Assembly (NCBI GenBank): GCA_030429705.1
Contig: JAUIES010000002.1
Coordinates: forward strand, 1-64,000
DNA length: 64,000 bases
Origin: Phycisphaerae bacterium
GTDB taxonomy: Bacteria > Planctomycetota > Phycisphaerae > Phycisphaerales > UBA1924
Direction: 5' to 3'
Shown: piece after piece, positions 1 to 64,000 of the stretch
Layout of the letters: every line of letters starts with the position of its first letter
Position numbering within the stretch: the stretch's first letter is position 1
The notes under the pieces: generated by a model
The model's input: only the letters and a program-made list of their open reading frames with translations
The model's database searches: none
What the model was told of the DNA's origin: nothing
Program-made: the position numbers and the translations under genes

Positions 1-48
1 TGCGTACACCGGTAGATATCTGCACCAGCCCGCGCGCTGTCGCGCGCA

Positions 49-591
49 TCATGAGCAATTTGGATCGAATCCGCGAAAGTGGGGGCGTAGTTTCTTTAGT
101 TGTCGGTAGATCGTGCCTCGGTGGACATCGATGGAGTCGGCAATCTCAACCACCGATCGAGTGCTGAGTTGGCTTGCGAGATGGGAGAGTTTGTCCGGGA
201 GCAGGTGGACCACATGCCGGACCTCCGCCCGCTCGGCTTCCGACAGGCGATCCTCACCAGTCGGTACTCGTCGTTGATCTCGCGCCAGCGTGTACTGGTT
301 GCAAGAGACTGTCCGCGAGCAAGCGTTGGACTTCGCCAGTCGGCGGCCATGGTGCAAAAAAGACTTGTCGAGGACCCTGGAGATATAGGTCGCGGTGGAA
401 GCGCGGGCGGGGTCGTACTTCCGCATCGCTCGGACTACGTCCAGTGTCATGTTCTGGAAGAGGTCTTCTCGATCATGGCAAGAGAGCCGGAACCGCCGAG
501 CTAGTTGATCGGACCGCCAGCGGATCTGTTGGTTCGTTTGTATCCAAGAATCAAGATTCTGTCGCGTTTTCGTGCCCGTGAAATTCTTCAT
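49..591 (-). CDS. sigma-70 family (ECF-like) sigma-factor-like protein inside mobile element
   Basis: 180 aa. C-terminal region-4-type HTH (LSEAERAEVRHVV...VVEIADSIDVHRGTIYRQLKKL) and a region-2-like segment. Same strand as, and downstream of, the recombinase cassette. Confidence 0.5.
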   Translation of the reverse strand: MKNFTGTKTRQNLDSWIQTNQQIRWRSDQLARRFRLSCHDREDLFQNMTLDVVRAMRKYDPARASTATYISRVLDKSFLHHGRRLAKSNACSRTVSCNQYTLARDQRRVPTGEDRLSEAERAEVRHVVHLLPDKLSHLASQLSTRSVVEIADSIDVHRGTIYRQLKKLRPHFRGFDPNCS

Positions 592-756
592 TCGAACTCC
601 CGTCGTTGTAAATCGAGGACGAACAACGTCCCCTGTTTACAACCGGGTCGAATTTCAGATGTATGTGAAATGCGGAAGTGAAATCGTGCGAAATCGGAGT
701 TAAAACACACGTGAGAGAGTCAAAAGAAACTCAAACGGAGTTTCATGAACGGGGGT

Positions 757-1404
757 TTATGAAACGCAAGGGCGGAAACTCCGCTGTGAGTCTTTCCAAA
801 AAAGCAATGAGTCTGGATGCTGAATTGCACTGAAAAGCTCCTTTAGCGGTCGGTTTGAGTCGTCCTTCAAGACTCGTGAGAGGGTCGAACACGACGTGCC
901 GATCCGAACTGCGAGTTGCCTTTGAGTCAAAGGGGGTAGCTGAGGCGTAACTTCGTTTAAATTGGACTCCTCAATAATCTGAATCCGCGATTTGGCTTCT
1001 CTTTGCAGTTCTCCGATTAGCTGCGCGGTGACCATTTCACGATTGGCCCTGTTGGGAATACGCTGCTTCGGAGGACAATTTGCGACTTGTGTCTGTGCCC
1101 CATCACAGCATTCACAATGCTCGCGACGCGGTCTGATCAACCCTTGATCGAATGCCGATACGTCCGGCATCGGTCTGTCAAAACGAGCGGGTGTGAGTTG
1201 CGGTGATTCAATTGGAGGCAGCGCAAGCACAGTTTGCATCGCACGAACTGACAGGAACTGTTTTGATTCCAGCGCGATACGAGACATGGATGAGGCACGG
1301 AAGGCTGCTTGAAGTTGGGTGCACTTCCACCCGGCTAGTTCAAATTGAGATGCTATCCGTGTGAGTGATTCGATGCCAGCAAGTGTAACCATGATGAACT
1401 CCAT
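757..1404 (-). CDS. hypothetical HTH-containing protein (mobile-element cargo)
   Basis: 215 aa. Probable HTH (LTQRQLAVRIGTSCSTLSRVLKD). Cys-rich central segment. No family recognised. Confidence 0.4.
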   Translation of the reverse strand: MEFIMVTLAGIESLTRIASQFELAGWKCTQLQAAFRASSMSRIALESKQFLSVRAMQTVLALPPIESPQLTPARFDRPMPDVSAFDQGLIRPRREHCECCDGAQTQVANCPPKQRIPNRANREMVTAQLIGELQREAKSRIQIIEESNLNEVTPQLPPLTQRQLAVRIGTSCSTLSRVLKDDSNRPLKELFSAIQHPDSLLFWKDSQRSFRPCVS

Positions 1405-1523
1405 GACAGGAATACCCCAGCGACGATTCTTACCGTGGAATCACGAGAGGTACTTCTTAACCGAACTGTTAACAGGATCGGTTCGTCGGAGTCTTCAAAT
1501 TAAGTTTCTCAAAATTGTGCCGA

Positions 1524-1946
1524 TCAGACGGAAATTCTAGATCGCGCCTGGGTCCACATTTCTCTCTGCTCTGCCCATTCGATCTGCGATGCGATTGGTC
1601 GCAGGTCACGCTCAGTGATGGGATCTCGACCCTCAGAGACGCGTTCGAGACTGAGAAGGGCTTCCTGGATGTCGGGCGCGAGGTGCAAGAGGTTCATGAT
1701 CTGCGTCACTCGGGCTCGAGTTACGTGGCCAAGACACGCCAATTCGGCTTGGTCGGTCACCGAACCGTTTGCAAGCAGACGCTCGAATCGGATGGCGAGT
1801 GCCATGAGTTTGGCGATCCGAGGCCTGCGCCCAGCGATCACGACAGGCTGGGGCGCGGGACCCACTCGAAGTTCACGTCGCCCTCGACCGCTGGTCTCGA
1901 AGTGCACTCGCGTCGTGACGGTCCTTCCTTGGCTCTGTATGGTCAT
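1524..1946 (-). CDS. small ParB/KorB-type HTH protein, recombinase-associated
   Basis: 140 aa. Motif DQAELACLGHVTRARVTQIMNLLHLAPDIQEAL resembles the ParB HTH. Overlaps the recombinase stop by 4 nt, suggesting translational coupling. Confidence 0.5.
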   Translation of the reverse strand: MTIQSQGRTVTTRVHFETSGRGRRELRVGPAPQPVVIAGRRPRIAKLMALAIRFERLLANGSVTDQAELACLGHVTRARVTQIMNLLHLAPDIQEALLSLERVSEGRDPITERDLRPIASQIEWAEQREMWTQARSRISV

Positions 1947-3364
1947 GCGGCATCCTCTTCGAAATTCGGCTCGATCAGATCATGGAATGTCAGACTCACG
2001 GACTCGTGCTCGGCATCCCACGAGATGCACTTCACCACCGCGTGAATGAGGTGCTCATGCTCACGCTGGGTCAGCGCCTCCCACACTTGGTCAAACATCT
2101 GCACCGCCCCCATGAGTTCGTCGCGGTCGATGTCCGTGTTGGGGTCCCGTGCACGAAGTTGAATTTCGGCGATATTCACGATCGCGGATGCAGTCGCCTC
2201 ATCGGTCGCCAGCACACGGATCTGATCGATGACAAACTGCTCCAGATCTCCGGCGGGCAATGCTGGGCTTGGACACGACGCCCACCCCTGGGCTTGGGCT
2301 TTTCGGCACACGTAGTAGTGGTAACGCTTGGTCGCCTTTCCCTTACGCACACTTGAGAAGTGATGCACCATCGCGCAATCACAGGCCTCGCACCGCACCA
2401 GTCCTTTAAGCAATGCACCATGCCGGTTTCGGATGCGTGAGCCGCCGGTGCGACCATTTAGCGAGAGCTGGGCACGCACGCGGTCATAGACCTCGATATC
2501 CACGATGGCTCCATGCTCTCCCTCGAAGATGTCGTCGTGGTGCCGCACTTTGCCGATGTAGCCCACATTGGTCAACATGGCGAAGACCGCGCCCTTGTCG
2601 AGCGTCTTCCCGCCCTGCGGTTTCCCCGCCTTTGATGTCCACGACTTTGTGGTCCAGCCGCGTTTCTGACACTCCTGGACTACAGGCATAAGTGAACCGA
2701 GCGTCAGGTAGAGGTCGTACACCTCACGGACGCGTTTCGCTTCTGGCTCATTCACAATAAGCTTCGAGCCGCCCGGCCCGGGTACCAAGTCGTAGCCGAG
2801 CAAGGGCCTTCCGCCAGCCCACTTGCCCTTGCGTCGCGCAGCGGCAATCTTGTCGCGTGTGCGTTCCGAAATGATCTCGCGTTCAAACTGGGCGAAGCTG
2901 AGCAGGATGTTGAGGGTGAGTCGACCCATTGAATGCGTCGTGTTGAACTGCTGGGTCACCGAGACAAACGACACGCCGTGCTTGTCGAAGGTCTCCATCA
3001 GCCGCGAAAAGTCCATCAGCGAGCGGCTGAGCCGATCGACCTTGTAGACGACCACGCAGTCGACCATGCCGGCTTCGATGTCAATCATCAGCCGCTTGAG
3101 AGCTGGCCGTTCAATATTGCCGCCAGTGAAACCGCCATCGTTGTACTGTTCCTCGTTGCACACCCAGCCTTCGTTTTTCTGGCTAGCGATGTACGACTCG
3201 CCGCTGTCGCGCTGAGCATCGAGTGAGTTGAACTCGAGCTCCAGACCTTCCTCGGTGCTCTTGCGCGTGTAGATGGCGCACCGGATGACTTTGTCTGACT
3301 GACTCTTCACCGTCCGCCCTTTCGAGCCTTCTGCTTGAGGCCAAAGAACAGAAAGCCGTTCCAA
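1943..3364 (-). CDS. large serine recombinase (resolvase/invertase N-domain, recombinase domain, zinc ribbon)
   Basis: 473 aa. N-terminal catalytic region (CAIYTRKST...DAQR) contains a Ser. Also VYKVDRLSRS, the recombinase domain, and a Cys cluster CEACDC...YYVC. Confidence 0.9.
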   Translation of the reverse strand: MERLSVLWPQAEGSKGRTVKSQSDKVIRCAIYTRKSTEEGLELEFNSLDAQRDSGESYIASQKNEGWVCNEEQYNDGGFTGGNIERPALKRLMIDIEAGMVDCVVVYKVDRLSRSLMDFSRLMETFDKHGVSFVSVTQQFNTTHSMGRLTLNILLSFAQFEREIISERTRDKIAAARRKGKWAGGRPLLGYDLVPGPGGSKLIVNEPEAKRVREVYDLYLTLGSLMPVVQECQKRGWTTKSWTSKAGKPQGGKTLDKGAVFAMLTNVGYIGKVRHHDDIFEGEHGAIVDIEVYDRVRAQLSLNGRTGGSRIRNRHGALLKGLVRCEACDCAMVHHFSSVRKGKATKRYHYYVCRKAQAQGWASCPSPALPAGDLEQFVIDQIRVLATDEATASAIVNIAEIQLRARDPNTDIDRDELMGAVQMFDQVWEALTQREHEHLIHAVVKCISWDAEHESVSLTFHDLIEPNFEEDAA

Positions 3365-3867
3365 TGGGAGCCGGTGATGGCGTGAGCCACGGCGCTGAGC
3401 GAGCGATACACCTGGCCTTGATAGTCGAAGCCGTGGGGGAGGACCAGGACCCGATGCTCTACGCCGTTGTGGCTTCGGGTGAGGACGGCACCCGGCAAGG
3501 GCAGCCGTTGATCGCTTCGCGCCAGCGGGCCCGTGACGGTCTGTGAGCCACCTTGGGAAGAAACGGGCTCACGAGGTGGACGAGCCCGCAGGTCGGCGTC
3601 GTCGGCGATATCAGCGGCAAGACGGCGCGACCGTGCAACCGCACGCTCAGCGAGATCGCCCTCGGCCCGCAACTGAAGCCGCCACGCGATCCTCCGCCGC
3701 ATCCACTGGCAGTTGCCGGATCGTGTCGGCTCACCGATCACTTCGACATACCGCTCACGCAGTTGCTTCGCGGTCATGTGTTCGAGGGCTTCGATTGCTT
3801 GAATGACTTCATCCGTCATGGAGTACCTCCGGGTCAGCGTTCTTTGGGCGTTCACCGTCCGGGACAC
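3307..3867 (-). CDS. DUF2924 family protein (typical partner of large serine recombinases)
   Basis: Conserved N-terminus MTDEVIQAIEALEHMTAKQLRERY and C-terminal FGLKQK. Overlaps the recombinase start. The true start may be the internal Met at about 3819. Confidence 0.75.
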   Translation of the reverse strand: MSRTVNAQRTLTRRYSMTDEVIQAIEALEHMTAKQLRERYVEVIGEPTRSGNCQWMRRRIAWRLQLRAEGDLAERAVARSRRLAADIADDADLRARPPREPVSSQGGSQTVTGPLARSDQRLPLPGAVLTRSHNGVEHRVLVLPHGFDYQGQVYRSLSAVAHAITGSHWNGFLFFGLKQKARKGGR

Positions 3868-4906
3868 TCACGGCTGGCACTCTCGGCAGTTCAAGTGATG
3901 CTGGCGAGGAATCTGGCAATGTGCTGCAGATTGGTGAGTGGGCCGACATCAGCCGGACCAGACCAGTCGCAAGCGTCTGGACCAGCACCGTTTGCGGATC
4001 GGGGGCATCATCGGAGTCGAGAGGGTGGCGCGTCCGTGCCATGGGTCAGTGCTCCTGCAAAGGGCCTCACCCATTTACATCTGCAGGAGTTGGAGATGTG
4101 TCGCGCGGATTAGGTCAAACGAGGCAGATGCTTTGAAGAGCAGAGCAAGGCAAACAAGCAGGCCTGGCATTGCAGGACCAATGTACACATCAAATTCAGG
4201 CAGCCACAACAGGTGTGGATGTTGACGATGAAGACTGGATGTGCCAAGTTTGAATTCCGGCGGTACTGGATCCTGTAATGTGCATTCGCCGTTATAGGTC
4301 CGGTTCTTGGACCCTAAAGGTGATCCTCCCCGTCAACAATCGGGCCCGGGTCCAGTGGACACGGGTCTTTGCATGTCCTGTTCTCGTTGGCCTCTACAGA
4401 TCGAAGTGTCTGTGATTCGTCGAGTCCGACGGGGCGGCCCGACTGATAGCAGCAAGCTTCTAAACCGCACGTGGTTTCGTACCTAGTGCCGAAATTTTCA
4501 GACTTTATGCCGAGTCTAAGCCGACGAGTGGTGATTCAGCTCTATCTCAACTTCGAGTATCTGTTCGCTCTTGTCTGCCGCGAGCATCTTAGAGCAGCGG
4601 GTGGAACCGTCCACCCAAACAGTGCCCCCTCTCGAGGGGTTTGCTCCACGGAGGAAGGGTTCAACTCGATCAGATGTCTTCAACACGATCGCGCGGCGAG
4701 GACGATCGAAGCGCCTTTGTTCAAAAACAGGAGTCGCAACCGGATGTTCTTGTTCTGTGGACTCACGGCGAATCAGACCGTTTCAACCAGGTCGCAATCC
4801 AGTTTCGAAACCAATCGCCAGCGGTTGTCGGTCGAAACGACGACTAGCCACTTTGTCATCGTCACTCGATGAAACGGATGTGATGTGAGCCGCCGGAATC
4901 GCCTGA

Positions 4907-6517
4907 CTACATGCCGGCATTCACGTCATCCCATGACAATTCAAACTTCGCAAGGTACTTGCGAAGACGATCCGAGTCGTTCACAGACGTGCGTCGTTCT
5001 CGGGTCGCCGCGAAGAGTGTTCGACCCGCTTCAGATAGCGAATGTGATCTTTGGCAAACCTGAATGACTGCTTCGAGTTGAACGCGGTCGAAGAGGTCTA
5101 TGTTCTCGACGCTGGCAGGTCCGAGCAACCTGTTGAGTTCCGGGTGTTCACCCGCGGTGTGTTGATACCATGACCTTCTGAGCCGTTCGGTCTCCTCGGT
5201 CACAACGTCTCTGGAGATTCGGCCTCCAGGTGCAAGCGTTGCCATTCGTGTGACCGCGGCGCCAAGATCGCGAAAATTGCCCGGCCACAAACCTGCGGGC
5301 CCGATCGCGAATTCGAGGAACTGTTTTCGTGCCTCGGTGCTCAATCTGGTTTGTTGCCCGCGATCCCTCGCATATCTCTGCAGTTCAAACTCCAGGTTTG
5401 GCTCAATGTCCTCAGGGCGATCCCGAAGAGCTGGTAACTCAAAAGTCCACAGGTTGATTCGGGCGAGCAAGTCTTCGCGGAAGTCGCCGCTTCGGACTCT
5501 GCCTGCGAGATCTCTATTCGTTCCGACAATCAATTGAAAATCGCTCTGAACCTCTGAATCCGCGCCGAACGGAAGGAACTTTCGTTCTTCTATTGCTCGA
5601 AGCAGCATGGCTTGCTCGTCGAGGCCGAGTTCACCGATCTCGTCAAGAAAGAGTACTCCACCATCTGCAGAGAGCAAAAGCCCGGACCGATCTGAAGCCG
5701 CTCCGGTGAACGCGCCCTTCCTGTGACCGAAGAGCGTGGACATTGCACCATCGCCTCTTAGTGTGGCGCAATTCACTTCGATCAGATTGCCAGCAACAAG
5801 TCGACGGTGTTTTCGGAGGTCGTAGATTCGACCGGCAAGCCGCGACTTACCCGCACCTGTCGGACCGGTGATCAGCATTGGATCGGTGGTTCGTGCGGCG
5901 ACATGTTCGATACGCTCGATCAGTCGATTAAACGCTGCGTTTCTGGTTTCAATGCCGCCCTTGAGCGACGTGATTGCGTCGGTGTGCTCACGCTCGAATC
6001 TCGCGGCGAGTCGATCGTACCGGGACAGATCGAGGTCGATGATACTAAAGGACCCTAATCCATCAGCGGCCTTTCGGGGCGGGCTGGTTTGTATCAAGCG
6101 AGCGGGGAAATAGCGGGATTCTGTGAGCAGAAAGTTGCAAATCTGAGCAACATGAGTGCCGGTGGTGATATGGACCAAGTAGTCCTCTCGGTCGGTATCA
6201 AACTGATATTCGGTTGCAAACTCGTGCAGAACGCTGTAGACCTCTTCAAAGTCCCAGGGGTCGTTCATGTCAACGGTGTGCTGAACGACTTCGGTTTCGG
6301 GTGAGACCGACGCAATGTCCTCGATAATGGTCTGTGCCAATCTGGTCGCTCGTTTGCCGTGGATCAGTTCGAGTCGATCAACGACAAAGTTGTCTTGTTG
6401 ACAAAGTGAAACCGTGGGGCGCCAGCGTTCCCACCGCTTCGGACCTTTGCCGGTGTCAAGTGTTGTGCCGAGGATCCCAAAAACGACCCTCGGCCGAATT
6501 GCCAGCGTGATTGCCAT
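4907..6517 (-). CDS. rtcR: sigma-54-dependent transcriptional regulator RtcR (CARF domain, AAA+ domain, HTH)
   Basis: 536 aa. Near-collinear with E. coli RtcR: N-terminal CARF region, GPTGAGKS Walker A, GAFTGA-type loop (GAFTGAASDR), C-terminal HTH, and ADRLRKYLAKFELSW near the end. Confidence 0.92.
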   Translation of the reverse strand: MAITLAIRPRVVFGILGTTLDTGKGPKRWERWRPTVSLCQQDNFVVDRLELIHGKRATRLAQTIIEDIASVSPETEVVQHTVDMNDPWDFEEVYSVLHEFATEYQFDTDREDYLVHITTGTHVAQICNFLLTESRYFPARLIQTSPPRKAADGLGSFSIIDLDLSRYDRLAARFEREHTDAITSLKGGIETRNAAFNRLIERIEHVAARTTDPMLITGPTGAGKSRLAGRIYDLRKHRRLVAGNLIEVNCATLRGDGAMSTLFGHRKGAFTGAASDRSGLLLSADGGVLFLDEIGELGLDEQAMLLRAIEERKFLPFGADSEVQSDFQLIVGTNRDLAGRVRSGDFREDLLARINLWTFELPALRDRPEDIEPNLEFELQRYARDRGQQTRLSTEARKQFLEFAIGPAGLWPGNFRDLGAAVTRMATLAPGGRISRDVVTEETERLRRSWYQHTAGEHPELNRLLGPASVENIDLFDRVQLEAVIQVCQRSHSLSEAGRTLFAATRERRTSVNDSDRLRKYLAKFELSWDDVNAGM

Positions 6518-6667
6518 GCCGTCTCCAGTTCAATTCGATATAATCATATCGATTCTGATACATGTATATCAATATTTTATCTATCAACAATTGGATCAAA
6601 TCGCAAAATGCGAGGTTTGAGACTCCAGGAGAAGGTTTCGACGCCGATGACTGGCCTCTCGTTGGAT

Positions 6668-6684
6668 TGGCACGTCTCGTGCAT
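6668..6684 (+). promoter_or_regulatory. sigma-54 (-24/-12) promoter TGGCACG-tctc-GTGCAT driving the rtc operon
   Basis: Perfect -24 element TGGCACG. The 4-nt spacer is exact. -12 element GTGCA versus consensus TTGCW. GG/GC spacing is correct. It lies divergent from rtcR, about 35 nt upstream of a strong SD and ATG at 6718. An AT-rich region (6520-6640) upstream is a plausible enhancer/IHF zone. Confidence 0.65.
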
Positions 6685-6717
6685 AGAGCGTCCTGTTACC
6701 AACAAAGGAGACACACG

Positions 6718-6954
6718 ATGGCACACCGAACGCTCACCAAGACGCACCGCCGCCTCTCGGCAAACGAGATTCGGCGCGTATACCTCACCGAACGCACCAC
6801 GGCGGTTTCGTACTTTTGCCCATTCGGCGACGCGGAGACGGCCGTCACCGCGCATCCATTTGTCATGCCTCGCCGTCCGGCGACGCGGCGCCCGTGGGCA
6901 AGCCGCGTTTCGCGACTACGGGTTATGCCGGCAAGTCATGACATGTCGCGTTAG
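6718..6954 (+). CDS. candidate small, highly basic ORF (78 aa), first cistron of the sigma-54 transcript
   Basis: Strong SD AAAGGAGA 7 nt upstream of ATG. Arg-rich product MAHRTLTKTHRRLSANEIRR.... The stop overlaps the first 10 nt of the tRNA-Ile. Could be a GC-rich artefact. Confidence 0.25.
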   Translation: MAHRTLTKTHRRLSANEIRRVYLTERTTAVSYFCPFGDAETAVTAHPFVMPRRPATRRPWASRVSRLRVMPASHDMSR

Positions 6955-7021
6955 CTCAGATTGGTAGAGCACCGAGCTGATAACTCGGCAGTCGCCGGTT
7001 CGACTCCGGCACGCAACACCA
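6945..7021 (+). tRNA. tRNA-Ile (anticodon GAU), CCA encoded
   Basis: Cloverleaf folded by hand: D-arm GCTC/AGATTGGTA/GAGC; anticodon arm CCGAG-CTGATAA-CTCGG; variable loop CAGTC; T-arm GCCGG-TTCGACT-CCGGC; acceptor GTCGCGT/ACGCAAC with a single C3:A70 mismatch; discriminator A plus CCA. Confidence 0.75.
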
Positions 7022-7057
7022 GGCAGGCCGGGAGGCCCGGGGTTCGAATCCCCACCA
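7022..7057 (+). ncRNA. orphan tRNA T-arm-like hairpin (GGGG-TTCGAAT-CCCC followed by ACCA) immediately 3' of tRNA-Ile
   Basis: Contains CCGGG-AGG-CCCGG then GGGGTTCGAATCCCC-ACCA. No D-arm or anticodon arm. Not identical to the tRNA-Ile 3' half. Confidence 0.3.
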
Positions 7058-7434
7058 GATCTGGAATCTGGCTCATTCGTCCATGGTGGGTCGAGGGCTC
7101 ACTAAACACCTGTTTGCCGTTGAGCCAAAGACGAGTTGTGCGATCCGCGTCCAACCGTCGATGGCAAGACACCGGCAATGCAGTCTGAGGGTCGGCGGAT
7201 ACCGATGCCTCGAATGATGCCGCGCAACGCGGGCGTCTGATCTCTCTGGCGTGACCGATGGTCGTGACTTGAGTGAAAGACCACCGCGTTCAGTGAGGTA
7301 TCACGTGAGGTTTCTGAAGTCGATCCCCGCTGCGGGACCGGGTGAATAGGCGCGCGGAAGCTCTCGACTCGCATTGCAAGTTTGAAGTTTGTTTTGACTG
7401 AAGCACCTCATACACCATCGAAAGGAACGCAGTT

Positions 7435-8562
7435 ATGAGAAAGACCATTCGTATCCGTAAGCATGAACTCGGCCTGTGGTTCCGCCACGGCGATCTTTAC
7501 CGGGTCCTGGATCCGGGCGTTCACCGCGTGTGGCTCACGCCAATCGGGCACGCAGATTCATTCGAGATTGTCGACACACTGCGTCCTCAGTTTGACCACG
7601 CAAGACTGAAGACACTCGTTCGCGATGAGATACTTTCAGATCGGCTCACGATTGTTGACTTGAAAGACGAACAGCGCGCCCTCGTCTGGGCGGATGGTCG
7701 ATTGATCGCCATCCTCGGATCGGGAACGCACGCGTTCTGGAACGAACCGGCCCGGATTGAGGTTGAACTGTTCGATGTCAACGATGGTCGATTCGAACAT
7801 CCACAGGCAGAGTCGATATTGAACTTCCCCGGAGGCGTGAAGTTCTTCGATGGCGTTCGCGTTGATGCCCACGAGCGGGCCATGATTTTTCGTGATGGTG
7901 TTCTTGTTGAGCAACTGGATGCGGGGCACTATGTGTTCTGGCGTGGTGGGCCGAAGGTTAGCTGGAAGCCCGTGGATCTACGGGAGCAGGTCGCCGACAT
8001 CCAAGGACAGGAGATCATGTCCGCGGACAAGGTCACGCTACGCGTGAATCTCGTTGTGACGCACCGAGTCTTTGACCCAGCCAAGGCGGTCACGGAGGTT
8101 GCCGATTGGACGCAAACCTTGTATCGAGAGGCCCAGCTTGAGCTTCGAGTTGCCGTCGGAGGACGAACACTCGAAAGGCTGCTCGCCGACAAGGACGAGG
8201 TGGGTAGCGAGATCAAGAATCGACTCGCCAATCGTGCAGCAAAATTTGGTGTGGCGATCTCTGGGGTCGGTCTCCGCGACATCATTCTCCCCGGGGAGAT
8301 GAAAGAGATCCTCAACGAGGTGATCGTTGCGCAGAAGCAATCCGAGGCGAACCTCATCCGGCGCCGCGAGGAGACCGCTGCGGCGCGTAGTCAGGTGAAC
8401 ACAGCCAAATTGCTGGCGGAGAATCCAGTGCTCGCTCGGATGAAGGAACTCGAAGCTCTTCAGGACATCCTCAAAGGTACTGAAGCGACCTTCGTGCTTG
8501 GATCGGGTGATCTCGCGCAGCAGATTGGAAGTTTGATCCGCAAAGAGACGGCTGATTCATGA
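7435..8562 (+). CDS. slipin/SPFH (band-7, stomatin-like) family protein
   Basis: 375 aa. SPFH core (KVTLRVNLVVTHRV...EAQLELRVAVGGRTLERLL...VAISGVGLRDIILPGEMKEILNEVIVAQKQSEANLIRRREETAAARSQVNTAKLLAENPVLARMKELEALQDI). Confidence 0.85.
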   Translation: MRKTIRIRKHELGLWFRHGDLYRVLDPGVHRVWLTPIGHADSFEIVDTLRPQFDHARLKTLVRDEILSDRLTIVDLKDEQRALVWADGRLIAILGSGTHAFWNEPARIEVELFDVNDGRFEHPQAESILNFPGGVKFFDGVRVDAHERAMIFRDGVLVEQLDAGHYVFWRGGPKVSWKPVDLREQVADIQGQEIMSADKVTLRVNLVVTHRVFDPAKAVTEVADWTQTLYREAQLELRVAVGGRTLERLLADKDEVGSEIKNRLANRAAKFGVAISGVGLRDIILPGEMKEILNEVIVAQKQSEANLIRRREETAAARSQVNTAKLLAENPVLARMKELEALQDILKGTEATFVLGSGDLAQQIGSLIRKETADS

Positions 8563-8606
8563 GGCGTTCCCGCTCGCGAAAGCTGGCGGGGCGTATTTGA
8601 AATCTC

Positions 8607-8678
8607 GACCTCGTAGCTCTGTGGCAGAGCGATGTCCACATAAGGCATGTGTCGCAGGTTCGAGTCCTGCCGAAGCTA
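8607..8678 (+). ncRNA. degenerate tRNA-like element / pseudo-tRNA with CAU anticodon
   Basis: D-arm GCTC-TGTGGCA-GAGC; anticodon arm ATGTC-CACATAA-GGCAT with CAU anticodon but A33; T-arm GCAGG-TTCGAGT-CCTGC. Acceptor GACCTCG/CGAAGCT has two mismatches plus one G-U pair. No CCA. Confidence 0.5.
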
Positions 8679-8708
8679 TCAGTAAACTTATTTCGGAAGG
8701 AAATTCAC

Positions 8709-10205
8709 ATGAGCGAATCAAAGAGTCAGTTCGTTGAAACCGGAGAGGCGACCGCGATCCTCCCATTGCCGAACGGGCAGAAGCCCGTGACAGTCATCGG
8801 TACGCCTGCGATTCGCGCTACATTTGACGCAGGTTGCTTGAAGCAAACGGTCAACTCGGCAATGGCGCCAGGAGTATCTCACCTCGTGCTCAATCCCGAT
8901 GCCCACATCGGGTACGGAGCGCCGGTCGGGTGTGTGATGGCGAGTCCGACACATATCTATCCCGGGCCGGTCGGGGTCGACATCAAGTGTTCCATGAGTT
9001 TGCTCGCGGTCGATCTCGATGAAGATGCAATCCGCGACGCTCGAACGCGCCGTGCAATCATCAACGCGATCTGTGAGCGCACGCCGACCGGTACTGGAAA
9101 AGGCCAGCGCAGTGTTCCGATGTCGCGAAGTGTCTCGGATCTTCTCGGGTTTCAAGTTGTCACTGAAGGCGCAACCGAATCGGTGTGCAACGCGCTGGGT
9201 ATTCCTCCAGCATGGGCGGATCGTTGTGAAGACAGCCAGCATTCGGGACATGATGGGACGACAGATGCGCTGCGGGCGCGCCTCGAACTGCATCGGCAAA
9301 ACGGCCGATTCGACGAACGATTCCCAAGTAAGATCCGTCAACTCGGTTCCTACGGAGGTGGGAACCACTTCGGTGAGTGCGAAGTTGTGCGCGTTGGCGA
9401 AGGAGATCGTGCTCGACAGGCGGCAGAAGTGTTCGGCCTCCGCGACGGTGGCGTTGCGTTTCTTTCGCACTGTGGTTCACGAGGCCTTGGGCATGACTTG
9501 GCAGCGGGTCAGTTCAAGTCGCTTGAGCAGCATTTCACGCAGTGGGGTATCCCATTGCCCGGCGGCGACAAGCAACTCGTCCACGCACCTCTCGGCAGTG
9601 ACGAAGCCAACAGCTATCTCGACGACATGGCGATTGGTGCCAACTTCGCGACGGTGAATCATTTGCTCATCAACGCGCTCGTCCTCGAAGCATTTCAAAC
9701 GGTTTTTCCCGGAGTGGATGGGCGTCTCGTGTACTTTATCAGCCACAACATCGCGCGAGAAGAGATCGTGGACAACACGCCGCAGTGGGTGCATCGGAAG
9801 GGCGCAACTCGGGCTTTCCCGGGCGGGCATCACGCGCTCAAAAGTACACCGTTCGAATCGACTGGGCATCCGATCCTGCTTCCGGGGAATCCGCAGGCGG
9901 GCTCGGCGGTGATGGTCGCGAATGCTGGCGCAGAAGCTTCGTGTTTCAGTGTCAACCATGGCGCGGGCCGCGTCATGGGTCGTAAGGCGGCGAAGCGAGC
10001 GCTCGACCAAGATGCAATCGACGCATCGTTCGAAGACCGAGACATTCTGACCAATTGTCGGAACTACCCGGTCGACGAAGCGCCAGCAGCGTACAAGGAT
10101 TTTGATGAAGTGCTCCGATCAGTCGAACTTGCAGGACTTGCGAGTGAAGTCGCAAGACTCGATGCTAGGTTTGTCATTAAGGATGGAGACAAAGCGGATG
10201 ATTAA
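8709..10205 (+). CDS. rtcB: RNA-splicing ligase RtcB
   Basis: Motifs collinear with E. coli RtcB: HIGYGAPVGCV, GVDIKCSM, SYGGGNHFGECE, HCGSRGLGH, FSVNHGAGRVMGRKAAKRAL, PAAYKDFDEV. Start chosen at ATG 8709 (SD GGAAGGA). The upstream in-frame GTG at 8649 lies inside the tRNA-like element. Confidence 0.95.
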   Translation: MSESKSQFVETGEATAILPLPNGQKPVTVIGTPAIRATFDAGCLKQTVNSAMAPGVSHLVLNPDAHIGYGAPVGCVMASPTHIYPGPVGVDIKCSMSLLAVDLDEDAIRDARTRRAIINAICERTPTGTGKGQRSVPMSRSVSDLLGFQVVTEGATESVCNALGIPPAWADRCEDSQHSGHDGTTDALRARLELHRQNGRFDERFPSKIRQLGSYGGGNHFGECEVVRVGEGDRARQAAEVFGLRDGGVAFLSHCGSRGLGHDLAAGQFKSLEQHFTQWGIPLPGGDKQLVHAPLGSDEANSYLDDMAIGANFATVNHLLINALVLEAFQTVFPGVDGRLVYFISHNIAREEIVDNTPQWVHRKGATRAFPGGHHALKSTPFESTGHPILLPGNPQAGSAVMVANAGAEASCFSVNHGAGRVMGRKAAKRALDQDAIDASFEDRDILTNCRNYPVDEAPAAYKDFDEVLRSVELAGLASEVARLDARFVIKDGDKADD

Positions 10206-11217
10206 CATCGACGGCAGTCAAGGTGAGGGGGGCGGACAGGTATTGCGCACCTCTCTCGCATTATCGACAGTAACCGGTATGCCATTTCGAATTGAGAGCA
10301 TACGGGCAGGCCGTCCCAGGCCAGGTCTGATGCGGCAGCACTTGACATCGGTTCAGGCCGCATGTGCGGTATGCAGCGGTACGGCTGCTGGAGCCGAGTT
10401 GGGTTCGAGTACTCTTGAGTTCACACCCGGCGAGGTGCGTGGGGGGGACTACGCATTCGCGATTGGAACGGCGGGCAGCACTACGCTTGTTTTGCAGACA
10501 ATACTGCCCGCATTGATGACCGCGCGAGGCCCTTCGACTATAACCATATCCGGCGGAACGCACAACATGCATGCACCGACTGTACACTTTCTTGAACGTG
10601 CATTCCTTCCAATAGTGCGCCGGATGGGACCGTCAGTATGTATTGATCTGCTGCGACATGGTTTCCATCCGGCCGGCGGTGGCGTGATATGTGTCAATAT
10701 AGAACCGGTGCTTCGATTGCAACCCATCGAGTTGCTTGACGCAGCGCCTGTCACCGCACGACGTGCCATCGTGACAATCTCTGGTCTACCGGGTTCGATC
10801 GCAAAGCGGGAATTGGCGGTCGTTCGCAATGAGCTCGGTTGGTCGAAAGAATGCCTGCAGATCAATCAGATCAGCGACGAGGCGGGGCCGGGAAACATTT
10901 TGAGCATAGAGATCGAACGCGAAGATTTGACCGAGGTATTTACGGGTTTTGGCGAGCGCGGCGTGTCCGCGGAGCGAGTCGCAGCGAGGACGATCAAGGA
11001 AGTGCGGCGATATCTGGATTCAAATGTACTTGTTTGGCGTCATCTCGCGGACCAGTTGATGCTACCCATGGCGATTGCGGGAGGAGGGGCCTTTCAGACC
11101 TGTTCACTCAGCGATCATGCAACAACAAACGCAAAGGTGATCGAGTCGTTCCTGAGCTTGAAACTCCAAAGTGATGATAACGATGATGGAACATGCTGTG
11201 TGAGGATTCTCAGTTAG
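10198..11217 (+). CDS. rtcA: RNA 3'-terminal phosphate cyclase RtcA
   Basis: 339 aa starting MINIDGSQGEGGGQVLRTSLALS, collinear with RtcA. Start overlaps the rtcB stop in ATGATTAA (translational coupling). Confidence 0.9.
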   Translation: MINIDGSQGEGGGQVLRTSLALSTVTGMPFRIESIRAGRPRPGLMRQHLTSVQAACAVCSGTAAGAELGSSTLEFTPGEVRGGDYAFAIGTAGSTTLVLQTILPALMTARGPSTITISGGTHNMHAPTVHFLERAFLPIVRRMGPSVCIDLLRHGFHPAGGGVICVNIEPVLRLQPIELLDAAPVTARRAIVTISGLPGSIAKRELAVVRNELGWSKECLQINQISDEAGPGNILSIEIEREDLTEVFTGFGERGVSAERVAARTIKEVRRYLDSNVLVWRHLADQLMLPMAIAGGGAFQTCSLSDHATTNAKVIESFLSLKLQSDDNDDGTCCVRILS

Positions 11218-12002
11218 AATCGCGAGCAGAGCACCTCACACGCACCCAAAGTTGACTTTTTCAGCCCATAGTAAATGCAGACAACGCGCGTGGGGACCGA
11301 TTATCAAGCCCGGCTCCAGCATTGTGTGATTGGGGTGTTGGTATCGGTACCATTCGATCCGGCTTCCAATCCTGAACTAGAGGTTAGACGAGCCTTACCA
11401 ATTGCCGGACAGTGGTATCGAAAACCAATCCAACTACCCACTCCCGAGATGATCGGCGCCATCGATGACAATGCAAGGGATCTGGTAACACGCTCCAGGT
11501 TTTGCCGCAGTGGCTGGCGTGGCGGTCGGGTGGGCTTCGTAGCCCTCAAGGGATTGACCTCGCGAGAACAGATCACAGCTCTCCGCTGAATATCGCGGGT
11601 CCGACGCGGTAAGAGATGATCGGCAGCGGGCTACTCTCACGCACGCGGTCGGTGTGCAGGTTTGAGCGTGACGCGGAGTTGGACTCGCCAAGCGCGGCCG
11701 CTGGCCTAGACACCGGCCGCCGCGCACACGGCTTAGTCGAATGGTGAAACGCGAAGGGCAAGACGCTCGACGAAGTGTACCATCAGCTGGATTCACACCA
11801 AACTCGAAACTGGATCCCAAGAGCACCCACATCCGAACCCCGTCGTTAACCGAGGCCTCGCGCTCTCTGTTTCGGAGTGAGAGCGCAGCCGCTCAAATCA
11901 CCGAGACTCTAAATTTGGCATCGTGGCTAGCGATCTCAATTCAACTACGAGAACCAAATCACCCCCCACAGGCGTTCAGTGGGGGCGGTGTTCCAGCTCT
12001 CC

Positions 12003-12040
12003 CAGTCAACAAACAGGCCCGCATCCATTGGACACGGGCC
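12003..12040 (-). terminator. rho-independent terminator of tRNA-Asn
   Basis: Stem GGCCCG/CGGGCC with a 13-nt loop at 12016-12040, followed on the minus strand by TGTTTGTTG. Confidence 0.5.
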
Positions 12041-12046
12041 TTGAAG

Positions 12047-12118
12047 CTCCCCGAGTAGGACTCGAACCTACAACCTAGCGGTTAACAGCCGCTCGCTCTA
12101 CCATTGAGCTATCGGGGA
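12047..12118 (-). tRNA. tRNA-Asn (anticodon GUU), CCA not encoded
   Basis: Reverse complement folds: acceptor TCCCCGA/TCGGGGA; D-arm GCTC-AATGGTA-GAGC; anticodon arm AGCGG-CTGTTAA-CCGCT; T-arm GTAGG-TTCGAGT-CCTAC; discriminator G. Confidence 0.8.
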
Positions 12119-12259
12119 ATCGGATGTCGAATCGGAACGAGTTTGAACACTCGTTCATCGGCAGATAGCCTATCCTCAATCGACCCAGAATCAAGTTCCG
12201 AATTCCTGTCGTTCTCGTTGCTCCGACGGGTTGTCGGAACTGTGCTGATTGTACAACGT

Positions 12260-13735
12260 ATGAATGCACCGATGCATCTCCGGTTCTTCACCATTTTCGC
12301 GTTTCTGATCGGGTTCCATTCGCCAGCATGCGCGGACCCGGAACGCGTGTTTCAGGTGGGCGGCGAAACCCCCGGAAAGGTGGTTTTCGCAATCGAGCAC
12401 GCTGAGCCGGATGCACTTGGTTCCGATACCTCGATGGGCCGGGTCCTCGCTGGCATTCTCGCCGTTGAAGAAGGCAGATCTGCGGTCAGCCGCGTTAGTC
12501 GGCTTGTCGAACGGAACACCCGGCCTCGATCATCCGCCACGATAGAAGAGTTGATCACCGTCGCGTGGTTGTACGCTTCGGCAACCGACGGCTCGAAACC
12601 CATCACCAAACGCGTGGCAATCGGTCTCACGAGCGACGGTTGGTTGCTTGCTCGAGAAATTGATGACGAGGGCGATGGTGTCGATCTCGCTCGATTGAAT
12701 GACAAGCGGTTCGCAATGCTCAGTGCCGAATGGCCGCGGTATCGGCGTCCATATGGTGCGCCTCCGACTGATCCGTTCGGGCACATGGTCGAACTCGCCA
12801 AGCCGTATGTCCCGTCGAGAATCGTCTTGGATTCGGACGAGTTGCGACGACGCATCTATGGCCGAGCCCCAACGGAGGTCCCGCCGCTTGACCGCGATCT
12901 GGATTCGGAACGGATGTTCATTCGGTTGCCAGTCGAGTTTGATCCGAAGGTGCCCGCAGGGTTGCTGGTCTGGATCCACGCGGTCAACTCAGGGCAACAG
13001 CCGCTTCAGGTTTTTGCGCCTGCCTTGGATGAGTTTGGCTTGATCTGCGTGAGTGTCGAGAATGCCGGAAACACGCGTGAGATCGTTGATCGTCTGCAAC
13101 TGATGCTCGATGCTGTTGAAACTGTGGGGGCTCGGTACCTTCTCGATGACGACCGAATCTATGCGACGGGCATATCAGGTGGGGGACGATCGAGTTCGAT
13201 GCTCTGGGCATGTTTTTCCGATGTGTTCACAGGCGCGGTGCCGATTGTCGGTCTGAACAGTTATGATCTAGCCCCGACTGGCACTGGTCAGGCATGGCCG
13301 AAGAACTTCATGAAACCCCGCGGCCGATCGTGGGCGTTGCTCAAGACACATCGACTTGCCGCGATTACCGGCCGCAATGATTTCAACGAGCCCGAGATGA
13401 AAGTGCGCATCAACGCGATGGCGCGCGACGGGCTCGATGTGCGTCTGGTGGATCAACCTGACATGGCTCATGAAATGCCCACACCGGAGACATTTTTGGA
13501 CGCGCTCGGTTGGGTCGAAGAGGCAGCACATACGAGGCAAGCCGAGCAGGAAGAGTCAGCACGGCAGTTGCTTGGACGCGCTGAAGCAGTGTCTGATGCG
13601 GCACGCAGCAAGTTGCTTTTGAAAGCAGTTGAGATGGCGCCGTGGAGCCAGGCCGCGTTTGATGCGATAGCGCTGCTTGATGCCATTGGCGATGATCAGC
13701 AGTCTGATCAACTGTCTGTCGGTCCTGATGGCTGA
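12260..13735 (+). CDS. secreted alpha/beta-hydrolase (esterase/depolymerase-like)
   Basis: Signal peptide MNAPMHLRFFTIFAFLIGFHSPACA. Nucleophile elbow GISGGG. Start moved to ATG 12260; the longer ORF would overlap tRNA-Asn. Confidence 0.75.
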   Translation: MNAPMHLRFFTIFAFLIGFHSPACADPERVFQVGGETPGKVVFAIEHAEPDALGSDTSMGRVLAGILAVEEGRSAVSRVSRLVERNTRPRSSATIEELITVAWLYASATDGSKPITKRVAIGLTSDGWLLAREIDDEGDGVDLARLNDKRFAMLSAEWPRYRRPYGAPPTDPFGHMVELAKPYVPSRIVLDSDELRRRIYGRAPTEVPPLDRDLDSERMFIRLPVEFDPKVPAGLLVWIHAVNSGQQPLQVFAPALDEFGLICVSVENAGNTREIVDRLQLMLDAVETVGARYLLDDDRIYATGISGGGRSSSMLWACFSDVFTGAVPIVGLNSYDLAPTGTGQAWPKNFMKPRGRSWALLKTHRLAAITGRNDFNEPEMKVRINAMARDGLDVRLVDQPDMAHEMPTPETFLDALGWVEEAAHTRQAEQEESARQLLGRAEAVSDAARSKLLLKAVEMAPWSQAAFDAIALLDAIGDDQQSDQLSVGPDG

Positions 13736-13753
13736 GACTCGGATTTCCGCAAA

Positions 13754-14194
13754 CTAGAAATCAAGCCGGCTGCCTGGGATATCGTCGCCAGCGAACGAAT
13801 CATCATCATTGTCGTGAGGCGATTGTGGCCCGTTCGACGGGCGAGGTCCATCGCTTTGGCCTGATGCGGATGAGCCGAACGAATCGTCGTCATCGTCAGA
13901 ATCCTCTTCGTACCAGGTGCTCTCGTCAGCCTCGTCGTCATCATCGTCTTCGTATTCGTCAGACCGCTTTTCGTATTCGATACGGTCAGCGGAGGCCTTC
14001 CAGACATCAACATGCTTCGTCGGTTGAGATGCCTGCGGTAGCCTCTTCGCTTTGTATCGTCGGAGAGCAGCGTACAGGATCAGACTGGTGAAGACAGCGA
14101 CCGCAAGCCCGAGGACAACCAATGCCAGCGCCGCACCACGAGCGATCGCTTGTTGACGGGCAGCGTCTTGCGAGATTTCAGCCAGGATATCCAC
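13754..14194 (-). CDS. membrane-anchored, highly acidic (D/E-rich) small protein
   Basis: 146 aa. One TM helix (ALALVVLGLAVAVFTSLILYAAL) then a long D/E tract. Directly downstream of the anti-sigma gene. Confidence 0.45.
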   Translation of the reverse strand: MDILAEISQDAARQQAIARGAALALVVLGLAVAVFTSLILYAALRRYKAKRLPQASQPTKHVDVWKASADRIEYEKRSDEYEDDDDDEADESTWYEEDSDDDDDSFGSSASGQSDGPRPSNGPQSPHDNDDDSFAGDDIPGSRLDF

Positions 14195-14300
14195 GACGAA
14201 ACGCTAGGGCATCGAATTCGATTCGGTCGGCTCGGTTGCAAAATCGAGTGCGAGGCATCGCCTTGAGCGGTCGAGCTCGGTGGTGTCATATCTGGTCGGT

Positions 14301-14786
14301 TCAGGAGGCTGCCAGTTGGTGAGACAGCAGATGCGTTTCGTCAAGAAGTCCCGTGGGATCCGATTGGTCGGGGTCGGTTTTGACGGGCTCCGAGTCCCAG
14401 CGGACAAGTTGGGCTTGCCCATCAATGATGGCGAGTCCAGCCTGTTCGCCAGCCTCGGCGAGCAATTCGACGAGTTCGTCATCAGAAATAGCCCGTTCGG
14501 TCACCCGCTGTGCAAACTCGCCTGTGTGTGTTTGGTTCACTTGGTCTTCAGTCATCTGAATCGATGTTGCCAGCCCCTCACTTTCGCCAGTCTTTGACGC
14601 GGGATTGTTCGGAGCTGTGACCAGCCACCCAAGCATGAACACCAAACCCATGCAGCCGATCGAGATCGCCGCCCGAGTTCGTTGTCGCGTGCGACGGCGC
14701 TCGATGGATCTGTTGAGCATCGCATCGCGGATCACCAGTTTACGGGTGGCTCTGAGCGAGCTCTGATCGGTCTGATCAATCGACAT
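14301..14786 (-). CDS. putative membrane anti-sigma factor
   Basis: Start MSIDQTDQ overlaps the sigma stop. One TM helix (ISIGCMGLVFMLGWLV). Position is typical for an ECF anti-sigma. Confidence 0.55.
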   Translation of the reverse strand: MSIDQTDQSSLRATRKLVIRDAMLNRSIERRRTRQRTRAAISIGCMGLVFMLGWLVTAPNNPASKTGESEGLATSIQMTEDQVNQTHTGEFAQRVTERAISDDELVELLAEAGEQAGLAIIDGQAQLVRWDSEPVKTDPDQSDPTGLLDETHLLSHQLAAS

Positions 14787-15369
14787 GTTCGTCCTCTCTG
14801 ATGATGTCTTCGCGCCTGTCACGCAGACTGGCGAGTATCCGGCGCAATCGGCCATGGATACTCCCGGTTGAGCGTCCCAGGCTTGTTCCGATTTCGCGCA
14901 GTGTCATGGCGCCTCCAAATCTCGCTCGCACAAGCAGCTGGTCGTCTGCGCTGAGTCGCCCAAGTTCGCGGGTGATCCACTCGATCTGCGCGTCATCGGT
15001 TGCATCAACCCTCGCGCCACTCTGGCTCACTCGTTCACGCCGAGTTCTCCGCCGTTCGCTTCGCAAGGCATCCATGGCGGCGTTGTAGACGACTCGCCAC
15101 ATCCACCGTTCCATGTCTGCGTGCGTGAGAAGGGGGGGCATTTTGCCGGCGACCCGCACCATGATCTCCTGAACAACATCAAGGCAGAACGACTCGTCGC
15201 GAGCCGTCGCGCGTGCTGCAGCGTTGAGTGTCCAGTCAAACCACGAATCGAAAAAGTCTGCGACCGCAGCCGGGTCGCCGCGCGCGACACCGAGCGAGAG
15301 AATTCTCGCTCGAGCGTCTTCGGCGCTTTCGTCCGCGATGTGGGGTTGTGCGATTGCCACGAGTGGCAT
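14776..15369 (-). CDS. ECF-type RNA polymerase sigma factor
   Basis: About 197 aa from MPLVAIAQ. Regions 2 and 4 (DPAAVADFFDSWFDWTLNAA...; MTLREIGTSLGRSTGSIHGRLRR). Confidence 0.85.
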   Translation of the reverse strand: MPLVAIAQPHIADESAEDARARILSLGVARGDPAAVADFFDSWFDWTLNAAARATARDESFCLDVVQEIMVRVAGKMPPLLTHADMERWMWRVVYNAAMDALRSERRRTRRERVSQSGARVDATDDAQIEWITRELGRLSADDQLLVRARFGGAMTLREIGTSLGRSTGSIHGRLRRILASLRDRREDIIREDEHVD

Positions 15370-15388
15370 GGGGGTGAACGCTAGATCA

Positions 15389-16606
15389 CTACGAACCGCT
15401 GACCAAGTTGCACATCGCTTTGAAATGTTTGGCTGCCTCTTGATCACCTTCAAATTCTACCGTGAGTGCGTGCAATTTGCTATCTGAATTTTTCTTCATG
15501 CTGAGCACGGAGATAGAAGCATTGGAACCAGATGATTTGAGTAGGTCACTCAGAACCTGAAAAAGCTTGGCCGTCGTCTCCAGTTGAGGAGTCCTGATCT
15601 CGACGGTGGTTGATGTTGTCGTTGCCTGGGCAGCGTGTTTCTGAGCAAGCATGTCATATTCTGACTGTAACGCGTCATATTGTGTACGCAGGACCTGCAA
15701 CTCTGACTGGGCGAGTTCCCGTTGCAACATGGCAGCGTCGAGTGCACGCTTTGATTCGAGCACTTGCTGCTGTGAAGCGAAGTCTTTCTCAGCAAGCGCC
15801 ATCGTTTGATCAAGTTGCTCGGCGGCAGCTTGGATCTCCATCTCGGAACGGCGGATCTGGTTTTCTCCACTGATCAATCGTTGCTTGAGAATGTCTGACT
15901 GCTGCTGATAGCGACGCTGCATTTCCTGCACAGTCCGCGTGTCAGTCCGTATCGCGTCGAGCGTTTGCTCTGCGACGACCTGTTGTTGAAGGTTGCCTCG
16001 AACGATGAGAACACCACTCGATTCGTGGTGCAGCACTTCGGCTGCCGAAGCGCTGTCGTCGGCTTCGAGCGCCGTCCGCATCGCGTCGAGCAAGACTTTG
16101 TAAGTCACCTGGTCATTGTCGACGAAGTCTCGAACTGAGTACACACGCAACATCGGTGGCTGCTGGCGGGCATCGCGTGCCGAGCCGCCGCCACTTCCAT
16201 CCCGCGCTCCAGCCGACTTGATGGCTAAAGGTTTGGCTTCAATCACGATGATGGGCGCACCGCCAGAGCGGACCAAATCCAAGTCAGTGAGCCCGCGCGG
16301 GCACGCCGCCTCAAATGCCGCTTCGGGTGTCACGCGACGCAGGACAACTGCGGGGATCGGGATGCCTTTGGCTTCATCGCGAAGAATCACATTGATCGGT
16401 GTTGGGTCGGTGGCCTGTTGTTCGGCTGCCTTCTGCATTGCGACGACAAACTCCGCCAGCGTGCCTCCTCCGAACGAGATATCCATCAACCTCACGGACT
16501 GAAAATTCGCACGACTGCTAGCTTCTTGAGCAGGTGTGATTGCGACCGGGACAGTAAGGACACTGAGGCCCACGAGGGCGGCGGTGAGTGTACGGCGGAT
16601 GGTCAT
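15389..16606 (-). CDS. secreted coiled-coil protein, upstream in the sigma operon
   Basis: Signal peptide MTIRRTLTAALVGLSVLTVPVAITPAQ. Long Q/E-rich coiled-coil. Confidence 0.55.
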   Translation of the reverse strand: MTIRRTLTAALVGLSVLTVPVAITPAQEASSRANFQSVRLMDISFGGGTLAEFVVAMQKAAEQQATDPTPINVILRDEAKGIPIPAVVLRRVTPEAAFEAACPRGLTDLDLVRSGGAPIIVIEAKPLAIKSAGARDGSGGGSARDARQQPPMLRVYSVRDFVDNDQVTYKVLLDAMRTALEADDSASAAEVLHHESSGVLIVRGNLQQQVVAEQTLDAIRTDTRTVQEMQRRYQQQSDILKQRLISGENQIRRSEMEIQAAAEQLDQTMALAEKDFASQQQVLESKRALDAAMLQRELAQSELQVLRTQYDALQSEYDMLAQKHAAQATTTSTTVEIRTPQLETTAKLFQVLSDLLKSSGSNASISVLSMKKNSDSKLHALTVEFEGDQEAAKHFKAMCNLVSGS

Positions 16607-16799
16607 GATTGGGTCTCCTAGTTGGTTCAGGAGACCAAACGCCGCCGAATCGCGCGTGTGGCGCGGACACGTCACAAATTTTGTGGAATCTGGGTCAATT
16701 GATCGACCAGAAGGACTCCAAAAATGCTCCTGCTCGCGGCTGAGAAGTTCGGGCTTTCGAAGCCGCGCGAAGTGAACAGACTCGTCCTACGCTCAGACC

Positions 16800-17907
16800 A
16801 TGCAATTGGAAGCACACCAACGGGTCATCGATGAGCTTGAGGCGCGGATTTTAACCATCCGCGACTCTCTTTGACTACGACACCAAACGAGAGCGGATGT
16901 CCGAAATCGAAGGGCTGATGGGAGCCACCGATTTCTGGGACCACCAGGATACCGCCAAAGAGATCGTCAACGAACTCAAGATTGTCAAAGCACAGACTGA
17001 GCCGTTGAGCAAAGTGGTCGCCGATTTTGAAGATGCCAAACTGGCGTATGAGATGTCGCGCGAGGAAGGCGATGATGATCTTCTCCTCGAAGCCGATAGT
17101 GCGCTGGTCGGCCTGATTCAACGCATGGACAAGATCGAGGTTCAGTCGTTACTCGGCGGGAAACACGACCATCGAGATTGCTACTTCAGTATCTCGGCGG
17201 GTGACGGCGGTACCGAAGCCAATGACTGGGCAGAGATGTTGATGCGCATGTATTTGTTCTACTTCGAGAAGCATGGCTTCAAAGTCGAAGAACTCAGCAA
17301 GACCTATGGCACTGAAGTCGGGATCGACAATCTGACGCTTCATGTGAAAGGGCCGTTCGCGTTCGGCATGCTCGGGTGTGAACGGGGGACTCATCGCCTC
17401 GCTCGTGTGAGTCCGTTCAATGCGCAAGGCAAGCGACAGACGAGTTTCGCAACCGTTGATGTCGTGCCTGAGTTTGAAGAGTCGGCGGTCGAGATCCCTG
17501 AAAAAGACCTTGAGATCACAGCCTTTGCGCGCAGCAGCGGTCCTGGCGGGCAGAATGTAAACAAAGTCGCGTCAGCGATTCGATTGGTGCACAAGCCCAC
17601 CGGTTTCATGGTCGTCAGTTCGACATTCCGAGACCAAGGTCAGAACCGTCGGCAGGCGATGTCGTTGCTCCAGGCAAAGTTGGAACTCATGGCTGAAGAG
17701 GAACGCGAAGCAGAGATTGCCGAAGCGTCTGGCGGCAAACTCGAACATCGTGGGTGGGGCGCACAGATTCGCAGTTATGTTCTCTACGACAATCGGGTGA
17801 AAGACCACCGTACCGGTGTCGAAGCCAACCCAGCTGATGTCCTCGACAGGGGGCATCTTGATGAGTTCATTGATGCGGAACTGAAACGCAAACGGTCAAA
17901 ACGCTAA
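16800..17907 (+). CDS. prfB: peptide chain release factor 2 with programmed +1 frameshift
   Basis: Short frame-0 ORF MQLEAHQRVIDELEARILTIRDSL ends at the classic CTT TGA C site (16869-16875). The +1 frame continues DYDTKRE...; downstream ORF has the SPF motif (RVSPFNAQGKRQTSF) and GGQ motif (SSGPGGQNVNK). Confidence 0.9.
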
Positions 17908-17940
17908 ATCAGCTGATAGCGAGAACCGCGTGGAGAACGC

Positions 17941-20445
17941 ATGCAGGCTCGACTCATTCCAGTTTGGATCATTCTTGTGGTTGTCGCGGCTTGGCTCGCT
18001 CAACCTCGACAGACCACCATCGAACACGGCGATGCTCAGCATCGAGATGCTCGATTTGACACGAGCCCGGTGCTGTCACCGGCCGAGGCGATGTCGTCAT
18101 TCGATATTGAGCCAGGTTTTTCGATCGAACTCTTCGCATCGGAGCCGATGATCGAAGATCCGGTTGCGATGGCGTTTGATGAAGACGGTCGGCTCTGGGT
18201 CGTCGAGATGCAATCGTACATGCCCGACATCGCGGGCAATGACGAACTCGTGCCAACCAGTCGGATCATGGTCCTTGAAGACCTTGATCGTGATGGCCAT
18301 GCCGATGTTTCGACACCATTTCTTGAGGGGTTGGTGCTGCCCCGTGCGATACTCCCGTGTTACGGCGGCTTGTTGTACATCGAGCCACCAAACCTTGTGT
18401 TTGCGAAAGACACCGATGGTGACGGGCGAGCGGATACGCAAGAGACGATTCTGACCGGGTTCGATGGCCACGCCAATCCTGAACATGCGGGCAACGCCTT
18501 ACGGTACGGAATCGATAACTGGATTCACCTCTCGCAGTTCAACATCGACATTCGGTTCGATGGAACCAAAGCCGAGATACGGCGTGTGCCTCGCGTCGGA
18601 CAATGGGGGCTGACCCTCGACGAAGAAGGTCGTTTGTACTACACGCCCAACTCGGACACACTGCGCGGCGACTATGTGCCAAATCACTACGCATCGCGCA
18701 ATCCCAATCAAGGCGGTATCCGCGGGTTGTATGATCGGGTTGGGCGCGATCGGCAGACATGGGCTTCACGCCCAAACACAGGCGTGAATCGTGGGTATCG
18801 CCCGGGCACACTTCGGGAAGACGGCTACCTTGCAAATGTCACCGCGGCGTGCGGGCCGGCGCTCTACACCGGTTCAGCCTGGCCGAGCGAGTTCTATCAG
18901 AATGCGTTTGTCTGCGAAGCCACCGGCAATCTGGTCAAACGCATGGTGCGATCCGAAGAGAACGGCTTGCCCTACTGGAAAAATGCCTACACCGGCGACG
19001 AGTTCCTCACTTCAACGGACGAACGGTTTCGACCGGTCGATGCAATGGTGGCACCGGACGGTTCATTGTTTATCTGCGATATGTACCGAGGCATCATCCA
19101 GCACAAAACCTATTTGACCGAATACCTCGCGGGTGAAATCCGCAGCCGAAACCTGGAGCAACCAATCGGGCTCGGGCGCATCTATCGAATCACGCACGAC
19201 GAAACCGATCACACGCCATCATTTGCCGCCATGTCCAAAATGAGCGACAGCGAACTTGTACAAGCGCTCGCTGCCGCAGACCAGTTCACTCGGCTTGCGG
19301 CACAAAGACTGCTGGTTGAACGACAAGCAACCGGCGCCGCGGACGAGATCCGGCTGCTCCTTCAAATGAGTGATCGCCCTCTAGCGCGCGTGCATGCACT
19401 GTGGACGCTCGACGGTCTTCAGGAGGCATCGACCGACGATGTTTTGGTCGCACTGGCCGATCAAGATGCACGCGTGCAGTCGGCTGCTTGTCGCGTGGCC
19501 GAGTCGCATGACCCGCACGCGGTGCTCGAGTCTCTGATCGCGGCTGCCAATGTGACCGAGCGGCTTGTCCGATTCCAGGCGACACTGTCTTTGGGAGCCC
19601 TGCAGACCGAAGCCGCCCGCGAGGCCCTGACCGTAATCGCTCAGACCAACGCCTCGGACTCGTTTATTCGGTCAGCGGTTATCAGCGGATTACAAGATCA
19701 CGAGGTTGAAGTGCTCCGGGCGCTGTTGGCAGACGGTGCCTGGCCGAAGAACGCAGCGGATCGGGCGATGTTTGCTGAGTTGGTCGATGCATCACTTCGA
19801 TCGAAGCATAGTTCGCAACTGCTTGCGGTGGCGGTGCAGCAGACCTCGACCAATCCTGCCCGAGCGGAGATCATTTTCGCCCGCCTTGGTGCGATGCAGC
19901 GTCTGGGTTCAAGCAACCCGAGGCGTTTGACGATTGCGGCAGAACCAGCGGGATGGGCCATGTTTCTTGCTTCGGGTAGCGGTCGTCTCGCCGATGCCGC
20001 TCGACAGAGCGATGCTCACCTCGTTTGGCCCGGTCGCCCAGCGCCAGAGGCAATCGCACTCACCACCGACGAGCGTGTTCAAATCGCTCGCGGGAAGAGC
20101 CTCTTCGTGTATTGCCAGGGTTGTCACGGGGCCGATGGCATGGGTTCAGGCTCACAGTACCCACCCCTCGTCGGATCGCCCCGCGTCCTCGGACCCCCGG
20201 AAGATCTCGCTCGGGTGCTGATCCACGGGTTCGAAGGGCCTCTCGTTCGTGACGGCGTACGGTACAACGAAGCCATGCCCCCCTCCCCATTCGGAGACGA
20301 TCGTGATCTGGCGGCGATCATGACCTATGTGCGAAACGCATGGGGCAATGAAGCAGGCTCGGTATCGCCCGAGACGGTGGCAAAAGTCAGACGCGACCAC
20401 GCCAGTCAGCGCAGGCCTTGGCGAGCAGAAGACTTCGATGAATAG
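17941..20445 (+). CDS. PVC-type secreted dehydrogenase-domain / HEAT-repeat / c-type cytochrome protein
   Basis: 834 aa. Signal peptide. N-terminal sugar-dehydrogenase-like beta-propeller region. HEAT-like repeats. C-terminal CxxCH heme site (YCQGCHG). Confidence 0.8.
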   Translation: MQARLIPVWIILVVVAAWLAQPRQTTIEHGDAQHRDARFDTSPVLSPAEAMSSFDIEPGFSIELFASEPMIEDPVAMAFDEDGRLWVVEMQSYMPDIAGNDELVPTSRIMVLEDLDRDGHADVSTPFLEGLVLPRAILPCYGGLLYIEPPNLVFAKDTDGDGRADTQETILTGFDGHANPEHAGNALRYGIDNWIHLSQFNIDIRFDGTKAEIRRVPRVGQWGLTLDEEGRLYYTPNSDTLRGDYVPNHYASRNPNQGGIRGLYDRVGRDRQTWASRPNTGVNRGYRPGTLREDGYLANVTAACGPALYTGSAWPSEFYQNAFVCEATGNLVKRMVRSEENGLPYWKNAYTGDEFLTSTDERFRPVDAMVAPDGSLFICDMYRGIIQHKTYLTEYLAGEIRSRNLEQPIGLGRIYRITHDETDHTPSFAAMSKMSDSELVQALAAADQFTRLAAQRLLVERQATGAADEIRLLLQMSDRPLARVHALWTLDGLQEASTDDVLVALADQDARVQSAACRVAESHDPHAVLESLIAAANVTERLVRFQATLSLGALQTEAAREALTVIAQTNASDSFIRSAVISGLQDHEVEVLRALLADGAWPKNAADRAMFAELVDASLRSKHSSQLLAVAVQQTSTNPARAEIIFARLGAMQRLGSSNPRRLTIAAEPAGWAMFLASGSGRLADAARQSDAHLVWPGRPAPEAIALTTDERVQIARGKSLFVYCQGCHGADGMGSGSQYPPLVGSPRVLGPPEDLARVLIHGFEGPLVRDGVRYNEAMPPSPFGDDRDLAAIMTYVRNAWGNEAGSVSPETVAKVRRDHASQRRPWRAEDFDE

Positions 20446-20485
20446 TGATCTATCAGGCTATTCGATGTAGCAGAAGGGACCAAGT

Positions 20486-21742
20486 ATGTTGCAGGCAATC
20501 TGGATGACGACGGCTGGGGTACTGACCGCAACGGCCGGGCCGCCGCCCGTCACACTTTTTGATGGCACATCTTCGGCAGCCTGGCAGCACTTGAATGGAA
20601 CCAACTCGACCTGGGCCATCGACGAAAGATCGATGATTATCAAGCCTGGTTCCGGATCGCTCATGACGAAAGAGTTATTCGGCAGCGCTCGCATTCACAT
20701 CGAGTTTCTGATCCCTGATTTACCGCTAGAACAACGCGGTCAAAGCCGGGGCAACAGTGGTGTCTATATTCAGAACGCCTACGAAGTGCAGATTCTGGAT
20801 TCGTCCGGAGTCGCACCGGCAGCAAACCTTTGCGGTGCAATCTACGGCGAACAAGCGCCGGTGGTCAATGCTGCGATCGAGGCGGGCGCGTGGCAGGTGT
20901 ACGACATCGACTTCGCTGCCCCTGTGTTCGATGCCGATGGTACCAAAATCAAGAATGCAATCATTTCTGTGATTCATAACGGCGTGTTGATCCACGACGC
21001 GGTTGTGTTGAAAGGGCCAACGGGCGCAGCGAAGTCGCGACCAGAAAAGGCAATGGGTCCAATCGTTCTGCAAGACCACGGCAGCGCTGTGCAGTTCAGA
21101 AACATCTGGGTCATGCCGCAGCATGAGAACGCTGGACCGATTAAGAAACAGATGAAACCCATCTTCGACGGGACCACCTTTGACGGATGGGAACAGCGGG
21201 GGGGTAAAGCGGTCTACGAAGTCAGAGATGGGACGATTGTCGGTGAGACAAGGCCGGGCCAGCCCAACAGTTTCATGTGCTCAACAACACGATTCAGCGA
21301 CTTTGAGTTGGACCTTGCGTTCAAAGTCGATAACGAACTGAACTCCGGCGTTCAAATTCGTTCTGATGTTCGTGAAAGCGGGCGCGGCGGAACGGTGTTT
21401 GGTTATCAGGTCGAAATCGATCCGAGCGACCGATCATGGACAGGTGGTCTGTACGAAGAATCAGGGCGCGGCTGGCTGAATCCACTCGGTGACAACGAGC
21501 AGGCCCGCAACGCATTCCGGCCGAACGAATGGAACCACATGCATGTCGTGGCAAAAGGGCACCATATTCGAACCTGGATCAACGGCGTTCCGGCAGCGAA
21601 TATCGTCGACGACGACGGGGCTCTCGAAGGGTTTATCGGTTTGCAGGTCCACGGCGTCGGCGGACGGCAAGACCCACTCCAGGTCCGCTGGAAAGACATC
21701 ACGCTCCGTTCAATTGCACCCGCATCGACGATCCAGGACTAG
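20486..21742 (+). CDS. tandem DUF1080 (3-keto-disaccharide hydrolase-like) domain protein
   Basis: 418 aa. Two ~200-aa repeats, each ending in a W(V/K)D/NI...R-type tail (VQFRNIWVM; VRWKDITLR). Confidence 0.75.
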   Translation: MLQAIWMTTAGVLTATAGPPPVTLFDGTSSAAWQHLNGTNSTWAIDERSMIIKPGSGSLMTKELFGSARIHIEFLIPDLPLEQRGQSRGNSGVYIQNAYEVQILDSSGVAPAANLCGAIYGEQAPVVNAAIEAGAWQVYDIDFAAPVFDADGTKIKNAIISVIHNGVLIHDAVVLKGPTGAAKSRPEKAMGPIVLQDHGSAVQFRNIWVMPQHENAGPIKKQMKPIFDGTTFDGWEQRGGKAVYEVRDGTIVGETRPGQPNSFMCSTTRFSDFELDLAFKVDNELNSGVQIRSDVRESGRGGTVFGYQVEIDPSDRSWTGGLYEESGRGWLNPLGDNEQARNAFRPNEWNHMHVVAKGHHIRTWINGVPAANIVDDDGALEGFIGLQVHGVGGRQDPLQVRWKDITLRSIAPASTIQD

Positions 21743-21796
21743 CAGCGACCGCTCGATGAGGATGTCAGGTCAGTATGTGCACCAGCAAAACCAGCA

Positions 21797-24700
21797 CTAC
21801 GGCTGAGCGATGGAAACGCTGTTCTGATCTGACGAGAGTGTCTGCGAACTGATCGATCCATCCGGCCAGCGAACGGTGACGGTCCCTCCGGATCGCACAT
21901 CGGGTATCCCGAAGCGAACAGCAGCAGATGATTGCGACAAATACCCGGAGCCGGCCGTGACTTCGCGGGTCTGGCGGATGCCATCGGTTGTTTCCAGGGT
22001 GACCAACGCACCGGCCGCCGCGGCGTTGCCGGATTTGCCGCGCAGGTCCACCGTCAGGTACCTCGTGTCCGTCCGTGCATTGAGATATCCAAGCACCGGT
22101 CCGTCATTGACAGTTGCGAGGACATCTGGTCGACCGTCATCATTCAGATCACACACCGTGAGCGCCTTGGCATCGAACGGCAACATCAGCCCGCTTGTAC
22201 CGGGCATGATCGGTGAGAACGAGCCGTCTCCATTGCCACGGGCCATCATGCTGACCCCACCGTCCATGCGTCCGGTCTCGATTTGAGGCGTGTAGAAGTT
22301 TTGTGCAATGTAGACATCCACATGCCCGTCGGCATCAAAGTCTTCGAGGACGACACCAAACCCGGGTGCTGCTTGCATGATATGTGGGAGCGCTTGAATC
22401 TCGAATCGCCCTTTCCCATCATTGATCAGCACAACACACTCAAGCAACCGAGCCTCGAGTTGCTGCGACGAAGCCAGACGATCATCGTCATAGATCTCAT
22501 CAAGTTCCGCCAAGCCGAACTGATCGAAAGTGGGGAACTTGTCTGCAATGAATGGCATGGCGTTTGAACTACAACTGCGCCCACGCACGGGGAACAGCGT
22601 GCCATCTTCAAACTCGGCCTCGACCAGATCAAGACTGCCGTTTTCATCGAGGTCGCCCGCATAGAGTCGCGCCGGTTCATGATGACTGGCGTGGTATTTC
22701 GTATTGTGCCCGAAGTTTGTGACGATGAAGTCGATGTCGCCATCCTGATCAATATCACCAGAGGCGATCCCGTTCCACCATCCAGTTTCGCCTTCGAGCC
22801 CAGCCGCTTCGGTTTGGTCAATGATTCCATCGGCTGTATTCTTGAACACGCGAACCGGACCCCATTCATAAGTCACCACGAGATCGATCAGCCCGTCAAG
22901 ATCTGTGTCAGACCAGACAGCACCGGTTGCCATGCCAGCATTCGTCAGATCCGCAGCGATCTCATCAGTGACATCTGTAAACCGGCCGTCATCATTTCGA
23001 AGCAACTGACTGCGGGGTATCGTGGGCCATGCGCCAGGCACCTGTCGACCACCGACAAAGAGATCGAGATCGCCGTCCTGGTCAAAGTCAGCCGCGGCTA
23101 CAGGTCCGCCGCTGTCCGCATTGCTTGGCAGAGCGTTCGGATCATGAGTGAATGAGCCGGAACCGCTATTGATGTACAAACGGTCAAGCAAGACAGGATC
23201 GCCCGGCTCGCACTCGTTGCTGCCGCTGACGACATAGAGATCGAGGTCGTCATCACCATCTGCATCGAACCAGATGATGCCCATATCTTCACTCTGCGTG
23301 TGAGCCACCCATGGGCCATCTGCTACAGGCGTAAACCGTCCGCCTTCATTGAGCAGAAGTTCGCCAGCCTGTCCAGCTGCCCCCCCGACAAACAAGTCTT
23401 CATCACCATCGCCGTCGGCATCGCCCCACGCGAGTCCTGGTCCGAGTTGCGACAACTGGTTTGGAAGCAGTGATTGTCTGACAAAGTCGTCGAACGGGGT
23501 TTCCTGGTGTCGAAATGGCACATTTGAAACCGGCCGGAACGGCACAAACCACGATTCTTCAACCGGTTTTTCGGCCAATTCCACTTGAGGTGTTGCCGTT
23601 TCGGTAATCCTGTGCAGGTGATTCGCAGCGAGGTCGGTGAGGGTCTGGACAGTTCCGCTCGGCCATTCGATGGTGAGTTGATCGATGACATCGGCTTCAC
23701 CGAGCCCGAAATGAACCAGAGACTCACCGCCGGACATATAGCCGCGTGCGAGTGTGATCTGGCGGCGCATCTTTTTGTCGCCGATGCGGGCGGTGATCTT
23801 TGCCCCGACACCCTGTCGATTGCTTTCAACGCCCACGAGTTCCAGGACCGCAGCGTTCTTGCCGCTCTCGATGGCTTTGTTGCGATAGACACTCGCCAGT
23901 TCATTCATGTTGTTAACCACGGCGTCGAGATCGCCGTCGCGGTCGAGGTCGGCCAGGACCATGCCCTGACTGACGCCGAAGTGATTGAATCCCCATTGAT
24001 CAGAGACATTGTCGAAATGCAGATCACCCTTGTTCTTGAACGCCAGGTTGTTTTCTTCGAGCGCCGGGATCTGCTCGATGAGTGATTCGGCTTCCGCAAT
24101 GTTGCCTTCTGCAAGCAATGCTTCAAAACGGGCAGCCCAGTCCGAGTGATTCATGTTGCGCGCGACACCATTTGTGCAGAGCATGTCCTCCAGGCCGTCA
24201 AGGTCCATATCCGCGAACAGCACAGACCAGGTCCAGTCGGTGCTTGCGAGGCCTGCAAGGTATGCAACCTCCATGTACCGGTTAAACCCGGTGCTCAGAT
24301 AGAGCGCATTGCGCATGTATTGGGGGGGATCTGCCGATTTGAGGAACCAGGCGGCCGCACCCATGTTGCCCATCATCACCTTTTGCTTGTAATGGGTTGT
24401 GTTTGCCATATCAGCAACGAGGAGGTCGAACACCCCGTCGTTGTTGAGATCGGCAAAGTCAGCCCCCATCGCGTACCAGGGCGTGTGTGGAACGGTTCGT
24501 TTGAGCACATCAGTGAATCCGCCTTCCCCGTCATTCTGGTACAGCCGGTCCGGGCTCATCATGTCGTTGGCGATGTACAGATCGAGGTGGCCGTCGTCAT
24601 TGAAGTCCCACCAAGTCGCAGAAAGACCCATGTCATAGCCATCGATGCCGGCTTCATCGGTCACATCTTCAAAGTGACCATCGCCCATGTTTCGATAGAG

Positions 24701-25501
24701 CGTGTCGCGTTGGCCGGCCTCACAGAGGTGCCCATCCAGGAAGAAATACTGATCGCGATAGTCAGGATGAACCGTCTTGACCCCGTTGATCATGCGAATC
24801 TGAATATTGGGTGACTCTTCTGCGGTCGCGTAGATCCGGTTGTTCAGGACATACAGATCAAGGTCGCCGTCGTTGTCGTAGTCAGCGAACGATGCCATGG
24901 AAGTGGCGCCCGCGTGAGCAACACCACGCAGAGCAGCTTGTTCTATAAATGTACCATCCCCTTGATTGATGTACAGCAGGTTTGCAGCGTTGGTATTGCA
25001 CACATAGAGATCCAGATCACCGTCGTTGTCGATATCTGCGAAACTTGCTCCGGTTCCCCAGGCTTCTTCGTTTGCGATGCCCGCTGCCGCGGTGACATTT
25101 TCAAACTTCCATGGTTCAACTTGGCTGAACAGAGCGTTCTCGCCGTCCTGGCTCACGAGAAAAATGTCAGGCAGGCCGTTGCTGTCAAAATCGCCCACCG
25201 AGAGCCCAGCACCATTCGTCAGGTACTTCCGGATGTTTCGCGAGCGAAGCGTGTTCTGGAAGTCAACTCCAGTCACATCCACAGGCAGCGATTCGAGTAG
25301 TTGACGCTCTGGTGTGCCCGGCTGAGACCGTAATGGCGTCGAACTGACCTGGGCGTATGCGCTGTCCAACAAACTGGCGGTCGCAACGGCGACAATCAAA
25401 AAACAACTGATGTTTGCATTGGTCACGATCCGAATCCTCCTGGAGCGCTTACTTTTCACGCATTCGATGGCTTCACAGAGAGTACATCTTCCGCTCATCA
25501 T
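21797..25501 (-). CDS. CRTAC1-family / FG-GAP (VCBS) repeat protein with ASPIC-UnbV C-terminal domain
   Basis: About 1230 aa. Signal peptide. Many FG-GAP-like DxDxDGxxD repeats. C-terminal UnbV/ASPIC-like domain (...TVTVRWPDGS). Confidence 0.8.
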   Translation of the reverse strand: MMSGRCTLCEAIECVKSKRSRRIRIVTNANISCFLIVAVATASLLDSAYAQVSSTPLRSQPGTPERQLLESLPVDVTGVDFQNTLRSRNIRKYLTNGAGLSVGDFDSNGLPDIFLVSQDGENALFSQVEPWKFENVTAAAGIANEEAWGTGASFADIDNDGDLDLYVCNTNAANLLYINQGDGTFIEQAALRGVAHAGATSMASFADYDNDGDLDLYVLNNRIYATAEESPNIQIRMINGVKTVHPDYRDQYFFLDGHLCEAGQRDTLYRNMGDGHFEDVTDEAGIDGYDMGLSATWWDFNDDGHLDLYIANDMMSPDRLYQNDGEGGFTDVLKRTVPHTPWYAMGADFADLNNDGVFDLLVADMANTTHYKQKVMMGNMGAAAWFLKSADPPQYMRNALYLSTGFNRYMEVAYLAGLASTDWTWSVLFADMDLDGLEDMLCTNGVARNMNHSDWAARFEALLAEGNIAEAESLIEQIPALEENNLAFKNKGDLHFDNVSDQWGFNHFGVSQGMVLADLDRDGDLDAVVNNMNELASVYRNKAIESGKNAAVLELVGVESNRQGVGAKITARIGDKKMRRQITLARGYMSGGESLVHFGLGEADVIDQLTIEWPSGTVQTLTDLAANHLHRITETATPQVELAEKPVEESWFVPFRPVSNVPFRHQETPFDDFVRQSLLPNQLSQLGPGLAWGDADGDGDEDLFVGGAAGQAGELLLNEGGRFTPVADGPWVAHTQSEDMGIIWFDADGDDDLDLYVVSGSNECEPGDPVLLDRLYINSGSGSFTHDPNALPSNADSGGPVAAADFDQDGDLDLFVGGRQVPGAWPTIPRSQLLRNDDGRFTDVTDEIAADLTNAGMATGAVWSDTDLDGLIDLVVTYEWGPVRVFKNTADGIIDQTEAAGLEGETGWWNGIASGDIDQDGDIDFIVTNFGHNTKYHASHHEPARLYAGDLDENGSLDLVEAEFEDGTLFPVRGRSCSSNAMPFIADKFPTFDQFGLAELDEIYDDDRLASSQQLEARLLECVVLINDGKGRFEIQALPHIMQAAPGFGVVLEDFDADGHVDVYIAQNFYTPQIETGRMDGGVSMMARGNGDGSFSPIMPGTSGLMLPFDAKALTVCDLNDDGRPDVLATVNDGPVLGYLNARTDTRYLTVDLRGKSGNAAAAGALVTLETTDGIRQTREVTAGSGYLSQSSAAVRFGIPDVRSGGTVTVRWPDGSISSQTLSSDQNSVSIAQP

Positions 25502-25625
25502 GGTATCGAGCTTGAGCCCAGATTGGAAGAGGCAAAACAAGAACAGGCCGCCCCATTTGGAGCGGCCTGTTGAGTGTTCTCATGCTCTTCACAAGTGAAG
25601 AGAGTGTGGAACTGTCATCTTCGCA

Positions 25626-26264
25626 TTAGCGACGACGACGGGTGGCTGCGATTGAGCCGAAGGCCAGCAAAGCGGCTGATGCCGGTGCAGGAATGATGTT
25701 GTCAATCTGCAGCTGGAAGTGGTTGAGGGTGGCAAAGTCGCCGGCGGCGTTGTCTGAGACTGTGAGGGTCCATGTGCCCTGCTTGTCCATGCCGTCGAAA
25801 GCGCTCAAGGCGTCGATGCCGTTGGCACCGTAGGCGAGCCAGCTACCGGTGACATCGGCGATGCCGGGGTCAGCGATGCTGCCATAGCCAGCGGTTGAGT
25901 CATAAGCAGCTTCGGCTTCGTCATCGAGGTAAAACAGGCCAGCCGAAGTACCAAAGTTGTTGGCTGAGAAGCCGAATCCGCCGCCAGCACCGTCACCGGC
26001 GCGGTGCAACAGGTTGACGGTCACGCCGCCGTGTGACAGCGTGGCGATGATGTCGCCCTGCCAGGTGGTGGCGAGAAGCAGGCCGACATTGACATCATCA
26101 ACGATGCCTGAGTCGCCAACTTCGATGCTGACCGAAATACCGGTCGGGTCATTGTCTGCGAGGGCTTCTGAGCCTTCCCAGTCGTAAGTCTTGACATCTG
26201 CGGTTGCGAGTGAAGCAGCAGCAGCGAGGCCAACCAATGAGTACACGAAATTCTTCATCTTCAT
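25626..26264 (-). CDS. proprotein-convertase P-domain protein with PEP-CTERM-like anchor (IPAP variant)
   Basis: SD AGGAGA plus ATG. Signal peptide MKMKNFVYSLVGLAAAASLA. P-domain-like core. C-terminus IIPAPASAALLAFGSIAATRRRR. Confidence 0.75.
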   Translation of the reverse strand: MKMKNFVYSLVGLAAAASLATADVKTYDWEGSEALADNDPTGISVSIEVGDSGIVDDVNVGLLLATTWQGDIIATLSHGGVTVNLLHRAGDGAGGGFGFSANNFGTSAGLFYLDDEAEAAYDSTAGYGSIADPGIADVTGSWLAYGANGIDALSAFDGMDKQGTWTLTVSDNAAGDFATLNHFQLQIDNIIPAPASAALLAFGSIAATRRRR

Positions 26265-27182
26265 TCTCCTTTGCACATCTCTCGAATCAATAAGGAAGAG
26301 ATGTTGCCATCTCCCCAAGCCATATCCTGATGGACTATCAAGAAAGTACAACGCGGTTCCACAATGCCCAACGGATATGGCGAATTTGTATCAATCTCCT
26401 ACAATTACCGGGACACAGGAGCAGCGTTATCAGGTCTTCGTGTCCACTCGCTTCTTCAGTTTGCCGCCAATCGGTCGACCGATATGGTGGCCTGTAAGTT
26501 CTGTAAGCCCTTATGTATAAACGGTATGCTGGATGTGTCAGATTTCTGAAGAACACTGAAGAGACCAAGCGTCGAGGCAGCCGCCCGACGTCCTACTCGA
26601 TCGATGATGTCAAAACTGAGATCTCGATTCAATTGAACCAATGACTCGCATTATCGGACACAAGTCATAAAACCACCAAGCGGCCATTCCAGAACTTCTG
26701 AAGAAACTGAAATGGCATGACACACACCTCGAACTCGATTCAGTGTTCGGTTAAAGTATGTGGCGCCTGGCCCAGGTTGGCCAAATTGTAGTGACGGTGA
26801 GACTGCAGGGATTGACTCAATCAACGCTAGATCGGCACATCAGCGCGATGCGAAGCACTATGGCAGCATGATCGAGGAACGAAGCAACGCCGATCAAATG
26901 CGACGACGAACTCCAGTTGTCGTTGGCTTGTAGTCAGCGCGTGAGAATGGCTCAGATCTGGTCCCGCCATTGATCGAGCAATCGAATGCATCAACCGAAG
27001 TCGGACCCGACTGAGACCATTGTTCATTGCTTCGGTGAATCTCTGTTTGTCATGGGCCCGTCGCGTTCACACGGGAACACTTCGCAGTGGCAGCCGCGCA
27101 TTCAGTTTTTGAGCGTCTTGCATAAGATTCCGGTGTTTGGGAAGACTGCTGCTTGGTACATCACACCATTGGGGGCATCGAC

Positions 27183-29549
27183 ATGTCGCAGATTACGAGA
27201 ATTGCTTTGGCTGCGATTTTGAGCCTGGTTCCGACGACAGCCTTGGCGGGCTCACTCGATCGAGAACGCCTCGTCATTCATGTCTCACCCGATGGCGTAT
27301 CAACGAATGACGGCTCTGAAGATGCTCCAGTTCCGTTCCGAAACGCTATTGAACGCATCACCGAGTTGTGTCGACTTGATCAGCACGAAGGCCGTGAAGT
27401 GCTCGTTCTCCTGCATGGTGGGCGATATACCTATAGCGAGTCTTTCGACATCGGTCCTGATGTGGCGGGTTCTGCTGAACACCCCATTCGTATTGCTGCG
27501 AAAACGGGCGACAAAGTCATTTTCGATGGTGGCGTTCGCATTGCGCCGGATGGATTTGCGCCAGTCACTGATTCGCTTGAACGAGGCAGTCTCGCGGCTT
27601 CCGCCCGTGAGTTTATCGTCGCCAAGACCTTGACAGACCCGTTGTTGATCGAACGCTTTCGATCCAAGGTCATGTTGACGCTGACATTTGACGATGGCAT
27701 TCATCGGCCATCGGTGTTCCCAAATGAGGGTTACGCGTTCTTCGATCTACAGTACAAAACAGCAGAAGCCAGCCCCCCTGGTGTGCCCGACGACAGGACC
27801 GGGTATGGCGTGCGCGCCGGGCACGAACCATTTCGAGAAACAGGGAAGCCCATGGGTTGGCTCGGCACGAGAGACGAACCGCGCGGCGCTCATGCCGGGT
27901 TTGCCGAGAGTGAGCCGTTGATGGCGGGCACCTGGGAGCAGTGGACGCGCGAACTCAATCGCGATGCGAGTCGAACCAGGTTGATCGGCTTCATCGATGC
28001 CAATTGGCTGCAGAAAACGCATGAAATCGTCGGCGCAGATGCGGAGAACAGAACGATTCACTTGGCGAGCGTACTTGCGTATGGCTGGAACTGGAAGAAC
28101 CGTCGTCGTGACAAGCCGTTCAAGGTTTTCGGTTTGCTTTGTGAACTCGATCAGCCCGGCGAATGGCATTTTGACACCACGACCAATCGTTTATACCTGT
28201 ACATGTTGGAGTCATTGACCGAACACACGCAGATCGGTCTCCCTTACGCTGATGGGTTTCTCAAGTTTGATGGGTGTTCATTTGTCGAAGTCGAGAACAT
28301 CCATGTCGTCAATGTTGGCAAAGGTACCGCGTTCGACTTCCGCGGCGGAACGGGCAATCGTTTGCTCGGCTGCAGCGTGCGCAACAGCACCGCAACCGGA
28401 GCCGAGATTCGTGGTACCGGGAACGGGCTCATCGGGTGTGACCTTGTCGATCTTGACCGACACATCGTTCTGCGTGGTGGCACACGATCGGCGACCGAGT
28501 TGAACCCCGGCGACAACCTCGTCGAGAACTGTCATCTCTACCAGAAGCACTATGGGCACCAACGCGTCAATATCAGTGTGTCTGGCGTTGGCAATAGGCT
28601 GCGTCACAATCTGATTCACAACTCCCTCGGCCAGTCGGTGACGGTTTCGGGTAATGATCATGTAGTTGAGTACAACGAACTGTTCAATATCGGCTACGAA
28701 GAAGGTGACGGGGGGGCGATCTATGCCGGAGCCGATCTCGCTGGCTATGGCACGACCTATCGGTACAACTTCTTCCACCACCTCATGCATGTGCCCGGCA
28801 AAGTAGAACGGTCCGGGATTCATCTCGACGACCTGCAGGCGGGTTCGACCTGCATTGGCAATGTCTTTTACAAGTCCGCGTCCAAGGCGATTTTCATGAA
28901 CGGCGGCGCCGGGCACACGCTCATCGACAATGTGTGTCTTGAAGGGTTCCGCGGCATCTTTAACGATGCTGGTGGAGCAGCAAAGAACCACGCACGACAA
29001 ATGAGTATCCTGCAAGGGGGTGAAGACGACGCGCGATGGAAACTCAAAGAGAACTATGTCGGGCGCGTTGAACAGTCGATCGGAAGTGCGGCCTGGAACA
29101 CGCCGCTGTGGGCGGACAGGTACCCGTTGTTTGCCGAGGTCATGAACGATTCGGGGGAGTTTGGCAGAATGTGGCCGATCCGCTGTACAGCCATCGGCAA
29201 TGCTTACTACGGCAATACCAACGCAAATCGAACATGGTGGAATCGAACACCCGCCGAGGCGATGGCCAAGAACGACATCCGAGATGATCGGCAGGTCACA
29301 CCTGACGACTTCGTCGATTACGATGCACTCGATCTGCGATTCAAGTCGCCTGGCCCGAACCTGCCCAAGATCCAGTTCGAACGCGCCGGGTTGTACACCG
29401 ACGAATACCGGCCACGCATGCCGAGCAAGTTGCACTATCGCCGTGCTGTCAAGGCGTATTTTGACGGCATCCCAAGTCACCCCGGCACAGCCAAGCACTT
29501 TGATTCGGCGGCTGCGGTCGAGTCAGCACCAATGGTGGTGGGGGATTGA
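27183..29549 (+). CDS. secreted right-handed parallel beta-helix repeat protein
   Basis: Signal peptide MSQITRIALAAILSLVPTTALA. Repeated NxxxxN/GxG beta-helix-like rungs. Confidence 0.7.
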   Translation: MSQITRIALAAILSLVPTTALAGSLDRERLVIHVSPDGVSTNDGSEDAPVPFRNAIERITELCRLDQHEGREVLVLLHGGRYTYSESFDIGPDVAGSAEHPIRIAAKTGDKVIFDGGVRIAPDGFAPVTDSLERGSLAASAREFIVAKTLTDPLLIERFRSKVMLTLTFDDGIHRPSVFPNEGYAFFDLQYKTAEASPPGVPDDRTGYGVRAGHEPFRETGKPMGWLGTRDEPRGAHAGFAESEPLMAGTWEQWTRELNRDASRTRLIGFIDANWLQKTHEIVGADAENRTIHLASVLAYGWNWKNRRRDKPFKVFGLLCELDQPGEWHFDTTTNRLYLYMLESLTEHTQIGLPYADGFLKFDGCSFVEVENIHVVNVGKGTAFDFRGGTGNRLLGCSVRNSTATGAEIRGTGNGLIGCDLVDLDRHIVLRGGTRSATELNPGDNLVENCHLYQKHYGHQRVNISVSGVGNRLRHNLIHNSLGQSVTVSGNDHVVEYNELFNIGYEEGDGGAIYAGADLAGYGTTYRYNFFHHLMHVPGKVERSGIHLDDLQAGSTCIGNVFYKSASKAIFMNGGAGHTLIDNVCLEGFRGIFNDAGGAAKNHARQMSILQGGEDDARWKLKENYVGRVEQSIGSAAWNTPLWADRYPLFAEVMNDSGEFGRMWPIRCTAIGNAYYGNTNANRTWWNRTPAEAMAKNDIRDDRQVTPDDFVDYDALDLRFKSPGPNLPKIQFERAGLYTDEYRPRMPSKLHYRRAVKAYFDGIPSHPGTAKHFDSAAAVESAPMVVGD

Positions 29550-29646
29550 AGCAGCGGCTGCGAATCTTCCATGAAAGAAGACGGCATCGAAACAGGTCGT
29601 TTATGACTTAGGCCGAACTCTCGGTCTGCGACTCAAGGCTAAAGGA

Positions 29647-32328
29647 CTACGGCTGACTTCTTTGACGCCACAAGCCAGCGGAATCCTGGTTGTCGAGTTG
29701 TTCTTGCACTTCGACGAGGAGTTGTGCGATTTCGATGGACTGACTCCCGGATTGACCGTTGAGTTCAACCGACAGCTCGTATGCAGTCTCTAATACGATG
29801 CGTGCTTCTTGGAAGCGACCGTTGAGAACGAGTGCTCGACCGAGGAGGAAGCGTGAGTTGGCTGATCGCTCGGGTTGCGGCGGTGAAGCGCTTTCCGCTC
29901 TCTCCACGAGCGCCCGAGCTGCCGTTTCAGCTTCGGCAAGTTGGCCGGTGAGCAGCAGCGCTTCGAAGTTGTTTCGCAAGAGCGCAAAGAGTAACGGGTG
30001 ATCGGCTGGAAAGTTCCGTTCACATTCAGCAATTGCGGGAGGCAGTCGTTCGAGTGCAGATTGTCCATTCTCGAGGAGCAATTCAACTTCCGCCAGATTG
30101 TTCGTGAGTATGAGTGTTCGAATGTCTTTCGGGCCGAGTGCTCTATTGCTCGCTTCCAGAGCTTCTCGCAGCATACTTTCAGCCTCATCATAGCGATTGG
30201 CTTCTTTATAGGTTGAGGCCAAATTGTTGAGTGAAATCAGGAGACTGGGGTGATTGACCGGCAGTATCCGTCGTTTGGTCAACAATATCGTTTCAAGTAA
30301 CTCGATCGACTCCGTGATTCGACCTTGCTTGCCATAAATGTCCGCGAGATTGTTGCGTGTCGCAAGCAGGTGGGGGTGATCTTCGCCTAGCGCGCTAATT
30401 TGAAATGCAATGACTTCGTTCAAATGGACGGCAGCGGCATCGTGTTCACCCAGATTACTCAAGACGGTGCCGAGACTGTTTCGAACTGACATCGTTTGCG
30501 GATGGTCGCTGCCGTGTGTGGCTATGAAACGAGGCAGCAGGTTTGCAAAGACGGCTCGAGCATTTGAGTAGTTTCCTTCAAGCCGATCAATCATGCCCAA
30601 GACGAACTCGGTGCCGAGAGTGTCTTCACCCTCGGTTCCCTGAAGAGCGGTGAATCCGTTTCGCGCGGTGTCTAACTCCGACCGTGCTTCGGCGTAACGG
30701 GAGAGTTCAATCAATGACTCTGCAAGACTGCTTCGCAATTCGAGCGTTCGCGCATGCTCGGTACCATGCAGGGACTGAGACAGATCAAGTGCAATGCGGA
30801 ACTGACGCTCAGCCTCGTCAAACGCAGTGATACTCTGCATGCCTCGGCCGAGCATGGCTCGAATGTCAACAGCCGCTTCGAGTGACGATGGCGGGGTTTT
30901 GTCGATCCGTTCTGCTGACTCTTTTAAGACCTGGAGCAACAGTTTGGTGTCTTCGCCGCGTGCGACCGCTGGGTCGATGCCATCAAGAATCGTTGATGAA
31001 AACGCAGCCAACTCACGGGCACGATCAAGTTGAATCTCGGTCGCCTTGTTTTGCTTGATTGCGGTGATGCCAAAAGCGACGCTGAGAACGACAAACGCGA
31101 TAAGCGCCAGGGAACCTACAGCGACAGCGGTCATTTCGCCGCGATGTCGTCGAGCAAACTTGTTGAATCGATACAGACCGCTCGGTGGTCCGGCTTCGAG
31201 TGGTTCATTCCGAAGAAATCGCCGTACATCGACAGCCAGCGCCCGGGCGGATTGATAACGGCGATCCGGGTCCTTTTCCATAGCTCGAAGAACAACCCAA
31301 TCCAACTCGCCTCTGAGGTGTCCAGCGATCTGGCGGGCTGTGTGCTCATCGAGAACTTTCGCATCAAGAACACGCGTCGAGGGGCGAGCCGGCTCCTCTT
31401 CACAAATGATTCGGGCCAGTGAAGCAAGCCCAACACCAGCGAGACGCTCCCGATCAAACGGTGTTGTTCGTGTCAATAGTTCGTACAGTAACACGCCGAG
31501 CGAGTACACATCTGATCGCGTGTCGAGTTCGTTAAACTCTGATCCTGCGATCTGTTCGGGCGACATGTACGATGGTGTCCCGACAATCTGCCCGGCCATA
31601 GTGACCATGTCGAGCGTAGCCTCGGTATGGACCTCCACAGCCTTGGCGATTCCAAAGTCGATCACGCGAACTTCCGCGGTGCCGTCAATGTCCATCACGA
31701 GAATATTGGAGGGCTTGAGATCACGGTGTATCACGCCCTTGTGGTGAGCATGCTGCACCGCAAGGCAGACTTTTTCGAAGAGCTCCAGTCTGTCCTCTAA
31801 TGCAAGATCCTCCGCATCAAACCATTGCGTAATGGGTTTGCCAGGCACATACTCCATCACAAAATACGGCCTCCCATCTTCCGTTCGGCCGGCGTCAAAA
31901 ATGCGCGCAATGTTCGGATGGTCCATCCGGGCGAGTACCTGGCGTTCAGTCTCCATGCGCGCGTCGCTCGTCGGTGAGTGCATGTCTGATTTGATAATTT
32001 TGACAGCGACCGTTCGCCTAACAGGGCTTGATTGCTCAGCAAGATATACAACTCCGAAACCGCCCTCGCCGAGAACTGACTTGAGCGTGTAGGGACCAAT
32101 GGAGGTGCCCAGGTCATTGAGATTCGCGACTTCTGGCGCCGGCTCATCTTGAGCAAGTGTTGGAGCCCCCATAAACGCCTCTGCCTGGTCGTGCGCTTTC
32201 AGCAGCCGGGTCACGCGTTCGAGCAGATCTGCGTCTTGGTTACAACGTCGCTCGACAAATGCGGCTCGTTCTGCCCATTCACACTCAAGGGCGTCAGCAA
32301 AGATATCTCGAGCGCGTTCATCCCTCAT
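29647..32328 (-). CDS. Ser/Thr protein kinase with TM segment and C-terminal TPR repeats
   Basis: Kinase subdomains (LGEGGFGVVYLA, VAVKIIK, HRDLKPSNILV, DFGIA). One TM helix. About 450 aa of TPR repeats. Confidence 0.9.
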   Translation of the reverse strand: MRDERARDIFADALECEWAERAAFVERRCNQDADLLERVTRLLKAHDQAEAFMGAPTLAQDEPAPEVANLNDLGTSIGPYTLKSVLGEGGFGVVYLAEQSSPVRRTVAVKIIKSDMHSPTSDARMETERQVLARMDHPNIARIFDAGRTEDGRPYFVMEYVPGKPITQWFDAEDLALEDRLELFEKVCLAVQHAHHKGVIHRDLKPSNILVMDIDGTAEVRVIDFGIAKAVEVHTEATLDMVTMAGQIVGTPSYMSPEQIAGSEFNELDTRSDVYSLGVLLYELLTRTTPFDRERLAGVGLASLARIICEEEPARPSTRVLDAKVLDEHTARQIAGHLRGELDWVVLRAMEKDPDRRYQSARALAVDVRRFLRNEPLEAGPPSGLYRFNKFARRHRGEMTAVAVGSLALIAFVVLSVAFGITAIKQNKATEIQLDRARELAAFSSTILDGIDPAVARGEDTKLLLQVLKESAERIDKTPPSSLEAAVDIRAMLGRGMQSITAFDEAERQFRIALDLSQSLHGTEHARTLELRSSLAESLIELSRYAEARSELDTARNGFTALQGTEGEDTLGTEFVLGMIDRLEGNYSNARAVFANLLPRFIATHGSDHPQTMSVRNSLGTVLSNLGEHDAAAVHLNEVIAFQISALGEDHPHLLATRNNLADIYGKQGRITESIELLETILLTKRRILPVNHPSLLISLNNLASTYKEANRYDEAESMLREALEASNRALGPKDIRTLILTNNLAEVELLLENGQSALERLPPAIAECERNFPADHPLLFALLRNNFEALLLTGQLAEAETAARALVERAESASPPQPERSANSRFLLGRALVLNGRFQEARIVLETAYELSVELNGQSGSQSIEIAQLLVEVQEQLDNQDSAGLWRQRSQP

Positions 32329-32926
32329 GGTCGCATTCCTGGCGAGCCTTGGGTTCGACTGTTTCGCCAGCGATGCTGTCAAAGAGAACCGCCCGGGCGT
32401 AGGACCAGTCTCGCATCACTGTGCGCTCTGAAAGTTCGAGAATACGAGCTGTTTCGGCAACATCAAGCCCTGCAAAAAAGCGGAGGCGCACGACACTGGC
32501 GGCTCGTGGGTCGGATACTTCCAGTGCTGTCATTGCTTCATCGAGTGCGAGCACCTGCGTCGGGTCTGTATCTTCCGCAAGGTCCACAACGCTCAGAGGA
32601 ACTCGGCCCAGATCTCCGCCACGCTTTTCCGATTGCCGCTTTCGTGCATGATCAATGAGGATTCGCCGCATCGCCTGGGCGGCGGCTCCGTAAAAATGCC
32701 GTCGGCTCTCCCAACTGACCTCTTCATGGCCGATTAGTTTGATAAATGCTTCGTGAACGAGTCCGGTCGCGTCCAGTGTGTGCCCGGCTCGCTCATGGTT
32801 CATCCGCTCTTGAGCAATGCGCCGCAACTGGTCATACACAAGCGAAAGCACCACCTCTTGGGCTTCCTCTTGCTTGCCTACTTGATGGAGCAGTACGGTG
32901 AGTTCTGGTTGGTCGTCGGCTGTCAC
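32318..32926 (-). CDS. ECF sigma factor of the kinase-associated type
   Basis: GTG start with SD GGAGG. N-terminus DQPELTVLLHQVGKQEEAQEVVLSLVYDQLRRIAQ. Regions 2 and 4. Overlaps the kinase start. Confidence 0.8.
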   Translation of the reverse strand: MTADDQPELTVLLHQVGKQEEAQEVVLSLVYDQLRRIAQERMNHERAGHTLDATGLVHEAFIKLIGHEEVSWESRRHFYGAAAQAMRRILIDHARKRQSEKRGGDLGRVPLSVVDLAEDTDPTQVLALDEAMTALEVSDPRAASVVRLRFFAGLDVAETARILELSERTVMRDWSYARAVLFDSIAGETVEPKARQECDHEG

Positions 32927-33176
32927 TGATACCTCCTGCGTGGGAGAGTCTACCACAAAATCACGGGCCTTCGGCTCAACAGCCCGTGCTTCAAAACCGC
33001 ACAGCACGGTCGTGGGGCGGACGATTGGTGCAATTCTTAAAAAAAAACATCTCCGGCGTGTCAGGTGCACACGATCGATCGCGCCTTGAGGTGTGACCGC
33101 CCGATGTGACGGACGAGATCGTTCAACGCACACACGAAAGACGGTACACGAAACAACCGCACGAAAGGACACCACC

Positions 33177-34262
33177 ATGTGCACGCTTTGCTCACTGAAC
33201 ACGACGCAGCCCACCGATTTCGCCGGCCGCATGGTCGAAATGCTTAACCACGCCGCGATCATCCAGATGATCTCGCTCGGGCACCGCACCGGCCTGTTTG
33301 ATGGCATGATCGGGTTTCCGCCGTCAACCAGCCAGGAAATAGCCGACTCACTCGGCTTGGAAGAGCGCTATGTCCGAGAGTGGCTCGGCGCGATGGTCAC
33401 CGGACACATCGTTGACCACGACCCCGAAGCCGGAACTTTCTGGCTGCCGCAGGATCACGCCGACCTGCTCACCCGGATGTCCGACCACAATATGGCGGTG
33501 GTCGCTCAGTTCATGCCAGTCCTCGCCAGCGTCGAGACCGACATCGTCGAGTGCTTCAAGGAGGGAGGGGGTGTGCCGTATGCTCGGTACCCCAGATTTC
33601 ACGAGGTCATGGCCGAACTGAGCGGCATGACCATCGTCTCGCCCCTGATCGACCATGTGCTGCCAGTTTCACCCGGTCTGGTCGAGCAACTGGACGAAGG
33701 CATCGATGTGCTCGATGTCGGATGCGGCCGAGGTATGGCGCTCGTCAAGATGGCGGAGCGATTCCCGAACAGCAGGTTTGTCGGATTTGATCTGTCCGAA
33801 GAGGCTGTGGCCTTTGCCCGCGAATGCGCTATCAAGCATGGGCTCAACAACATTCGGTTCGAGGTGCGTGACCTGACGACCTTCCATGAGCCGGATTCGT
33901 ACGATTTGGTCACCGCGTTCGACTCGATTCACGATCAGGCCGATCCGGCCAGCGTCTTGTCGGGCATCGCCGCGTCACTTCGACAGGGCGGTCAGTTCTT
34001 CATGCAGGACATCGGCGGCGCGAGTGACATCGCGGGCAATATGGAAGTGCCGTTGTCGCCGTTCATGTACACCGTATCGTGTATGCATTGCATGACTGTG
34101 TCATTGGCGCAGGGCGGCGTCGGACTTGGAGCAAAGTGGGGTGAGCAACTCGCCTGCACCATGCTCGAAGACGCCGGATTTGATGATGTTGCGGTCTGCC
34201 GTCTCGAGCACGATGTGTTGAATGCGTACTACATCGCTCGAACCGAAAATACTGCAGCGTAA
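33177..34262 (+). CDS. class I SAM-dependent methyltransferase (O-methyltransferase-like with N-terminal dimerisation/HTH domain)
   Basis: SAM motif DVGCGRGMALVKMAERFP...VGFDLSEEAVAFAR. Confidence 0.75.
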   Translation: MCTLCSLNTTQPTDFAGRMVEMLNHAAIIQMISLGHRTGLFDGMIGFPPSTSQEIADSLGLEERYVREWLGAMVTGHIVDHDPEAGTFWLPQDHADLLTRMSDHNMAVVAQFMPVLASVETDIVECFKEGGGVPYARYPRFHEVMAELSGMTIVSPLIDHVLPVSPGLVEQLDEGIDVLDVGCGRGMALVKMAERFPNSRFVGFDLSEEAVAFARECAIKHGLNNIRFEVRDLTTFHEPDSYDLVTAFDSIHDQADPASVLSGIAASLRQGGQFFMQDIGGASDIAGNMEVPLSPFMYTVSCMHCMTVSLAQGGVGLGAKWGEQLACTMLEDAGFDDVAVCRLEHDVLNAYYIARTENTAA

Positions 34263-34406
34263 ACGAGCATCGTCAAGAGGCAGAGAAGAGACCAGCCGGT
34301 GCCTCTCATGCGGAGGCACCGGTCTCTGTTTCAATCAGACCGAACAAAAAGAAGAACACGCCCGGCGAACCGGGCGTGCATGGTAGTTTGTGATGTCTTG
34401 CTTTGA

Positions 34407-35120
34407 TCAGGCGGCGAGCGTGAGCCCCTCGCCGCTGCTTGATTCACCAGCGGTATTGCTGTTGCCAAAGAGGACGGCCACCGAGGCGGAGGGGGCGCTG
34501 CTGCCACCGGCTCGGCTGGCGATGACGCGATAGGTGACGGCGTCGACGCCGCGCGGGACGACGGTGTCGGTGAATGATCGTTCTTCGCTGGTGCCGATGA
34601 GCGTCCACGGGCCGGTGTTGCCGGTGGTCGAGCGCTCGATGGCGAACGAGGTGCCGCCGGCTCGGGTGCCGGCCCATTTGAGTGTGATCTCGCCAGCGGT
34701 GTTGAGGTTGGCCGCAAGATCGGTGGGGGTCGCGGGCGGCCCGAGGGGTGTCGGGGGGGCCGGGGCCGGGATCTCGGCGAGCACATAGACACCGGTGTCG
34801 TTGGTGGTTTCGGCGAAGGCTCTAATGGTCTTGATGAGATCACCGCCAAAGTCAGCCATGACCGAGACCGAGTCGTTCTGTGCCTGCGTAAGCGCCTTTG
34901 CGGTGCTGCGTCCTGCCTGGGCGGCGTCATAGTCAGCGCGTGCCTGGGCGACATCATTCGTCATGGTCAGGATCTGTGCCGGGGTCAAGCCGATGGCAGC
35001 GGGGTCTTTGGCCCAGACGGGCAGGTGTGTTTCAAAGAACTGGATTTTGCCGTTGATTGTTTGCGGAACAACGCCCATGCCTGAGTCCTCTCTTATGACT
35101 GAGAAAGTCTGCGGGTTCAA
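34407..35120 (-). CDS. fibronectin type III domain protein
   Basis: C-terminal Fn3-like segment (PTDLAANLNTAGEITLKWAGTRAGGTSFAIERSTTGNTGPWTLIG...VTYRV). Confidence 0.5.
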   Translation of the reverse strand: MNPQTFSVIREDSGMGVVPQTINGKIQFFETHLPVWAKDPAAIGLTPAQILTMTNDVAQARADYDAAQAGRSTAKALTQAQNDSVSVMADFGGDLIKTIRAFAETTNDTGVYVLAEIPAPAPPTPLGPPATPTDLAANLNTAGEITLKWAGTRAGGTSFAIERSTTGNTGPWTLIGTSEERSFTDTVVPRGVDAVTYRVIASRAGGSSAPSASVAVLFGNSNTAGESSSGEGLTLAA

Positions 35121-35370
35121 GTCATGCAGCCACCCATCGCGGCCACTTGGTGCAGTGATCGTCGGGCCAGATGGCGGACTTGAGCAGAAGAGAGAGAAAA
35201 AACAGAAAAAGCACGAATGTCAAAGTTCAAGGTGTGGGCGTGCCACTGATGTCGTCTTCGACATCGGCGTCGTGATCCCTGATTGAGGTGATGAGGTGAA
35301 TGTATTTGGATTGACGATGTTAGGGCAGAAACGATTAGCCGCTGTCATTTGATGCCACCGTGTCGATGAC

Positions 35371-35408
35371 ACATGAAAACACCCTCGGTCAGATTATCTG
35401 ACTGAGGG
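35371..35408 (-). terminator. rho-independent terminator of the 597-aa gene
   Basis: 12-bp near-perfect hairpin CCCTCGGTCAGA/TCTGACTGAGGG followed on the minus strand by TGTTTTCAT. Confidence 0.55.
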
Positions 35409-35472
35409 TATTGACTTGCTGAATATGATGTTCGATGGGATCTTCGGTGAAGCCCTCCACAGGGTTTGATTT

Positions 35473-37266
35473 CTACTCTTGTCCGTTGGCAACGGCGGTG
35501 ATCAGAGCCGCCAAATCGAGGGCATCGGCATCGAGGTCATCATCGAGATCAACAGGAGCCGCGATCCAAGTCGCGATATCACCGGTTTCGAGGGCAAAGT
35601 TTTCGTTCAGATCGAACATGCCGAAACCGCCGAAGACCTTGAAACCGTAGCCGTCGGTGTCGTTCATACCGGTGCATGAGTCTGTCCCAACCCAATCGGA
35701 TACATAGACGACATCGGGGTTACCAGTGACATCGTCACACACCAAGTCTGCAGGGATAATCTGATAAACACTATCTGTTGCGAATGAGTCTGTATCGTTG
35801 GTGATGGTCACGACTCGTCCACTCACTGAGTAATCGAAACCACTCGTCACTTCTGTCCAGACGGCTGTTTCGCAGACTTCGACATTCTTGTGTTGGCCAT
35901 ACATTGAATCGATATAGATAGACGCCTCATAGACTCTCACCGGAGGTGTGCTCGAGGTATTTCCATCCCCGTCCTTGACAGGTCCGTAGTGGTGAATTTC
36001 GACACTTGTTGGCGCACCACTGGAGTAGGTTGAGCCGTGGTCCGGGGCGCAGTCCTTCGGATGGAAGTTGAACGGCACGAGACCGATCGCCCCGCCGCCG
36101 AGGGTGGAACTGAGAACACCGTAGTAGGGCGATTCGTTGTCCCCAGATTCACCCGGACCAAGCGTTGTTGAACCAACAGTAACTTCGCCAAGCCACTCAC
36201 TGTCATCATCGTTCAAGTTCACATAAATATGTGTTACAAGCCCGCTTGCCTCCAGTGAGATGTCACCGTCAAGATCACCTCCGATTTCAATCCGTCCATC
36301 CCAATTTCCGGAAGTATCGGTCAATGAGCCATCGCAATCGATTTCGCCAAGAAAATCACCGCCGATGATGATTGGAATATGAATGTCATCAGAAAGTGTG
36401 ACATCAACTGAAAAATCACCGGTACAAGAAATTTCTTCATCGAGCGAGCTCATGGTTGGAACATGCAGTTTGCCAGCTCGAATGCGACCGTCGAGTACAC
36501 CATCATTTGCAACAACTCGAAGTAGGTTGCCGCCAGACACGCCCGGATTACTTCCAACATCAATATCGGCATATATAGATCCATCGGCTTCAATAGTTTG
36601 AATATTATTATCCGCCCAGATCGTGACAGTTGATGATGCTGAGCCAATGTTGCCGGCGGTACTCTGAATCTCAAGTATCTGCCCGCCCGCATCGCTGCAC
36701 AAGATAGAGCCGAAAATGTCACCGCCGGATCTGATCGTACCAATCTGAGGAGATAACGCTCCTGATCCGCCACTGACGGAAGTAGTTATTGTTGCATCCA
36801 AATTACCGCTGCATGACAACTCAGAAATCTTGTCAACTTTGAACAAATCAATGCCGTAACCTCCGATTTGACCTGCGCCTGTCAAAACAAGTTGAACATC
36901 GGCAGTGCTTGAACTAGTTCTGATAACACTCTCAACAGCAGGAAATGTTGCTCCACTTTGTCTTGAGATTCCAATTTGAATAAACTTTGGTGTACCTGAA
37001 GATCCATTTCGAGCCGTGATCGTGCAATACCGAATCGAGTCGTTATTAGTCGACTGAAGATTGATTGTTCCAAATGATGACCCTGACGCAACTGTCGCGT
37101 CGATCGTTATATCCCACACGGTTCCCGGCAGACTGGTTCCAAAGACTTGCGTTCGAGTGATTGTGGGAAACAAAACAAGTCCGCTGTGGGTGACAGACCA
37201 ATTCGCATGAACACATTCAGTAAAAATTGATACGATCAAGAACACGAGATAATATAGTTTGTTCAT
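35473..37266 (-). CDS. secreted hypothetical protein with acidic C-terminal tail, in a lower-GC islet
   Basis: AT-rich codon usage. Signal peptide MNKLYYLVFLIVSIFTECVHA. G/S/T-rich. No family recognised. Confidence 0.6.
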   Translation of the reverse strand: MNKLYYLVFLIVSIFTECVHANWSVTHSGLVLFPTITRTQVFGTSLPGTVWDITIDATVASGSSFGTINLQSTNNDSIRYCTITARNGSSGTPKFIQIGISRQSGATFPAVESVIRTSSSTADVQLVLTGAGQIGGYGIDLFKVDKISELSCSGNLDATITTSVSGGSGALSPQIGTIRSGGDIFGSILCSDAGGQILEIQSTAGNIGSASSTVTIWADNNIQTIEADGSIYADIDVGSNPGVSGGNLLRVVANDGVLDGRIRAGKLHVPTMSSLDEEISCTGDFSVDVTLSDDIHIPIIIGGDFLGEIDCDGSLTDTSGNWDGRIEIGGDLDGDISLEASGLVTHIYVNLNDDDSEWLGEVTVGSTTLGPGESGDNESPYYGVLSSTLGGGAIGLVPFNFHPKDCAPDHGSTYSSGAPTSVEIHHYGPVKDGDGNTSSTPPVRVYEASIYIDSMYGQHKNVEVCETAVWTEVTSGFDYSVSGRVVTITNDTDSFATDSVYQIIPADLVCDDVTGNPDVVYVSDWVGTDSCTGMNDTDGYGFKVFGGFGMFDLNENFALETGDIATWIAAPVDLDDDLDADALDLAALITAVANGQE

Positions 37267-38267
37267 CGTGTTTTCCTCAGTAACAGAGATAGGCCACCGA
37301 TCGCGAGACTACTAGACCACGGTGCTGGTATAACTCCGGCTACACGAAAACCGTAATACCCTTCGGGAAAAGCTATCGACCATTGTTCGATCAGATCGCG
37401 TACTTGAAATCCATTCCCCTCTCCGAATTCTGACCCATCGATAAACCTGTACATTCTGTCAAACGCCGTTTCGGTCCATTCTCGCGCACCTCCGGACCCG
37501 TCGAGCAGCCCCCAGGGCGATTGCACATCGGGATATGAACCAGCATCCATGAACCATCCGTCTTGACCCCATGTCAAACCGGCATTCGTTTCGCCACCTT
37601 CTTCCGGGAAACCTGAGAGCGGTTCGCTGTCACTCGAATGTGGATACCTCCAATACCCCTCCTCGCCTTGCCCGTACCGATTCGGGTCATAATGCATGCC
37701 TTTGACCCATTCATCATAAGTTGGTATCCAAAATGCCGCACCGGGCGTGTGCTCGAGCTGGTCCGTAAAAGTGGCATCAGGGTTGCGGCCAAAGGTTGAA
37801 GTGTCATATGCTCCATTCTCGAAAGCGGGCGCATCATTTGACTTTCCGTTGCTCAACCAGTTCGTGAATCGGGCTGCCATGCGCCAAGTTGTCTCAACAG
37901 GTGCCAGTGCAGCACCATCTGCCATCGAGTATTGACCAATTGAACTGTCATAAGACAGCCACCACCCAGTCATCTCAAAGGCCGTTGGAGACCCGTCATA
38001 ATGCGCCACATAGGCATTGGCAAACTCGAGCCACTGACTCGTGACCACCTCTGTACGGGTCATTCGATAATGATAGTTGACGGAACCATACTGAGCGGCA
38101 TCAGGAAACCCCGGTACTTCACTCAAGAGGGGCCGACGGTTTCCGAGTGCTCCGATCTCCGCCCAGTCAAAGCCATAGTCCGGCACCGGCCCAGCCACGG
38201 CATACGAAGTCGCAAACAAACCCAAACAAAGAAACAACGTTGAACGCATCTTGATCTCCTTGTCCAT
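37263..38267 (-). CDS. FGE-sulfatase/SUMF1-like domain protein with PEP-CTERM-like tail
   Basis: FGE-like motifs (YRMTRTEVVTSQW; FWIPTYDEWVKGMHYDP; SPWGLLDGSGG). C-terminus VIPAPWSSSLAIGGLSLLLRKTR. Confidence 0.6.
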   Translation of the reverse strand: MDKEIKMRSTLFLCLGLFATSYAVAGPVPDYGFDWAEIGALGNRRPLLSEVPGFPDAAQYGSVNYHYRMTRTEVVTSQWLEFANAYVAHYDGSPTAFEMTGWWLSYDSSIGQYSMADGAALAPVETTWRMAARFTNWLSNGKSNDAPAFENGAYDTSTFGRNPDATFTDQLEHTPGAAFWIPTYDEWVKGMHYDPNRYGQGEEGYWRYPHSSDSEPLSGFPEEGGETNAGLTWGQDGWFMDAGSYPDVQSPWGLLDGSGGAREWTETAFDRMYRFIDGSEFGEGNGFQVRDLIEQWSIAFPEGYYGFRVAGVIPAPWSSSLAIGGLSLLLRKTR

Positions 38268-38341
38268 ATGATCGGCAACACAGCTTCGGTCTCATCACAA
38301 CCCGGCGGAGTGGCACCAAAGTCTGATGGGCCTTGGTTCTC

Positions 38342-39451
38342 TCATTGACCGTGCCACTCGGTGGATCTCCTTCGATGAAATGTGCCCAAAACGATCATAA
38401 CGCCGCAACACATGGTGTTTGATGGAGCCGGAATCACTGACGCTAAACGGAATCCTTCGATCCCACCGGGTAGAGCTACACCTGAAATGTCGATGTGATC
38501 CCAATAATCTGGCGAATATCCAAATCGATGTGATCCATATGTGGATAGCACGAGATAATCCCAAGGTCCTGTAGGCTCGAAAACGAGTTCGCTTGACCCC
38601 CCCGACCCATCAAAGAGCCCCCACGGGCTCATGACATTGGTGTATGACCCGACATCGACATAGTGGGCTCCCGGTTCACCGGAATCGAGTCCGGCATCGG
38701 TCTCGCCACCATCTTCTGGATAGCCTGGGATGAGCGGGGTATCCGAACCATCCGGGTACAACCAATACCCCCCCTGTCCAGCACCATGACGGTTCGGGTC
38801 GTAGTGCATCGCCTTGACCCATTCATCCGCCGTCGGTAACCAGAACCGTGCGTTCGGATTGCGATTGTAATCGATGATGCCGTCAAACGAGCCGGTGTCG
38901 TACGACCACGATCGGCGCAGGTCGTAGGCACCCGTCTCAAAGTCTGACCGCTCTGTTCCCTTGTCATTATGCAGCCAGTTACAGAATCGGAGGGCGAACT
39001 CCCAGCCGATTTCCTGTGCTCGGTTGTCGGCACCTGAGCGGGGTGTGTAGTACACCGAACCATCCGGGTTTTCACGCCGCCGACCAAAGCGACCGGTCAG
39101 CCCGGACTGATGCGTAATCCAGTTTGGAACATGCGGCGCGTACGCCGTTGCGAACTCAGCCCACTGCGAAGCGGTCACTTCGGTCTTGGCCATGCGGTAC
39201 TTGTAGTTCACAGCACCGACCTGCGTACCAGCATCGGGGGCCGTGGTTCTCGTGTGGGCCGCATTGCCCGGGTCACCAATCGTCGCCCATTGCCAGTCAT
39301 AATCCGGCGGCACCGGTCCTGCGAGGGCGAGCGGCGATGCGACCGTCAATAGCCCGATTGCTATCGCGATAAAGTGCCTCGATGAAACCAGGCTTGAATC
39401 ATTCGTTCGGCACTCGACTGTCCATCCTGCAGTGTGCGTCCTCTTCATCAT
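38342..39451 (-). CDS. FGE-sulfatase/SUMF1-like domain protein, tandem paralog, PEP-CTERM-like tail
   Basis: Paralogous motifs (YRMAKTEVTASQW; FWLPTADEWVKAMHYDP; SPWGLFDGSGG). C-terminus VIPAPSNTMCCGVMIVLGTFHRRR. Start set at MMKRT... before the signal peptide. Confidence 0.6.
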   Translation of the reverse strand: MMKRTHTAGWTVECRTNDSSLVSSRHFIAIAIGLLTVASPLALAGPVPPDYDWQWATIGDPGNAAHTRTTAPDAGTQVGAVNYKYRMAKTEVTASQWAEFATAYAPHVPNWITHQSGLTGRFGRRRENPDGSVYYTPRSGADNRAQEIGWEFALRFCNWLHNDKGTERSDFETGAYDLRRSWSYDTGSFDGIIDYNRNPNARFWLPTADEWVKAMHYDPNRHGAGQGGYWLYPDGSDTPLIPGYPEDGGETDAGLDSGEPGAHYVDVGSYTNVMSPWGLFDGSGGSSELVFEPTGPWDYLVLSTYGSHRFGYSPDYWDHIDISGVALPGGIEGFRLASVIPAPSNTMCCGVMIVLGTFHRRRSTEWHGQ

Positions 39452-39938
39452 TGTGGCTCCTTCCGTGAAGCATTCTCTCCACTGTACCAATCTTCCGATC
39501 CCACACAATCCCCAGAACGATGGTTCTGCGTTAAGTTTGACAGCAAGACACGCTCCCTTTGTTCGGTCAGTTCGTTCGGAAGCGACCAGCATGGCTGTCA
39601 CCCATGTCGTCGAGTCAACAAAGTAGAGTGGCTAAGGAACAACTCCTCATGGATTTGCCTGTATCACCTGTTTTCTCAAAAACGGCTCAAGTTGGCTGCT
39701 GAGACGGGCTCCCGGACTTCTCGGCCCCACCCGGAATGGATGGCACAGTCGACCGGCACCGATCGAGCGGCTCGGCAAACGACCGCGCATCGGTGGGGGA
39801 ATGTCCAGATCAGCGTTTATAGCCGGCAAACGCGGGTGCTGCGCAACAGTTGCGGGCGATGGAACGATCATTGATCGCCCAAGCGCTCCGATCCATCGGT
39901 ATGGAATAGCAAAACAGCGACGATTTGCCCCGCCATGT

Positions 39939-40064
39939 CGATGGTTTGCTCCTCTGTATCGATACTGTGCTCCTCCATGTCGATATCGCGCTCCTATTTG
40001 TCGATGGATTGCTCCAATCTCGCGATGATTTGGCCCACTGGATCGATCATCAGCCGCTCCACCA
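39939..40064. repeat. six tandem degenerate 21-bp repeats (consensus CGATnnnTTGCTCCTCnnTGT)
   Basis: Units begin at 39939, 39960, 39981, 40002, 40023 and 40044. Located in the long C/A-rich leader upstream of the 40679 gene. Confidence 0.7.
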
Positions 40065-40678
40065 GACGATCAGACGACGATCAACCGCGCACAAATCGCG
40101 CATGTGCCCGATCGTCATCGTCATCGCCCAAGGACCGAGAATCGACACACCCTCGCGAACGCACCAGATGGGGGGGAATCGAGCGCCAACCGGGCTTCAC
40201 AACCACACGCCCACACACGATCCCGCATCACTCCGCGACCTCCGCGCCCTTTGCGCCCCTCTGCGTACCAAGTCGCCAACCCGACGCGCCGAAGACGGCG
40301 GGTCCGGGCACTGGCCAGTCTTCTTGACGATGGGGGTACGCCCTTGCGTCTCGATCATGGCCTTGCAGAGCCAAGACCATGACACCCCGCCGAGATCAGG
40401 ACGCACCCCCTCCGACCGTCGCTGCGCTCGGCCACCTCCCCCGGCAGGACCGGGGGAGGGAAACAGGCACGCCCGGCGCATCACGCCTCGATCTCCGCGG
40501 CCCTTCGCAACTTCGCATTCGCATCACCCAGCAGCAACCAGCCGTCCGCCCGGGCACGCTCCTACCCTGCCTCATGGGTCGAAGGAACGCCAGCACAGTC
40601 GCCACCGCCAACACCGATGGCACGGTCTCGCTCAAGGTCTGCACCGACCGGAAAAAAAAGAAAATCAAGCACTCCAAG

Positions 40679-43069
40679 ATGGGCAAGCGGCGGGCCGCCG
40701 TGCTCATCGGGCTCCATGTCCTGATCGCGCTCCATGTGGCGATCTGGATGGCCATGGGCAAAACCGTGTCGCCCGTCGAGCCGAGTGAGTCGATGGAGAC
40801 GCTCGAGAACGGGCTCGTCAACGCGGGCTTCGTGTTCTTTGTCCTCGCAATCCTGTCAACGGCGATTTTTGGCCGGTTCGTCTGCGGCTGGGGCTGTCAC
40901 ATTGTCGCCTTGCAGGACCTGTGCCGGTGGATGATGCTCAAGATCGGCATCCACCCCAAGCCGTTCCGGGCACGCCTGCTCGGCTTCGTCCCGCTCGGGC
41001 TGGCCCTCTACATGTTCGTCTGGCCCAACTTTAAACGGTTCATCGTTTTTCCAGCAATGGAAGCCGCCGCCATGAGCCCCCCCGAATGGCTCAAGGCCGT
41101 GCCCACGCCGACCGGCTTCGAGAACGATTTCATCATCGAAGATTTCTGGGCGACTTTCCCCGCGTGGTTCATCGCGATCCCGTTTCTGCTCATTGTCGGT
41201 TTCGCCAGCGTGTACTTTCTGGGTGCCAAAGGCTTCTGTTTTTATGGCTGCCCCTACGGCGGGTTCTTTGCCCCGGTTGACAAGATCAGCCCCGTTCGCA
41301 TTCGCGTGACCGATGCCTGCGAAGGGTGCGGGCACTGCACCGCGGTGTGTTCATCCAATGTACGCGTCCACGAAGAGGTTCACGCATTCGGCATGGTCAC
41401 CGATCCGGGCTGCATGAAGTGCCTCGATTGCGTGAGTGTCTGTCCCAACGACGCGCTCTATGTCGGTCTTGGCAAACCGGCGATCCTCGCGAAGCCGGTC
41501 AGTGACGAAGCGCGAACAGACTGGGCCCAGATCAGCGAGCGCCGACAGCGTCGCGCCGATCTCTCGCTCGGCGAAGAAGTAATCGTCATCGCCGCGTTTC
41601 TCATCATGTTCTTTGGCTTCCGCGGCATGCTCGAGAGCGTCCCCATGCTCATGGCGGTCGGCATGGCGGGGATCGGCGCGTTCGGCGTCTGGAAGTCGCT
41701 CGAAGTTATCAGAAAGCAGAACGCTCGCTTCAACAAGCTCCAGCTCAAGCGGGGGGGCAAAGTCGCCGCGAGCGGGTTCGTGTTCGTCGTCCTGACGGCA
41801 GCCGCACTCGCCGCAGCGATCTGGAGCGGCACCGTCCAGTGGCATCGCTGGCAGGGCGATCTGATCGCTGCGCGCGTCAAAGTCCCGTCGGCTCTGGCGA
41901 TGCAACCCGGTTTCGCAGCCGCCCCAATCGATGTTGAACACGCCGAAGAAGCCTTGCGTCACTACACCGCCGCCGACAGCCCTGCCAACGGCGGGTTCGG
42001 CTGGCGTTTGACACCCGACGAGTTGCTCCGCGTCGCCTATCTGCAGGTTGTGCGCGGCGATCTGGTCGCTGCCGAGCAGGCCATGCACGAGATCGTTGAC
42101 AAAGGCAACCCCACCAGCGGGCTTATCTTGCAACTCGCCGATCTGATGAGAGCAAGCGGGTCAGATGAAGTCGAAATCGCAGCGATGCTCGGTGATGCGT
42201 TGACCAGGCACGAGGACATGCACACACTGCGCCGGCAGATCGCCTTGCGTGCATCGGCTGCGGAAGGTATGGAGATCGCGGAAGGTGTCTGGGATGCCGC
42301 ACCCCCAGAAGTGCGCGAAGACCCGTGGTTCTTTATCGAACGCGCCCGGTACTGGCTCGCCCTTGGGTCGGTCCCCCGGGCGCAGCAGGCGATGGACACC
42401 GCGATGAGCATGCTCGGCTCTGACCGCCACAGCCGCATCGCCTGGATTGAACTCGCCGAGATGTCCGCGAGCGTCGGCGGCACGCGCGTCACGGCATGCG
42501 TTGACAAGGCGATTGCCACCAACCCACACGACCCGGCGACCTGCTTGCGTATCGCGGGCTTGCTGCTCCAGACCGATCGCATGGTCGAAGGTCGGCTCTG
42601 GCTCGAACGCGGCGTCGAACACAACGAAACACCGGTCGGGGTCCTCGTAACCGCCGCTCGAATTCATGCTCAGTTATCAGAAATCGAGCGCACCAATGAA
42701 CTGATGAACCGCGCGATCGCTCGGGCCGATGGTTCGCCTTGGGAACTCGCCCAGGTGGGGGCCGATCTCGCCGGTCTCGGCCAGGCACTGCGCCGTGCCG
42801 ACATGATCGATCAAGGCATCGAACTCGTGGAACGGGCATCCGCTTTGAAACCTGGCTCGGCAGCATTGATGGAACGCGTCGCGATCTTGTACGCCAATCT
42901 CGAACGGTTTGCAGAGGCTGCCGATACCATGGCCGAAGCCGCCAAACGCGCTCCCGCAAGCGTGCTCTTGGCAGAGCGGGCCGCCGAGCTCTACGCCCAT
43001 ATCGACAACGAGTCAGAATCCACATTCTGGCGCGCTGAAGCCGACCGCCGACGCGCCGCTGGCCCGTGA
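40679..43069 (+). CDS. NapH/MauN-like polyferredoxin membrane protein (4Fe-4S clusters) fused to a long TPR region
   Basis: TM helices. Cys motifs CGWGCH, CFYGCPYG, CEGCGHCTAVC, CMKCLDCVSVCP. About 450 aa of TPR-like repeats. Confidence 0.75.
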   Translation: MGKRRAAVLIGLHVLIALHVAIWMAMGKTVSPVEPSESMETLENGLVNAGFVFFVLAILSTAIFGRFVCGWGCHIVALQDLCRWMMLKIGIHPKPFRARLLGFVPLGLALYMFVWPNFKRFIVFPAMEAAAMSPPEWLKAVPTPTGFENDFIIEDFWATFPAWFIAIPFLLIVGFASVYFLGAKGFCFYGCPYGGFFAPVDKISPVRIRVTDACEGCGHCTAVCSSNVRVHEEVHAFGMVTDPGCMKCLDCVSVCPNDALYVGLGKPAILAKPVSDEARTDWAQISERRQRRADLSLGEEVIVIAAFLIMFFGFRGMLESVPMLMAVGMAGIGAFGVWKSLEVIRKQNARFNKLQLKRGGKVAASGFVFVVLTAAALAAAIWSGTVQWHRWQGDLIAARVKVPSALAMQPGFAAAPIDVEHAEEALRHYTAADSPANGGFGWRLTPDELLRVAYLQVVRGDLVAAEQAMHEIVDKGNPTSGLILQLADLMRASGSDEVEIAAMLGDALTRHEDMHTLRRQIALRASAAEGMEIAEGVWDAAPPEVREDPWFFIERARYWLALGSVPRAQQAMDTAMSMLGSDRHSRIAWIELAEMSASVGGTRVTACVDKAIATNPHDPATCLRIAGLLLQTDRMVEGRLWLERGVEHNETPVGVLVTAARIHAQLSEIERTNELMNRAIARADGSPWELAQVGADLAGLGQALRRADMIDQGIELVERASALKPGSAALMERVAILYANLERFAEAADTMAEAAKRAPASVLLAERAAELYAHIDNESESTFWRAEADRRRAAGP

Positions 43070-43092
43070 TCGCCCGGCAAACACACTTGTGA

Positions 43093-44028
43093 CTACCACT
43101 GCCTGCGATAGGCCGTGTGGCAGCGGATGCACGAATCACCGAGCATCAGAAGTGCTTCGTCGGCTGCCTTCATTCGACCTGACCGAACCGCTCGTTCAAC
43201 TCGATTGGCGAGTTCGACGGCGAGATTCATCTCCGTCGTAAATCCCGGTTCCGTTCGTTTCGCCTGCTCTTGCGATGCGCGCAGCAAGTCATGCACCGCA
43301 CCCGCTTCTGCTGCCGCCGATCGGTCGGGGTCATTTTCAAACGCCTGCCAGTCGTTCGTTGCAATGCGATCGAGCATGTCAAAGTGTGACTCCAGTTGCG
43401 ACATGATCTGTTGCAACTCGCCTGGTTGCGCAACCTCAAGCAAGGTGCCCTCCCAGGCATCGATCTCCGATTGTTCAATACGCCCCGCGTTGCTGACAGC
43501 GTCAAACAACCCGGGATACGCCCGAGATGTGCCGGCTTGAACAAGAAACGCGTGTCCGGCGGTCGGCGTCAACTCGCCAAGGGCAACCATGGCTGCCGCT
43601 GCTGCTGCCGGCCCTCTGTGTTTGCCGTGGTGACAGTGGACATACACCGGTCCATCAGCGTCACGCAAAGCACGCGACATGGCGATCAACTGTTCGTCGG
43701 TCAAGCCGGCATATTGAATCGGGAGGTGGATCGATCGCATCCCGCGAGCGTGAAGCTGCGTAAGTTCAGGCACGCCCGCATCAACGGCGATCACCGTGCG
43801 CACGCCCAGCGATGCCAACGCATCGAACCCGGCCTCACCCTCTGGCACACCACCGGTCCACACTCGATCTGAAAGCCGAAACACATTGTCAATGCCGTTC
43901 AGAGGCTCGATCGCCACGGCTGACACATCGGTACGATCGCCCGGATGACCAGTGTGGTGAGCGCACGATGCAACCAATGAAGCCGCCACACAGGTGCAGA
44001 CAGCAAACCGACAGCGTCGTCTGTTCAT
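43093..44028 (-). CDS. secreted/lipoprotein dual-specificity phosphatase-like domain fused to a C-terminal CxxCH (cytochrome c'-like) helical domain
   Basis: CX5R loop VHCHHGKHRG. C-terminal helical region ending LGDSCIRCHTAYRRQW. Confidence 0.6.
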   Translation of the reverse strand: MNRRRCRFAVCTCVAASLVASCAHHTGHPGDRTDVSAVAIEPLNGIDNVFRLSDRVWTGGVPEGEAGFDALASLGVRTVIAVDAGVPELTQLHARGMRSIHLPIQYAGLTDEQLIAMSRALRDADGPVYVHCHHGKHRGPAAAAAAMVALGELTPTAGHAFLVQAGTSRAYPGLFDAVSNAGRIEQSEIDAWEGTLLEVAQPGELQQIMSQLESHFDMLDRIATNDWQAFENDPDRSAAAEAGAVHDLLRASQEQAKRTEPGFTTEMNLAVELANRVERAVRSGRMKAADEALLMLGDSCIRCHTAYRRQW

Positions 44029-44190
44029 TTGACCCGTGCTCAACAAACCCATGCTCCATCGTGACATGATGACCATGGTACCACCGACAGCATCCAGCGT
44101 TGCACGCAGCCTGTGTCAGGTGCCTAGACCATAAAGAAAGGCACCCGGATGAACCGGGTGCCTTTGAAGAATCAGCCGATGTCTATTCGA

Positions 44191-44622
44191 CTATGGACAG
44201 CCCGCGGCGAAGAGGCCGAGGTAGATCTGTACATCGAAGAAATCGTACACCGTGTCATTGTTCATGTCGGCTGCCGGCTGCATCGCTGTAAACGCGTTCA
44301 GGAATGCGAGCACATCGAAAAAGTCGAGCGTACCGAACGGCTCGACAAAGTCGGCACCCGAGCACGGACCGACACCCGTTGCACCAGGCCAGAACCCGCC
44401 GCTCAGACTGAAAGCACCGCCAACAAGCGGCTCGGACGCGTCGGCCTGACCGAGTGTGCCGGCGAGTGTAAACGGTCCTCCGGTTGCGACCATGATCCCG
44501 CCGCCGTCAATGGTGTGCCATGAGAGATCGAACGGTCCACCCGTTTGAGCCGATGCAGCCGAAGGCATCACGCACAAGGCAATCAGCGCGATCATGGCAT
44601 GGAACAGTTTGAAACTTTTCAT
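44191..44622 (-). CDS. small secreted protein with GC-type dockerin-like C-terminus
   Basis: Signal peptide. Two dockerin-like segments (DFFDVLAFLNAF; DMNNDTVYDFFDVQIYLGLF). Terminal AAGCP. Confidence 0.55.
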   Translation of the reverse strand: MKSFKLFHAMIALIALCVMPSAASAQTGGPFDLSWHTIDGGGIMVATGGPFTLAGTLGQADASEPLVGGAFSLSGGFWPGATGVGPCSGADFVEPFGTLDFFDVLAFLNAFTAMQPAADMNNDTVYDFFDVQIYLGLFAAGCP

Positions 44623-44652
44623 GAGTTCCCTCCTTTCAGAAGGTTGATTGCC

Positions 44653-46125
44653 TTACTTGCCGCCGGACACCTGCTCTTCAACGACCGCATCGACACGAGC
44701 CTTCAGTTCAGCTAGTTGCCGCTGCATCTCAGCGTTCTGGGCTTCGAGTTCGGCGCGGTGGCGAGCAAACTCGGCATCGCGTTCAGCCATGATCTCTGCA
44801 TAGTTCATCCCCGGAAGACCAGCACCAAACTGTCCTGCGGACCGATCGTTGTTGGGGAAGTTCGATTCGACCACGCCATAAGCCGTGGGAATGTACACAA
44901 GTGTCAGGTTGATGTCCCAGAAGTTTTGCCCAGGATAGGCAGCGCCAAACGCGCCCCCCGCGTTAAAATAGAAAGTGTGCGTACCCGCAGCAACTTCGAA
45001 CAGACCGTGCGCCGATGCCGGAATGTCGAAGGACCCAGTACCTGACAAACCAGCCGGAAGTCGTACTTGCACATCCTGATTACTCGGCAGCGAAGTGGCG
45101 CTATCCGAGACACCGAACATGTAGTCAACCAATGATCCACTATAACTCACTTGGAAATCGGCCTGCGCCAGTACAAGTACATAGCCATCAGCAGGTACAG
45201 TGATCGAACGACTTGTGAGTGTGGCCAGAGTTCCGTCACTGGGAATGCTGACGACACCGGCCTGCGCGTTCGCCGCGCCTGCTTCGTTCAGGATTTCGGT
45301 GGAGTTGACCGCGCCCCCCGGAAGCGCAAGCGAATCATCGCCGATCAGGTTGGTATTAAACACCATGCCACTCATAGACCCGACGATGGATAATTCGCCG
45401 CTGAGTCCTGCGCCGGCGGCGCCATCCCAAATCAAAGATCCAATGCCGCCTTCCCACAAACCGAACACACCTTCATCGTCAACATCAGCCTCAAGCACGC
45501 CGATGAAGGCGCCATTCTCATCTCTCACCCACATGGCCCCGCCAAAATCACTACCTTGGTTTTTCAACTCGACGATCGGAGCCAGAGTGTTGATGTCGGA
45601 GTCCCACAGATTGAGGAGGCCTGTGGTGTCATCGGTCCCAACATTCAACACGCCGTCAACCGCCACTGGCCCAACATTTGAGTTGAAGATTCGCGCACCA
45701 TTCTGGAATGCATCATCCAGCGAGTTGCCTGAACGCCAGGCATACTGCGATGTCGGTGCGGCGGTCACTGGCTGACGCGGTCCGAGGATGGTGTAGTTAC
45801 CCGTCGTTCCCTGACGCACTCCGATCTCGATGTAGCGATCAGCATCCGTCGCCAGCACACCGCTGAAATCGAGATCGTCAAAGGTAAAACGCCCTTCGTC
45901 TTCGGTCACAAAATTCTTCTGACGCGTTTGCGTGGCGAGCAGGTTCCCTCCTGCAGCCGCGTCAAAAATGCGGAACCGAATCTGGTGCACACCAGCAGCC
46001 GCATCGCCGCCAGAATCGAGCACGCCTTGATAAGTCGTATCGGCGATCAACTGAGCATCTGCATGCGAAGCCAAGCCGGCAAGCCCGATCAAGGCCGTCG
46101 CCAAAAGTGCGCGAGAATGATTCAT
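44653..46125 (-). CDS. secreted hypothetical protein with C-terminal coiled coil
   Basis: Signal peptide MNHSRALLATALIGLAGLASHADA. No family recognised. Confidence 0.55.
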   Translation of the reverse strand: MNHSRALLATALIGLAGLASHADAQLIADTTYQGVLDSGGDAAAGVHQIRFRIFDAAAGGNLLATQTRQKNFVTEDEGRFTFDDLDFSGVLATDADRYIEIGVRQGTTGNYTILGPRQPVTAAPTSQYAWRSGNSLDDAFQNGARIFNSNVGPVAVDGVLNVGTDDTTGLLNLWDSDINTLAPIVELKNQGSDFGGAMWVRDENGAFIGVLEADVDDEGVFGLWEGGIGSLIWDGAAGAGLSGELSIVGSMSGMVFNTNLIGDDSLALPGGAVNSTEILNEAGAANAQAGVVSIPSDGTLATLTSRSITVPADGYVLVLAQADFQVSYSGSLVDYMFGVSDSATSLPSNQDVQVRLPAGLSGTGSFDIPASAHGLFEVAAGTHTFYFNAGGAFGAAYPGQNFWDINLTLVYIPTAYGVVESNFPNNDRSAGQFGAGLPGMNYAEIMAERDAEFARHRAELEAQNAEMQRQLAELKARVDAVVEEQVSGGK

Positions 46126-46416
46126 AACTCGTCTCCTTTAACTAAAATTTGGGCTCTCGACTGCCCGTTTGCTAGCACGACCCAGCATCCGATTGAGAAC
46201 ACAACCAGACTGACCCAACACTAGACCAGATCGTACATGTGCCATTAGAGCGAAAAACGGCATCACGAGTCATTCAAAAAGCCGCAATGGGGAGCAAATC
46301 TACAGTTTTGGCCCTGAATTAGCGTACCGCACTCCCAAAAATAGGTGGTTGTTTTCTCTAAATTCTCATCGCATCGAGAAGACCGCAAGTCGCCGTCTGA
46401 AGGCAAAACACTCGAG

Positions 46417-49335
46417 TTATTCAGCGATTTGACGCGCGATGAACTCAATCGGGTGTTCTGCTGATCGATTCGTGGCGTCTCTGATCTGATGCCGACACGA
46501 TGTGCCTGGCGCGATGACAGTCGCAGAGGCCGCAGCCCGAATCGCAGGAGCCAATGTTAGTTCTGCAATGTCCATCGAGAGATCGAAATGGGAATACCCG
46601 AATGACCCAGCCATTCCGCAGCAGCCGGTATCAGGTGTCAACACCAGACCGGTCGTCAACCGACCGAAGAGATCCGCAGTGATGTCAGTTCTCATGAGGG
46701 CCTTCTGGTGGCAATGCCCATGCAACAGCACATCGTCAGCACAATCTTTGACGACGGGTCGCTGTGGATGATCGCCCCACCTGGATCCGACGAAGACTTC
46801 GACAGCGAGCGTGTTGTCGGCAAGCATCTGGCGAACGCGCATCGGGCGATTGATCTTCAAAGACAGCCAATCATCGGCGATCACACTCTGGCATGATGGT
46901 TCGAGCGTCAGAATCGGCGAACCACCTGCAAGCCATGGCTCAAGCCGGTCGATTTCGCGTTCAGCACATGCGATCGCTTGTGGCAACAACCCCAGCGAAA
47001 TCGCCGCCCGCCCGAGATCAGTCGCGCAGACAAGTTCGACTCGATACCCACACGCCTCGAGAACCCTTCGTGCAGCCAGAGCGATCTGCGGCTCATTGTA
47101 CTGCGTGAAAGTATCTGCGAGCAGAACCACCGTGGGTGCGTCCGCCAGGGTATCCTGCGATCGGCTCCATTGGCGCATCAGTGGTGTGGCAAAGTTGGGA
47201 AGTAATCGCCGTGGGTCCACACCAAGCACGCGGCTTGTCACCACCCGAGCGAGCTGCGTCTTGTTGATCGCGTTCGTCAAACGCGGCGCAAGCGACGCAA
47301 GTCGATTCAGTTGATGTATGTTGGCAAGCACGCGTCGCCGAAAATCGGGGCCGCCATTGGCTCGGTCACTCTGCGCGATGTACTCCGCCTTGAGTCTGGC
47401 GATGTCCACATTGCTCGGGCATTCGGTCTTGCATGCTTTGCAACTCAGGCACAGGTCGAGTGTCGCCATGGTTTCAGCATCATTCCAAGGCTGGGTTTGG
47501 GTTGCTGACGATTGACCAGAGATCGCCAAACGGAGCGCATTGCCTCGTCCACGGGTCGAGTGTCGTTCATCGCGCGTCGCCATGTACGACGGGCACATCG
47601 TGCCGCCTGTTTTCTTGCGACAGACACCCGCCCCATTGCACATTTCGACCGCCGCACCGAATCCGTGCTGGTCAGAATAGTCATAGAAGGTTTCAATATC
47701 TGGAAAGGAGGTTTCCGCTTCTTTTGGCTTGACCCGCAGATGCGTGACCATGCTTTCGATCGGCCCAGGGCCGACGATATTGCCAGGGTTCAGGTGATTG
47801 TGCGGATCAAACGCAGTCTTCACATCCCGGAAGGCCCGCATGAGTTCCGGGCCATAGAACCGTTCGAGCAAAGGCCCGCGCACACGCCCATCGCCGTGCT
47901 CACCCGACATCACCCCCCCGAGATCGCGGGCCAGATCTGCGACCTCGACCGCAATCGACTGCATCACCAAGCGGTCCTGTTCACGGCGTATGTCGATGAG
48001 TGGTCGTACATGCAACACCCCGACCGAAGCGTGGGCAAAGAACGCAGCCCTGGTTCCGTGCTTTTCGACGATCGTACGAAAACGGCGCACAAACTCGGCC
48101 AGTCGCTCCGGAGGAACGGCGTTGTCTTCAACGAAAGTGATTGGCTTCCGATCACCCGGAATGCCGTGCAACAGCGGCTCACCTGCCTTACGCAACTTCC
48201 ACGCACGCAGCATCGCCTGGGCATCCGTGTGCCACGCCATGCGATCGGGCTCGACAATCGACCGCAACGCCATTGCATATCCATCCAGTTCCCCAGCCTG
48301 ATGAATCGCCGAGAACTCGACATACAGCACCGCCTGCGGACTTCGCCCGTCCTTGCTCGGCAGCAGATCCACATACCGGCGATATTCCGGCTGCGCGCTC
48401 GCAAGATTGATCACCATGTCATCGAGCAACTCGACCGCTGAGGGCTTGAGTTCAAGAATCGGGAGCAGCGCGTCCATCGCGTGGTCGACTGTGTCAAATG
48501 CAACGACCGCCAGCCCGCGGGCTACCGGGATCGGGTGCAGCAGCAATTCCGCTTCGAGCGTCACCGCAAGCGTCCCTTCCGAGCCGCATAGCAACTTGGC
48601 GAGATTTACGCTCGACAAGTCGCCAGGGTCGCGATCGAGTTGTTCGAGAATCAGGTCGAGCCCGTAGCCGGCGTTGCGACGCACTGTTTTTGGAAAGCGA
48701 TCTCGAATCAACTGTTCATGAGCGCGCACGATCGCGACGACACGCTCGGTGATGGCGCGCACACGCTCGTCATGATTCGCAGCCCCTTCATAAAAATCGA
48801 GAACAGTGCCGTCGGCCAAACACGATCGAATCGCAGAAACACTCTCTGAGGTTCGGCCATACACGATCGACCGAGCACCCGCCGCGTTGTTCCCGATACA
48901 CCCGCCAATCGCAGCCTGTTTGCTGGTCGCCGGATCGGGTGCAAAGAACAAGCCTGAGTCTCGAATCTGAGCATTCAGATCATCAATCGTCAACCCCGGT
49001 TCGACGCGGCAGCGTCGGGCATTCGTATCGAGTTCGAGCAATCTGGTACAGCGTGCCGAGAGATCAAGAACGACGGCGCGATTCGTGCATTGCCCCGCGA
49101 GGCTCGTGCCGCCGCCACGGGGTAGGATGGCAAGACCATGCTGGGCGCACACTCGCACCGCTCTCGCGGCATCGTCGACCGACGACGGGATGATCACCGC
49201 GAGAGGTTCAACCTGATACAGCGACGCATCCGTGGCGTACAGCAACCGGTCGTGGAGGCCCGGGCGGACCTCGCCTTCGATCGCGGACGACAGAATACGG
49301 ACGATGGCATCACTCAATGCGGTGGTGGTGGACAT
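46417..49335 (-). CDS. FAD-binding (GlcD-like) plus Fe-S cluster (GlcF-like, CCG domains) fusion oxidoreductase
   Basis: 972 aa. FAD-binding PCMH region at the N-terminus. Two CxxCxxC...CP-type Cys clusters in the C-terminal half. Confidence 0.8.
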   Translation of the reverse strand: MSTTTALSDAIVRILSSAIEGEVRPGLHDRLLYATDASLYQVEPLAVIIPSSVDDAARAVRVCAQHGLAILPRGGGTSLAGQCTNRAVVLDLSARCTRLLELDTNARRCRVEPGLTIDDLNAQIRDSGLFFAPDPATSKQAAIGGCIGNNAAGARSIVYGRTSESVSAIRSCLADGTVLDFYEGAANHDERVRAITERVVAIVRAHEQLIRDRFPKTVRRNAGYGLDLILEQLDRDPGDLSSVNLAKLLCGSEGTLAVTLEAELLLHPIPVARGLAVVAFDTVDHAMDALLPILELKPSAVELLDDMVINLASAQPEYRRYVDLLPSKDGRSPQAVLYVEFSAIHQAGELDGYAMALRSIVEPDRMAWHTDAQAMLRAWKLRKAGEPLLHGIPGDRKPITFVEDNAVPPERLAEFVRRFRTIVEKHGTRAAFFAHASVGVLHVRPLIDIRREQDRLVMQSIAVEVADLARDLGGVMSGEHGDGRVRGPLLERFYGPELMRAFRDVKTAFDPHNHLNPGNIVGPGPIESMVTHLRVKPKEAETSFPDIETFYDYSDQHGFGAAVEMCNGAGVCRKKTGGTMCPSYMATRDERHSTRGRGNALRLAISGQSSATQTQPWNDAETMATLDLCLSCKACKTECPSNVDIARLKAEYIAQSDRANGGPDFRRRVLANIHQLNRLASLAPRLTNAINKTQLARVVTSRVLGVDPRRLLPNFATPLMRQWSRSQDTLADAPTVVLLADTFTQYNEPQIALAARRVLEACGYRVELVCATDLGRAAISLGLLPQAIACAEREIDRLEPWLAGGSPILTLEPSCQSVIADDWLSLKINRPMRVRQMLADNTLAVEVFVGSRWGDHPQRPVVKDCADDVLLHGHCHQKALMRTDITADLFGRLTTGLVLTPDTGCCGMAGSFGYSHFDLSMDIAELTLAPAIRAAASATVIAPGTSCRHQIRDATNRSAEHPIEFIARQIAE

Positions 49336-49462
49336 GCAATGGCACTATATCGACCGTCACGGGTCTGTCACTTCACCCCCGAATTGGGATCCGTTTCGAC
49401 CTTCAAGCCGATAGATTGAATACACCAAACACCTTTGAGCCAGTTGGTTCAGGAGCACAATC

Positions 49463-51547
49463 ATGCATCTCACCCTTCCAAAACGGCATCGAGCACTCAT
49501 GACCACTTTCGCCATTTGTGGCCTCGCTGCGGGCGCTCTCGCGCAAGCGAGCGAACAGGCAGGACTGCCGGTCAACAACATTACCCTGTATCGATCCGGC
49601 GTTGGGTATTTCGAGCGGGCCGGACTCATCGATGGCGACCGAACGGTCCAACTCCGTTTCGGGACCGACCAGATCAACGACATTCTCAAATCCATGGTGT
49701 TGCTTGATCTCGACGGTGGCATGATCGAAGCCGCCAGTTATGGCAGCAAAGAACCGCTCGCACGGCGACTTGCCAGTTTCGCGGTCGATGTTTCTGATAA
49801 CCCGCCCATGTGGGAACTGCTCAACCGGCTGCGCGGAGCCCGCGTCAGTGTCGAGACCCTCGATGGCGAGACGGCAGGTGTCGTCGTCGGCGTCGAACGA
49901 CGCGAAGTGTCTGTGGGTGATTCAACCGTCATCGATCGCCCGTTTGTCAACCTCGTCACAGATGCTGGTATTGAGAGTGTCGATCTTGCCAAAGTGAGTG
50001 GCATGAAGATTCTCGATGAGCAACTCGCGCGTGAACTGTCCAAAGCCCTTGCGGCGCTAGCGGAGCATCGGGCTGACAACACGAAGACGGTGGACTTGTC
50101 ATTCCGCGGCGACGGCGCTCGCCGCATTGTCGTGGCGTATGTCCACGAGATGCCGGTATGGAAGACGAGTTACCGGCTTGTGCTCTCGGAGAGCGGCGAG
50201 CCGACGCTGCAGGGGTGGGCGATTGTTGAAAACACCACCGATGAAGATTGGGATGATGTCTCGCTGTCGCTAGTGGCCGGTCAGCCAGTCGGGTTCAGAA
50301 TGGACCTCTATCAACCGTTGTTCCTGGCGAGGCCTGAGATTGCCGTACCGGTGACAGCAGGAGTCATGCCCAAGGCGTATGAGGGTGAAGCGGTGGATTG
50401 GGATGCAGTGGCTGCCAAGGCCGCAGCGCCAGAACCAAGACGAATCATGGCAGGCCGAAGCGGCGTGAACGGTCAGCCTTTCCAGAGTACGGGCAATGCG
50501 GACCGTGCCAGATTCGCTGCGGAGGCGCTCTCACTATCTGCCGACGACATGGCGGGTTACGCCGCTCAGGCACAAGCCAGTGCTGCGGAAGTCGGCGAGG
50601 TCTTTCAGTACAAACTGGATCAACCAGTCTCGATCGACCGTCGTCGATCGGCCATGCTGCCGATTCTTTCTGCGGCCATCGAAGGGCGGCGCGTCAGCAT
50701 CTTCAACCGCAACGATGGCATGACGCATCCGATGCGCGGTGTGGATATCAAAAATACCTCCGGCTTGCAACTCATGCCCGGGCCGATCAGCGTGTTTGAT
50801 GAAGCCGCCTACGCTGGCGATGCCCAGATTTCGCATGTCGCTGCTGGTGACGAGCGATTGCTTGCCTACGCGGTCGATCTGCAAGTCCTCGTCAACACCG
50901 AGGACAAGTATGACTCGAATCTCGTAACCCTGCGCATCGTCAACGGCACGGTCGAGGAAACCCGCAAGGCCCGCCAGACCGTGAAGTACACCTTTAAAAA
51001 CAGCGACGAAAAACGCAACCGCACCATCGTCGTCGAGCAACCGAAACAAGGCGGATGGGACCTTGTCAAACCCGCCAAGGCCGAATCGGAAACCCAGACC
51101 GGGTACCGCTTCGAGGTCGAAGTCGACGGCGGAGGCGCAGCCGGGCTCGAAGTCGTGTTTGAACGCACCGAGAAGCAGACCATCGCGGTGACTTCATACA
51201 ACATCAACACGCTGCTCGTCCATGCCCGCAACGGCAAGGCATCTGACGAAGTTGTCAAGGCGGTGCGCGAAGCCGCGCGTCTGATGGCGGCCGTGCGTCA
51301 AGTCGAACAAAAAATCAATGAGACCGAGCAAGAACGCAATGAGATTACGAGCGATCAGTCTCGTGTCCGCGAGAACATGGCTCGCATCGATCGCAACACC
51401 GATCTGTATGCTCGGTACATCAAGAAACTGGACACTCAGGAAACACGACTCGAACAGATCGTCGACGAGTTAGAAGCGCTTCAGACCGAGCGGAACAGCC
51501 GGCAAAAGGCGCTCAACGACTACATCGGACGGCTGAATATCAGTTGA
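49463..51547 (+). CDS. DUF4140/DUF4139 (MuiA-like) domain protein with C-terminal coiled coil
   Basis: Signal peptide. N-terminal ITLYRSGVGYFERAG matches the DUF4140 start. Confidence 0.55.
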   Translation: MHLTLPKRHRALMTTFAICGLAAGALAQASEQAGLPVNNITLYRSGVGYFERAGLIDGDRTVQLRFGTDQINDILKSMVLLDLDGGMIEAASYGSKEPLARRLASFAVDVSDNPPMWELLNRLRGARVSVETLDGETAGVVVGVERREVSVGDSTVIDRPFVNLVTDAGIESVDLAKVSGMKILDEQLARELSKALAALAEHRADNTKTVDLSFRGDGARRIVVAYVHEMPVWKTSYRLVLSESGEPTLQGWAIVENTTDEDWDDVSLSLVAGQPVGFRMDLYQPLFLARPEIAVPVTAGVMPKAYEGEAVDWDAVAAKAAAPEPRRIMAGRSGVNGQPFQSTGNADRARFAAEALSLSADDMAGYAAQAQASAAEVGEVFQYKLDQPVSIDRRRSAMLPILSAAIEGRRVSIFNRNDGMTHPMRGVDIKNTSGLQLMPGPISVFDEAAYAGDAQISHVAAGDERLLAYAVDLQVLVNTEDKYDSNLVTLRIVNGTVEETRKARQTVKYTFKNSDEKRNRTIVVEQPKQGGWDLVKPAKAESETQTGYRFEVEVDGGGAAGLEVVFERTEKQTIAVTSYNINTLLVHARNGKASDEVVKAVREAARLMAAVRQVEQKINETEQERNEITSDQSRVRENMARIDRNTDLYARYIKKLDTQETRLEQIVDELEALQTERNSRQKALNDYIGRLNIS

Positions 51548-51713
51548 TTGGTTCGGATGCGACGAGGATTCCGATCAGCGAAAATTTGATCCCCTCGATG
51601 ACGCCTTGGTCGCTTGCGATCGGGGCGTCATCTTTGCGCGGGCTCGTTCTGCCACCTGTTGCCCGTCCCCTTCTACACTTCTACAGACATCAACACTCAC
51701 CGGAGGAATCGTC

Positions 51714-52400
51714 ATGGCTATTGAAGTCGAGTTTCTTGGGCATTCCGGGTTCATCCTTCGTGGCGCCGAAGGCACCGTCGTCATCGACCCGTTTCTGACC
51801 GGCAACCCGGTCGCCGTGAAAAAGGCGGGAGAGGTCCAGTGCAACTATGTCGCGCTCACACACGGCCACGAAGACCACTTCGGTGACACGCTCAGCATTG
51901 CCAAATCCAACAACGCCAAAGTCATCGCTGCGTACGAAATCTGTGAGTATCTCGGTGCCGAGGGTGTCCACACCGAGCCTGCCAACCCGGGCGGTCGCAT
52001 TGAGACAGACTTCGGCTGGGTCGCACTCACGCAGGCGTTTCACTCGTCGAGTTACAAGGGCCAGTACATGGGCATGCCGTGCGGGGTCGTGGTGCATTTC
52101 AAAGCCGAGTCGTTTACGCTTTTCCACCTTGGTGATACCGCACTCTTCAGCGATCTGAAACTCATCGGCGAGATGTATCGCCCGGATGTTGCATGCATCC
52201 CCGTCGGCGATCGATTCACGATGGGCCCCGAGGCTGGGAAACTGGCGGCCGAAATGATCAAGCCGCGCGTCGCAATCCCGATCCACTGGGGAACATTCGA
52301 CGCGCTGGCGCAAGATATCTCCGCGTTCAAGCCGGATGGGGTTGAAGTGCGGCAAATGAAGGCTGGGGAGATGGTGAAACTGGGGGGGGTCGCAGGTTGA
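51714..52400 (+). CDS. UPF0173-family metallo-beta-lactamase-fold hydrolase
   Basis: SD GGAGGA. LTHGHEDHFGD motif. Confidence 0.8.
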   Translation: MAIEVEFLGHSGFILRGAEGTVVIDPFLTGNPVAVKKAGEVQCNYVALTHGHEDHFGDTLSIAKSNNAKVIAAYEICEYLGAEGVHTEPANPGGRIETDFGWVALTQAFHSSSYKGQYMGMPCGVVVHFKAESFTLFHLGDTALFSDLKLIGEMYRPDVACIPVGDRFTMGPEAGKLAAEMIKPRVAIPIHWGTFDALAQDISAFKPDGVEVRQMKAGEMVKLGGVAG

Positions 52401-52429
52401 CCTAGTTCCAGTCCTTGAGACGAGTCAAT

Positions 52430-52636
52430 CTATTCGTCTCGTTCCTCGACGATGTTCTCGCGTTTCTCATCATACACATAGGTTTTGCCCGGCTGCTCAC
52501 TGGTTTTGCAGGCCTTGTGGGCACCGTCACAGAACGGCATGTTTTTGCTCAGGCCGCACCCACAGACGAAAACGGGTTTGTCCTGTGGATCAATTCGGTA
52601 CGGGCCATCGGCTTCGAGTCTGACATAGCGTGGCAT
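52430..52636 (-). CDS. CDGSH iron-sulfur domain protein
   Basis: Motif VCGCGLSKNMPFCDGAHK. Confidence 0.75.
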   Translation of the reverse strand: MPRYVRLEADGPYRIDPQDKPVFVCGCGLSKNMPFCDGAHKACKTSEQPGKTYVYDEKRENIVEERDE

Positions 52637-52696
52637 TGTCGTGCTTTCTATTCTGGAGGGGACACCAGCCTGAGGCCGGAGTCACTCGGATCGTGT

Positions 52697-53626
52697 TCAC
52701 ATCGGGCTGGCGACTTCGTTGGTAATCTGCCGAAGCACATCCGCAGCCATCTGCCAGTTCCGTCCCGCACCATACGACCTCGTGATGAGTCGATGAGCGC
52801 CGACCTGAACCAGATTGTCGAGGATGTCTTCTGGCACGCAATAGTCGCGGTCGGCGAGGACGGCTGTCGCTCGGGCCGCCTGGGCGAGCGCCAAAGTCCC
52901 GCGCGGGCTGATACCGACTTGAATCTCATCGTGGTGTCGTGTGCGGGCAGCGAGTTCGACGATGTACGCACGCAATGATGCTTCAATCTTGACCTGATCG
53001 GCGCGCTCTTGCAGTTGGATCACCTCTTCGTGCGTGATTGCAGGTTCGAGATCACGAAGAACATTCTGTGCCGGCCGAAGATCGAGCATGTGCGATTCAA
53101 CCGATGCGTCGGGGTACCCAAGCGCAATACGCATGAGAAAGCGATCAAGTTGATTCTCTGGTAGCAGGTATGTGCCTTCAAAGTCGTACGGGTTCTGCGT
53201 GGCGAGCACCATGAACGGCGAAGGCAGTTTGTGGGGCACGCCGTCGATCGTGACCTGGCCTTCATTCATGGCTTCAAGGAGAGCGGTCTGCGTGCGCGGC
53301 GTGGTTCGGTTGATTTCGTCCGCGAGAACAACGCTCGCGAAGATCGGTCCGGGTTTGAATTGAAACTCGCCAGTATCGCGATTGAAAATGCTGACACCGA
53401 TCAAGTCCGCCGGCAAAAGGTCGGGCGTGAGTTGAATTCGGGAGAATGTCGAGTCGACGCTGCGAGCGAGAGCCGAAGCGAGCACGGTCTTGCCCACGCC
53501 CGGCACATCTTCGATGAGTGCGTGCCCACGGGCGAGCAAGCAGCAAATCAGCCGGTCGATGGGCTCGGTGCTGCCGAGAAAGGCCTGGGCTATATTCTGT
53601 CGAAGTCGATCAATCTTGTCTTGCAT
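52697..53626 (-). CDS. MoxR-family AAA+ ATPase
   Basis: Walker A GVGKT. AAA_3-type sequence (VLADEINR; VLATQNP). Confidence 0.85.
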   Translation of the reverse strand: MQDKIDRLRQNIAQAFLGSTEPIDRLICCLLARGHALIEDVPGVGKTVLASALARSVDSTFSRIQLTPDLLPADLIGVSIFNRDTGEFQFKPGPIFASVVLADEINRTTPRTQTALLEAMNEGQVTIDGVPHKLPSPFMVLATQNPYDFEGTYLLPENQLDRFLMRIALGYPDASVESHMLDLRPAQNVLRDLEPAITHEEVIQLQERADQVKIEASLRAYIVELAARTRHHDEIQVGISPRGTLALAQAARATAVLADRDYCVPEDILDNLVQVGAHRLITRSYGAGRNWQMAADVLRQITNEVASPM

Positions 53627-53664
53627 TCTGATTCCCTTCCTGGGTCAAGAGTATAAGCCATCGT

Positions 53665-54690
53665 TTGGGTGTCGCACCGCATCGTCAATCCGCTATGCTG
53701 GCATGGAAAGGCAGTGGGGAAGAACCGGCGTTGACAGATGCGAACCCAAATCACGAGCCTCAAACCGATGACGCGTCCACATCGGCGCGTATCGGGGAGC
53801 AGGATCTGGCCCGTGTGTTGACGGGCGATCTGCCATGTGCGCGCTGCCAGTACAACTTGCGCGGGTTGAGCATCTTGCATGTGTGCGGCGAGTGTGGACT
53901 GCCCGTCAAAGCGACGCTGCTCGCGGTGATCGATCCGCGTGCCGATGAGTTGCGCGAGATCGAACACCCGACGATCATGCAAGTCGGTTTGCTCGCCTGG
54001 GCCGTTTGTGCTTTTATCGCGAGCATCTTGCTCTGGTTGATCAGACTTCCCGAGTTGTTCGATCGATTCAACATCGCTTTTCAAACACCGTCGTGGTTCA
54101 AGATTTTTGCTGTCGTGTGTATTGCGCTGAGCGGGCTGGGTGCGAGTGTGCTGATTCGGCCTCACGCCGGCATCAGTCGTCGCGATGCTTGGCGTGCCGT
54201 CTTTGGTGTCGCTTGTTACACGCCGCTCGCGGTGTGTGTGTGGGTGATCGCTGACCAAATCGATGCAGGCCGATTGACGGTATATCTGAATTCGAATGAT
54301 GCCGACCCGGCCCGAAGTGCTTTGCGATTGGTCTGCGGGCTCGCAATCATCGGCATTGCCTTGTCGCTGCGCCCGAACGCATTGCGGATTGCTGTGCGCA
54401 GTGTGCTCGTGCGCACCGGTCGTGTCGATCGTCAGCCCATGACTGCGCTTGCTGCCGCTGCAGGGCTTGCGATGTTTGGTGATGTCCTTCATCTGGTCAG
54501 TCCATACGCACCAAACGCGGTGGGGGATCTGCTGCATGTCGGTGGCGTAGTCGCAATTGCCGCGGGTTCTGTTCTCTTGACGATGGGCCTGTTCGGCATG
54601 ATGATGGATGTCTGGAGGCTTCGTCCATTGATCGCGGCTCCGGGGATTGGGCTCGTGGATATTTTTGAACCTGACGAGACGGACACATGA
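53665..54690 (+). CDS. membrane protein with N-terminal zinc-ribbon (CxxC...CxxC)
   Basis: CARCQYN...CGECG then about 7 TM helices. Stop overlaps the next gene's start. Confidence 0.55.
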   Translation: MGVAPHRQSAMLAWKGSGEEPALTDANPNHEPQTDDASTSARIGEQDLARVLTGDLPCARCQYNLRGLSILHVCGECGLPVKATLLAVIDPRADELREIEHPTIMQVGLLAWAVCAFIASILLWLIRLPELFDRFNIAFQTPSWFKIFAVVCIALSGLGASVLIRPHAGISRRDAWRAVFGVACYTPLAVCVWVIADQIDAGRLTVYLNSNDADPARSALRLVCGLAIIGIALSLRPNALRIAVRSVLVRTGRVDRQPMTALAAAAGLAMFGDVLHLVSPYAPNAVGDLLHVGGVVAIAAGSVLLTMGLFGMMMDVWRLRPLIAAPGIGLVDIFEPDETDT

Positions 54691-55091
54691 AGAGCGCAGA
54701 TGCGGAACTATTTGACGCAATGCTCGAACAGGAGATTGAGGCGTTGCCAGAGGCGCTGCGCCAACTCGTTGCCAACCATGTGGCGGTCGTCGTCCTCGAT
54801 CGGCCCGATGCGGCCATGCTCGCCGAACTCGATATGACCGAGGACGAAGCCCTCGACCTGTGCGGGCTGCACACGGGGATTGGTGCGACCGATCGCAGCA
54901 TCGAAGATGATCTGGTGTTGCCTTCGCAGATCCATCTGTTTCGCGATGGTATCGCTGCCTTGGCGGGCGGCATGGACGGTCAAGCCGCCATCGAACGCGT
55001 GCGAACGCAAATCCGAATCACGCTATTGCACGAAATCGGGCATGAGTTCGGGCTCGATGAAGAGCAACTGGGTGAGTTGGGTTACGACTAA
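54687..55091 (+). CDS. DUF1025-type putative zinc metallopeptidase (HExxH)
   Basis: HEIGHEFGL motif. ATGA overlap with the upstream gene. Confidence 0.65.
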   Translation: MKSADAELFDAMLEQEIEALPEALRQLVANHVAVVVLDRPDAAMLAELDMTEDEALDLCGLHTGIGATDRSIEDDLVLPSQIHLFRDGIAALAGGMDGQAAIERVRTQIRITLLHEIGHEFGLDEEQLGELGYD

Positions 55092-55194
55092 CAAGTCGTC
55101 CGAAGATTTGAATGCATGTGACTTGGCATTCACCAACCGTACAATCGTCGCAGTTGAGTTTGATGCCAATCGTGTCGTGAAAGGAAACGAGATC

Positions 55195-57030
55195 ATGATG
55201 AAGAAGTGGAATCGAATGTTGCCAAGTCTTGCGTGCGCAGCCTCGCAAATCGCTCTGTGTGGAATTGCAGCCAACGCCGCGTCGGGGGACACCGAGCACG
55301 CACCCACTTCTGAAATCGCCTGGCTTGAACTGAGCGGTACACCCACCGAGGCAGCAGGACCCTTTGCCTGGCTTGGCATGAGTGACGGCGAAACACTGCG
55401 CAGCCTCGTCGAACGGATCGACGAAGTTGCCTATGACGACTCGATCGATGGCCTGGTGATCCGCGTCAAGGATGCAGCCATCGGTGTCACACAGATTCAG
55501 GAGATCGGGCGCGCCATGAATCGCCTTCGCGAGGCCGGCAAGAAGACGCACATCTTTGCTGAGAACTACAACACCTCTGAACTCTTGCTTGGTGCGTACG
55601 CAGACGAAGTCATCGTGCAATCCGGTGGCACCGTGTCGCTCCCCGGGATGCACATGGAGGAGATGTTCCTGCGCGACACACTCGACTGGATCGGTGTGAA
55701 GCCGGACTACGTCCAGATCGGTGACTACAAAGGCGCCGAAGAGCAGATGATGAACGCAGCACCGAGTGAGGCTTGGAACGAAAACATCACCGGCTTGCTC
55801 GACAGCATGTACGGCAACATGCAGGAGATGTTGCAGGCCGGGTACGGTTTCGATGCAAACGAACTCGATCGGGTGATGAAGAAAGCCTGGTGGGCATCAG
55901 ACAAACAAGGCATCGAGTTGGGGCTCATCGATGCGGCGGTCGATCTGCCAGATCTGATTGACCACCTCGGCGTGCGCTATGGGCAGGATGTTGAAGTTGC
56001 GCTCGACCTGAACGAACAGGCTGGAGGAATCGAAATCGACATGGCCAATCCGTTCGCGATGCTCTCCATGTTTTCGCAAGAACCGAATCACACCGCACGC
56101 CGACCCACGATCGCAATCTTGCACATCGACGGCGCCATCGTTGACGGCGACTCGACAGCCGGTGGTTTTCTTGGGGGGGCGAGTGTCGGTAGCCGAACGA
56201 TCCGGAACGCCATCGAGGACATTCTTGATCAGGACATGATCAAGGGCGTTGTGGTCCGCATCGATTCGCCCGGCGGATCTGCCATCGCCAGCGAGATCAT
56301 CTGGCAAGGCATCGAGCGATTGCGCGAAGAGAAGCCGGTTTGGGTCAGCGTCGGCTCGATGGCCGCATCAGGTGGATACTACATCGCCGTCGGTGGCGAG
56401 AAGATCTACGCCGAACAGTCCAGCATCGTCGGTTCGATCGGCGTGGTCGGCGGGAAACTGGCGATGGAGGGTGTGTATGACAAACTCAACATTCGCATCG
56501 TCGAACGCAACCGGGGTCCCATGGCGAGCCTCAACAGCACGCTCAAACCCTGGTCGTCAACCGAACGCGAGTTGATCCGCGCCAAGATGCAGGAAACCTA
56601 CGACCAGTTCACCGGTCATGTTGTCGATGGTCGACCCGGTATCGATCTGAACAAAACGGCTGAAGGCAGGCTCTTTACAGGGAACAAGGCCAAGGACCTG
56701 AACATGGTTGATGCGATCGGCGGCCTCGACGACGCGATGCACGAGTTGGCAGCCGACATCGGCATGGACGATTTTGAGGTACTCGAGTTCCCAGGGCCGC
56801 TGAGTTTCGATGAACTGCTCTCCGACATGCTGGGTGGGTTCATCCGATCACCGGGCGTGACGAATGGCGCACAGCACGGGGCTCAAGCACTGGCAGCCGC
56901 CATGTTGACCCTGCGCGAAGTGCTCGGACCACAACGATTCGAGATGGTCCGCGATGCGATCAACGCCAACTTGCAAATGCGCGACGAGCCCGTGCTGATG
57001 ACCATGCCGAGCATCATCATGTTTAAGTAA
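55195..57030 (+). CDS. sppA: signal peptide peptidase SppA (S49, 67K type)
   Basis: Signal peptide. Two S49 ClpP-like halves (SPGGSAIASE; GSMAASGGYYIA). Confidence 0.8.
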   Translation: MMKKWNRMLPSLACAASQIALCGIAANAASGDTEHAPTSEIAWLELSGTPTEAAGPFAWLGMSDGETLRSLVERIDEVAYDDSIDGLVIRVKDAAIGVTQIQEIGRAMNRLREAGKKTHIFAENYNTSELLLGAYADEVIVQSGGTVSLPGMHMEEMFLRDTLDWIGVKPDYVQIGDYKGAEEQMMNAAPSEAWNENITGLLDSMYGNMQEMLQAGYGFDANELDRVMKKAWWASDKQGIELGLIDAAVDLPDLIDHLGVRYGQDVEVALDLNEQAGGIEIDMANPFAMLSMFSQEPNHTARRPTIAILHIDGAIVDGDSTAGGFLGGASVGSRTIRNAIEDILDQDMIKGVVVRIDSPGGSAIASEIIWQGIERLREEKPVWVSVGSMAASGGYYIAVGGEKIYAEQSSIVGSIGVVGGKLAMEGVYDKLNIRIVERNRGPMASLNSTLKPWSSTERELIRAKMQETYDQFTGHVVDGRPGIDLNKTAEGRLFTGNKAKDLNMVDAIGGLDDAMHELAADIGMDDFEVLEFPGPLSFDELLSDMLGGFIRSPGVTNGAQHGAQALAAAMLTLREVLGPQRFEMVRDAINANLQMRDEPVLMTMPSIIMFK

Positions 57031-57127
57031 TCAGTTCAGTCCATCCAGATTGATACCCGGTTGCGTCGCAGCCGGGTATTTTTTCATTTTGACGCAGCCA
57101 CCCTGCTTCGTCTTCGCAGTCGCCTGA

Positions 57128-59002
57128 TCACCCGGAAACGCTGCGATTGGTCGCTACATGATAATGTGGGTCTTCACTGATGTTCACTTCGACGAGGTCG
57201 CCCGCGCGGTCGAGCAACCGGCGGCAATCTTCACTCAGGTGGCGCAAATGCAGCCGCTTGCCGACTTTCTGGTATCGCTCAGCGAGCGCGTTGATCGCTT
57301 CGAGCCCTGACTGGTCATATACGCGGCTGAAGTAAAAATCGATGACCACATCATCCGGATCACCCGCCGGATCAAACAGATCGCGGAACCGTGTCACGCT
57401 GCCAAAGAACAACCCGCCATGCAGTTGGTAGATCTTGCTGCCATGCTCGTTGAACTGCACATCTGCGATGAGGTGCTTGCTCTTTTTCCATGCGAACGAC
57501 AGTGCTGACAGTGCAACGCCGATCAGGACCGCGGTCGCGAGATCGTGCATGAATACGGTGTACGCTGCAACGACGATCATGACGAGGAAGTCAGGAATCG
57601 GAATTCGTCGCCAAGTCTCAAGCGTTGTCCATTCGAAGGTGCCGATGACAACCATGAACATCACACCGACGAGCGCCGCCATCGGGACCGCTTCAATGAG
57701 TGGCGACAAGAACAGGATGAACAACAAAAGTGCAATAGCCGCTGTGATGCCACTGAGTCTGCCGCGGCCGCCGGATTTCACATTGATGAGTGATTGTCCA
57801 ATCATCGCACATCCGCCCATGCCGCCAAAGATCCCGCAAGTGACATTCGCGACACCCTGACCGACACACTCGCGATTCCCCTTGCCGCGCGTTTCGGTCA
57901 GTTCATCGATCAGCGTGAGTGTCATGAGCGATTCGATCAATCCCACCCCCGCCAGGATCAGTGAGAACGGCAAGATGATGAGCAAGGTTTCCATTGAAAG
58001 CGGAGGGATGGTGTAGTCGAACCAAGCCGGGCGTGGCAAGCCGCCAGCGATCCCGACTTCTGCAAGGTCAACGCTGTCGATGGCATTCGCTGTATCCACG
58101 GGTGTCAATGTCGTGAGCGGGCCTTCAATCGCTGGGGTAGCGATCACGCCGGTGGGCAACCCGGCACGCGCATTCTCAAGATAGACATCGTCTTTGACCT
58201 TTTGAGCGGTCTGTACCGCAGCCGCCCGAGTGCTGTCGATGAGCATGTCGCGGACCGTCAAAACCGCTCCCGATTCGTGGCTCGATTCGACGATGGATGA
58301 CGAATCCTCTGTGTTTGTTTGTGACGGTGAAGTGCCGGTCCCGGCATTGATGGCGTAGGCAGCAATCGAGATCGTGACGATCGCCACGAGTGACGAGGGC
58401 ACCGCCTTGGTCAGCCGCGGCAGGAACGCAATAATTGCCATGGTCGCCGCGACCAGCCCAAGCATCGTCCAAAGCCGTGTCCCGGTGAGCCAGTGCATAA
58501 CGCCATCATCACCGAGCGTCTTGAAACTGCCGAACTGAGCCATCAAAATGACAAGTGCAAGTCCATTGACGAACCCTAACATGACCGGGTGGGGGACAAT
58601 ACGAATAAACTTGCCCAGCCGTAAGAGCCCGACAATGATCTGAAACACGCCGCATAGCACAACGGCAGGAAACAGATATCCGATGCCGTGGTCAGCGACC
58701 AACGAGACCACCACAACGCCCATCGCTCCCGTGGCGCCCGAGATCATGCCCGGCCGTCCGCCGAGGATCGATGTCAGCAGACACAGGATGAATGCCGCAT
58801 ACAGCCCGACCAAGGGTGGTACGCCCGCAAGAAAGGCAAAGGCGACGGCTTCAGGGACGAGCGCCAACGCCACAGTCAGCCCTGACAAAATCTCAGTCCG
58901 AGCCGACGCGCCCGGGCCGGTTCGCAGGTCAAACTCCTTCGGCGTGAGTCTCAGAAACTTGGGCAGTCGAATAGTTATTTCGGACATAGAAGTCTCAGTC
59001 AA
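57128..59002 (-). CDS. SulP-family anion transporter with C-terminal STAS domain
   Basis: Multiple TM helices. STAS-like C-terminus. Confidence 0.85.
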
Positions 59003-59164
59003 AACGAGGCTACAGGCTCGGCCCGGTTGAGTTGGGGCGTGGTTTGTCGAGAACGGTGAAGCGAATTCGGCGAATCAGACAGGTGGGGGGCAACAAGAGC
59101 CACATTCAGATCGCTCCAGGACCGAGGGCGATGATAGACGCTCAAGAACCAAAACGGTGCGAGA

Positions 59165-60748
59165 TCAAACCTTGTTCTTCATCCACCCGCCATGTACAAA
59201 CCGGGCGGCGAAAATCATGCCGCGAATCACCATTTCGCCGCACAAGCCGATCCAGATGCCGTTGAGACCCCATTCAATCGGGCTCGGATTCGGCAACAGC
59301 GTGATTACTTCGCCGCCCTCAGTTCGGAAGACAAGATCGGCCCCACATAACAAGAATGCCGCAGGCAAACGCAGGGCGTATGTCGCAAACCAGGTGAGAA
59401 TCATCACAAATCGAACATCGCCCGCGCCCCGCATGGCCGCGCGGAATGCAATCGCCACGGCAAACGGAACCTGCACAGCTCCGCAAATGCGGAGCAGGTC
59501 TGGCACTTGTTCCAGGTGCGAAGCCTGGTCCGATATGAGGCCCACGATCTGGCGAGGGATCAACATGAACGCCGCACCCATCAGCGCCATGATCGCGGCC
59601 GCCACAATGGTGCTGCGTATGACCGCCTTTCGAGCCAGCGTCTCACTCCCCGCGCCGAGATATTGACCCGCCAGCGTGGCTGCTGCCATCCCCATTGCAA
59701 ATCCGGGCAGGAAACTGAACGCTTCAACCCGAATGGCGACCACATGCACGCCGAGCAACTCCGCGTTGGTCCCGGAGGCAATCGATAGGCTGCCGACCAG
59801 GATGATGACGATGAAGTTCCCGATCCACATACCCAGCGTTTCGAGGAAGTTGGGTACACCTAGCCGAATCAGTCGGCGGATCGTGTGCCAGTGGGGGCGC
59901 AGCCGTTTTCTGCGAAGTCGGATGCCCCAGGTCCCGCTGATGGCCATTGAGAGGATAAGAAGTGACCCAGCGATATCGCCGCACACCGTGCCAAGGGCGA
60001 TCCCGGTCACACCCATGTTGAATGAGAACGGGTTGCTGAACCCATAGACATCAACGCCACTCAATACCCAACTCACGAGCAGGTTGACGACATTGCGAAG
60101 CATCATCGCCCAAAGGGGGCGGATGGAATCGCCCGCTCCACGAGCGCAGGCGATCAGAGTAAAAAGCATCGATGCGGCGGGCACGCCGCACGCAATCACA
60201 AAGATGTAGTCGTCAAATGCGGCTGCAGCTTCGGTGGACAGACTCAGAAGACTCGCAACCGGACCGGCTGCAGCTGCGATAAACAGACCTGTCAGAATTC
60301 CTGAGATCCAACTCAACAAGACAGTCTGACCAAGGACCGCGTCTGCGACGGCTTGTCTGCCCTTGCCGATGCTTCGCGCGATCAGAGCGGTCGCGCCGAC
60401 ACCGAGCGCCATGATGATGAGCCCGATGAACCACATGATGTAACTGGCGGCGCCGATGGCGGTTGTCTCGGCTTCACCAATCTGGGCTGCAAGAGCGGTG
60501 TCCGTTAACCCAACAAAGGAGTTGAGGAACGACTCGACCATCACGGGCCATGACAGGACCCAGATGGCCGCGTTCAGCGATAGGCCCGCGAGGCGACCCG
60601 TTGCCAGCGTGCCATCCGGGGCCAGTTTGCACTTCTGCACACGCACACGACGCGAACCGACCCCCGCCTCTTCTGAAGGATCCATTGTTTCAGGATCAAG
60701 CGGCGGCCGAAGTGCCGCCTTTCGGCGATGTTCATGGTCTTTGGTCAT
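59165..60748 (-). CDS. MATE-family efflux transporter
   Basis: 12-TM MATE pattern. N-terminal extension uncertain. Confidence 0.75.
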   Translation of the reverse strand: MTKDHEHRRKAALRPPLDPETMDPSEEAGVGSRRVRVQKCKLAPDGTLATGRLAGLSLNAAIWVLSWPVMVESFLNSFVGLTDTALAAQIGEAETTAIGAASYIMWFIGLIIMALGVGATALIARSIGKGRQAVADAVLGQTVLLSWISGILTGLFIAAAAGPVASLLSLSTEAAAAFDDYIFVIACGVPAASMLFTLIACARGAGDSIRPLWAMMLRNVVNLLVSWVLSGVDVYGFSNPFSFNMGVTGIALGTVCGDIAGSLLILSMAISGTWGIRLRRKRLRPHWHTIRRLIRLGVPNFLETLGMWIGNFIVIILVGSLSIASGTNAELLGVHVVAIRVEAFSFLPGFAMGMAAATLAGQYLGAGSETLARKAVIRSTIVAAAIMALMGAAFMLIPRQIVGLISDQASHLEQVPDLLRICGAVQVPFAVAIAFRAAMRGAGDVRFVMILTWFATYALRLPAAFLLCGADLVFRTEGGEVITLLPNPSPIEWGLNGIWIGLCGEMVIRGMIFAARFVHGGWMKNKV

Positions 60749-60844
60749 GGTGACGGGCTACACGCCGCGATAGAAGGGGGCCTTGCAACGAATGACAAAC
60801 TGCGCGATGCATCCGGGTCACTTCGCGACGAAGGGAGGATAGAC

Positions 60845-61594
60845 ATGAAAAATGTCGAGAAACTGTGTATCTACTGCGGGAATGACTGTGTGGGCCACAA
60901 GCGAATGCGTGATCGGCGCGGGCGGTACGCCCACCAGTCCTGCCTTGAACAGCACCGGCAAGCCGTGAAACAACGATCTCTGGTCATTGCCGGGGGAGAA
61001 TCAGCGACAGACTTCAATTCAACGCACGAACAGGGCTTCTCAATCGACGATTTTGTCGGCAAAGTTGAAGTCCCGGCGGCAATCCCCTGCCCTGACTGCG
61101 GCCAGCCGCGAGAGGCACACGCTGTCGTGTGTCTGAAATGCGGTTACAACCAATCTTCGGGTCGCACAATCACGACGAAGACGAAGGACGAAAAAATTCG
61201 CCGCGTGAAATCGCGCGGTGACATGGGTGGCCGCGTTCATTCAACTGTGTCAGTTTTCGTCGGTTGGTTGCTCGCACTCGCCGGGTTAGCCGCATTGTTC
61301 GGTTTGCCAGCGATCGCATGGCACGACCCTCAACTCGCCAGACCGATATTCATGTTCGCTGCCGGGTGGTACGCCGTTTCGTATATCAGCATGATCGTGT
61401 TCGCCGTCCTCGATGGTGAGTCCGGCTGGGGACTCATGGGCATCGGCGCAGTCATACCAATCATTGGCGGTATCTGCTGTCTGTATTTTACTTGGGGCTA
61501 TTGCTTCAACGAGTCCAGTCGGCAGAACTGGAAACTCAACTACTGGTTTGCATTCGGCACCGCGCTCATCATGTCAATTGTGATCTGGTTCTGA
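60845..61594 (+). CDS. zinc-ribbon (double CxxC) membrane protein
   Basis: CIYCGNDC...HQSC and CPDCG...CLKCG, followed by 4 TM helices. Confidence 0.55.
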   Translation: MKNVEKLCIYCGNDCVGHKRMRDRRGRYAHQSCLEQHRQAVKQRSLVIAGGESATDFNSTHEQGFSIDDFVGKVEVPAAIPCPDCGQPREAHAVVCLKCGYNQSSGRTITTKTKDEKIRRVKSRGDMGGRVHSTVSVFVGWLLALAGLAALFGLPAIAWHDPQLARPIFMFAAGWYAVSYISMIVFAVLDGESGWGLMGIGAVIPIIGGICCLYFTWGYCFNESSRQNWKLNYWFAFGTALIMSIVIWF

Positions 61595-61636
61595 AAGTCG
61601 AAAGACACAACTTGGCTTGGCACGCATAATGCTTTC

Positions 61637-62824
61637 TCAACCCAGCAACTGGTCAAGCAACTCGGGAATGCCCTTGCCGTGCGTCGCCACCGTTTCATGG
61701 ATGGGCCGTTTGCCAGCGATGTCACGGAGATCGCGGACTAGTTCGTTCTCGCCGGGTCGGTCTGCCTTATTGCACACAAACAAATCGGCGATCTCAAGAA
61801 TCCCCGCCTTGTCCATCTGTACAGCATCACCCATGCCCGGAGTCAAAACGACGGCCGTCTGGTCCACATGATCGCGGATACGCGTCTCGTTCTGCCCCGC
61901 TCCGACAGTCTCGACGAACAGCGTTTGATATGCCTCCCCGCCCTGCACGGCTCCACCGATCAGTTCGATGATGTCGTTGAGCGCGGTGTAATCTTCGCCG
62001 CTGATCGCGAGGCTGCGATAAAACACCCGCTCACCGAGATTGTTGAAGTCAACACGCAACCGGTCGCCGAGGACTGCACCGTGCGTGATCGGGCTTCGCG
62101 GGTCAAACGCGACGACCGCACACCGGCCGAGCGACGCATCATCTTCCGCCCGTCGTGAATACTCACTCGCGAGTTGTGCCACCAGCGTTGATTTTCCTGC
62201 ACCGGGTGAACCCGTGATCCCGATGACGCGTGCCGGTCGGGCGTGCGGCGCATCGCCGATCGGTTCGCCGTCATGCACCAGCGAAATCGAGCGAGCAAGT
62301 TGAGCAATCGGGTTGGCGTTGTCCGTCGCGACCGATTGTGCCCGTTGTTTCACCGCAGAACGAACCGCTTCGACGATGTCGAGCAATCCCGTGCCGGTTG
62401 TGAAACACTTTGCGACCCCCGCCTCCATCAACTTGGGCAGATCTTCCTGCGGCAGAATGCCACCCATGTACACAGGGATATCCGGACGGCCGACATCCTT
62501 GAGTGACGACAACAGCCGAGGACCAAGCGACAAGTGCGAGTTGGACATCATGCTCGCAGCGACCACATCGCAGTCTTCATCGCGTGCGCTGATCGCGAGC
62601 GATAATGGCGTTTGCCAAAGCCCGGAATAAATCACATGCACACCCGAATCGCGTAGTGCACGGGCGATGACCTTGACACCTCGGTCGTGTCCATCGAGCC
62701 CCATCTTGCCCAGCAAAACACGCGGGCGATGAGGCAGGTCCGAGCACCGATCCAGTTTTTCAAACTCGCTCGTCGCAACAGTGGCGTGAGCATGATCGGC
62801 GTGGGCAGAATCGTTGGCTGGCAT
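61637..62824 (-). CDS. fusion of a cobalamin (B12)-binding domain and a MeaB/ArgK-type GTPase
   Basis: B12 motif GLDGHDRG. MeaB motifs GITGSPGAGKST, DPRSPITHGAVLGDR, ETVGAGQNE, NKAD. Confidence 0.75.
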   Translation of the reverse strand: MPANDSAHADHAHATVATSEFEKLDRCSDLPHRPRVLLGKMGLDGHDRGVKVIARALRDSGVHVIYSGLWQTPLSLAISARDEDCDVVAASMMSNSHLSLGPRLLSSLKDVGRPDIPVYMGGILPQEDLPKLMEAGVAKCFTTGTGLLDIVEAVRSAVKQRAQSVATDNANPIAQLARSISLVHDGEPIGDAPHARPARVIGITGSPGAGKSTLVAQLASEYSRRAEDDASLGRCAVVAFDPRSPITHGAVLGDRLRVDFNNLGERVFYRSLAISGEDYTALNDIIELIGGAVQGGEAYQTLFVETVGAGQNETRIRDHVDQTAVVLTPGMGDAVQMDKAGILEIADLFVCNKADRPGENELVRDLRDIAGKRPIHETVATHGKGIPELLDQLLG

Positions 62825-62884
62825 CTGGTCGCTCCCTGTCCTGACGGCGACCCCACGATCGCGTATTACACAATAGGAGCCGCA

Positions 62885-63466
62885 TCAACCGTCGTCAGAA
62901 TTGCCCGCCTCACAAGCAGGAGGCGGGGTCACACCCAGTTCCTTCGCAATTTTGCCGATCATCTCCAGCCCTGACGCGTGCGAGGTCGTTCGGCTGCGCC
63001 GCATGATCGACCGCCAGAACCAGGGTAACGGCACAACACAGAGCGGGATGTACCAGATATAGGTGAACGCTTCAAAACCACCCCAGATGAACATCGGTTT
63101 CTGAGTCAAAGCGTAGTACCACGCAAACCAGAGTTTGAGCATCGAATCCGTCAGCCACACGCCCGGCCAAACAGTCAAGAGCAAAATGATCGCGTGGATC
63201 GTCGGCAACTTGCGGCGAAGTCGCAGCGAGAACGAGAGTCGAGTTTCATCACCCGTTGCCTTCTCGCCCATCGCGAGCAGATCATGATCAAAAGGCGTGC
63301 CCCACGCATCGACGATGAAGAGCCCGACATCCGGTTGCCCATTGAAGCCGGCCATGCGACCGCGTCGTGAAGCGACATCCAGTCGATCGATCACAGCGTC
63401 CGCATCCATCGGGACGGTCAGCGTCGGAAGGTCATCGCCAGCGTTGTTTTCAACAGAATCAGTCAT
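62885..63466 (-). CDS. hypothetical membrane protein
   Basis: 193 aa. 2-3 TM helices. No family recognised. Confidence 0.45.
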   Translation of the reverse strand: MTDSVENNAGDDLPTLTVPMDADAVIDRLDVASRRGRMAGFNGQPDVGLFIVDAWGTPFDHDLLAMGEKATGDETRLSFSLRLRRKLPTIHAIILLLTVWPGVWLTDSMLKLWFAWYYALTQKPMFIWGGFEAFTYIWYIPLCVVPLPWFWRSIMRRSRTTSHASGLEMIGKIAKELGVTPPPACEAGNSDDG

Positions 63467-63544
63467 GATCAGTTCTCGGGCCCAGAGTGTAGCGACTCGG
63501 GCAAGCGTTCCATCGGCACGCCATGTGCATCAAGTCAGTCACGC

Positions 63545-63994
63545 ATGATGGAACCCACTTCAAACACGCCGACACTGCGATTTGTTGACGCAATTTGTAG
63601 CCAGGATGCAACAGCGTTGACTGAACGCAACATCCAAAACGATGTCGCATGGTCCGATGCCCGATGGGTGTTTGCAGCCAGGGTGGCTGAATCTTTGGAG
63701 GGTTACTCGGCTGCCATCGTCACGCCCGAAAAGCGCGATCAACTTCTGCGTCTTGCAACGGTCCTCGGCCTGCGGCCGTTCGATGCCAACCTCATCATCG
63801 CGATCGTCCAGGACAGTGTTCGTTGCGGACTCGATCCCTTGAGTCAATCTACAGCCGATCGACTTCAGATGGTCGCGGCTCCGCAGCCGGCGAGCAAGTC
63901 GTTGCCAAGACAATCCAGATTGATGATCTGCGCGTGGGCAGTCATGCTCGGCCTTGCTGGTGCATTGGCACTCGTCCGGTTCTTTGGCGGCTGA
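63545..63994 (+). CDS. hypothetical protein with C-terminal TM helix
   Basis: 149 aa. Coding-like GC3. Confidence 0.4.
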   Translation: MMEPTSNTPTLRFVDAICSQDATALTERNIQNDVAWSDARWVFAARVAESLEGYSAAIVTPEKRDQLLRLATVLGLRPFDANLIIAIVQDSVRCGLDPLSQSTADRLQMVAAPQPASKSLPRQSRLMICAWAVMLGLAGALALVRFFGG

Positions 63995-64000
63995 TTCGAC

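Follow-up and report, generated by a model that had tools for sequence, protein, structure and literature searches.

A probable RtcR/sigma-54-controlled rtcBA RNA-repair operon of the Band-7 (slipin) and b7a-tRNA type

In Salmonella, the ligand of the transcriptional activator RtcR is a 5' tRNA half that has been cut in the anticodon loop and ends in a 2',3'-cyclic phosphate (Hughes et al., 2020; PMC7790460). A second arrangement, in which the genes for a Band-7 protein and RtcB are neighbors and are accompanied by a predicted, tRNA-resembling noncoding RNA (b7a-tRNA), was described by Burroughs and Aravind (2016), as cited in 10.1101/312249, where the two components are proposed as a scaffold/RNA pair equivalent to Ro60 and Y RNA. 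According to this citing paper, b7a-tRNA was, as of 2018, a genome prediction without experimental validation. In Anabaena, translational stress induces the tRNA array, whose regulation is shared with rtcB, and a sponge role has been suggested for the operon tRNAs (2021; PMC8421152); slipin, SPFH, and a tRNA-like terminal element receive no mention in that paper. Finally, PaFlo8 (PA14_60630) of P. aeruginosa is an SPFH gene located inside an rtcR-rtcB-rtcA locus, and no phenotype was seen on deleting it when growth, virulence, motility, biofilm, and oxidative stress were assayed (PMC13086221).

We analyzed a 64-kb stretch of DNA (contig JAUIES010000002.1, positions 1 to 64,000), referred to here as the window, and compared it with related slipin loci, which are designated by L-numbers (L001 etc.). 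A single sigma-54 promoter is followed by a possible leader ORF, a tRNA-shaped RNA, a long conserved leader, a slipin gene, a decayed tRNA gene, rtcB, and rtcA (Table 1). All of the parts that the first-pass annotation had listed from rtcR to rtcA are present and their coordinates agree, as read in the sequence and with Pfam, ARAGORN, and Rfam. We assign the locus, with a probability of roughly 0.6, to RtcR/sigma-54-controlled rtcBA RNA-repair operons of the "Band-7 (slipin) + b7a-tRNA" type. This architecture is already known, and the window locus adds one more example of a slipin/tRNA-mimic operon.

Table 1. Coordinates of the operon and its predicted RNA elements within the window.
Feature	Position	Strand	Basis
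rtcR, CARF-domain sigma-54-dependent activator, divergent from the operon	4907..6517	-	Pfam, PADLOC
Sigma-54 (-24/-12) promoter TGGCACgtctcGTGCA	6668..6683	+	Consensus TGGCAC-N5-GTGCA
Small basic ORF, 78 aa (coding status uncertain)	6718..6954	+	AGGAG Shine-Dalgarno 7 nt upstream
GC-rich conserved block 5' of the tRNA-like element	6860..6934	+	Nucleotide conservation
b7a-type tRNA-like RNA	6945..7021	+	ARAGORN tRNA-Ile(GAU); Rfam tRNA 63.8 bits
Second tRNA-like half-module	7026..7071	+	RNA fold
Half-module hairpin GGCC-GGGA-GGCC	7026-7037	+	Fold
Half-module T-arm GGGGTTCGAATCCCC	7039-7053	+	Fold
Half-module hairpin CCAGAU-CUGGA-AUCUGG	7055-7071	+	Fold
Invariant leader motif GGAUACCG	7197..7204	+	Aligned in relatives; GCACCG block conserved just 5'
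Slipin (SPFH/Band-7), 375 aa	7435..8562	+	Pfam Band_7 1e-31
GAAA-capped conserved hairpin, then UAUUU	8564..8594	+	MFE -19.1 kcal/mol, z -2.7
Degenerate tRNA-Met(CAU)-like element, pseudo-tRNA	8607..8678	+	ARAGORN; Rfam tRNA 41.3 bits
rtcB RNA ligase (3'-phosphate/2',3'-cyclic phosphate to 5'-OH)	8709..10205	+	Pfam RtcB 5e-101
rtcA RNA 3'-phosphate cyclase	10198..11217	+	Pfam RTC 2e-76, RTC_insert

The proposal that RtcR and sigma-54 control this rtcBA operon is supported by Pfam matches and by the promoter site. RtcR matches the RtcR/CARF (8e-84), Sigma54_activat (1e-45), and AAA_lid_14 families, as well as the PADLOC model RtcR--CARF_AAA_HTH (3e-256). The promoter consensus occurs twice in the 64 kb versus 0.48 occurrences expected, and the other match, at 61618, falls between convergent genes. 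No sigma-70-like promoter was found in the window 5' of either tRNA-like element. A matching sigma-54 site separates rtcR from the tRNA-like element in L001, L008, L025, L044, L068, L083-L085, L088, L090, L093, L105, and L110. When relatives were surveyed for conservation of the arrangement, the order of promoter, tRNA-like element, and slipin was kept in every one that bears RtcR, and the identical gene order was seen again in independent genomes. [quoted passage not shown]

The upstream tRNA-like element has 6/7 acceptor pairs with a C3-A70 mismatch, a canonical CUGAUAA anticodon loop, canonical D and T loops, and A73 followed by CCA (an encoded ACCA). It scores 79.8 bits with a family covariance model (R1) built from the elements beside 59 other slipin genes. 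Its initial description as a genuine-looking tRNA-Ile is not supported by comparison with related genomes: the GAU anticodon is not conserved at the orthologous position, where the elements carry other or impossible anticodons (Cys(GCA) in L008, Gly in L093, Asn in L084 and L110, Ile(UAU) in L105, and abnormal loops in L001 and L082). Conservation across the 59 loci extends to the D-arm, T-arm, and anticodon stem, with 98.6% pairing in the anticodon stem, 100% in the T stem, compensatory changes, and a covariation score of 0.50 (shuffles, 0.16; slid controls, 0.12 or less). The 59 sequences contain 53 different anticodon loops, 5-, 6-, and 8-nt loops among them, and 27 different anticodons, with A34 in 13/51; the three outer acceptor pairs are unpaired in 37-44 of the 59. 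Because the anticodon drifts freely and the outer acceptor stem has been lost, these alignments indicate that the b7a family consists of tRNA mimics rather than decoders. The window element is closer to a true tRNA than the family norm and, for this reason, might in this organism still accept an amino acid and function as tRNA-Ile; neither another tRNA-Ile nor an rRNA operon was found within the 64-kb window.

The association with slipin recurs in many lineages. A T-loop motif is present 240-650 nt upstream of slipin in 82 of 90 non-redundant loci, accompanied by a D-arm motif in 70 of the 90, and the pairing also occurs in Acidobacteriota, Verrucomicrobiota, Desulfobacterota, and Burkholderia.

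A free anticodon could indicate that the operon uses its mimic as a decoy target for nucleases that cut anticodon loops. Cleavage of the mimic would yield 5' halves with 2',3'-cyclic phosphate that feed RtcR, and/or the mimic would soak up toxins; induction would then be feed-forward, and anticodon variation would follow the toxins met by each lineage. The anticodon triplet does show near-maximal entropy (1.8-2.0 bits) with retention of the loop-shaping positions 32, 33, 37, and 38 (Y32 in 100%, U33 in 76%, and R37 in 96% of elements), and such a role would suit both the anticodon-loop-cut ligand of RtcR (PMC7790460) and the sponge proposed for Anabaena (PMC8421152). However, anticodon variability is not above that of other unconstrained positions, and the mimic lies downstream of the RtcR-dependent promoter and would therefore be scarce before induction. 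A nuclease bait would also be intolerant of 5-6-nt loops or of a missing loop, as in the Burkholderia element, which has a GAAA tetraloop where the anticodon loop would be. We regard a bait or sensor function as unlikely.

The b7a element forms the 5' head of a conserved leader of about 480 nt. The T-arm that follows it, previously described as an orphan, is indeed present but is not isolated, as it belongs to a conserved, covarying module of this longer leader: some 20 relatives keep the paired T-loops, spaced 42-69 nt, and covariation is seen in the hairpin stem. The leader also includes, farther downstream, the GGAUACCG motif; GGATACC occurs at -420 to -140 in 43 of the 90 non-redundant slipin loci, versus 1.5 expected. 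On the 5' side, the GC-rich block contains a CGACGCGGC...GCCGCG hairpin and CGGGTTMTGCCGG, overlaps the 3' part of the small ORF, and is conserved at the nucleotide level across the window, L001, L003-L006, and L008. The small ORF is a possible coding gene whose product would be basic (15 K+R versus 5 D+E). A Pfam search gave no family matches, and homologues occur only in L008 (60%), L001 (45%), and L082 (C-terminal part). Every indel in the alignment is in frame, yet the third-codon-position excess is weak, and the L083/L090/L093/L105 clade uses other reading frames for these nucleotides. At the other end of the slipin gene, a hairpin immediately 3' of the stop codon shows compensatory changes in L082, L083, L084, and L001 and may be a weak terminator or processing site.

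These features raise the possibility that the tRNA-like fold and leader act purely in cis, by directing the processing or controlling the translation of the slipin mRNA (RNase P/Z punctuation, mRNA stabilization, or leader-ORF coupling) with no free-RNA function. Such a role would account for an element that is always on the slipin strand, at its 240-650 nt distance and within a conserved leader containing GGAUACCG, for the TAG stop codon of the small ORF falling within the D-stem, and for the conserved hairpin 3' of slipin. It would not require an invariant D-arm, T-loop, and covarying anticodon stem across phyla, however, and the least conserved part of the element is the outer acceptor stem, on which RNase P depends. 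The leader ORF is, in addition, limited to four close relatives. A purely cis-acting function seems improbable.

The downstream CAU element has A33 instead of U, two mismatched acceptor pairs, one G-U pair, and no CCA. In alignments, its counterparts in L082, L084, and L008 are intact tRNA-Met(CAU) genes (57-64 bits), and that in L001 is a remnant decayed still further. Relatives carry a run of 0-7 normal tRNA genes between slipin and rtcB, and the CAU element is a decaying member of this run. The two elements had been viewed as a matched pair in Y-RNA positions, an idea that is not supported, the downstream one being a degenerate remnant of ordinary tRNAs that vary in number among sister operons. 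In other Planctomycetota, the slipin/b7a module lies inside arrays of 20-40 same-strand tRNA genes, almost without a repeated anticodon, which also contain an HNH endonuclease and RtcB; 10 related slipin loci have 20-39 such genes. An L-array comprises at least 20 densely packed same-strand tRNA genes; the window operon contains 2 tRNA-like elements.

With such arrays in relatives, alongside 1-7 normal in-operon tRNAs, the window elements might be ordinary spares, a usable tRNA-Ile and a dead tRNA-Met left from a stress-induced array, without any special link to slipin. The canonical Ile anticodon loop, A73, and CCA of the window copy agree with this proposal, but the position of the upstream element is fixed relative to slipin with or without an array, and a single body sequence is maintained across phyla while the anticodon changes. 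The element is also retained at slipin loci lacking an array or RtcB, A34 begins 13/51 anticodons, and several loops are not 7 nt long. We consider spare tRNAs a quite improbable explanation.

We return to the Band-7/b7a-tRNA assignment and to the protein at its center. A structure model and fold matches give slipin an N-terminus of three beta-meander repeats, followed by a stomatin-type SPFH core and a long helix at the C-terminus. Among the stomatin-type features tested, the SPFH core and C-terminal oligomerization helix are both present, and an N-terminal hydrophobic membrane anchor was not found (best 19-residue Kyte-Doolittle window, 1.17). As modeled, slipin shares the layout of repeats, SPFH domain, and long helix of cage-forming SPFH proteins. 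In a Band-7/b7a-tRNA operon, tRNA halves with 2',3'-cyclic phosphate ends would switch on RtcR, as in Salmonella, and the operon would be transcribed, with the tRNA-like part excised or kept as a folded 5' domain. An oligomeric slipin scaffold might then bind the tRNA-like RNA and handle tRNA-shaped substrates for RtcB and RtcA, paralleling Ro60 with Y RNA; we infer this slipin-RNA contact from gene adjacency alone. In sister lineages the transcript would also provide replacement tRNAs, a part that in the window genome would have decayed to one pseudo-tRNA. Against this explanation count the phenotype-free PaFlo8 deletion in P. aeruginosa (PMC13086221), the closeness of the window element to a true tRNA, and the free anticodon, which is as consistent with relaxed constraint as with any specific role.

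A broader and tentative suggestion, which we hold to be doubtful, is that slipin and the tRNA mimic are a dedicated organizer of inducible "spare tRNA" islands. If so, a soluble, vault-like SPFH cage, loaded via a tRNA-shaped RNA with no need of a particular anticodon, would hold or triage tRNAs, passing damaged ones to RtcB/RtcA while replacements came from linked arrays. On sensing tRNA damage, RtcR would then set off repair and at the same time replenish the tRNA pool, and the invariant GGAUACCG motif would be a docking site for slipin or a tRNA. Should slipin turn out to be a cage that binds RNA, a cytoplasmic, non-membrane role in an RNA-protein complex would be added to those of SPFH proteins. 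The window locus is a clear instance of the RtcB operon in its slipin/tRNA-mimic form, and testable handles are offered by the tRNA-shaped mimic with its free anticodon, by the link between module and arrays across Planctomycetota, and by E. coli, where genetics is easy and a sigma-54-driven slipin-RlaP version occurs in about 30% of complete genomes.

That the RNAs are true YrlA/YrlB homologues in a divergent Ro60/Y-RNA system is hardly credible: operon logic and regulator are as in Salmonella rsr-yrlBA-rtcBA (PMC7790460), but Pfam gives only RtcR, Band_7, RtcB, and RTC in the operon, with no Ro60/TROVE protein, an Rfam scan of 6400-8800 with E up to 10 returned tRNA as the only family apart from chance matches, and the long Ro-binding stem formed from the 5' and 3' ends is absent. 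Membership in the Y-RNA family is thus rejected, and functional analogy alone remains.

As far as the published Band-7/b7a-tRNA system is known from the citing paper 10.1101/312249, the window locus shows no defining differences from it. Shared are a Band-7 protein adjoining RtcB, an RNA that strongly resembles tRNA, and the pairing of RNA and protein genes across lineages. The tRNA-like elements, which the first-pass annotation took to be unreported, are thus, on the account of that paper, of a type predicted in 2016. Beside the Band-7/b7a core, we see here a second T-arm module, the GGAUACCG motif in the leader, tRNA genes within the operon, and a connection to arrays of 20-40 tRNA genes. 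With Salmonella rsr-yrlBA-rtcBA (PMC7790460), the window has in common RtcR (CARF + AAA+) encoded divergently, sigma-54 control, a protein and a tRNA-mimicking RNA 5' of rtcB-rtcA, and probably the signal, tRNA halves with 2',3'-cyclic phosphate. As had been recognized, slipin and the tRNA-like RNA occupy the place of Ro60 and Y RNA in that operon, a reasonable analogy, although one previously published. In contrast to Salmonella, the window has slipin instead of Ro60/TROVE, its RNA is a near-complete cloverleaf rather than a Y RNA with a Ro-binding stem and sits upstream of the protein gene within a long leader, and its second RNA is a decayed tRNA gene. Relatives of the window share with the arrays of PMC8421152 the 20-40 same-strand tRNA genes, embedded HNH endonuclease, and RtcB, whereas the window itself has only one tRNA mimic and one pseudo-tRNA, and is regulated by RtcR/sigma-54 where those arrays have promoter direct repeats. 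PaFlo8 (PMC13086221) is likened to the window by locus layout, an SPFH protein lying within an rtc locus in both; the PaFlo8 study considered no RNA element. Finally, in the vault particle, which combines vault RNA with a major vault protein bearing an SPFH-like shoulder, beta repeats lead into an SPFH-like domain and a long helix, a layout that slipin resembles as modeled; like the vault protein, slipin would be soluble and linked to a small structured RNA.

Every element listed in the first-pass annotation is present, as judged by Pfam, ARAGORN, Rfam and direct sequence reading, and an independent Logan assembly holds an identical copy of the window locus. The operon is a real feature, for which we infer a mechanism. 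Sequence reading places both the end of rtcB and the start of rtcA inside GATGATTAA. The closest relatives of the slipin are encoded in Phycisphaerales/Planctomycetota MAGs. In L001 and L082 (handles of this form denote fetched loci of other genomes encoding slipin homologues), the two closest full-length relatives, a BCS1-like AAA+ ATPase gene that is absent in the window lies between rtcB and rtcA (L001 5243-6505, L082 6967-8514). Directly past the window rtcA is a 104-aa ORF (11275-11589) for which the identical Logan contig likewise has a gene call; it had no match in a Pfam search.

Features of the window operon and of slipin loci in E. coli and Burkholderia cenocepacia
Locus	Feature	Position	Strand	Evidence
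Window	rtcR	4907-6517	minus	Pfam
Window	Sigma-54 promoter TGGCACgtctcGTGCA	6668-6683		
Window	Putative small ORF	6718-6954		
Window	tRNA-Ile(GAU)-like element	6945-7021		ARAGORN; Rfam tRNA model, 63.8 bits
Window	T-arm GGGGTTCGAATCCCC	7039-7053		
Window	Slipin (Band_7/SPFH protein)	7435-8562		Pfam
Window	CAU element	8607-8678		ARAGORN; Rfam tRNA model, 41.3 bits
Window	rtcB	8709-10205		Pfam
Window	rtcA	10198-11217		Pfam
L115 (CP061233.1), also L117	E. coli slipin locus	5687-5829 and 6001-7925		
L116	B. cenocepacia sigma-54 promoter and RNA elements upstream of slipin homologue	4464-4729		

The element upstream of slipin was surveyed in 113 loci with slipin homologues (36-84% identity), and positions were counted in 90 non-redundant loci whose upstream sequence was long enough. 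GTDB has more than 590 slipin loci. In 82 of these 90 loci, slipin has a same-strand T-loop motif 240-650 nt upstream, and 70 of the 82 also contain a D-arm motif. Aligning 59 elements shows that the D-arm (UAGCUCA..GG..UAGAGC) and T-loop are invariant and that pairing is kept in the anticodon stem (98.6%) and T stem (100%) with many compensatory changes, giving a covariation score of 0.50 compared to 0.16 for shuffles and at most 0.12 with partners slid. Only the inner 3-4 pairs of the acceptor stem hold; in 37-44 of the 59, the outer three do not pair. While this body is kept, the anticodon varies: the 59 sequences have 53 different loops, with lengths including 5, 6 and 8 nt. Loops of 7 nt retain tRNA-like identities (position 32 Y in 100%, 33 U in 76%, 37 R in 96%, 38 A in 76%) and present 27 different anticodons, A being first in 13/51. 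Even the closest relatives combine a near-identical element body with a different loop. Ile(GAU) occurs in the window, L083 and L085, Cys in L008, Asn in L084 and L110, Gly in L093 and Ile(UAU) in L105, and the loops of L001, L082 and L090 are abnormal. Because the body is kept while the loop differs among relatives, the Ile identity of the window element is incidental at the family level. What had been described as a "genuine-looking" tRNA-Ile is, on this comparative evidence, a tRNA mimic and not a conserved isoleucine tRNA.

The window mimic is unusually complete, with 6/7 acceptor pairs, A73 and an encoded CCA, and it may be charged as a tRNA in the host organism. An encoded CCA is found in 7/59 mimics versus 11/352 array tRNAs; in the window it follows A73 at 7018-7021, and the window tRNA-Asn gene (12046-12118) has no encoded CCA. 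Our family covariance model R1, built from tRNA-like elements beside 59 slipin genes, also scores ordinary tRNAs high (73 bits for the window tRNA-Asn) and is therefore unable to separate them from mimics; position and anticodon behaviour do so. Since single-sequence MFE folding gave a cloverleaf for neither tRNA-like element and weak z-scores (-1.7, -0.9), we relied on covariance models and covariation.

Conservation around the mimic places it at the head of a longer leader that is conserved as well. Phycisphaerae-type loci have a second module, which follows 42-69 nt past the first T-loop and consists, in order, of a 4-6-bp hairpin with a GNRA or similar cap, a T-arm and usually a CCAGA...UCUGG hairpin. 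The first of these hairpins keeps its pairing with wholly different sequence between genomes. Also invariant in the leader is GGAUACCG (window 7197-7204; e.g. L048 5753-5760 and L061 856-863), and GGATACC is found at -420 to -140 of slipin in 43/90 loci versus 1.5 expected, with cases from both Planctomycetota and Acidobacteriota. No consensus structure emerged around GGAUACCG from RNAalifold, and the region contains two mutually exclusive small hairpins, each fitting some clades only; an Rfam search of the leader returned no family covering the second module or this motif. Immediately upstream of the mimic, a conserved GC-rich block overlaps the 3' part of the putative small ORF. The coding status of this ORF is uncertain because it is kept, with a Shine-Dalgarno sequence and in-frame indels, only in four close genomes, its codon-position signal is weak, and a sister clade reads the same nucleotides in other frames. 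A family search of 6718-6951 found no family.

The first-pass annotation paired the mimic with a second tRNA-like RNA downstream of slipin; the upstream one stands as the family mimic, and the downstream one does not share that status. Sister operons carry 0-7 tRNA genes (Met, Pro, Leu, Arg, His, Phe, Asp) between slipin and rtcB; most of these score 47-71 bits, with L085 Arg(ACG) at 30.5. The CAU element can be aligned to tRNA-Met(CAU) genes found in L082, L084 and L008; it has lost acceptor pairing and U33. In L001 only a wreck is left at the matching place. The CAU element is a pseudo-tRNA, a decaying ordinary tRNA gene. Directly 3' of the slipin stop, a GAAA-capped hairpin followed by a short U-tract (8564-8594) is conserved, with compensatory changes in relatives; possible roles are attenuation or processing where slipin gives way to the tRNA/rtcB part.

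Between rtcR and the mimic, all RtcR-bearing relatives carry a sigma-54 promoter, and no sigma-70-like promoter was found ahead of either tRNA-like element in the window. Salmonella RtcR binds 5' tRNA halves with 2',3'-cyclic phosphate ends and then oligomerises (PMC7790460); by homology only, window RtcR would have the same ligand. The rtcR-operon spacer (6520-6600) is AT-rich, with several GATA-N-TATC-like short inverted motifs (L001 has similar ones) that are possible RtcR binding sites; a repeat finder run on 6500-6700 for such sites returned nothing. A sigma-70-like promoter for rtcR is seen at 6572-6543 on the minus strand. In L008, a tRNA-Tyr(GUA) gene (5093-5181) sits between rtcR and the sigma-54 promoter and thus outside the RtcR-driven transcript. 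Another sigma-54 promoter-like site in the window, at 61618, was dismissed as a chance match between convergent genes. The sole known-system match in a defence-system search was RtcR.

An AlphaFold2 model of slipin (pLDDT 81.7) has three beta units, then an SPFH core, then a long helix. The predicted units are 4-5-stranded (residues about 1-47, 71-114 and 138-181) and are sequence repeats. Residues 1-181 (window 7435-7980), the N-terminal half, form a triplicated beta-meander resembling the first SPFH-domain strands. No hydrophobic membrane anchor was found in the slipin sequence, and its architecture as a whole is reminiscent of major vault protein. As the SPFH proteins solved to date are closed oligomeric cages, slipin may reasonably be expected to assemble into a soluble cage or ring. 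Outside the rtc clade, no conserved downstream partner gene was found, and phage origin was checked against 50,697 phage records, which gave 0 homologues, and against IMG/VR, which gave only 4.

About 1625/5426 complete E. coli genomes (~30%) have slipin and the nucleotidyltransferase RlaP between yjbD and lysC, behind a sigma-54 promoter and a leader that contains a T-arm. TGGCACgcttcTCGCA and a T-arm (TGGGTTCGATTCCCA) precede the slipin-RlaP pair, and RefSeq annotates no RNA at this leader. In E. coli strain WAT, which has this set at NZ_CP012380.1 4473553-4476006, a zeta-toxin gene adjoins the pair. In B. cenocepacia (L116), the slipin homologue is preceded, in order, by a sigma-54 promoter, a minihelix-like element (acceptor stem plus T-arm) and a tRNA-like element; the anticodon arm of the tRNA-like element, GCCGGC-GAAA-GCCGGC, ends in a GAAA tetraloop in place of an anticodon loop. 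Deletion of a P. aeruginosa SPFH gene embedded in an rtc locus had no phenotype (PMC13086221).

Slipin loci are also linked to tRNA arrays. Across 113 loci (941 kb), ARAGORN called 541 tRNA(-like) genes on the slipin strand versus 6 on the opposite strand. At least 5 tRNA genes are present in 28 loci, and 20-39 in 10 (L004, L007, L031, L037, L041, L048, L049, L052, L056 and L073, whole loci); L008 7220-7835 belongs with these array loci too. Each array runs on one strand and almost never repeats an anticodon, and slipin and mimic are either embedded in it or at its end. The arrays hold an HNH endonuclease and a divergent RtcB, with RlaP nearby in some loci. In Pirellulales-type loci, tRNA-Cys(GCA) is usually immediately ahead of the mimic.

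Part of this system was known. As summarised by Wang et al. (2018, 10.1101/312249), Burroughs & Aravind 2016 described RtcB beside a Band-7 protein and a predicted, strongly tRNA-like b7a-tRNA in some bacteria, a pairing regarded as a functional parallel of Ro60/YrlA, predicted and not validated. The central proposal of the first-pass annotation, slipin for Ro60 and tRNA(-like) elements for Y RNAs, is right in outline and, given that earlier work, a rediscovery. Most worth following are the tRNA-array link, the extended leader and the E. coli version. A literature search found no paper linking slipin to tRNA arrays, and the L-array paper (PMC8421152) mentions neither slipin nor a terminal tRNA mimic. 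The slipin-locus arrays show the hallmarks of the L-arrays described there by Santamaria-Gomez et al. 2021, which were noted in Planctomycetes and, in Anabaena, are co-regulated with rtcB.

What the first reader, a model, noticed from the sequence alone, without database searches (positions are those of the whole stretch)
6945..7057. tRNA-Ile(GAU) with C3:A70 acceptor mismatch inside the rtc leader, followed by a free-standing T-arm mimic ending in ACCA
The 77-nt cloverleaf is convincing. It sits between the sigma-54 promoter and the slipin gene, not in an rRNA operon. Right after its CCA comes CCGGG-AGG-CCCGG and then GGGG-TTCGAAT-CCCC-ACCA: a T-stem-loop plus ACCA with no other tRNA parts. 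That could be a minihelix-like CCA-adding/RNase P substrate or a processing signal. The C3:A70 mismatch hints that the tRNA is a mimic rather than a canonical isoacceptor.
Basis: seen in the sequence. Interest (0 to 1): 0.6.

Follow-up and report, generated by a model that had tools for sequence, protein, structure and literature searches.

The report
tRNA mimic RNA beside slipin gene
The "tRNA-Ile" is real in shape but is most likely not a working tRNA: it is one module of a long folded RNA, with a conserved second T-arm, that always sits just upstream of a vault-protein-like slipin gene in RNA-repair loci, a little-studied class predicted in 2016.

Summary
The cloverleaf (6945-7021), its C3:A70 mismatch and the T-arm at 7039-7053 are all there, downstream of a sigma-54-type promoter and upstream of the slipin gene.

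Comparison with 33 related loci shows a mimic rather than an isoacceptor:
- The body is conserved, but the "anticodon" loop has 30 different sequences in 34 loci and is 5-8 nt long.
- The outer acceptor pairs are often broken, and CCA is not conserved.
- It is closer to positional orthologs carrying other "anticodons" than to tRNA-Ile genes.

The second T-arm is real and is the most conserved part of the element.

The "ACCA" is the 5' strand of the next hairpin and occurs in only 5 of 34 loci, so the minihelix/CCA reading fails.

A further ~290-nt domain with covariation support follows. The whole RNA tracks the slipin gene, not RtcR or RtcB.

This fits the predicted "band-7-associated tRNA" (Burroughs & Aravind 2016), here in an extended form. 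The slipin model resembles major vault protein. The most likely function is as the RNA partner of that protein in tRNA repair; this is inferred, not shown.

The parts
6668..6683 (+). Sigma-54-type promoter-like site TGGCACgtctcGTGCA, divergent from rtcR.
   Evidence: Read from the sequence. The TGGCAC...TGC block is conserved in the RtcR-containing loci. Function is not tested.
6900..6944 (+). Conserved 5' motif (GCGTKYCGCGAC-ACGGGTTCTRCCGG type) just upstream of the tRNA-like module.
   Evidence: Kept in nearly all Phycisphaerae-type loci and in distant loci L034, L037, L038 and L051. A possible 3-4 bp long-range pairing of 6918-6921 with 7172-7175 is only suggestive.
6945..7021 (+). tRNA-like module.
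- Acceptor 6945-6951/7011-7017, with C6947:A7015 (C3:A70)
- D arm 6954-6970
- Anticodon arm 6972-6988, loop CTGATAA, 'GAT' at 6979-6981
- T arm 6994-7010
- A73 at 7018, CCA at 7019-7021
   Evidence: ARAGORN; Rfam tRNA 63.8 bits; covariation in 34 loci.
7022..7025 (+). Linker GGCA holding the conserved GG of the 'GGYA' motif.
   Evidence: G7022 is invariant in the 23-sequence alignment A1. The motif is visible in A4.
7026..7037 (+). Hairpin H1: GGCC-GGGA-GGCC (GNRA-type tetraloop).
   Evidence: 89.5% of cells are paired, and all 5 model pairs show changes on both sides across 34 loci.
7039..7053 (+). Second T-arm (T-arm2): GGGG-TTCGAAT-CCCC.
   Evidence: 100% paired in 34 loci. It is the lowest-entropy part of the composite, 0.21-0.28 bits. 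The motif count exceeds chance.
7055..7071 (+). Hairpin H3: CCAGA-TCTGGAA-TCTGG.
   Evidence: RNAfold of the tails of all 34 loci shows a hairpin directly after T-arm2. It is either the CCAGA/TCTGG type or a GCCC-CGGTTA-GGGC type.
7086..7372 (+). Roughly 290-nt structured domain.
- P1, the closing helix: 7086-7096/7362-7372
- P2: 7189-7196/7319-7326
- P3: 7204-7211/7307-7314
- P4: 7328-7330/7342-7344
- Conserved blocks such as CGGCGGATACCG and CTSAAGYC
   Evidence: RNAalifold on 35 loci. 88.9% of cells are paired against 72.6% in shuffles and 31-46% with slid partners. The covariation score is 0.578 against 0.270, with 0 of 500 shuffles as high.
7435..8562 (+). Slipin/SPFH (Band_7) gene, 375 aa, with no membrane segment. 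The predicted layout is three beta repeats, an SPFH core and a long helix.
4907..6517 (-). RtcR, the sigma-54 activator with a CARF-type RtcR domain.
   Evidence: Pfam RtcR 8e-84 and Sigma54_activat 1.2e-45.
8709..11217 (+). RtcB (8709-10205) and RtcA (about 10102-11217; start uncertain).
   Evidence: Pfam RtcB 5.8e-101 and RTC 3.2e-76. A 498-aa RtcB was called on the Logan contig.

Best explanation
Window 6945-7057 is not a decoding tRNA-Ile gene with a stray T-arm. It is the tRNA-mimic core of a long structured RNA (about 6900-7372). That RNA is encoded immediately upstream of a slipin/SPFH gene and, in this genome, inside the RtcR/sigma-54-controlled rtc operon leader.

[quoted passage not shown] Here it takes an extended form: tRNA-like cloverleaf, GGYA linker, small hairpin, second T-arm, further hairpin, then a ~290-nt closed domain.

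Most likely mechanism (inferred, not shown): the RNA is transcribed with the slipin mRNA and serves as the RNA partner of the cytosolic slipin, which resembles major vault protein. The tRNA-like elbow and the second T-arm would act as tRNA-like handles that bring or hold tRNA-handling factors (RtcB/RtcA or their damaged-tRNA substrates) at a slipin oligomer. This parallels Y RNA with Ro60, and vault RNA with MVP. The anticodon loop and the acceptor end are not used for decoding or charging.
For: Shown:
1. There is exactly one composite hit (at least 73.6 bits) per locus in 34 loci. All lie roughly 340-480 nt upstream of the slipin start.
2. Structure: 92.4% of cells are paired against 71.4% in shuffles. 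The covariation score is 0.522 against 0.160 (0 of 500 shuffles as high). The D stem is invariant. The anticodon stem, T stem, H1 and T-arm2 are all supported.
3. T-arm2 has the lowest entropy of the composite. The anticodon loop is as variable as the linkers, and its length is 5-8 nt.
4. The RNA follows the slipin gene whether or not RtcR/RtcB/RtcA are adjacent. Three locus classes show this.
5. An RNA-first metagenome scan recovered the same architecture ~340-370 nt upstream of slipins that are only 33-37% identical.
6. A Burkholderia slipin locus has a tRNA-like element with a 6-nt loop, a GNRA hairpin, and an extra acceptor-plus-T-arm element.
7. The ~290-nt downstream domain is supported by covariation.
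8. There is no intrinsic-terminator-like site on the + strand between the promoter and the slipin gene.
9. The slipin has no membrane segment and matches MVP over the repeats, shoulder and helix.

From the literature: b7a-tRNA was predicted next to Band-7 and RtcB, is thought to be redundant with YrlA, and had not been validated experimentally (bioRxiv 10.1101/312249).
Against: - No expression, end-mapping or binding data exist, so RNA-protein association rests on gene linkage only.
- The window copy happens to keep a fully canonical anticodon loop (C32 U33 GAU A37 A38), A73 and an encoded CCA. Charging by IleRS cannot be excluded for this particular copy.
- GAT is also the commonest loop type in the family (6 of 34). 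This is compatible with descent from, or residual use as, tRNA-Ile.
- The original description of b7a-tRNA (PMC5062991) could not be read. I cannot say how much of the extended architecture was already reported.
- The MVP resemblance comes from a predicted model (pTM 0.56).
Confidence: 0.6

Rival explanations
1. It is a working, damage-inducible extra tRNA-Ile(GAU). It would be co-transcribed with the rtc operon and processed out by RNase P and RNase Z, like the operonic tRNAs of long tRNA arrays. The T-arm behind it would be incidental.
For: - The window copy has a canonical 7-nt loop, U33, A37, A73 and CCA.
- Related loci carry true-looking tRNA arrays around the slipin and RtcB genes, scoring 41-67 bits.
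- In Anabaena a tRNA operon is co-regulated with rtcB (PMC8421152).
Against: - Positional orthologs have 30 different loops, 9 of them not 7 nt long.
- The outer acceptor pairs are frequently broken.
- CCA is not conserved, and the bona fide tRNA-Asn of the window has no encoded CCA.
- The window copy is closer to orthologs with other "anticodons" than to tRNA-Ile genes.
- The adjoining T-arm2 is more conserved than the tRNA itself.
Confidence: 0.1
2. It is a decoy or bait for tRNA-targeting (anticodon) nucleases. The mimic would soak up the toxin. Alternatively, its cleavage would yield 2',3'-cyclic-phosphate fragments that feed back on the RtcR CARF domain.
For: - The anticodon loop is hypervariable on a conserved body.
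- A sponge role has been proposed for operonic tRNAs (PMC8421152).
Against: - A decoy should copy real anticodon loops. Nine of 34 loops have the wrong length and U33 is not kept.
- Loop variability equals that of unconstrained linkers, so neutral drift explains it.
- The RNA is also kept at slipin genes that have no RtcR.
- This reading does not explain T-arm2 or the 290-nt domain.
Confidence: 0.15
3. It is a cis-acting processing or stability signal in the leader. This is the first reader's idea: a tRNA-like punctuation mark plus a T-arm/ACCA minihelix recognised by RNase P, RNase Z or the CCA-adding enzyme.
For: - It lies in the 5' leader with no terminator before the slipin gene.
- T-arms are read by these enzymes (general knowledge).
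Against: - T-arm2 has only 4 bp and no stacked acceptor helix.
- ACCA is in 5 of 34 loci and is base-paired in H3.
- The degenerate acceptor stem should weaken RNase P/Z recognition (inference).
- The elaborate conserved structure downstream exceeds what a cleavage signal needs.
Confidence: 0.1
4. It is debris: a decaying tRNA gene plus a fragment of a second tRNA, or a tRNA 3'-end duplication left by an integrating element.
For: - Many metagenomic matches to the two-T-loop pattern are plain duplications of a tRNA 3' end.
- A serine recombinase lies 3 kb upstream.
- Relatives have tRNA arrays at this place.
Against: - T-arm2 (GGGGTTCGAATCCCC) is not a copy of T-arm1 (GCCGGTTCGACTCCGGC).
- The same arrangement is kept in 34 genomes whose slipins are 56-80% identical, and again in a lineage at 33-37% identity. 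Compensatory changes occur in H1 and in the stems.
Confidence: 0.03

Closest known systems
[quoted passage not shown]
   Same: A tRNA-like non-coding RNA encoded next to a Band-7/SPFH gene and an RtcB ligase gene, and strongly resembling a real tRNA. It has not been validated experimentally.
   Different: Here the tRNA-like part is one module of a much longer conserved RNA: a 5' motif, a second T-arm after a covarying hairpin, and a ~290-nt closed domain. I could not read the original paper, so I cannot say whether any of this was described.
YrlA, the bacterial Y RNA with a tRNA-like domain, partner of Rsr/Ro60 in rsr-yrlBA-rtcBA operons
   Same: A tRNA mimic encoded in an RtcR-controlled RtcB/RtcA operon next to a scaffold-type protein. 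It has D-loop/T-loop elbow mimicry and is not used for decoding.
   Different: There is no TROVE/Ro60 gene here and no Rfam Y RNA match, even at E up to 10. This RNA has a full anticodon arm and a second T-arm, and its partner gene is a slipin.
Vault particle: major vault protein with vault RNA
   Same: The predicted slipin aligns with MVP across beta repeats, the SPFH-like shoulder and the long helix. It has no membrane anchor and is linked to a small structured RNA.
   Different: The slipin has 375 aa and three repeats, against about 860 aa and nine repeats (MVP figures are from my own knowledge). No cage has been shown. The RNA is tRNA-like, unlike vault RNA. The link is by gene neighbourhood only.
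Long tRNA arrays (L-arrays), e.g. the Anabaena trn operon co-regulated with rtcB (PMC8421152)
   Same: tRNA-type genes tied to RtcB and to translational stress. Relatives of this locus hold up to 27 tRNA genes around the slipin and RtcB genes.
   Different: The window has no array. It has only the mimic and one degenerate tRNA-like gene. Unlike array tRNAs, the mimic has no conserved anticodon.

Membership tests
Canonical tRNA-Ile(GAU) | Cloverleaf with standard D and T loops | tested here: met
   ARAGORN, and Rfam tRNA at 63.8 bits.
Canonical tRNA-Ile(GAU) | Fully paired 7-bp acceptor stem | tested here: not met
   C3:A70 in the window. Across the family, pairs 1:72, 2:71 and 3:70 are unpaired in 14/29, 20/29 and 11/30 sequences.
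Canonical tRNA-Ile(GAU) | Anticodon and 7-nt loop conserved among orthologs | tested here: not met
   30 different loops in 34 positional orthologs. Lengths are 5-8 nt and GAT occurs in only 6.
Canonical tRNA-Ile(GAU) | Greater similarity to other tRNA-Ile genes than to non-Ile genes | tested here: not met
   61-70% identity to array tRNA-Ile(GAT), against 82-89% to positional orthologs with CAT, GCA or 6-nt loops.
Canonical tRNA-Ile(GAU) | Aminoacylation by IleRS; being the only tRNA-Ile(GAU) copy in the genome | not testable with these tools
   Only 64 kb of the genome is held and there are no biochemical data.
b7a-tRNA (Band-7-associated tRNA-like RNA) | tRNA-like RNA encoded adjacent to a Band-7/SPFH gene | tested here: met
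   T-arm2 ends 381 nt upstream of the Band_7 gene, on the same strand. The same placement holds in 33 further loci.
b7a-tRNA (Band-7-associated tRNA-like RNA) | Neighbourhood includes an RtcB RNA ligase | tested here: met
   RtcB and RtcA lie downstream and RtcR upstream. This is true of 17 related loci, a divergent RtcB sits in the array loci, and none is within 4 kb in some others.
b7a-tRNA (Band-7-associated tRNA-like RNA) | Any sequence or structure criteria set in the original description | not tested
   PMC5062991 is not held. Only the summary in bioRxiv 10.1101/312249 was read.
YrlA / bacterial Y RNA | Adjacent Rsr/Ro60 (TROVE) gene | tested here: not met
   No TROVE domain in any operon protein.
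YrlA / bacterial Y RNA | Match to the Rfam Y RNA models | tested here: not met
   Only tRNA is matched, at the gathering threshold and at E up to 10.
Minihelix substrate of CCA-adding enzyme / RNase P | Stacked acceptor plus T helix (~12 bp) ending in a single-stranded NCCA | tested here: not met
   The stem has 4 bp. ACCA is paired in hairpin H3 and is present in 5 of 34 loci.
tRNA 3'-end duplication (integration scar) | The second T-arm repeats the sequence of the tRNA's own T-arm and acceptor 3' strand | tested here: not met
   The two T-arms differ. The arrangement is conserved across genomes. True duplications look different.

The most novel reading that the evidence does not exclude
The whole stretch from about 6900 to 7372 is a single structured RNA of at least 470 nt, built from tRNA-derived modules (one full tRNA elbow plus a second conserved T-arm; some relatives have a third T-arm) and a 290-nt domain. 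It would be the dedicated RNA subunit of a bacterial vault-like assembly formed by an MVP-like cytosolic slipin. That particle would capture or hand over damaged tRNAs to RtcB/RtcA. This would make it a bacterial counterpart of vault and Ro-Y RNA particles with a defined, testable client.
Probability: 0.2. Interest if true: 0.8.

Novelty: new variant of a known kind. Interest (0 to 1): 0.55.

Why it matters
Bacterial RtcB/RtcA repair operons are known to respond to damaged tRNAs. What their accessory proteins and RNAs (Ro60 with Y RNA, slipin with tRNA-like RNA) actually do is still open.

This locus gives a well-defined comparative model of the slipin-linked RNA. It shows which parts are under selection: the tRNA body and D/T-loop sequences, a second T-arm, and a large closed domain. 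It also shows which parts are not: the anticodon loop, the acceptor end and CCA.

It links that RNA to a soluble slipin whose predicted fold resembles the vault protein. That combination turns a vague "tRNA-like gene in the operon" into concrete experiments on RNA-protein particles in RNA repair.

It also warns annotators that this "tRNA-Ile" and its many differently named orthologs should not be counted as decoding tRNAs.

Tried and rejected
- Single-sequence folding of 6900-7105 was uninformative (z = -1.5) and did not return the cloverleaf. I relied on comparative analysis instead.
- Rfam has no family for the leader beyond tRNA. A 12-bit tmRNA T-arm match at 7039-7053 is far below threshold.
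- A strict sigma-54 regular expression found the promoter in only a few loci. The alignment showed it is conserved with variation.
- MAFFT misaligned the variable hairpin H1. I built a covariance model and re-aligned with it.
- The model also hits ordinary tRNAs and tandem tRNA pairs, at 71 bits or less in the slipin loci. It does not separate cleanly in the metagenome set.
- The RNA-first pattern (T-loop, N28-50, GGGGTTCGANTCCCC) is not specific. Most of the 120 metagenomic and 87 viral matches are tRNA 3'-end duplications or strings of T-arm-like hairpins without a slipin.
- The original Burroughs & Aravind paper could not be retrieved by DOI, PMC id or PubMed id.
- Further literature searches found nothing on slipin-RtcB RNAs.
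- No terminator was found that would make the RNA a separate transcript.
- I considered that the linker GG mimics D-loop G18-G19 for T-loop 2. I could not test it, and the geometry is doubtful.
- I considered a long-range pairing of the 5' motif with the large domain. The evidence is only suggestive.

Full report
**What is in the sequence.**
ARAGORN finds a 77-nt tRNA-Ile(GAT) at 6945-7021. The Rfam tRNA model scores it at 63.8 bits, with one non-standard pair, C3:A70. Thirty-one nt after T-loop 1 comes GGGG-TTCGAAT-CCCC (7039-7053). The T-loop motif GGTTCRANTCC occurs four times in the 64-kb window against 0.34 expected: in the three tRNA-like genes and here.

- RtcR lies at 4907-6517(-).
- A TGGCAC-N5-GTGCA site lies at 6668-6683.
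- A Band_7/slipin gene lies at 7435-8562, followed by RtcB and RtcA.
- No terminator-like site lies on the + strand of the leader.

Two details need correction. The hairpin CCGGG-AGG-CCCGG overlaps the T-stem and is the wrong register. The ACCA is followed by GATCTGGAATCTGG, so CCAGA (7055-7059) pairs with TCTGG (7067-7071).

**Related loci.**
A scan of one genome per species with the slipin protein returned 53 loci, mostly Phycisphaerales and other Planctomycetota. ARAGORN finds a tRNA-like gene at the same place, 430-540 nt upstream of the slipin start, in most of them. It names them Met, Ile, Asn, Trp, Val, Leu, Cys, Lys, Asp, Tyr, Phe or Glu, or leaves them undetermined because of odd loops.

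I built a covariance model of the cloverleaf, linker, hairpin H1 and second T-arm. It finds exactly one strong match per locus in the window and 33 loci (73.6-114.6 bits; window 102.8). Ordinary tRNAs there score 71 bits or less.

On the resulting 34-sequence alignment:

| Measure | Observed | 500 shuffles |
|---|---|---|
| Cells forming a standard pair | 92.4% | 71.4% |
| Covariation score | 0.522 | 0.160 |

Sliding the partners by 1-3 columns gives 35-48% paired, and no shuffle reaches the observed values. By helix:
- The D stem is invariant.
- The anticodon stem is 98.8% paired, with changes on both sides at all five pairs.
- The T stem is 100% paired.
- H1 is 89.5% paired, with changes on both sides at all five pairs. 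It is often a 4-bp stem with a GNRA loop.
- The second T-arm is 100% paired.

**A mimic, not an isoacceptor.**
- The acceptor helix is only 74.6% paired. Pairs 1:72, 2:71 and 3:70 fail in 14/29, 20/29 and 11/30 sequences. The window's C3:A70 is one instance of a family-wide loose acceptor end. L031 keeps the same C:A, while L001-L004 have U:A at 3:70 but mismatches elsewhere.
- The anticodon loop has 30 different sequences in 34 loci. Lengths are 7 nt in 25 loci, 6 nt in 7, and 5 nt and 8 nt in one each. Its entropy (1.32 bits) equals that of the unconstrained linker and tail. GAT-type loops are the commonest (6 of 34), which may reflect ancestry.
- The window copy is 82-89% identical to positional orthologs with CAT, GCA or 6-nt loops. 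It is only 61-70% identical to tRNA-Ile(GAT) genes in arrays.
- The CCA after the cloverleaf is not conserved. The window's bona fide tRNA-Asn has no encoded CCA.

**The second T-arm.**
It is the most conserved part of the composite, at 0.21-0.28 bits per position against 0.44-0.66 for the tRNA's own T-arm.

What follows it varies: ACCA in 5 loci, CCGA in 5, and CCGC, CCGG, CTCT, GTCA, ATAT and others elsewhere. In every locus a further hairpin comes next, and in the window that hairpin uses the CCA. A 4-bp stem with no stacked acceptor helix and no conserved free NCCA is not a minihelix substrate.

It is also not an integration scar. It does not repeat the tRNA's own T-arm, and it is kept across genomes. 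Real 3'-end duplications found in metagenomes look different.

**The element is larger than the finding.**
Upstream lies a conserved motif (6900-6944) that persists even in distant loci.

Downstream, all 35 loci examined share a ~290-nt domain closed by an 11-bp long-range helix (window 7086-7096 with 7362-7372), with inner helices P2-P4. On this domain:

| Measure | Observed | 500 shuffles |
|---|---|---|
| Cells forming a standard pair | 88.9% | 72.6% |
| Covariation score | 0.578 | 0.270 |

Slid partners give 31-46% paired, and no shuffle reaches the observed values.

Many relatives carry a third T-arm module upstream of the cloverleaf (a long hairpin followed by GAGGGTTCGATTCCCTC). In the window's clade a small ORF and a plain hairpin take its place.

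**What the RNA goes with.**
tblastn of the operon proteins shows three locus types:
- RtcR | RNA | slipin | tRNAs | RtcB | RtcA. This is the window's type.
- RNA and slipin embedded in long tRNA arrays, with a divergent RtcB and no RtcR.
- RNA and slipin with no Rtc gene within 4 kb.

The constant partner is therefore the slipin gene.

Starting from the RNA instead, a metagenome scan for two T-loops 28-50 nt apart was unspecific. Thirteen of the 120 listed matches had a slipin gene downstream. They include a separate lineage whose slipins are only 33-37% identical, with the slipin start ~340-370 nt after T-arm2. That lineage has the same order of parts: cloverleaf, hairpin, GGTAAG, GNRA hairpin, GGGGTTCGAnTCCCC, hairpin.

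In Burkholderia cenocepacia, the slipin gene is preceded by a tRNA-like gene with a 6-nt loop, a GNRA hairpin, and an acceptor-plus-T-arm element just upstream. Planctomycetota, Holophagae and Acidobacteria loci outside Phycisphaerae have the cloverleaf without the second T-arm.

**Comparison with the literature.**
Burroughs and Aravind (2016) predicted a "band 7-associated tRNA" next to Band-7 and RtcB genes. They thought it functionally analogous to YrlA/Y RNA with Ro60. As of 2018 it had not been validated (bioRxiv 10.1101/312249). I could not obtain the original paper. Searches found no later work on it.

RtcR is activated by tRNA fragments with cyclic-phosphate ends (PMC7790460). In Anabaena a tRNA array is co-regulated with rtcB (PMC8421152).

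The window element meets the features of b7a-tRNA that I could check. It fails those of a canonical tRNA-Ile, of YrlA (no TROVE gene, no Rfam match), of a minihelix substrate and of an att-site duplication.

**The protein partner.**
The slipin has no hydrophobic segment. By sequence its core matches stomatin.

**Mechanism.**
- Shown: a conserved, structured, tRNA-mimicking RNA with a second T-arm, tied to a soluble slipin gene. In this genome it lies under an RtcR-type promoter.
- Inferred: it is the RNA partner of the slipin, and it offers tRNA-like handles to tRNA-handling enzymes or substrates of the RtcB/RtcA system.

I put about 0.85 on membership of the slipin-linked tRNA-mimic class and about 0.4 on the scaffold mechanism. 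The rivals are listed with their tests: an inducible true tRNA-Ile, a nuclease decoy or sensor, a processing signal, and debris.

**Verdict.**
The "mimic" idea is right and the "ACCA minihelix" idea is wrong. The element is a new, extended variant of a predicted but unstudied RNA class. It is moderately interesting in itself. It would be considerably more so if the slipin-RNA particle proves real.

Noticed in passing
window 7086-7372: A ~290-nt structured domain lies between the second T-arm and the slipin start. It is closed by an 11-bp long-range helix, is conserved in all 35 loci examined, and has no Rfam match.
   Followed up: yes
window 6718-6954: A small ORF of 78 aa has a strong AAAGGAG ribosome-binding site. 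Its TAG stop lies inside the 5' acceptor strand of the tRNA-like module. It is kept in frame (74-82 aa) in L001, L006, L007 and L031, with a shared N-terminal RRRL..SE motif. Its 3' half overlaps RNA motifs that are also conserved in loci without the ORF. It could be a leader peptide that couples translation to RNA folding, or chance in GC-rich DNA.
   Followed up: partly
window 8607-8678: A second, degenerate tRNA-like gene ('Met CAT', 41.3 bits) lies between the slipin gene and rtcB. It has two acceptor mismatches and A instead of U at position 33. Relatives have one to seven normal-looking tRNA genes at this spot.
   Followed up: partly
L022-L033, L046, L048, L052 (whole loci): Long arrays of up to 27 tRNA genes, all on one strand, surround the slipin gene, the mimic and a divergent RtcB. 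Their Rfam scores are 41-67 bits. This looks like a tRNA array fused to an RNA-repair module.
   Followed up: partly
window 7435-8562: The slipin is predicted to be soluble. It is built like a miniature major vault protein: three beta repeats, an SPFH shoulder and a long helix.
   Followed up: yes
window 1943-3867 and 12046-12118: A large serine recombinase and a DUF2924 protein lie about 1 kb beyond rtcR. A bona fide tRNA-Asn(GTT) lies just past rtcA on the opposite strand. The rtc locus may therefore sit on or beside a mobile element.
   Followed up: no
L056 3590-3750 (Burkholderia cenocepacia): Upstream of a slipin gene lie three elements in a row. First is a minihelix-like element (a 7-bp acceptor-type stem GGGGCGC/GCGCCCC enclosing a T-arm and followed by A). 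Next is a tRNA-like gene with a 6-nt loop. Last is a GNRA hairpin.
   Followed up: partly
L055 3472-6000 (E. coli STEC639): A slipin gene is paired with a nucleotidyltransferase gene next to lysC. A 530-nt upstream gap holds no detectable tRNA-like gene; the best model hit is 10 bits.
   Followed up: no
L126 and L148 (metagenome contigs): Upstream of distant slipin genes (26-35% identity) lies a T-arm followed by a tRNA-like element. In that element a D arm runs straight into a T-arm with no anticodon arm, reminiscent of the YrlA tRNA-like domain.
   Followed up: no
L102, L103, L113, L120, L122, L124 (metagenome contigs) and many viral contigs L178-L264: These carry strings of several T-arm-like hairpins a few tens of bases apart, without full tRNAs and without a slipin gene nearby.
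   Followed up: no
window 6918-6921 with 7172-7175: The 5' motif may pair over a long range with the large domain. 101 of 128 cells are paired, with C:G to U:A and A:U swaps, but the pairing is broken in L005, L017 and L018.
   Followed up: partly
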